DNA from: a virus | Lineage: Duplodnaviria; Caudoviricetes | Strand: one strand, 5' to 3' | Length of the DNA: 24,739 nt | IMG/VR virus record: IMGVR_UViG_3300037191_000107 | Span: 1 to 24,739 of that record | In this document: piece after piece, positions 1 through 24,739 of the stretch | Position numbering within the stretch: the stretch's first letter is position 1 | How the letters are laid out: every line of letters begins with the position of its first letter | Position numbers and translations under genes: made by a program | Notes under the pieces: model-generated | Seen by the model: the letters and a program-made list of their open reading frames with translations, nothing else | Databases searched by the model: none | Told to the model about the DNA's origin: nothing

Positions 1-1068
1 GACTAAGTCTGTATCAGGGTTATCTATCGCTAAATGATTAGGGTTGTTGTAGTCGAAGGTTACATCTGAAGCAGTCCAAGCTTTGTTGTAGACTTGTAGG
101 TCAGATAAAATACCACTAAAGAAGAATCCATTACCTAAAGGAGCATCAGCACCAATAAATAAATTAGTAGAGTCATCTAAAGATAATTGTTTACTTGATA
201 TGTCTATTGGAATTTGAGGAGAATTGTTTATATAACAAGTAGCGTTTCCATCTCTGTCTGCAGATATAACAACCCTTTGGAATGTATCATCAGTTAAAGT
301 ACCCATTACAAAACCTACATTTCCACTCCCATCGTTAAGCTCTAACCTTAATACATTTATATTATCTAAGTATAATGTATAACCCTTAGTGTTTCTTTTA
401 TCAATTACTCGCTGCGTAGAACCACCACTACCCAACTTATTTATCCAAAAAGCAAATGTAAAGTCTGATGTACCTAAATTAATGTTTCCATTATCAGTAA
501 CCTCAACTACGTCATTCCCATTAAAAGTAAGAGCCTTCCCTGTGAATAACTTAGCGTTGTTCGTGTTAGGGCTTTTGTCTTTAACGAATTGGGTTACTTC
601 TTTTACGGAGATGTTGTCAAATTCTCCTGAAGAGGCTTGTGATGCCGTATTTCTGTAAACATTAAAAGGAGAAGAAAGTGCTGTGTGGTAAAATTTATAA
701 TGTCCATCTGATTGAACAGTCAATATAGTACCACCATCAAAAACCTTAAATCCTGCTCCTGTTATATTATAAGCATCAAATTCTATCTCGTATGTTTTAC
801 CAACCTCAAAGATTGATTGTGCTAATTTGAGTGCTGTACTTCCATCTGCAATCATCTCAACCCTACCGTTATTCCAAGTAATAGTATTAGTTGCATCTGT
901 ACCTGCGAAATTCCACCCACTTAAATCCGTAGCAAAATCACCATTAACCACTAACTCACTCCCTATAACCTCGCTCTTATTAAAGTCGAGCCATAGTTGG
1001 AGGTTCTTTCTTACGATGCCGAGCGTTCGCCCTAATGCACCTATTGTATTTTGTATGATATTAATCAT
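1..1068 (-). CDS. Virion fibre/spike protein with a beta-sandwich module and a LamG (concanavalin A-like) domain; truncated by the window edge
   Basis: Not in the ORF track because it has no stop in the window. Manual translation from ATG 1068 is open to base 1: MINIIQNTIGALGRTLG...GSELVVNGDFATDLSGW...FDNISVKEV...ALTFNGNDVVEV...SDFTFAFWIN...LFIGAD...FFSGLSDLQVYNKAWTASDV, a typical LamG pattern. It lies directly behind the spike-base gene. Confidence 0.85.
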   Translation of the reverse strand, partial: MINIIQNTIGALGRTLGIVRKNLQLWLDFNKSEVIGSELVVNGDFATDLSGWNFAGTDATNTITWNNGRVEMIADGSTALKLAQSIFEVGKTYEIEFDAYNITGAGFKVFDGGTILTVQSDGHYKFYHTALSSPFNVYRNTASQASSGEFDNISVKEVTQFVKDKSPNTNNAKLFTGKALTFNGNDVVEVTDNGNINLGTSDFTFAFWINKLGSGGSTQRVIDKRNTKGYTLYLDNINVLRLELNDGSGNVGFVMGTLTDDTFQRVVISADRDGNATCYINNSPQIPIDISSKQLSLDDSTNLFIGADAPLGNGFFFSGILSDLQVYNKAWTASDVTFDYNNPNHLAIDNPDTDLV

Positions 1069-1072
1069 ACTA

Positions 1073-1330
1073 CTAAAATAAAGCTACTATATCCGTTGCT
1101 GTTGTTCCTGTTGCTTTTACCCTCGTTACTTGAATAGGTAAAAAAGAACCATCAGCTATATTTTTTAAAGTTAAAGTTGATCCTCCGATTGTAATTACTA
1201 CAACATCACCACCAACACCCACAAACAAAGTCGCAGGAGTATTAGGATTGATACCTGTTATATCTACGGAGTCGCTTGGAGTTACTATTACCCCTGTTGT
1301 TCCTTGTCTTACTACTAAATTAGTTGGCAT
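1073..1330 (-). CDS. Head spike base protein (RcGTA Rcc01079-like)
   Basis: 85 aa. VTPSDSVD...TLFVGVGGDVVV...GSFLPIQVTRVKATGTTAT matches, from recall, the Rcc01079 pattern ITPSDSTDL...GEILPVRPVRVLATGTTAT. Followed by a fibre gene. Confidence 0.8.
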   Translation of the reverse strand: MPTNLVVRQGTTGVIVTPSDSVDITGINPNTPATLFVGVGGDVVVITIGGSTLTLKNIADGSFLPIQVTRVKATGTTATDIVALF

Positions 1331-1356
1331 TTTCTGTATGTTTATGTTTGTACTTA

Positions 1357-1380
1357 ATAATAGATAATTAAGTGAATTGT
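1357..1380 (-). promoter_or_regulatory. Candidate late promoter motif ACA-N14-CTATTAT
   Basis: The same spaced motif occurs at 12705-12728. Here it lies just downstream of a terminator and upstream of the spike-base gene. Confidence 0.4.
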
Positions 1381-1388
1381 TTTAAAAC

Positions 1389-1415
1389 AAAAAAACCCCC
1401 CAATTTGGGAGGCTT
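1389..1415 (-). terminator. Intrinsic terminator after tail tube gene
   Basis: Minus strand AAGCCTCCCAA-A-TTGGGGGG-TTTTTTT: GC-rich stem plus U tract, about 20 nt after the stop. Confidence 0.8.
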
Positions 1416-1434
1416 CAATGTATAGATTATTGAA

Positions 1435-2013
1435 TTAAACCGTAACGATAGTAGGTCTGTTTCCTGAAGTCGTAAGACCTCCAAAAATAGTATCTGCTAC
1501 TACTGCACTCGGTACAACAGATAAAGCAGCTCTCTGCTCTCTCCCTACCATTGCGATAGTCGTACCACTAAGATCGCCGTAAGCTTTCCCTCTGCTGATG
1601 TTTCCACCAGTTGTAGTTAATCCATTATAAGCACCTGCAAGATATAAATCACCGAAACCTGTTGCTTCGTTAATGTTATTATCTTCTACAAAGATTTGAA
1701 ATCTTCCTTGTGCTAATATTTTTAAGTTTTTTAAAGCATCCTTAGATAAGTTAGGTAGCGTTAAGTTCAGCGTTTGCTCATAAAATACCGTACCATTCTC
1801 CTCAGATGCAGTAATTGCTTCTGCGAAGTCTGAACCTTGTGGATTTAATTCGTATTTGTATGTAGAACTTGTAGCTCCTAAATCATCTAATTCGCCATCA
1901 ACATCGATAGTATACGCACCCATATCGTTATGATTCACGAAGTAGATATTTCTAATCCCTCCGATGCTCTCACGACATTCTAACGCTCTACCATTTGATA
2001 GTAAACAAGCCAT
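1435..2013 (-). CDS. Major tail tube protein (putative)
   Basis: 192 aa, beta-rich. MAC...GR...C..SIGGI..IYF and ENGTVFYEQTLNLTL motifs are typical of Bacteroidota siphophage tube proteins. Located next to the major capsid gene. Confidence 0.7.
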   Translation of the reverse strand: MACLLSNGRALECRESIGGIRNIYFVNHNDMGAYTIDVDGELDDLGATSSTYKYELNPQGSDFAEAITASEENGTVFYEQTLNLTLPNLSKDALKNLKILAQGRFQIFVEDNNINEATGFGDLYLAGAYNGLTTTGGNISRGKAYGDLSGTTIAMVGREQRAALSVVPSAVVADTIFGGLTTSGNRPTIVTV

Positions 2014-2027
2014 ATTTTAAAGTATTT

Positions 2028-2056
2028 AAAAAGTAGAGGCTTTTACACCCCTACTT
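2028..2056 (-). terminator. Hairpin/weak terminator between capsid and tail tube genes
   Basis: Minus strand AAGTAGGGGT-GTAAAA-GCCTCTACTT-TTT: 10-bp stem with two G-U pairs and a short U tract. Confidence 0.65.
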
Positions 2057-2067
2057 ATTTGTTATTA

Positions 2068-2961
2068 TTATGCGTAGTAAACGATGTCAGAACCGTTAGC
2101 GTAACCTACCCCTGCGTTCCATTTCATTACTAAACGAACATTGTCAGAACCATCGTTCTCAGTCATATCGATAACTTTAACCTCTGCCATATCTGATGCT
2201 AAATCAGTTGCAAAGAATAAGTTAGATTTACGAGCTGCAACCATTTTGTCTGCTGCCATTCCCGGTGCTAAAATCAATTTAGTACCTTCAAAGTTAGCTT
2301 CTGTTACACCTGCGTGGAACTGATCCATATAACCTAATGCACCTTGAGCTGATACATAGTACTTCATTGCTGCCGTACCTACAAAGATACCTAAGTCCTC
2401 TTGTCCGTAGTTAGCATCTTTAATTGCATCTCTTACTTTTCCTAATTCTGCAATGATATTAGAAGCTGAAAGAGTAGCACCTGCTACATCTACAACCGTT
2501 GCATCTGCTGCTAATTGAACTTGGAATCCATCGAACTCACCACTTGTAGCAGTAGTACCTGCCCAAATAGCTTTCTCAACTTCTTGACCTACTAAAGCAC
2601 CTGCGTGACCTACAATGTACTCTTGGAAGTTAGCTGGTAAAGTACCATCAACACCTGCTCTCATTTGAGCGCCTGCATAAGTAGAAAGCCAATCTTTTTT
2701 ACAAAGTTGCTTATTCAATCCGAAATTCTCAGGAGTAAGAGCTTTCTCTACATAAGTAATATCTCCTGCATCTGTGAAATCACAAGAAGCATCTTTTACT
2801 GATGAAGCTGAAAGGTCAAAGTTCTTTAAATTTACTTTGAATGTTACATTAGGAAGTACCGTAATATTTCCTTTTGCTAATGTTTCACCACTTAATAGTG
2901 ATGCTGAAATAAACCCTGCAGCCTCTTCGCCTGCATATAGTTTAGTTAATGAATCTGCCAT
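2068..2961 (-). CDS. Major capsid protein (HK97 fold inferred)
   Basis: 297 aa. YAGE.A..FISASLLSG, V.PNV.FK, CDF and VKVIDM..NDGSDNVR.VMKW.AGV.Y motifs resemble Flavobacterium-phage capsid proteins. Follows protease and scaffold. Confidence 0.88.
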   Translation of the reverse strand: MADSLTKLYAGEEAAGFISASLLSGETLAKGNITVLPNVTFKVNLKNFDLSASSVKDASCDFTDAGDITYVEKALTPENFGLNKQLCKKDWLSTYAGAQMRAGVDGTLPANFQEYIVGHAGALVGQEVEKAIWAGTTATSGEFDGFQVQLAADATVVDVAGATLSASNIIAELGKVRDAIKDANYGQEDLGIFVGTAAMKYYVSAQGALGYMDQFHAGVTEANFEGTKLILAPGMAADKMVAARKSNLFFATDLASDMAEVKVIDMTENDGSDNVRLVMKWNAGVGYANGSDIVYYA

Positions 2962-2964
2962 AAC

Positions 2965-3576
2965 TTATTTTTTATTTTGATTAATCATATATTGAACTCT
3001 TCCTTGTGAACTTAGTTTACTAAATTCTAAAGGACTTAACGCAACGCTTTTAAAATTCCCTTCTGGATTAGGCTTAATTTCTTCGCCTACTTTCTCAAAC
3101 TCTTCTACTTTAGTTTCAAGTTCTTTAGCCTCTACCTTTACTGCAGTATACTCTTCTTTCAAAGTGTTGAACTCAGTTTTAATAGATTCAAATTCTTGTA
3201 CTAAGTTTTCAAGTACTCCGATAGCTTCGATAAGAGCAGTTTTAGAATTGTCTGCTTCTGCCATTTCCTCAGCAGGAGCTTCTTCTTCTTCTTTAACTTC
3301 TTCTTTCTCTACTTCTTTAATCTCAGCGATAATACCTTCTTCGGCAACCACCAATAAAGAACCATCAGCTAAAGCATATTCACCAACAGGTAAAGGTTGC
3401 TTTTCCTCTTCAACCATAATGAATACTGCCGATCCAACTTCTAAAGCATCAGCACTAACAATAGTACCATCTTCTAAAGCTATATCTTCAAACTTCATTT
3501 GTTCTTTCGCCTCTTCCATTTCCGAAGGTGTAACCTCCATTCCTAAAAGGACTTTAATCTTTTGTAGTGTTTCCAT
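2965..3576 (-). CDS. Capsid scaffolding protein
   Basis: Very acidic, with LEDGT/LADGS repeats and a C-terminal coiled coil; lies between protease and MCP. The ATG at 3576 (METLQK) is preferred over the TTG at 3594. Confidence 0.75.
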   Translation of the reverse strand: METLQKIKVLLGMEVTPSEMEEAKEQMKFEDIALEDGTIVSADALEVGSAVFIMVEEEKQPLPVGEYALADGSLLVVAEEGIIAEIKEVEKEEVKEEEEAPAEEMAEADNSKTALIEAIGVLENLVQEFESIKTEFNTLKEEYTAVKVEAKELETKVEEFEKVGEEIKPNPEGNFKSVALSPLEFSKLSSQGRVQYMINQNKK

Positions 3577-3602
3577 AGTTTCGTATATAAACAATAATGG
3601 GT

Positions 3603-4193
3603 TTATTTTAGTTTTGTTGTAAATTCATCGTTCTTAATGATTTGAACAATAGCCTCTAAGTATTCCTGCTCACTCATTTCTACATTCTTTTCTCCGAAGT
3701 TACCCTCAACAGAAAACCCTTTTACAATCCCTTCTTTTATATAGTTCTGCCAAACCTCTTCGTTGTCTATCTTCATACAAGCAACCCAAGTACCAATCGG
3801 ATACTCCAATCCAAATGCTTGAGTTTTATCTTTCTTGCTATCTGCTACAATCCAACTCTCTACGGTAGTAATACCTTGTACGGTAGTAGCGTGTTCGATG
3901 GTTGTGGATTGGTGCTTAGACTGCTGCATATACCTCTGCATAATTTCTTTCACCGTTGCCTTACTAAACCAACATTTGTACTTTTCCCCCTTGTTATCTA
4001 CTCGCATAATCTCAAGGTCAGGAATCATTACTGCCCCCATCACTACACGCTCATCAGTATCAACGGTAGCAAATTGTTGCTTATCAGAAAAGTACATAAA
4101 CCCCTCTCCTATTGCAGGGCTGTCTACTAAACTAATGGCGTATACTCCGAAATCTTCGTTATTCTCATCAATTACAAATTCTACTACTCTCAT
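3603..4193 (-). CDS. Prohead protease, XkdF-like serine peptidase
   Basis: AISLVDSPAI, GAVMIPD, TIEH, VESWIV, P.GTW and KGFSVEG motifs. Confidence 0.88.
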   Translation of the reverse strand: MRVVEFVIDENNEDFGVYAISLVDSPAIGEGFMYFSDKQQFATVDTDERVVMGAVMIPDLEIMRVDNKGEKYKCWFSKATVKEIMQRYMQQSKHQSTTIEHATTVQGITTVESWIVADSKKDKTQAFGLEYPIGTWVACMKIDNEEVWQNYIKEGIVKGFSVEGNFGEKNVEMSEQEYLEAIVQIIKNDEFTTKLK

Positions 4194-5908
4194 TATAAAG
4201 TTCTTTGGTTGTTAATATATGATTGTGCCTCTTGGCTATCTGTTACGGTTTGACTAATTACAAATGCTTCTACTGGTTGTTGACCTTGAGCGTTTACAGA
4301 GTTCACCACATCACCTAAACCTGTCGCAGCAGGAATTGATGCAGCTAAGTTGCCTCCTATACTTGGAACGCTTCCACCTCCACCACCTCCACCACCAGGT
4401 ACATCGGTGTCTAATATCTTTTTAACATTCGCTAAACCTACTAAACCTGTTGCAACTGCTTGAGCTATTGCGTAACCTGGAATAGGAAGCCCTGAGAATG
4501 CCTTTAATTGCCCTGCGATTGCTGCATAAGTATCAATAGTAGCACCTGCAACTGCAATAGCTTTATTATCTCCTGCTAATTTACCTAATGCACCAACTAC
4601 TGCACCTGCTGCTGCAAGTTTTGCATCTCTCTCACCTTGTGCAATTAGTAATTTCTTTTGTGCAAATGATTTTTCTATTTCAGTAGTGTCAGCTCCTGAC
4701 TTTCTTGCAAGTTCTAATTGTGCTTTATACCATTGCTCTAATTCCTCAAGCTCTAATTCTCTGTTGTTCTTTCCTATTAGTGATAATTCATTCTGAGATT
4801 CTAACAACTCCTTACCAAGAGCTACCTGATTAGTCATCTGCTCAGATTCTTGTCCTATGATTCTTTCGTTAATATCAATTAACTCAGTCTTAGCTTCTTT
4901 TAAAGCTATTTGTAAGTCAATATTATCAGCGTTTAAATCAGATTCTAATTGAGCGAGGTCTACTTTCTTTTGAGCTAACTCAGTTTCTTTCTCTAATTGC
5001 TCATCGAGTATTCTTCCCAGTTCTTCGTTGGCTGCTACTCTTTGTGCTATCGTTGCACTTTCATCATCTCTAATTTGCCTTTGTAATTCTGCTTGTGTTT
5101 GGTATGTAAGCATTAAGCCTTTTGCATCGGCATCTAATAACTTAACCTCATTCCTTAACTTAGTTAATTCTCCACCTGTTTTAAATGCTGCTTTTACATC
5201 AATAGCCTCTAATCCTTTTTTACCTTCTTCTACTATTATTTTAGTAGCTGCAACAACTTCGGTAATAGCTTCTGCTATATTATCACCTATGTTTTTAGCT
5301 GCATCTATGGCTGCATCTTTTATATCTAATAGACTTTGCTTGGTTTCGTTTAATGATTCAGTAAGTGAGGCTATTTTACCCTCATCACCACCACCTAAGA
5401 ATGAATCCTCCCAAGCTATCATCAAGGCTAATATACCTGCTTTGATTCCGTAGAACGCAACCTTAATAGGTGTAAGTGATAGTGTAATAACACCCATCAG
5501 CACCTTGCCTAACCCCTCGAAGCCTTCGCTTGATTTGGTTACACTATCATAAACATCAGTAACAACATCAGAAACCTCGTTAAATACAACGCTAATAGTG
5601 TTCATTGCAGTAGAAACCAAATCCATTACAGTCTGATTCTGTTCTAATACCTCTTTAAGTTTAGAGAATAGAGCCATAACAAGACCTATACCTGCTGCCT
5701 TCATTGCTAAACCTACACCTTTAAAACTTTTACCTAATGCCTTGGTTGCCTTTGATGCTGACTTAGTTGCCTTCGCCGAATCTTCTGTTGCTTTTGCTGC
5801 ATCTTTAGTAGCTTTAGCAGATGCATCAATACCATCTTTTAACTCTTCTAAATCTTTTAATGCCTTATCTACTTTGGCAACTAAATCGAGCCTTACTTCT
5901 TGAGCCAT
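4193..5908 (-). CDS. Tail tape measure protein
   Basis: 571 aa, Ala/Leu/Glu/Lys-rich and helical, with hydrophobic stretches, a long coiled coil and a Gly-rich C-terminus ending QPVEAFVISQTVT. Confidence 0.8.
   Translation of the reverse strand: MAQEVRLDLVAKVDKALKDLEELKDGIDASAKATKDAAKATEDSAKATKSASKATKALGKSFKGVGLAMKAAGIGLVMALFSKLKEVLEQNQTVMDLVSTAMNTISVVFNEVSDVVTDVYDSVTKSSEGFEGLGKVLMGVITLSLTPIKVAFYGIKAGILALMIAWEDSFLGGGDEGKIASLTESLNETKQSLLDIKDAAIDAAKNIGDNIAEAITEVVAATKIIVEEGKKGLEAIDVKAAFKTGGELTKLRNEVKLLDADAKGLMLTYQTQAELQRQIRDDESATIAQRVAANEELGRILDEQLEKETELAQKKVDLAQLESDLNADNIDLQIALKEAKTELIDINERIIGQESEQMTNQVALGKELLESQNELSLIGKNNRELELEELEQWYKAQLELARKSGADTTEIEKSFAQKKLLIAQGERDAKLAAAGAVVGALGKLAGDNKAIAVAGATIDTYAAIAGQLKAFSGLPIPGYAIAQAVATGLVGLANVKKILDTDVPGGGGGGGGSVPSIGGNLAASIPAATGLGDVVNSVNAQGQQPVEAFVISQTVTDSQEAQSYINNQRTL
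5738..5820 (-). repeat. Degenerate 21-bp (7-aa) tandem repeat in the tape measure N-terminus
   Basis: Encodes SAKATKD-AAKATED-SAKATKS-ASKATKA. Confidence 0.6.
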
Positions 5909-6039
5909 AATTCCATTTTAAATTGTTTCCACGCTTGTTTTATTGTCTTGGGGTATTCCTTTAATCCAAATACTATTGCATTTGTTTTACCTAACTTAAT
6001 AGATCCCTTTCCTATTCCTCTAATTACCTCGTTTATCAT
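5893..6039 (-). CDS. Small basic hypothetical protein (48 aa), missed by the ORF track
   Basis: MINEVIRGIGKGSIKLGKTNAIVFGLKEYPKTIKQAWKQFKMELWLKK* fills the gap between tail-tip and TMP genes and overlaps the TMP start. Confidence 0.65.
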   Translation of the reverse strand: MINEVIRGIGKGSIKLGKTNAIVFGLKEYPKTIKQAWKQFKMELWLKK

Positions 6040-6046
6040 ACATCCA

Positions 6047-9000
6047 TTATATTGTTTCTATATGTAGTTCTGCTCCATAAATTTCATCTGTATTCGCTCC
6101 GATTTCATATGTTAGTATAAAATAATCACCATCTACACTATTCCAAGCAGTAATTAGTTGGAAGGTATTAGCCGTACCTGTTCCAATACTACCAATAGAA
6201 TCATTTGAAACCCTACTTGATAAAGCTTGTATTGCTCTGTTTTGGCTCGAGAAAACCTCAAAGCCTGTTACTTTATAACCTGATGGCACAAATGTAGATG
6301 CGTAAACCTTGGTACGGCTTGCGTATGCGCTCGGTTGTACACTTCCGAGTGTATCGCGCGAATAGCTTTGTATACTGTCGCTACTCCAAGTCTTAAATTG
6401 ATCGGGTTTTATATATATTCTTGAAGTGGTAACTCCTAATGCAAGGTTAGGAGGTAATGCTCTCCATTCTGTTTGGTTTAAAGTATCATCCCACGATAAG
6501 GCATCTCCTTCTTTCGGATCACCTTCTCCTACCTTTTTGATGACACCGTTGAACTCTGTTTCTGTTGTGGTGTTTCCTGTCTTTATATCAGCAACATACT
6601 GACCAACTAAAACCGTTTCGTTATTATCACCATCGTATAGTACAGGAGGATCACTTAACTCGTTTGTGGTTAGGTTGTTCCAAATACATTTATTACCTAC
6701 CATCGTTAAACCTTCCTCTTCACAACAAGCTGCCGTAGGCGTAGCAGATACTCCTGCCGAATCTATCCAGTTAGTAGTACCGTTTAAGTTGTAAGATGTT
6801 ACGGTAAGAGAACACACTTCTATATTAGGAGTTTCTAATATCTTTATAAGCTCTACCTTTGTAGAATTATCTACACCTATTGCAAAACTATCTATCTTAT
6901 TAATTAACCAATAAGAATCCTTTATAAATACTTTGTCATTGTATTTAAAGTCTGCTATATCTTGAGATGTTAAATAGAAATATGCTATTTGTATTCTTGC
7001 ATCTTTATTGTAGATGTTGTTTAAATACCTTTTCCAATATCCGTTATATACATCGTTACCTGTTTGAGTTTCTACTAAACTACTTTGGTTTAATATATTC
7101 CCTGCTTTGAATCTAATATCTGTGTCAGTTTCCGTTACTAAATCCCCTGACATAGAATAGTGATTACAGAAAGGATATTCTACCTTTGTTGTATATACAC
7201 CAGTAGCCTCATTTAATAACTTGTAATTAGATGAAGGAGGTAGTTGTTTTTTACCTGAGTAGTAGAATAATTTAGGCTTAACTTTAACTGCCTCAGCAAT
7301 CCCATCGTTAAAATCGAAGTGTTGAGCAATAAACATTAAATTATTATCAACCTTTTTAGGTGCAAAGCTTGAAAATATGGTAGGCACTTTTAACTCACCA
7401 CTTCCGAAATCTCCATAGAAAGGAAATTTAAAAGAGTTATAAATAAAACCTTTTTCATTCTGCCAATAATCGTTAATTCTATCAGCATCCTCTTTATCTG
7501 TTAGGTTTAATTCTGCCTTTCTAAATCTATTAGTAGATTCTATTATTACGCTCTTAGATAAGTCTAATTTATCAGTCCAATCCTTAGAAGTACCTACATC
7601 TCTAAAGTCTTGTATAGGCTCTATATTTAATTGCTTTGGTGTTTCTTTGTCTACCTCTACAATTAGGTTGTACCTTGCGAATATAGATTTAACAAAATCA
7701 ATCTGCTTATCTTTTGGTAGTAAGTTGTTTCCTACCTCAAAGCCAACCGTTCCACCTTCTACAACTTCAGGTATTGAAACCAACTTTACAAATGAATCAT
7801 AAACAGTTCCATTAATAGTATCAAACTTCTTTATAACTTTAGTTCCGAAAGAGCTAAAAGAGTAAACTCTAAAGGTTACTACATCACCTGCTGATAAAGA
7901 TATACTCGAAGTACTTCCAGTAAAAACATCTAAGCCAACGGTATTAGAGCCAAATGAAACAGGAACTACATCTATATGAATAACTCCGTTTACATAAAAC
8001 AATACAGAGGCACTACCTGTACTTGCAATAGTAGTATCAATAACTACTTGCAATTGAAACCCATAAACCCCATTGTGAGGAACTGTATAGGCGTTTGTAG
8101 TTGTATTAAAATTTCCGTTTGAATCGTAATACCCACTCCCTGAAGTTTCATTATCGAAGTCTATCGCTACACCACTTACTGCCGTTTGGTCAGCAGTCAT
8201 ACCAACCTTAAAACCATCTAACAAACTCGTAGCAGAACCTTCTAAATCACCACCCAAAGTCATATACTGACTTGTAAAGAATGTAGAGTTTAAGAATGTA
8301 GAACTAATAGTATAACCTGCTTTGTTTACTATCTCATCTAATAGCGTTTTAACTTTAATTGAAGGCTTTAAATCTCTCGGTTTAATAGCTCCTGCATTTG
8401 TGTTTAATGTGTTACCGTTATAATTGAAGCCATTATCTATAATAGGGTAAAGAATCTCATCTCCATCAGCTAAAGCTCCTACATACTCTGTTAAACCATT
8501 CCAACCAGTTTCTATATTAGCTTGGCTTAATATATGGTTAAACTTAGTTAAATCTAAATCGTTTAATTTATCCTCTCCTAATTCCGTTGCTAAGTTTGCA
8601 ACATCACCAAAACAGATTGCCGTATAGTTCTCGTTTAATGTATCTACTTTTACAAGTTGAATATATCCATCAAAGATTAGATTGCTATCTACATAAATAG
8701 AACACGAAGCTTTAACATCAGCTCTAAAAGAACCATCTACATTCACCTCATAGTAGTGAGCAAAGAAATCATTGTTTACCTGAGTAAAAGGAAGCGTTAT
8801 GTTATGAGTGAAATCGCTCTTTTGCTGAGTAACATCTTGAATCTCTTTACTCGAATATGTAGCCTTTATACTTGTATCGCTTAAATCTAAGTATTTAGAA
8901 ATACCTACATACGGAGTTGATGCAGGGATATATGATCTTATTGGTCGAACAAATCTTGCAGTACTCTTATAACCTGAGCTTTGGGATCCACTTGTAAAGT

Positions 9001-9436
9001 ATAGAAACCAAGAAAAAGTTCCACTATCCTCTGAAGAAGTCCAGTACTTGCCTGAACCGAATCCTCCTATTTCAGTTTTGTTTGCGAACACTTCAATTAA
9101 CTCATCTTTTGAGGGTAGATACCAATCTGAAAAGCCGTTTATTGTAGCAGTATCACACATATAAGCAGCAGAATCTGTATCTGCACACCCTGCAATTATG
9201 TCTAAAGTGTTTTGTTCTCCTGTACCTATTGCAGTGCCATCTGCTCCAAGTATAGTTGAACCTGAGCAACCCCACCCATAGGTAGAGCCTAAGTCCACTT
9301 CTGCTGACACATAAACCGTTGAACCTACAACCTTAAACACTACACCACCACCAACTGAATCACCAACTGAAGGCAACACTACACCACCAGCAGGAACCTC
9401 AACAGCACCTTGCGTTTGTACTACTAATTGAACCAT
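6047..9436 (-). CDS. Tail tip/baseplate hub protein (1129 aa) with inserted DUF1566 C-type-lectin and C1q-like domains
   Basis: Core motifs YLDL...LPFTQVNNDFF, YPIIDNG, IEP..DF...DWTDKLD and F.YNDKVFIKDSYWLINKI...TKVELIK. Residues ~21-169 are DUF1566-like; ~409-553 are C1q-like. Confidence 0.8.
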   Translation of the reverse strand: MVQLVVQTQGAVEVPAGGVVLPSVGDSVGGGVVFKVVGSTVYVSAEVDLGSTYGWGCSGSTILGADGTAIGTGEQNTLDIIAGCADTDSAAYMCDTATINGFSDWYLPSKDELIEVFANKTEIGGFGSGKYWTSSEDSGTFSWFLYFTSGSQSSGYKSTARFVRPIRSYIPASTPYVGISKYLDLSDTSIKATYSSKEIQDVTQQKSDFTHNITLPFTQVNNDFFAHYYEVNVDGSFRADVKASCSIYVDSNLIFDGYIQLVKVDTLNENYTAICFGDVANLATELGEDKLNDLDLTKFNHILSQANIETGWNGLTEYVGALADGDEILYPIIDNGFNYNGNTLNTNAGAIKPRDLKPSIKVKTLLDEIVNKAGYTISSTFLNSTFFTSQYMTLGGDLEGSATSLLDGFKVGMTADQTAVSGVAIDFDNETSGSGYYDSNGNFNTTTNAYTVPHNGVYGFQLQVVIDTTIASTGSASVLFYVNGVIHIDVVPVSFGSNTVGLDVFTGSTSSISLSAGDVVTFRVYSFSSFGTKVIKKFDTINGTVYDSFVKLVSIPEVVEGGTVGFEVGNNLLPKDKQIDFVKSIFARYNLIVEVDKETPKQLNIEPIQDFRDVGTSKDWTDKLDLSKSVIIESTNRFRKAELNLTDKEDADRINDYWQNEKGFIYNSFKFPFYGDFGSGELKVPTIFSSFAPKKVDNNLMFIAQHFDFNDGIAEAVKVKPKLFYYSGKKQLPPSSNYKLLNEATGVYTTKVEYPFCNHYSMSGDLVTETDTDIRFKAGNILNQSSLVETQTGNDVYNGYWKRYLNNIYNKDARIQIAYFYLTSQDIADFKYNDKVFIKDSYWLINKIDSFAIGVDNSTKVELIKILETPNIEVCSLTVTSYNLNGTTNWIDSAGVSATPTAACCEEEGLTMVGNKCIWNNLTTNELSDPPVLYDGDNNETVLVGQYVADIKTGNTTTETEFNGVIKKVGEGDPKEGDALSWDDTLNQTEWRALPPNLALGVTTSRIYIKPDQFKTWSSDSIQSYSRDTLGSVQPSAYASRTKVYASTFVPSGYKVTGFEVFSSQNRAIQALSSRVSNDSIGSIGTGTANTFQLITAWNSVDGDYFILTYEIGANTDEIYGAELHIETI

Positions 9437-10986
9437 TAAACTCTCTGTTTTAAAGCGTGAGCATATTCATAATTAAAAGAATACTGCACTAACTTATCTT
9501 TTAAATTAGTCTTAATATTTAAGCTCGAATCTTTTATATTGATTGGATAAGATTTACCACCCTCTATAATTTGCACCTCGTTACTCATTAATAGCCCTTT
9601 GAAGTGTTCGTTCCATTCCTCTCCAATATAACGAGTATTAATGTTTGTTTGCTTATTACCTTCTACCTTATCAACCTTACCTCTTTCGTAGGTGTTCAAT
9701 TCAAAGGCTGCTGCATTCCAACTACCTGCGATGTTCTCTCTCTGTGTTGTTCTACTATAAGATTCTTTATCAGAAGTAGCACCATCAAAGAAGTAATAAT
9801 CCCAAACTCCGTACTTGTTTTTCCAAGCTATATTCTTACCTTCATAAAGCGAACTATTACAATTCGCATCGCTTACCATTTCAAATATGTAAGGCTCTGA
9901 AAGTTTTTCGTATTCTTTAGCTTCTCCAGTTCCTGAACCTGTCGCTGAACCTGTGGCATAAAATTGTGATCCTACCGTATTGCCTGAAGCACCAATAGAA
10001 ATCCAATCAGTACTACCCACATTAATTATTTCAATAAACTCTCCTGCTTTTATTTTATTTGCATTTCGTTGAGTATCTCCTATCTCTACCGTACTAATGT
10101 ACTGCAATGAATAGTACTTAACCGATGCCGTTGGAATATATCCTCCGTATTGAGCGTAAACAATTTTGTTTACATTTGCACCACCACAAGCTAAGTATAT
10201 CAATGCTTTATCTTCTGTACCTGATGAAGTAGGAATCTCTACACCTGCCTTATCACTATTCTGTACAGAAATCACACCTATATGGTTATCATCTGCACCT
10301 AATGTATCAGGCACATCTTCGTAGAACTTATATAAGAATCTACCAAGCTCTGTATTAAAATAAGTAGACTTCTCATTAAACATAGAAACTAATTGATAAT
10401 CATTAGCACTCGTTAATTGAGCAACCCTACCTTTTAAATCGTTTGGCTGAGTAGTTGCCGTAGGTCTATCTGTTAAGAATTTAGATACTGGTGAAGTACT
10501 ATCGAAATCAAAGGTAGATAAATCAAATAGCTTTTGATCTTCCCACGAATTAGCATAGTTAATTAATGCCTTTGTCTGAGCCGTTGCCGTATCTTCGTGC
10601 AATGTAATAGCACCTCCATCTGTACTCGCATACTCTTCGTGAAATTCTAACAACACCGTTCTTAAATCCCCACTATTAAAGGTAGCAATGTAATCGTTCA
10701 GGGTTGTACCTGTTGCATTAGGTGCGTTCTGAGGCATCAAGTGTATAGAATCGTATTGAGTACCAACGATTGTATTCTTGTGCTTGTGTGATATTGTAAT
10801 ATAGTTCTTTACTATCTTCTCGTATGATAGATGAGCAGAACCTGCCATATTCTTAGGCTGCTTTACTCGTGCTACCAAGACACCACCGATAGTAATATCT
10901 ACTACATACTTAAAATTGAATACTGGGCTTGTGTTACTCGTTAAAGTAAGAGTCCAATAATTTGGGTTAGTTACCGTTGTTGCCAT
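9436..10986 (-). CDS. Distal tail/baseplate structural protein (Dit-like, putative)
   Basis: 516 aa. FNFKYVVDI N-terminus and IAWKNKYGVWDYYFF...LLMSNEV...QYSFNYEYA C-terminal block typical of Bacteroidota phage tail proteins. Translationally coupled to the tail-tip gene. Confidence 0.65.
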   Translation of the reverse strand: MATTVTNPNYWTLTLTSNTSPVFNFKYVVDITIGGVLVARVKQPKNMAGSAHLSYEKIVKNYITISHKHKNTIVGTQYDSIHLMPQNAPNATGTTLNDYIATFNSGDLRTVLLEFHEEYASTDGGAITLHEDTATAQTKALINYANSWEDQKLFDLSTFDFDSTSPVSKFLTDRPTATTQPNDLKGRVAQLTSANDYQLVSMFNEKSTYFNTELGRFLYKFYEDVPDTLGADDNHIGVISVQNSDKAGVEIPTSSGTEDKALIYLACGGANVNKIVYAQYGGYIPTASVKYYSLQYISTVEIGDTQRNANKIKAGEFIEIINVGSTDWISIGASGNTVGSQFYATGSATGSGTGEAKEYEKLSEPYIFEMVSDANCNSSLYEGKNIAWKNKYGVWDYYFFDGATSDKESYSRTTQRENIAGSWNAAAFELNTYERGKVDKVEGNKQTNINTRYIGEEWNEHFKGLLMSNEVQIIEGGKSYPINIKDSSLNIKTNLKDKLVQYSFNYEYAHALKQRV

Positions 10987-11500
10987 TTATCTCATCTATT
11001 GTTTGTGCTAAGAATTTTTCTACATCTAAAGCAAATGTTTTTTCTATCTTCTTTGGGAGCTTCTTAAAATTCTGCTCGAAAGCATCAGTAAAAAAGTTAT
11101 TCCCTTTATATCCGAACCTATGTATCTTTCTCGTAACTGCAAATGCAATACCTCTCTGTTGGTTTTCTTTATTCTTCCAAGCTTTGAATTTCCCTTTGCT
11201 ATCTCTTGGTCGTAATCCTTTACGCTTTACCCAAGCTAATATCTTAGGGAATAACTCACCACTTCCACCTGAACCACTCTTACCCCTTCCTTGGTCTATT
11301 GCTAAACCATATTCTTCCATCTTGAATTTAAGACTTATAGAGTTAGCAGCAACCTGCAAATCGCTATCCAATGATTTAAATAGCTTCCCAGTATCGTACC
11401 CACGTTTACGAGTTTGCAATAAAGTAGCAGCACGAATAACAACATCTTTTCCAAACTTGTTTAATGCTTTTTGTGTTTTCTTGTAGTCGAACGAAGCCAT
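10967..11500 (-). CDS. Tail completion/neck protein (HK97 gp10-like, putative)
   Basis: Basic 177 aa with DTGKL..SL, YG..IDQGR, ILAWVKRKG and I.RFG.K...FF..AF motifs. Confidence 0.65.
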   Translation of the reverse strand: MASFDYKKTQKALNKFGKDVVIRAATLLQTRKRGYDTGKLFKSLDSDLQVAANSISLKFKMEEYGLAIDQGRGKSGSGGSGELFPKILAWVKRKGLRPRDSKGKFKAWKNKENQQRGIAFAVTRKIHRFGYKGNNFFTDAFEQNFKKLPKKIEKTFALDVEKFLAQTIDEINGNNGN

Positions 11501-11531
11501 ATTAATAATGTGTTTAAGTTTCCTCTGATTA

Positions 11532-11987
11532 TCATATAGGTGATTTACAAGCGTTGTTATGGCTTGGAACTGTAATTGATATTGTGCCTTTCCAACCTGC
11601 TAAAAGGTTCTCAAACCTATCCGTAAATGGTTCGCAGGTGATACTATCACTTACTACATAATCTCTTGAATTTATAATAGGCGTGTTTCTACCTAATCCA
11701 CTTTTGAACTCTCTATATATATCTGATAGTATCAGGAAGGTATCATTTAAAACATCAGGCTCATTAGAACCATCTGCTGCCACCAAATCCATTACCAATA
11801 AATCAAATGTAAATATAAAATCCCTTGCGTTTATTATTGCAGGTTGCTCTATTAAGTGAGCTTTAGCAAAGTCCATCTGATTAGATAGGTCTACTTCGAA
11901 TATATCACCAAAGGTGAAGGAGTTTAATTGCTTGTGTGCATTACATATCGCTTCGAACTGGTCAACTACTGCTTTGAATGTTTTCAT
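11532..11987 (-). CDS. Tail terminator protein (putative)
   Basis: Acidic 151 aa with GDIFEVDL and CEPFTDRFENLLAGW motifs, within the tail cluster. Confidence 0.6.
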   Translation of the reverse strand: MKTFKAVVDQFEAICNAHKQLNSFTFGDIFEVDLSNQMDFAKAHLIEQPAIINARDFIFTFDLLVMDLVAADGSNEPDVLNDTFLILSDIYREFKSGLGRNTPIINSRDYVVSDSITCEPFTDRFENLLAGWKGTISITVPSHNNACKSPI

Positions 11988-12208
11988 TTCTTTATACTTT
12001 CTTTATCTCTTAAATAACTCATATATGTAAAGCTCTTTTCTATCCCTACTTTTGTAACCTCATCTAACTTTAACAAGTCCTCATTACATAAACTCATTAG
12101 GATTGAATACCAACCCCATCGCTTACCGAAGTTTTGTTGCTTTTGGTCTGTTGATCCTCCACTAAAGAGTTGAGAGAATCGCTCAAGTAGTCTTTTCCGA
12201 TAGTCCAA
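11984..12208 (-). CDS. -1 frameshift extension of the tail assembly chaperone (gpGT-like C-terminal part)
   Basis: The frame opens at the T9 run and has only a TTG inside the slippery site, not an independent start. It encodes F..RWGWY and ends with an ATGA overlap on the next gene. Confidence 0.8.
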   Translation of the reverse strand: MDYRKRLLERFSQLFSGGSTDQKQQNFGKRWGWYSILMSLCNEDLLKLDEVTKVGIEKSFTYMSYLRDKESIKK

Positions 12209-12699
12209 AAAAAAACTAATGCACCATTTACTACATTTGCTGGTAGTTGTTTCTTGAATAACCTCGCTCTCTCTTCTACTTCACCATCATAAGGTTCTAT
12301 TTGATACTTACCATACTTCTCAATGGTTACTTTCCTGTACAAAATAGCCATTATAAGGTGTAAGTTCTCGTTAAAGTCTTGACATAAAGTATCCAAATCT
12401 GCAAACTCTCCTGTACTTATCTCAGATAGGTTAGGGTGAAAACCATATTTAACGCCTTCAATCGTTACGAACTGAGTAAGATTATCGCTTCGCTTAGACA
12501 AACTCAACAACTTGCTATACACATCGTTTAAGTCTGTTAGTTTAAACAAGTCTATATTAGACCGTTCAACATCAGTAAGCAGCTCAATCGTTTGCTTTTG
12601 CATCTCTATCGAGTTAAGCTCACTACCCTCTAACTTAGTCAAGGCTTGTAATTGCCCTAATGTAATTTCGCTTAAATCTGTTGGAATTGTAACCTTCAT
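12097..12699 (-). CDS. Tail assembly chaperone (gpG-like)
   Basis: 200 aa. IPT.LSEITLGQ, YGFHPNL.EIS.GEF.DLD and MAILYR motifs. GALVFFW is encoded across GTT TTT TTT TGG. Confidence 0.78.
   Translation of the reverse strand: MKVTIPTDLSEITLGQLQALTKLEGSELNSIEMQKQTIELLTDVERSNIDLFKLTDLNDVYSKLLSLSKRSDNLTQFVTIEGVKYGFHPNLSEISTGEFADLDTLCQDFNENLHLIMAILYRKVTIEKYGKYQIEPYDGEVEERARLFKKQLPANVVNGALVFFWTIGKDYLSDSLNSLVEDQQTKSNKTSVSDGVGIQS
12207..12215 (-). other. Programmed -1 ribosomal frameshift slippery site (U UUU UUU)
   Basis: Nine consecutive T on the minus strand, in X XXY YYZ register of the 200-aa ORF. The -1 frame is open for 74 codons. Confidence 0.8.
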
Positions 12700-12704
12700 A
12701 TTAT

Positions 12705-12737
12705 ATAATAGAAATTAATTGATTCTGTACAAATATA
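12705..12737 (-). promoter_or_regulatory. Promoter region of the tail/head operon (TATATTTG -7 box at 12730-12737; ACA-N14-CTATTAT at 12705-12728)
   Basis: Both motifs sit in the 38-bp gap between TerL and the chaperone gene. Confidence 0.45.
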
Positions 12738-13904
12738 CTATCTTATACTATACTTTCCTGATCTCGGCTTACTCTTTACCATAGTAACGGCATATCTCAA
12801 ACTATCAATTGCGTGATTATGGTTATCAATAGGCTTGTTTAATAGGTGTCCGTTCTTATCCTCCACCCATTTGTAGTTATTGAACTCAGATATTAGATTG
12901 GTAGACTTGCTCGTTACCTTTAGATTGTACCTCTTCAGTAAGTCAATACCTATATTAATACTATCCTTACCTTTTACACAAGGCTTAATATTAAAACCTA
13001 ATCTATATATCTCCTCAATTGATTTAGGCTCTGAAGAGTCTGCAAAAATAGGTCTTCGTCTATCAATCCCAAAAGAACCCATTCGCTTAGTAAGGTCAAA
13101 GTTAGTGAGTCCTCGCTCATATATTAATTCATTAAAGATTAATGCTCCTTCTTGTTCGTATACTTCAATCAATGCACTCGGATCGTTTGTAAATCCAAAA
13201 TCTAAGCCTGTACTAATTAAGGTTGCATCTTCAGGAACTTTACCGATAATTGTAACCTTTGGAAATATGATAGCTTTACTAAATCCTCTCTCACCTAATC
13301 CGTATATCTTCCAATATTCCTCATCTGTATCTCTAAGCCTTTCAATCTCTCTTACAAGCTCATCAGCTAAGAAGGGATTATCTAAGTAGGTTGATTTAAT
13401 AAAGGTCGTGTCATCTCTTGTAAGGACTTTATCGTATATCCAGTGATGAGAATCTGAAGGATTGAAATCTATATAAACCCTCTCCTCTGTTCTTATAATC
13501 AATTGGAAGAAATCCTCCCAAGTTAATTCGTTCGCTTCATTACAGAATAGGTAGTGCCTTTTAGTACCCCTCTTCTTTTGTGGTTGGTCTAAAGAAAGGA
13601 ATTCAAATGTATTACCGTTTAGTTTATAAGTGTGATCTGATTTGTTGTGGTTGCTCTCATCGTATAATTCAAGGTGATTAAGTATCTCAAAGAAATCCTT
13701 CATCACAGACATCTTCAAACTCGGTAGCGACTTTCTAACTATTGAAAAGTGTTTACCTGTCTCCTCGAATGATTTAACTATAAGCAATTGACATAGTGAA
13801 TAAGTTTTACCTGAACGGGTACCACCTTGATTAACTACTATCTTAGTTTTTGCGTTATAGTTACGCTCGAATACATTACTCGTTTTTATCTTTAGACTTG
13901 ACAA
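12738..13904 (-). CDS. terL: Terminase large subunit (PBSX family)
   Basis: Walker A GGTRSGKT, Walker B LFCNEANE, DFNP, STYLDNPFL; nuclease GLDFGFTNDP and NHAIDSLRYA. Confidence 0.97.
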   Translation of the reverse strand: MSSLKIKTSNVFERNYNAKTKIVVNQGGTRSGKTYSLCQLLIVKSFEETGKHFSIVRKSLPSLKMSVMKDFFEILNHLELYDESNHNKSDHTYKLNGNTFEFLSLDQPQKKRGTKRHYLFCNEANELTWEDFFQLIIRTEERVYIDFNPSDSHHWIYDKVLTRDDTTFIKSTYLDNPFLADELVREIERLRDTDEEYWKIYGLGERGFSKAIIFPKVTIIGKVPEDATLISTGLDFGFTNDPSALIEVYEQEGALIFNELIYERGLTNFDLTKRMGSFGIDRRRPIFADSSEPKSIEEIYRLGFNIKPCVKGKDSINIGIDLLKRYNLKVTSKSTNLISEFNNYKWVEDKNGHLLNKPIDNHNHAIDSLRYAVTMVKSKPRSGKYSIR

Positions 13905-14247
13905 TCTCTATCTCTATTTTATTAATCTTATCACCTCCAGTAGTAATATCTAACTTATCACCGTAACCCCTATCCCTTCCTTTGTTCTTTAAATAGAACT
14001 GAGTGCTTGAATGGTTGTTTTCTTTTATCTGCTTGTAAAGGTTTGATTCTGCGAAGTCTAAAGCGATGTTATCTACATCTTTTACCTTGCTTTTAAACTC
14101 CTCATCTACTCGAAGCCATTCGTAATACTGCGACCTACTAACCTCTGCTATCTTCAACGCATTAGTAACAATGCCTAACGATTTCTCTAAAGCACTAAGC
14201 ATCTTTAGTTTAGCTACTTTTGTGCGTTTTTGTGTGTTATCTTCCAT
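13876..14247 (-). CDS. terS: Terminase small subunit
   Basis: N-terminal HTH (ALEKSLGIVT.A...VSRSQYYEW), LDFAES.L and FYLK.KG..RGY; immediately upstream of and overlapping terL. Confidence 0.85.
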   Translation of the reverse strand: MEDNTQKRTKVAKLKMLSALEKSLGIVTNALKIAEVSRSQYYEWLRVDEEFKSKVKDVDNIALDFAESNLYKQIKENNHSSTQFYLKNKGRDRGYGDKLDITTGGDKINKIEIEIVKSKDKNE

Positions 14248-14497
14248 AGCTTTCCATGTAATTCAAATGTCTTTCAACTAACATATCCTTGTGTTGTTTC
14301 TTATCTCCATATCTAATATGACACGCTCTACAAACTGCTTGAAGGTTCTCGATGTTATCCTTTAGCTTACTCCCTCCCATACCACGAGCATCTATGTGAT
14401 GTATATCTTGAGCAGGTGAATGACATACTTCGCAAGGGATATAATCCAACTCATCAAAGTTAAAGTACTCTAAGTATATGCGTGTGTGCTTTCTCAT
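14237..14497 (-). CDS. HNH endonuclease (packaging-associated type)
   Basis: CEVC...DIHHI..RGMGGS...NL.AVCRACH; adjacent to terS. Confidence 0.88.
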   Translation of the reverse strand: MRKHTRIYLEYFNFDELDYIPCEVCHSPAQDIHHIDARGMGGSKLKDNIENLQAVCRACHIRYGDKKQHKDMLVERHLNYMESYGR

Positions 14498-14571
14498 AAT
14501 AATAGGTAAGCGAGTAATATGTTAAATAGTAATGCAGCAATAGCATAGTGTATCTTATCCTTACTTGTCAA
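14494..14571 (-). CDS. Putative 25-aa single-pass membrane peptide
   Basis: MTSKDKIHYAIAALLFNILLAYLLL* (TTG start). It overlaps the upstream stop (TTGA) and the downstream start (ATGA), filling the gap exactly. Confidence 0.55.
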   Translation of the reverse strand: MTSKDKIHYAIAALLFNILLAYLLL

Positions 14572-15023
14572 ATTCCTGCTCCACAACACTCACACACATC
14601 TTTAGTCGCTTCTTCTAATGCGTTATCTTCGTACTTATCCAAGTTTATATTCAAGTCGTTTACAGTGAACCCTACATCGAATAGTAGTTCTTCATCAAAG
14701 TAATTCAATAGTAAGTCATCATCAAACTTACCTCCGTTTTTATTCAGCCTTAGATTAAGTTCCATCTCATCGTTAATAGGCAGGTCTAGTATTACACAAG
14801 GGATAGTGTCGTTTCCTAAATCTAACCACGCCCTGGAGCGTTGATGCCCTCCGATAATTATGTTGTGTCTATCCTTACTTGAATTGATTATAATAGGATC
14901 AATTAAACCGAACTTCTTTAAACTGGCTTTTAAATCCTTGAATTGCTTCTTGCTTATCGTTCGAGGGTTGTACTCAGCGAATTTAAGTTCACTAATCTTC
15001 CTACTTTCTATTATCATACGCAT
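14568..15023 (-). CDS. ParB/Sulfiredoxin N-terminal domain protein
   Basis: YNPR, SL.KFG..DPIIIN, IIGGHQR and LNL.LNK motifs; C-terminal CECCG. Confidence 0.85.
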   Translation of the reverse strand: MRMIIESRKISELKFAEYNPRTISKKQFKDLKASLKKFGLIDPIIINSSKDRHNIIIGGHQRSRAWLDLGNDTIPCVILDLPINDEMELNLRLNKNGGKFDDDLLLNYFDEELLFDVGFTVNDLNINLDKYEDNALEEATKDVCECCGAGI

Positions 15024-15381
15024 TAAGTATATCCTTTAATTCGTTTATCGTTTGTCTTACACAAGTACCACAACTACTAACCTGCTTATTCATTCCGAAT
15101 ATCTCATTATATAGGTTTGTAATGCCTACATTCTCATCGTGCTTTACTTTATCTGAGCCGATTTGCTCCATTAATCGCCTCAAGATAGATAGTTGATCCG
15201 TTGTAAGGTCGTTCTCTCTCTCCCATTTACCAATAGGACACCGAGTAAATGCAATAGCTCCTTTAATCTTCATAAAGCAACCACACTTTTTACATTGACT
15301 TACTGACTTCCTGAAGTGATCGCACCCTTTACAGATAGCCATTCGTTCGTTATAGGTTCTACTGCTTGTCTTTAACTTCAT
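15001..15381 (-). CDS. Cys-rich Zn-binding protein (DUF6171-like N-terminus)
   Basis: R..IC..C.H...QCKKCGCFM..K......CP.GKW plus a second CxxC (SCGTCV). Confidence 0.7.
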   Translation of the reverse strand: MKLKTSSRTYNERMAICKGCDHFRKSVSQCKKCGCFMKIKGAIAFTRCPIGKWERENDLTTDQLSILRRLMEQIGSDKVKHDENVGITNLYNEIFGMNKQVSSCGTCVRQTINELKDILNAYDNRK

Positions 15382-15889
15382 CTATGATATAGCTTCTAAC
15401 ATTCTTAATAGTATGGAAGATTGATGTTGTAGAGATGCCTGTTGCTTTTGCAAGGCTTCTAATTGTATGGTCTGTTTCGTAGTAGACTTTAAATAGAGTC
15501 TTGTCGTAGAAGTGTAAATCATTCATAGCGTTATTAATTAGCTCTAAGCGATCATCTTGTAGTACCTTCTCATCTATTCCTTCTTCACCTTCACAAACAA
15601 GTTGACTAAGTTGGTAGTCATTCCCTAAACCAAGCTTATTAATTTCGTGGTGCTTCTTTTTAAACTGGGAGTTAGAACGAATGTACAGATTAAGCATTAC
15701 CCTTGTACACCAAAAGCCCAAATGACCATTATCAAAAATGGTTCTGAGCTTTTCTTGATCGTATTCGAGCATAACAACATACACCTCTTGCGTGAGGTCT
15801 TGTGCATCATCTTTACTATCTGTAATCTTTAGAGCTATTTTAAGAAGCTCATTGTACTTAGTTGCTATATCTTCGCTTAATGTTGCCAT
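15359..15889 (-). CDS. Sigma-70/ECF-like RNA polymerase sigma factor
   Basis: Region-2-like DAQDLTQEVYV and region-4 HTH TIRSLAKATGISTTSIFHTIKNVR; 176 aa. Confidence 0.78.
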   Translation of the reverse strand: MATLSEDIATKYNELLKIALKITDSKDDAQDLTQEVYVVMLEYDQEKLRTIFDNGHLGFWCTRVMLNLYIRSNSQFKKKHHEINKLGLGNDYQLSQLVCEGEEGIDEKVLQDDRLELINNAMNDLHFYDKTLFKVYYETDHTIRSLAKATGISTTSIFHTIKNVRSYIIDEVKDKQ

Positions 15890-16016
15890 ATCTTAGTAAG
15901 AATGCTTTATATCCTATTTTAATATTATAGTAGATAGATAAGTGCCTTCTAATAATGTGAAGATTCTTACCTCTCTTAACTCCTTTTAATATCGTGTGAT
16001 TGATTAGCCCTTTCAT
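15858..16016 (-). CDS. Small basic hypothetical protein (52 aa)
   Basis: MKGLINHTILKGVKRGKNLHIIRRHLSIYYNIKIGYKAFLLRYGNIKRRYSN*, preceded by the phage's typical AAAAACAAAACT-ATG leader. Confidence 0.7.
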   Translation of the reverse strand: MKGLINHTILKGVKRGKNLHIIRRHLSIYYNIKIGYKAFLLRYGNIKRRYSN

Positions 16017-16038
16017 AGTTTTGTTTTTGTATAGTCAT

Positions 16039-16075
16039 AAAAAAAAGGGAGCGAGGTTTAACCCTTACCCCCTTT
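16039..16075 (-). terminator. Intrinsic terminator
   Basis: Minus strand AAAGGGGGTAAGG-GTTAAA-CCTCGCTCCC-TTTTTTTT. Confidence 0.7.
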
Positions 16076-16122
16076 CAAAAACAACTAAAATGAAAATCTT
16101 ACTGCTAAGATATAAAAATAAT

Positions 16123-16308
16123 CTACTTCTCAGCTAATACTTGCTTTATTTTTTCTAAATATATTGCTAAGTCCATAGCTTCCTCTTGTGCGTGTGTTAA
16201 CCATTGCTCAACACTAAGGTCTGTTCTCTCCATTGTTACACCGTACTTGTTCTTTCCAAGCTCTGCCCTCTCTAATATCTTATCGCAGACTATTCTCTCA
16301 ACTCCCAC
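16123..16308 (-). CDS. Small helical phage protein with a MazG/all-alpha NTP-pyrophosphatase-like EExxD motif
   Basis: ERAELGKNKYGVTMERTDLSVEQWLTHAQEEAMDLAIYLEK. Likely start is GTG 16308, overlapping the upstream peptide's end, rather than TTG 16332. Confidence 0.6.
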   Translation of the reverse strand: MGVERIVCDKILERAELGKNKYGVTMERTDLSVEQWLTHAQEEAMDLAIYLEKIKQVLAEK

Positions 16309-16441
16309 AATTCTCGCAGTCAGGGTTATCAATTGAACACGCTTCAGGTTGTTCTTTAGTTTCTAATTCTCCCAACCAATCACTAAACATATTCTCAGCA
16401 ATATCTTCGGCTGCTTTTGTAACTTCTTTTTCTTCTACCAT
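16298..16441 (-). CDS. 47-aa acidic peptide ending in an RNR-alpha-like redox tail (ACSIDNPDCENCGS)
   Basis: Manual translation: MVEEKEVTKAAEDIAENMFSDWLGELETKEQPEACSIDNPDCENCGS*. ATG start, AT-rich leader, coupled to the next gene. Confidence 0.8.
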   Translation of the reverse strand: MVEEKEVTKAAEDIAENMFSDWLGELETKEQPEACSIDNPDCENCGS

Positions 16442-16469
16442 AATCAATAATAGTGTTTTTTTAATGTTG

Positions 16470-16544
16470 TTATTTAATAACTGACCTATCGTAAAGTAGT
16501 ATTCCTAAACCTACTACCAGTATTGTAATAATTAGTACATTCAT
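16470..16544 (-). CDS. Putative 24-aa membrane peptide
   Basis: MNVLIITILVVGLGILLYDRSVIK*, with an A-rich leader (AAAACAATAGAG-ATG). Confidence 0.5.
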   Translation of the reverse strand: MNVLIITILVVGLGILLYDRSVIK

Positions 16545-16554
16545 CTCTATTGTT

Positions 16555-16686
16555 TTAGTTTAAATATCCTTTATCGTTTAATTGTAACCAAGCTATACAA
16601 TCAGCTAAACCACCTTTAAATTGTTGCTTACCTTCTTTATCAATTATCTCGTAATCATTTTGGTGAAGTCTTACTTTGTATATCAT
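16555..16686 (-). CDS. Hypothetical protein (43 aa)
   Basis: MIYKVRLHQNDYEIIDKEGKQQFKGGLADCIAWLQLNDKGYLN*. The ATG at 16686 has an A-rich leader; the upstream GTG extension would run through an RNA hairpin. Confidence 0.65.
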   Translation of the reverse strand: MIYKVRLHQNDYEIIDKEGKQQFKGGLADCIAWLQLNDKGYLN

Positions 16687-16700
16687 ATCTATTTTTTTTA

Positions 16701-16886
16701 GTAATCGAATAGCAGAAGGCTCGTTCCCACTGCCCCCTACTTTCGACACTGACTTGCCTTACACCCCTGCAAGGACTTTTTCACTATATGCACCACTCAC
16801 GCAGGTTACTCTCGAAGATTTGCCTATCGTGTTGAAATTAAACCTTGTTAGGTTTCGATAGGGCTTTAGTGTAGCACTCGAGCAGC
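16701..16886 (-). ncRNA. Candidate structured non-coding RNA (unassigned family)
   Basis: GC-richer intergenic stretch with several stems: CCTATCG/CGATAGG enclosing AAACC/GGTTT; CTCGAG/TTCGAG; CCTGC/GCAGG or CCTTGC/GTAAGG; TCGAA-GTAGGGGGC/GCCTTCTGC-TTCGA. The G-U pairs form only on the minus strand. Confidence 0.55.
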
Positions 16887-17105
16887 TTACTCTCTTTTCG
16901 CTAATAGTATATCGGCTGCGTTCTCGAAGGTAGCATCTGTAAAATACTTATCCCCTGCTTGTTCGAGTATCTCAAACGCTTGTTGGTTTTGGTTGTACTT
17001 CACCTCCTTATAAAGAAGGTCTATAATAACCGATCTAATTGAACGCTTGTTTAAATAAGCTGCCTTTGTTCCTTGCTGAATAATCCACTTCTCGTATGCT
17101 TTCAT
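16887..17105 (-). CDS. Hypothetical protein (72 aa)
   Basis: ATG with A-rich leader and an upstream TAnnTTTG box. Confidence 0.75.
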   Translation of the reverse strand: MKAYEKWIIQQGTKAAYLNKRSIRSVIIDLLYKEVKYNQNQQAFEILEQAGDKYFTDATFENAADILLAKRE

Positions 17106-17125
17106 ATAGTTGTTTTTAGTTTCTA

Positions 17126-17133
17126 CAAATCTA
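17126..17133 (-). promoter_or_regulatory. Bacteroidota-type -7 promoter box (TAGATTTG)
   Basis: Matches TAnnTTTG in the intergenic gap 20 nt before the ATG; no clear -33 box. Confidence 0.55.
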
Positions 17134-17138
17134 CAAAT

Positions 17139-17534
17139 TTATTTAAGATTAAAATAATTATCTATGGTTTTTTTTGCATCATCAAATCCAGTACAAAATT
17201 TAGCCATATATCCACGAGCAGTTAAACCCTGAAGCCATCGAGTTTGATTGTACCTCGTACCACCTAAATCATAAGCCTTTTTTAAATCTCCGTTTTTCTT
17301 GTACGGTGATGAACCTTTAGCTTTCAATTCAATCGCTAAACCATTAAACCCTCCTCGTGCTTCGTATATAAACAAATCAGGAAACCCTGCGATATATCCT
17401 GTTCTTTTGGCTTTCAATTTCTGTGAATCATACTTCTGATATTGCCCACCTAAAGAAGCACAGAAAAGAGCTTTGTATTCTAATCGCAAGTAAGTAACAA
17501 CTGCTGCTTGCAAATCATCTTCTTTTGCCTTCAT
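17139..17534 (-). CDS. VRR-NUC domain nuclease (Holliday-junction resolvase-like)
   Basis: EDDLQ...G..AGFPDL.I...GLAIELK (PD-(D/E)xK)...Q..WL..L...GY. Confidence 0.88.
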   Translation of the reverse strand: MKAKEDDLQAAVVTYLRLEYKALFCASLGGQYQKYDSQKLKAKRTGYIAGFPDLFIYEARGGFNGLAIELKAKGSSPYKKNGDLKKAYDLGGTRYNQTRWLQGLTARGYMAKFCTGFDDAKKTIDNYFNLK

Positions 17535-17538
17535 ATCA

Positions 17539-17697
17539 TTAATCGTTTAAACTATTCTCTTTAATTCTTTGATACCTCGCTTTATCTTCGGCTGCTCTTT
17601 TATACTTAGCTCGTGCATCAAGTGGTACATGCACTTTGATCTCAGGTACTGAACCCCCTACTACTAAATCCCAAGTGTTTTTAGTTACTGCTTTCAT
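17539..17697 (-). CDS. Hypothetical protein (52 aa)
   Basis: MKAVTKNTWDLVVGGSVPEIKVHVPLDARAKYKRAAEDKARYQRIKENSLND* fills the gap and overlaps the upstream gene's end. Confidence 0.6.
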   Translation of the reverse strand: MKAVTKNTWDLVVGGSVPEIKVHVPLDARAKYKRAAEDKARYQRIKENSLND

Positions 17698-18370
17698 TCT
17701 CTAATGTGTTTAAAATTTCCGTTCTTAAATCTGTTTTGTCTATTCGCATCTGCTCGAAGAGGTTTAATATTGCTATCTCTCTTCTCATAATCATAGGGTG
17801 ATACTTCTTAGAGTTGTTACGCTGAAACATCTTACCTCTTTTAATCATTCCTTGCACATCTAACTTAATCTTTTCTTTTTCTTCTTCAGATAGAAATATA
17901 AAGCTATTCTTTTCTAACCATTCGTATATATGATTTACACCTGTAAGCGTTATTTCTACATCATTACAATAGTCTTCGTAAGGTTTGATAATACAAAGGG
18001 TTAAAAAATCCTCCTTAACCTTGTTTTTATCCACGCTGCTGAACTTTGTTTCTATTCTCATCTTCTCCTCTGTTTGAGCTGAGTTGATGCGTGTAGCGTT
18101 CGATTTTAATTTCTGTACATTTAACCAATTAAACCAAGTTCGTGGATTAATTGCTAACTGATCGGTTGTTCTTACTCCTATGTGGAATGCTTGAGTAACA
18201 TCTTCCATAGTTAATCGATGGAATTTATCGTTGAGGTCAGTCATTAAGATATTAGCCATTATTGCAATATCTTCGTTTGGCTTGTTTTGGCTCATCTCAA
18301 ATAGCACCCTCTTAATGGTTTGCCCACAGAAATTGAGTAGCTCGTTACTGGGTTGTTTTCCTATTTCCAT
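17681..18370 (-). CDS. Hypothetical protein, possibly a replicative helicase loader/recruiter
   Basis: 229 aa, helical, with an LT.EDV..AF..G motif. Function is inferred only from its position downstream of the initiator. Confidence 0.45.
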   Translation of the reverse strand: MEIGKQPSNELLNFCGQTIKRVLFEMSQNKPNEDIAIMANILMTDLNDKFHRLTMEDVTQAFHIGVRTTDQLAINPRTWFNWLNVQKLKSNATRINSAQTEEKMRIETKFSSVDKNKVKEDFLTLCIIKPYEDYCNDVEITLTGVNHIYEWLEKNSFIFLSEEEKEKIKLDVQGMIKRGKMFQRNNSKKYHPMIMRREIAILNLFEQMRIDKTDLRTEILNTLENESSN

Positions 18371-18393
18371 TTCGTTTAGTTTTTACAAAGATA
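18368..18393 (-). repeat. Promoter-leader-ATG direct repeat, downstream copy
   Basis: TATCTTTGTAAAAACTAAACGAAATG; 22/26 identical to 19579-19604. Confidence 0.75.
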
Positions 18394-19581
18394 AATCTTT
18401 TTAAATAATTCTACTAATACATTCACGGTTATTGAGTTCCCTGCTTGTTTATATAGCTGAGTATCGCTATTGACTTTCTGAGCTTTATAGAATTGCTCAT
18501 CTGTAAACCCTTGCAACCTCCAACATTCCAAAGGTGTTAATCTTCTTATTCTTTTTGTGTTCACAAGATTTGCTCCATTCCATATTGTAGTAAGTGAAGG
18601 ATTGACTGATTCAATATCATAAACTGTATTCTGTTGATAAGGTTGTTTACTTCCACTCTCTAATGATGGGTTTAATTGTATAACCTCCACTCCTTGACTG
18701 CAACCAGTATCAACGCAGTAACTTGTTCCATCTGATTTACTTAAATGACCAGAACCTCCCTTTCCACTTGTTGAGCTTCTTGGATATAGTGAATGTGATA
18801 TATAGTTGTTTGTTGCTCTTGTGCCTTCCTTTGTATCTAAGCAGTTTGCGTAACTATTAATATCTTTTGTATTAAACTTAAAACCATTACCCTTGCTTTC
18901 GTGCCTTTCCCGGTGCCGAGTAAAGCAACTTATCATCTTTTCGCTTAAATAATACTTATCATCTACCTCATTTTCTAATAAATCCTTTAACCTTAATTTT
19001 AATTCCATCTTCTTGGGAAAGTTAAAATCTCTTGGTTCTTTAAATCCTACTAAAAAGATTCTCTCTCTGTTTTGTGGTACACCGTAATCTTTAGTATTTA
19101 AAACTTTAGCATAAACATGATACCCTAAACCGTTATCTATTGTATCAATACCTATCTGACCATTAAGAGTACCACCTCCATTAGTTAATACATCTGTAAT
19201 CGTTTGGTAAGTCTTACCACTATCGTGTGAAAGCAACCCTTTTACATTCTCTAATACAAAGCATTTAGGTTGGTTCTCTTTAATAAACTCAGCTACATTA
19301 AAAAACAATGTTCCCCTCGTATCTTCAAAGCCTCCTCGATTACCTGCCATACTAAAAGACTGGCAAGGAAACCCTGCTACATATAAATCTAATTGAGGCA
19401 CTTCTGAATGATTACGAGTAGTAATGTCCTCGTAGAATGTATTAGGGTTGTGAAGCTCGTTAAAAGATTTCCTTGCATACTTATCAATCTCACAAGCAAA
19501 CACCTCTTCAACATCTAAGCCTAATCTTTTTAAGGCTGATTCAGGAGAACCAATACCACTAAAATCTGTTCCTATTTTCAT
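18376..19581 (-). CDS. dcm: DNA (cytosine-5)-methyltransferase, orphan
   Basis: Motifs I FSGIG, IV GFPCQ, VI ENVKG, VIII PQNRERIF, IX RRLTPLECWRLQGF and X YKQAGNS. Confidence 0.97.
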   Translation of the reverse strand: MKIGTDFSGIGSPESALKRLGLDVEEVFACEIDKYARKSFNELHNPNTFYEDITTRNHSEVPQLDLYVAGFPCQSFSMAGNRGGFEDTRGTLFFNVAEFIKENQPKCFVLENVKGLLSHDSGKTYQTITDVLTNGGGTLNGQIGIDTIDNGLGYHVYAKVLNTKDYGVPQNRERIFLVGFKEPRDFNFPKKMELKLRLKDLLENEVDDKYYLSEKMISCFTRHRERHESKGNGFKFNTKDINSYANCLDTKEGTRATNNYISHSLYPRSSTSGKGGSGHLSKSDGTSYCVDTGCSQGVEVIQLNPSLESGSKQPYQQNTVYDIESVNPSLTTIWNGANLVNTKRIRRLTPLECWRLQGFTDEQFYKAQKVNSDTQLYKQAGNSITVNVLVELFKKIYLCKN

Positions 19582-19604
19582 ATCGTTTTGTTTTTACAAA
19601 TCTA
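19579..19604 (-). repeat. Promoter-leader-ATG direct repeat, upstream copy (contains TAGATTTG -7 box)
   Basis: TAGATTTGTAAAAACAAAACGATATG. Confidence 0.75.
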
Positions 19605-19623
19605 CAACTATTTTTAAGAACAC

Positions 19624-20328
19624 CTATTCTATTTTTAGATTAGTTTTAAAAGGATCTTTAGCATCGAACATCTCGGGAAAGTATTTTTTCGCAAGGCTTG
19701 GCTTTTCTTTATTGAATTGTTTTTTAATTGGAAATACACTCTTCCAACTATTTTCAATTGACTGCTCAAGCATTTCCTTTTGAGTTTCCTTAGATAAGCC
19801 TTCCAATTTTTTTAATACTAAACTAATAGCTCTATCTGTATTCTTTGCTTTTAAACTTTTTCTTAAATCTAAAAATTCAATAAACAAATTATTAATATCA
19901 AAATCATCAAAATAGGCTTTAGCCTTTTGTTTATTATTATGTATTATTAAACTTGTATTATTAACTGTATTGTTATCTATAAACTTTTCAAGGGGAGGGT
20001 ATCCTCGTTTTGTTATATACCCCTCCCCTTGTTTTGTTATACACCCTCCCCTTGAAACCTTTAATACCCTCTTTAAGATTTGTTTAGTACCTTCTTTGTA
20101 GATTAGAGTAGAGGTAATATAACCTTTTGTAACCAATGAGTTAATGATTATACTAACCCTTGTCTTGCTTAATTCAAAGAACTCAGAAAAATAACCATTA
20201 CCTGCATAACACCCCTCACTATTGTCAAGGCTATTTATCTCAACGAAGAACAACTTTTCCATAATAGTAAGCTCCTTACTTAGCCAAACCTCTTTAGGTA
20301 TCCATACCCCCTTAAAATTCCTTTCCAT
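19624..20328 (-). CDS. Replication initiator protein (N-terminal winged HTH; lambda O-like organisation)
   Basis: FKGVWIP.EVW...LT..EK...EI.SL..GCYA.N.YF...L...GYI, a low-complexity iteron-encoded linker, and C-terminal F.EF..LRK...QSIENSWKSVF. Confidence 0.85.
   Translation of the reverse strand: MERNFKGVWIPKEVWLSKELTIMEKLFFVEINSLDNSEGCYAGNGYFSEFFELSKTRVSIIINSLVTKGYITSTLIYKEGTKQILKRVLKVSRGGCITKQGEGYITKRGYPPLEKFIDNNTVNNTSLIIHNNKQKAKAYFDDFDINNLFIEFLDLRKSLKAKNTDRAISLVLKKLEGLSKETQKEMLEQSIENSWKSVFPIKKQFNKEKPSLAKKYFPEMFDAKDPFKTNLKIE
19925..20075. other. Putative replication origin (iterons plus AT-rich unwinding element)
   Basis: Direct repeats at 20007-20030 and 20031-20053; perfect 15-bp inverted repeat 19986-20000/20043-20057; AT-rich TGTATTRTTA repeats at ~19934-19976. 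Confidence 0.75.
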
Positions 20329-20341
20329 AGTTTTGTTTTTA

Positions 20342-20371
20342 CAAATATATAAATAATTTTTAGATAAAAAA
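20342..20371 (-). promoter_or_regulatory. Bacteroidota-type promoter for the initiator gene
   Basis: TATATTTG -7 box at 20342-20349, followed by the TAAAAACAAAACT-ATG leader; overlaps the upstream terminator's U tract. Confidence 0.65.
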
Positions 20372-20395
20372 AGAGATGCTAATTAAAGCACCTCT
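20366..20395 (-). terminator. Intrinsic terminator after SSB
   Basis: AGAGGTGCT-TTAATT-AGCATCTCT-TTTTTT. Confidence 0.85.
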
Positions 20396-20428
20396 AAATT
20401 TAACCAACTCAGGAGGTTTAACGCTCCA

Positions 20429-20740
20429 TTAAAAGGGCATATCACCACCTGATTGATCGGCATTATCTGGAGAAGCTTCTAATTCCTTCACTTTCCAAGC
20501 CTTCAAACTAATGAAGTTTCTATCCTTCCAAGCTCTACCACCTATGTTGATGTCTATCTCATACGATGAGCCTACTTTTAAGTTCTTCACAAGCTCTATT
20601 CCTTTGTCTTGAATAAACTCTATTGGAATTTCTGCATCGTACTCTACACCTTCCTGCTTTAAGATAATCTCTTGCTTCTTAAATTTTTCAGTAATAACTT
20701 GTACTTCCTTGATCACCGTAATAATTCCTTTTACTTGCAT
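20429..20740 (-). CDS. Single-stranded DNA-binding protein (DUF3127 family)
   Basis: KFKKQE...IEF.QDK...NI.GR.W...F.SL.AWK and an acidic C-terminal tail ending DMPF. Confidence 0.85.
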   Translation of the reverse strand: MQVKGIITVIKEVQVITEKFKKQEIILKQEGVEYDAEIPIEFIQDKGIELVKNLKVGSSYEIDINIGGRAWKDRNFISLKAWKVKELEASPDNADQSGGDMPF

Positions 20741-21123
20741 TGTTCTGATAGTTTAGTTTGTAATGTTTGTACCTGTGCTTTCAATCTATTGATAATATCC
20801 TTTTGAGATAACTCTTTTACGCTCTCGTAATCACCCTCTTCTAATGCAGGTTGGTTTACATAGCTCATAATATTACAAAAGTCTTGATAATAGTATCCTC
20901 CTCTTTTGTGTTGCATCTCGTGCATATGTTCCAAGTCTTTAAACTCTACAACGGTAGTATTTAACTGGGTTCTAATAACCTCTTCTGTAATACCCACTTT
21001 TTTCATTGCACCAACTGCCATTGCTTTGGCATCGCTTACGAAAGTCTTTTCTGTCTTTGCTGATAGCTGAGAGATTAACACTCGATTAACCAACGCACAC
21101 CTTTCTAATATTATCTGTATCAT
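20731..21123 (-). CDS. Hypothetical protein; degenerate DnaA domain IV-like N-terminus plus coiled coil
   Basis: I..I...V....L.AKT....VSDAK.MA...MKK.G.T...I...LN spacing resembles the DnaA C-terminal HTH, but key residues differ. Confidence 0.4.
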   Translation of the reverse strand: MIQIILERCALVNRVLISQLSAKTEKTFVSDAKAMAVGAMKKVGITEEVIRTQLNTTVVEFKDLEHMHEMQHKRGGYYYQDFCNIMSYVNQPALEEGDYESVKELSQKDIINRLKAQVQTLQTKLSEQCK

Positions 21124-21341
21124 ATCAATTTAATTAATTGGATTAAACTTAATTTACTATCCTTGCTTACCGTTTGTATTTGACTGAACCTTATTTTAGA
21201 CTGATCCAAAAGCAACTTATCTAAAGTAGGCTGAGATACTTTTAACGCTTCTCTAATACCTTCCTTTGTTAAGTAGGTAGATAATAATACCTCTTGCAAT
21301 TTTGTGGTTGGAGTCCACCCTCTTCCAGTTGTGTTTTTCAT
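21120..21341 (-). CDS. Cro/C1-like helix-turn-helix protein
   Basis: LTKEGIREALKVSQPTLDKLL...I.FSQI..VS; 73 aa. Confidence 0.65.
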   Translation of the reverse strand: MKNTTGRGWTPTTKLQEVLLSTYLTKEGIREALKVSQPTLDKLLLDQSKIRFSQIQTVSKDSKLSLIQLIKLI

Positions 21342-21344
21342 ATC

Positions 21345-21719
21345 TTACTTTCTTTTAAAATCTTCTGATTCATCTTCACCGAAATGCCCTAATTCGTAGA
21401 ACCCTGTAAGTTTTAATACTGCTCTACTCATCGCTCTCTTTTCTGCCATTGCAACAGGATAAGAGTTTGTTGTATTACTTGGAGATGACTCCCCAAATGT
21501 TTCAATAACTTGCTCACCTGCTTTTGCAGTAGCTTTAATTATAATGCATTTATTGTCTGCTGAATTATGAATTAACTCATAAGAAATTAGTATGTTGTTT
21601 TTTGCTTGTATTTTATCTATACCACTTCTCGAAATTATAGTGTAGAATTTATGCTTGAATACATCATCCTTCGTTAATCCGTTGGTCGTGTAAAGCTCGT
21701 TTAGTTTAGTCGCATCCAT
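21345..21719 (-). CDS. Single-strand annealing protein, Rad52/ERF/Sak-like fold (putative)
   Basis: IIKATA...ETFGE...YPVAMAEKRAMSRAVLKLTG...GEDE; close to the SSB gene. Confidence 0.6.
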   Translation of the reverse strand: MDATKLNELYTTNGLTKDDVFKHKFYTIISRSGIDKIQAKNNILISYELIHNSADNKCIIIKATAKAGEQVIETFGESSPSNTTNSYPVAMAEKRAMSRAVLKLTGFYELGHFGEDESEDFKRK

Positions 21720-21722
21720 AGC

Positions 21723-21917
21723 TTAGTTGTTTATTAGGTTCTTTGAAAATTCAAATTCTTTAATAGTTCCGTTCGTTGGGTTCTTTTCTCCAGACTCCCA
21801 AGCTTGAGAAACTTCGCAACATCTTGCATACTCGTTGTTGAGTTGATCCTCAATCATTGCATCTCTATCTAACTGCTGAATCCTTGTACTTAAAAATAAT
21901 TCTTTTAGCTTTACCAT
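21723..21917 (-). CDS. Hypothetical protein (64 aa)
   Basis: The ATG at 21917 (MVKLKELF) directly follows the upstream stop. Confidence 0.7.
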   Translation of the reverse strand: MVKLKELFLSTRIQQLDRDAMIEDQLNNEYARCCEVSQAWESGEKNPTNGTIKEFEFSKNLINN

Positions 21918-21918
21918 T

Positions 21919-22089
21919 TTAGTTTTGTTTTTGTTTGTCAATAAAGTGCTGCATTATAACTCTAGCCTTAGTTAAGTCTGTATTACATTTTAAGTAATAA
22001 CCATTGTCTATTAAAAAGGTTTCTGTTTTCGCACACTCCTTAATAGCGTTTTCCAAATACTCGATAATCCAATTTTCCTGATTTTCCAT
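21919..22089 (-). CDS. Hypothetical early protein (56 aa), missed by the ORF track
   Basis: MENQENWIIEYLENAIKECAKTETFLIDNGYYLKCNTDLTKARVIMQHFIDKQKQN*; leader AAAAAACAACTAAGATT-ATG. Confidence 0.75.
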   Translation of the reverse strand: MENQENWIIEYLENAIKECAKTETFLIDNGYYLKCNTDLTKARVIMQHFIDKQKQN

Positions 22090-22104
22090 AATCTTAGTTG
22101 TTTT

Positions 22105-22281
22105 TTAGTGTTTAGTTTCTCTTTCTTTACGCTCATTAAGGACATCTCTTAAATTTTCATATAAACTAATCTCACTTTGAGTGTGTTCAATTTCAAATGC
22201 AGCGTTTAATACTTTAATAACCTCTTTATTCGATGCTCTCTCTAAGTCATCAAGCGTGTACTCTACTATGTCTGTTCTCAT
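22105..22281 (-). CDS. Hypothetical early protein (58 aa)
   Basis: Start MRTDIV at 22281 has the A-rich leader; the ORF-track start overlaps the promoter's -7 box. Confidence 0.75.
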   Translation of the reverse strand: MRTDIVEYTLDDLERASNKEVIKVLNAAFEIEHTQSEISLYENLRDVLNERKERETKH

Positions 22282-22311
22282 AATCTTGTTTTTTAGTGTT
22301 TTTGTTTGATG

Positions 22312-22341
22312 CAAATATATAACTTTATTTTAGATTAGCAA
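22312..22341 (-). promoter_or_regulatory. Consensus Bacteroidota sigma-70 early promoter
   Basis: TTG-ctaatctaaaataaagtta (19 nt)-TATATTTG. Confidence 0.85.
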
Positions 22342-22626
22342 CTATCTTCCAAGTTTATCTGCTGAATATTTTCTTAAATTAAAGCAGGTTTCGGGTTTAT
22401 GCAGTCTGCTCAAATCTTCCATCGAAGGATCCCACCAAGCATTAACAGATTTTAAAAGGTCTATTAATTCGGTAGCCGTATCTTCATCACCTAAATCTTG
22501 CAAGACCTCAATTCTATCTTTCATGTTAGAATGTAAATCATCAAACCAACCTGCTCTTCTTACAAAGTGTCCTACCAACTCATCAATAGTACCTGTTGCT
22601 TCTCTTGTTTTTGTGTTTAGTTTCAT
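22342..22626 (-). CDS. Hypothetical early protein (94 aa)
   Basis: ATG with AAAAACTAAGACT leader. Confidence 0.8.
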   Translation of the reverse strand: MKLNTKTREATGTIDELVGHFVRRAGWFDDLHSNMKDRIEVLQDLGDEDTATELIDLLKSVNAWWDPSMEDLSRLHKPETCFNLRKYSADKLGR

Positions 22627-22655
22627 AGTCTTAGTTTTTAGGGTTAAAGGAGTTT

Positions 22656-22922
22656 TTAGGCTCCTATTAGTTTTGTAAATCTTTTTTTTCTTAGCTTTCT
22701 ATGTTCCTGGTAATCCCAAATTACTTCTGCGTACTCTTTTGTGCCTTTATTTTTTAAGTAATATTTTCCATCTTCTAATGGATTGCAAAATTTTTTCAGC
22801 CATCTATTTGCTTGTTTTTTTGTTTCAAAATATACTAAATGATCTGGTTGATATGATAGAACCATTTTATAAGTTACTATTGATATTTTGAAGTTTTGAC
22901 CTATAGCGTTTGAATTTGTCAT
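22656..22922 (-). CDS. Hypothetical early protein (88 aa, basic)
   Basis: First ORF after the 22966-22995 promoter; A-rich leader. Confidence 0.75.
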   Translation of the reverse strand: MTNSNAIGQNFKISIVTYKMVLSYQPDHLVYFETKKQANRWLKKFCNPLEDGKYYLKNKGTKEYAEVIWDYQEHRKLRKKRFTKLIGA

Positions 22923-22965
22923 AATAGTTGTTGTTTGTATCTCAGCTTTATTGCTTTTGATAGGA

Positions 22966-22995
22966 CAAATATATAATAAAACTTTAGAATAGCAA
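22966..22995 (-). promoter_or_regulatory. Consensus Bacteroidota sigma-70 early promoter
   Basis: TTG-ctattctaaagttttatta (19 nt)-TATATTTG. Confidence 0.85.
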
Positions 22996-23017
22996 CTACA
23001 ATATCAAAATAATTAGC

Positions 23018-23047
23018 AAAAAAAAAGAGCCTCATTGCTGAAGCTCC
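23018..23047 (-). terminator. Strong intrinsic terminator ending the late/lysis transcript
   Basis: GGAGCTTCA-GCAA-TGAGGCTCT-TTTTTTTT (GNRA tetraloop). Confidence 0.9.
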
Positions 23048-23067
23048 TATTATTGGGGGAAATTGTG

Positions 23068-24147
23068 TTAAAAGAAATGCGTTAATCTTGCTACTTGTCC
23101 TTGGTCGTGTTCGTGAATGAATGCCTCTACTGCCGTTAAGGATTTATAGCCCTTTCTATCGTGCCAAGAATCCGAAGCACTCGGAGATCGTAAGTATTCA
23201 ACCGTAACACCGATGAAATCCTTTGCATCTCTCCACTTATGTTTAACTTTATGGTGTAAATGGTGAAGATACCAGTATCTATATTTTGTTTCTGCCCATT
23301 CTTTAGGCTTTTCATTAGCCATAAGTAAGGGAAGGTTATCCATTTTAGCTCCATCGCCGTGTTCAAGTCCAATTAAATTTGATCCGTAGGTGTAATACTT
23401 GCGATGTTTTACTCCTGCATCTACATTAACATCATCTGTTAACCTGAACCAACTCTTCAATGCGTGAGCTAAATGGAATCCACTTTGATAATCGTGGTTA
23501 CTCATTGAATGTACGCAATCTACTGGTGCTATCTCTCTAAGCATCTCAACGCATTTAACATACAATTGCAAAGCTACCTCGTAATGTTCCCACCACTTAC
23601 CATCGCAATCTTGAGGCGTTCCTTTTGTCGTTGTATTGTAAACATTATCCACGTGCAATACATCGTTACCAATACAGAAAAGAATACGATCAATATCAAA
23701 GCCCTTAGATTTATTAATTAAACCTTGTACACCTTCAATGACTCTATTAACTGCAATATCCATATTATACGCTTCGCCTGTTTCCTCAGCGTTTGCATAT
23801 TTACCGATGTGAATATCAGCAGGATTGATTACTAATAGATGTCTACCTTTGTTTCGTGTTACTTTTGGGTAGGTTGGAGCGTGTTCGCTTACAAAAGTAT
23901 TTAACCTTTCAAAGATACCGTTCTCATCAATACCCTTTCCTTCCTTAGTAACAACAGAAAAGCGAAGCTCTCCTCCCATATTCTGCCAATGCTTAACGGA
24001 TACAACATCTTTCTTAGAAATACCCCTATCATTTAGGTGTAAATCTAACGCCGTATTTCCGTTAATGTTTTCTAAGGTGTTTGCTCGGTGCTGCTTAATA
24101 AGATCAATCTCTTCAGCTTTTAATCTGAATCTATTATTCTTGCTCAT
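23068..24147 (-). CDS. Calcineurin-like metallophosphoesterase
   Basis: DIH, GND..H.D, SNHD, EHGD and HHLHH metal-binding motifs; 359 aa. Confidence 0.8.
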   Translation of the reverse strand: MSKNNRFRLKAEEIDLIKQHRANTLENINGNTALDLHLNDRGISKKDVVSVKHWQNMGGELRFSVVTKEGKGIDENGIFERLNTFVSEHAPTYPKVTRNKGRHLLVINPADIHIGKYANAEETGEAYNMDIAVNRVIEGVQGLINKSKGFDIDRILFCIGNDVLHVDNVYNTTTKGTPQDCDGKWWEHYEVALQLYVKCVEMLREIAPVDCVHSMSNHDYQSGFHLAHALKSWFRLTDDVNVDAGVKHRKYYTYGSNLIGLEHGDGAKMDNLPLLMANEKPKEWAETKYRYWYLHHLHHKVKHKWRDAKDFIGVTVEYLRSPSASDSWHDRKGYKSLTAVEAFIHEHDQGQVARLTHFF

Positions 24148-24174
24148 ATCTTCTTATTAGTTTGCACTAATATA

Positions 24175-24387
24175 CTACTTTTTTTCGAATACGCTAAAGC
24201 ACAAAGGTATAATTGCAATAGTAGCCAATATCAAAGTGTTTGTTGTAATGCCACCTGCATCGATTTGAGTAACTGCTGCAATAGCTAATACACCTGATAC
24301 GGTACGCTTACTACTCCACTTACCTTTAACATCTTTAAACATCTCAGGAACTATTGCTAAGATGCCTTTTGCGAACAAAGGATTCAT
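24175..24387 (-). CDS. Small membrane protein, holin-like
   Basis: KGKWSSKR followed by two hydrophobic segments; in the lysis cluster. Confidence 0.6.
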   Translation of the reverse strand: MNPLFAKGILAIVPEMFKDVKGKWSSKRTVSGVLAIAAVTQIDAGGITTNTLILATIAIIPLCFSVFEKK

Positions 24388-24539
24388 TTCCTTTTGTCCT
24401 TTACAAAGTATCCTACTAAGTCATCAATGTAACCGAAGATTTTATTGTCCTCTTCAGTAGGTGTAAGGTTTACGAGTATCTTAATGAAAGCTAAAAAGCC
24501 AATCAATAACTCACCCCAATTATTTAGTAATATCTCCAT
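24384..24539 (-). CDS. Small membrane protein (51 aa), holin-like, with a TPTxxD motif
   Basis: MEILLNNWGELLIGFLAFIKILVNLTPTEEDNKIFGYIDDLVGYFVKDKRK*; ATGA overlap with the next gene. Confidence 0.7.
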   Translation of the reverse strand: MEILLNNWGELLIGFLAFIKILVNLTPTEEDNKIFGYIDDLVGYFVKDKRK

Positions 24540-24669
24540 AATATGTATTTATTTCTATGAATATAAAAGGCAAATATAAGCAATGCTTATGCCCATCTTC
24601 AAACTTGTCCGACCAAATACCTACTAAGATACCTGTGTAAACTCCAATTCCAATATCCCAACCTGTCAT
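24520..24669 (-). CDS. Small hydrophobic hypothetical protein (49 aa)
   Basis: MTGWDIGIGVYTGILVGIWSDKFEDGHKHCLYLPFIFIEINTYYGDITK*; starts 1 nt after the lysin stop. Confidence 0.65.
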   Translation of the reverse strand: MTGWDIGIGVYTGILVGIWSDKFEDGHKHCLYLPFIFIEINTYYGDITK

Positions 24670-24670
24670 A

Positions 24671-24739
24671 TTAATAAGTCCAAATTACACAACCAACCAA
24701 GTCCTCATCTACATCTATATGTATAAAGGTATTAGCTAC
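24671..24739 (-). CDS. C-terminus of an endolysin, peptidase M15 family (partial)
   Basis: ...VANTFIHIDVDEDLVGCVIWTY*. FIHxD...WxY is the typical end of M15A Zn peptidases; only 22 codons are visible. Confidence 0.7.
   Translation of the reverse strand, partial: VANTFIHIDVDEDLVGCVIWTY

Follow-up and report, generated by a model that had tools for sequence, protein, structure and literature searches.

Among described proteins, the nearest in kind to the phage microprotein analyzed here is a separately encoded reducing subunit of ribonucleotide reductase (RNR), NrdJb; a small disordered RNR inhibitor, Sml1, is known from yeast. The tail of the RNR alpha subunit carries a cysteine pair that reduces the active site of the neighboring subunit and is itself re-reduced by thioredoxin (Trx) or glutaredoxin (Grx), and small dithiols can also reduce the active site directly (PMC4078304). 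In the eukaryote-like subclass, the route of re-reduction is likely unlike the one solved in Bacillus (PMC11903788). How the alpha tail re-reduces the active site in eukaryote-like class I RNR, and whether this step limits the dNTP supply, are open questions.

In Pseudomonas aeruginosa the class II RNR is split, and NrdJb, the separately encoded C-terminal part with the reducing cysteines, performs the thiol exchange as an obligatory subunit whose partner lacks that part, as described in PMC4520616. Like NrdJb, the microprotein is a separately encoded C-terminal part with what would be reducing cysteines. Unlike it, the microprotein is a copy of a class I tail, 30 to 60 residues long compared to the 150 to 220 residues given for the class II domain in PMC5704485, and it is unlinked to nrd genes and occurs in phages without RNR. 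Sml1 and the free C-terminal fragment of Neurospora UN-24 offer parallels for a small acidic peptide or piece of tail that would work in trans on the large subunit of RNR. However, both are eukaryotic and are likened here by description, and the UN-24 fragment, according to PMC3618301, was engineered and is not a natural gene. A further parallel is CP12, a small disordered cysteine protein of hosts and phages that retunes a host pathway (preprint 10.64898/2026.09.10.750766), although its target pathway and host are different ones. The CP12 Pfam family matched neither the peptide (E≤1) nor any of 53 family members (E≤0.1).

A literature search that included the literal tail motif returned no description of the microprotein family in what were mainly open-access main texts; small-ORF supplements could list it. 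PMC9669993 and PMC3653736 deal with split phage genes and with the termini of RNR; the accessible portions of both mention no such peptide. The earlier note on this DNA, made from the sequence alone, had known of no described family, and we likewise found none in open-access main texts, Pfam or PHROG.

The microprotein gene lies within a run of minus-strand genes in a phage record of 24,739 bases, the whole of which was analyzed and is referred to as the window. The features around the gene are as follows.

16298..16441, minus strand: microprotein gene, 47 amino acids plus stop (from translation)
16358..16438, minus strand: predicted helix, residues 2-28 (AlphaFold2 model)
16364-16387, minus strand: acidic aromatic motif F19-x2-W22-x3-L26, the conserved part of the helix and likely docking module
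16298..16351, minus strand: copy of the NrdA tail, residues 31-47, Q-P-x2-C35-x6-C42-x2-C45-G-S-stop, predicted coil
16123..16308, minus strand: downstream gene of 61 amino acids, function not known (PHROGs 17558, 11184)
16470..16544, minus strand: hydrophobic ORF of 24 codons directly upstream of the microprotein
16037..16076, minus strand: hairpin with a U-run behind it, a likely terminator for the unit (folding energy against shuffles)
17126..17141, minus strand: weak pair of tandem TAnnTTTG boxes, upstream of the run of genes to which the microprotein belongs

Translation confirmed the ORF reported in the earlier note: 16298-16441 on the minus strand encodes 47 residues ending in C-x6-C-x2-C-G-S-stop. 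An in-frame TTG two codons upstream would give an alternative product of 49 amino acids. The peptide is acidic, with 14 D/E against 3 K/R. The GTG start of the 61-amino-acid gene overlaps the last 11 nucleotides of the microprotein gene, and in related phages its family follows the microprotein more often than any other, being the next ORF on the same strand in 22 and on the opposite strand in 9 of 80 maps (79 loci plus the window). In 42 of 80 viral loci a member of this family is no more than 5 kb from the microprotein, frequently with start-stop coupling; the window's 61-amino-acid gene had no match over 0.8 in the ESM Atlas. A Cys-rich DUF6171-like gene occupies 15001-15381 (minus strand) in the window, and 53 of the 80 viral loci have a member of its family at most 5 kb from the microprotein.

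The hairpin has a folding energy of -21.8 kcal/mol (z=-4.8), and none of 200 shuffles was equally stable; a simple terminator scan did not list it. The TAnnTTTG boxes match what we take to be the Bacteroidota -7 promoter motif. This motif occurs 27 times on the minus strand of the window and 18 times on the other, and a fuller promoter pattern with a -33 box found no match at 17126..17141. In metatranscriptomes, two runs contained about one-tenth of the sampled words. One of the two includes a 426-nucleotide contig that is about 96% alike to 16069-16490 and has an additional base at 16408, close to a homopolymer. This run as a whole reaches 19 of the 30 bins in a 20-kb stretch, and such contigs may derive from DNA even in an RNA library.

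The window also encodes a terminase, a prohead-protease-like protein, a C5-methylase and a DUF3127 protein. Its terminase is closest to those of Bacteroides and Parabacteroides phages (best matches, 37 to 42%), which points to a Bacteroidota host. As the earlier note had stated, no RNR was recognized among the 97 listed ORFs of the window, a 24.7-kb record that may be incomplete.

We compared the peptide with class Ia NrdA tails, of which it shares the acidic C-x6/7-C-x2-C motif at the extreme chain end. Its last 17 residues match these tails. An HMM built from 76 distinct NrdA tails (last 30 residues), with no microprotein included, gave the microprotein frame E=1.7e-10, a value somewhat inflated because it was the profile of the peptide itself that had brought in some of the tails; the runner-up among 898 six-frame segments of the window had 0.24. 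By this tail-only measure, the similarity reaches beyond the cysteines. A PDB sequence search (E≤10) matched the peptide to a single entry, the tail of a 963-amino-acid RNR (5im3), which scored E=0.0033 with the microprotein family profile. In NCBIfam, 46 of 53 family members matched the C-terminal end of an RNR-alpha model (E≤0.1), with scores well short of the model's cut-off.

The earlier note had called the peptide very similar to the RNR alpha tails of the eukaryote/Bacteroidota type. The match holds, but the spacing is not that of most Flavobacteriales tails, which share the G-S end and mostly read C-x7-C-x2-C-G-S (55 of 68 distinct three-Cys tails of the host type). C-x6-C-x2-C occurs in SAR86-type NrdA tails, which also share Q-P-x-A-C with the microprotein and end in Q. 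The window peptide thus combines the x6 spacing with the G-S end. With the family profile, named genomes yielded 19 loci, of which 14 are NrdA C-termini of SAR86-type gammaproteobacteria, 3 are stand-alone copies in Bacteroidota and 2 are unrelated. For long proteins, the best cellular matches are NrdA C-termini, as the earlier note had proposed to check.

Stand-alone relatives are numerous. All 32 candidates of the peptide search were short proteins, the peptide itself included. In viral contigs 130 stretches were confirmed, and 80 loci were kept from them; 79 of these are complete frames of 46 to 100 codons ending in CxxC-G-S/A-stop, and one is cut at the contig end, so stand-alone homologues do keep the terminal motif. 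A wider profile (E≤0.01) retrieved 1,152 proteins of 22 to 109 amino acids among 3,366 candidates, counted as clusters at 90% identity, some of which may be fragments of NrdA ends. A family of this size is nevertheless without a Pfam or PHROG model, and neither resource holds one that matches the peptide. The peptide fell into unnamed clusters only in the ESM Atlas. Among 50,697 deposited phage records (E≤10) there was no true homologue, only two nrdA tails and three weak matches.

A search without a length limit produced 123 representatives at 50% identity, all of 29 to 110 amino acids. Taken with the stop-to-stop viral frames, this argues that the microprotein is not covalently joined to a catalytic barrel, in which it differs from the NrdA tail. 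In 119 of the 123 representatives the chain ends no more than 2 residues from CxxC; three are extended and one (P0235) has no CxxC. Three representatives have no helix and may be NrdA ends. All three cysteines are retained in most family members, and the first is spaced by x6 in 64 representatives and by x7 in 45, both sets having the G-S end, with a range of x5 to x8 across the family. Seven viral loci (L037, L051, L058, L065, L069, L072 and L076) have extra Cys-rich N-terminal extensions of the C-x-C-G-G-N-C-x-C type, possibly a metal-binding add-on.

Over the last 26 codons, pN/pS was 0.13 (185 non-independent pairs of 78 distinct sequences), with pN biased down since the sequences were chosen by motif. 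The microprotein gene is real and under purifying selection; the lack of conservation that would have counted against the earlier note was not observed.

Three cysteines with nearby Asp/Glu might instead be ligands of Zn or of an Fe-S cluster and serve in its storage, delivery or sensing, the RNR likeness reflecting origin only. The cysteines are invariant in a 66-row wide alignment, an invariance partly imposed by the search profile, whereas the first is missing in 8 of the 66 NrdA tails read. Human RRM1 in cells can do without this residue for recycling, as described in PMC11143221, and class II RNR C-termini bind Zn, as described in PMC5704485; some members also have further upstream cysteines. 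However, the first Cys lies at a variable distance (5 to 8 residues), which is as expected of a flexible tail, the predicted structure is a coil with no compact fold (AlphaFold2), and no metal-handling neighbor was seen to be common across phage groups. We regard a metal-binding or Fe-S peptide as improbable.

The AlphaFold2 model of the peptide consists of one helix (residues 2-28) and a coil tail, with a mean pLDDT of 80 and a pTM of 0.46. This is not the thioredoxin fold with an N-terminal CxxC that marks thioredoxin, glutaredoxin and NrdH, and Pfam gave no match to these either. The helix carries a motif, hydrophobic-x2-aromatic-x3-L/M, located 12 to 16 residues before the first Cys. Of 122 representatives, 114 have it; of 68 NrdA tails none does, and no Trp occurs at this position in any of them; the motif was drawn from the family itself, and only the negative in NrdA tails is independent. 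The earlier note had taken the peptide to be "only the tail," a description that does not survive the finding of this conserved aromatic helix. We infer that the helix is likely a docking module replacing the covalent tether.

To place the gene among phages, we examined its carriers. They include the small phage type of the window and larger crAss-like phages; one crAss-like carrier has a terminase 37.5% alike to that of Cellulophaga phage phi14:2. The neighbors of the microprotein differ between phage groups. When neighbors were clustered and partly annotated, none was common to all phage groups and cells; a conserved adjacent maturase gene would be looked for if the peptide were a Cys-rich RiPP precursor. 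No RNR large subunit (PF02867) turned up in 30 records of carrier phages, of which 7 are near-complete, and a monomeric class II RNR was absent from the 5 carrier phages searched. Any RNR target must accordingly be that of the host. This absence carries little weight in itself, because terminase-related non-carriers mostly have no RNR either (2 of 26 have one, in a search backed by a positive control), and mutual exclusion of the microprotein and a phage RNR was set aside as uninformative. A phage thioredoxin as partner was also rejected: four of five large carriers have a weak Trx-fold match, none of the four with CxxC. These thioredoxin-fold genes (L216-L219) encode a hydrophobic N-terminus.

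The microprotein is not confined to phages, which the earlier note had not foreseen. Stand-alone copies lie among housekeeping genes on the chromosomes of two Flavobacteriales lineages, represented by genomes G001 and G002. Carriers make up 10 of 17 genomes in the family of G001, 30 of 151 sampled in that of G002 and 15 of 401 sampled in the order. In a sample of the phylum Bacteroidota (401 genomes, narrow and wide profiles), no copy was found beyond the seed genome. In a tree from 31 columns, one branch (94/80, with an unsettled bootstrap) has the cellular copies together on the same side; the tree does not give the direction of transfer. As a minor observation, a non-carrier of the G001 family has a short-type RNR match in a frame of 1,042 codons (G127:C1:507495-508997), possibly a fusion; other short-type matches lie in frames of 550 to 610 codons.

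The chromosomal copies bear directly on the possibility that the microprotein makes up for a tail missing from its NrdA partner, for which the NrdJa/NrdJb split described in PMC4520616 offers a model. In each of the 15 carrier genomes there is, besides, a tail match within a frame of roughly 800 to 850 codons, and NrdA with its own tail was read directly in 5 of them. Because NrdA of the carriers keeps its tail, the chromosomal microprotein is an extra tail copy, additional to the host tail and not its replacement, and split-enzyme complementation is ruled out for the cellular carriers. The 30 carrier phage records, in which no alpha subunit was found, likewise speak against it, and overall we consider a split RNR piece very improbable. 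All 15 carriers fall among the 85 of 401 genomes having this tail type on a long frame, although the 15 represent two lineages only and hence about two independent events.

Together, these features make it likely, as far as sequence can tell, that the microprotein docks on the intact RNR of the host and tunes it. The predicted acidic aromatic helix and the NrdA-tail copy would form a two-part microprotein that binds host RNR. According to the model that we favor, which is tentative and somewhat short of probable, it would be a helix-anchored, trans-acting tail that helps re-reduce host NrdA. The F-x2-W-x3-L helix would dock on NrdA, or on the reductant, and stand in for the covalent tether, while the free CxxC-G-S end would enter the NrdA active site, so that the peptide would work as an extra, detachable dithiol shuttle. 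A phage without its own RNR would gain faster re-reduction and more dNTPs, and the chromosomal copies would serve the cell in the same way.

Several results count in favor of such a shuttle: the tail match to NrdA by PDB, NCBIfam and the tail HMM, the position of the chain end relative to CxxC as in NrdA, the flexible-tail spacing of the first Cys, the confinement of all 15 carriers to genomes with this tail type, and a helix that NrdA tails do not have. NrdJb provides the precedent that a separate C-terminal part can do thiol exchange. Against it, the host NrdA has its own tail and a spare is not needed for activity, and according to PMC5704485 a class II cysteine-rich domain expressed separately did not restore activity. 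The microprotein is also never next to nrdAB. In the G002 lineage it lies about 9 kb from nrdAB with unrelated genes between, in the family of G001 it is on another contig, and no nrd gene adjoined it in either lineage or in the carrier phages mapped.

A peptide of this kind could also act in the opposite sense, by binding NrdA or occupying Trx/Grx and thereby damping RNR turnover or redirecting thiol reductants, which would make it a bacterial counterpart of inhibitors such as Sml1. An active site occupied by the alpha tail is closed to the beta tail, as described in PMC11903788, so a free copy of the tail could inhibit, which also counts against the shuttle. According to PMC3618301, the free C-terminal fragment of a fungal RNR is toxic and joins yeast Rnr1 in a non-reducible complex. 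A separate copy kept in cells with an intact tail fits a regulator, and Cys-poor variants, described below, could still block. However, carrier phages without their own RNR would lose dNTPs unless they recycle host DNA, and all three cysteines are retained in most of the family. We think an inhibitor or decoy unlikely, though worth keeping in view beside the shuttle.

The Cys-poor variants came from a crAss-like clade. Two complete crAss-like records, with terminases 85 to 88% alike to that of a carrier, gave no match to the microprotein profile. At the microprotein position, they hold ORFs of 35 to 36 residues with a Trp helix and an acidic tail without CxxC-G-S. Anchoring on a conserved upstream element recovered 29 loci of this clade, 17 with full microproteins and 12 with positional variants that have no terminal CxxC (10 called by script and 2 read by eye). 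The variants are located as follows.

L360 5202-5309, minus strand: Cys-poor positional variant
L361 5325-5432, minus strand: Cys-poor positional variant
L374-L402: further Cys-poor positional variants

Among the 10 script-called variants, five have no Cys, four have one and one has two. Their pN/pS was 0.06 over codons 2-20 and 0.39 in the tail, from 10 distinct, closely related sequences. The homology of these variants to the microprotein rests on position and one intermediate (L400), with profile scores of 3 to 9 bits. Either the helix can persist in the absence of the redox pair, or a related helix peptide has refilled the slot. That the gene can be kept without its redox pair in 12 of 29 crAss-like loci counts against the shuttle.

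The same variants suggest a regulator centered on the helix, which would bind another enzyme or an allosteric NrdA site, with the tail serving as a redox switch readable by Trx/Grx in the manner of CP12. Selection on the helix after loss of CxxC, the further representative without CxxC (P0235) and the absence of adjacent nrd genes are consistent with it, and cyanophage CP12 is a case of a small disordered redox regulator carried by phages, according to the preprint cited above. Conservation of the whole tail, including the terminal G-S and the exact chain end, exceeds what a generic switch requires, however, and the slender homology of the variants and the negative Pfam result for CP12 likewise weigh against this regulator, which we judge to be unlikely.

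Returning to the tail reading, we put somewhat below an even chance the broader proposal that the family represents an undescribed class of RNR regulator: a microprotein of 30 to 60 residues whose aromatic helix clips a second, detachable redox tail to an intact class Ia RNR, together with Cys-free modulators using the same anchor but no redox chemistry, carried as an auxiliary metabolic gene by unrelated Bacteroidota phages, including crAss-like ones. If this is true, a non-enzyme microprotein joins the nucleotide auxiliary metabolic genes of phages, bacteria have small-protein RNR regulators, and the gene is among the smallest auxiliary metabolic genes and a very small tool for controlling the supply of DNA precursors. 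A natural free tail with its own anchor, with Cys-free variants as built-in controls, makes the re-reduction step testable by synthetic peptide.

Two further observations were made in the crAss-like loci. The downstream gene of 61 to 65 amino acids is missing in L360 and L361. Rfam gave no family over threshold around three crAss-like loci, and the window has no counterpart of a strongly conserved stretch of more than 100 bases that lies upstream of the microprotein in crAss-like phages. Its 35-base core is present in 29 viral contigs, and it is a possible promoter or RNA element, located as follows.

L038 about 4820-4950: conserved upstream stretch
L360 5330-5470: conserved upstream stretch
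L361 5450-5590: conserved upstream stretch
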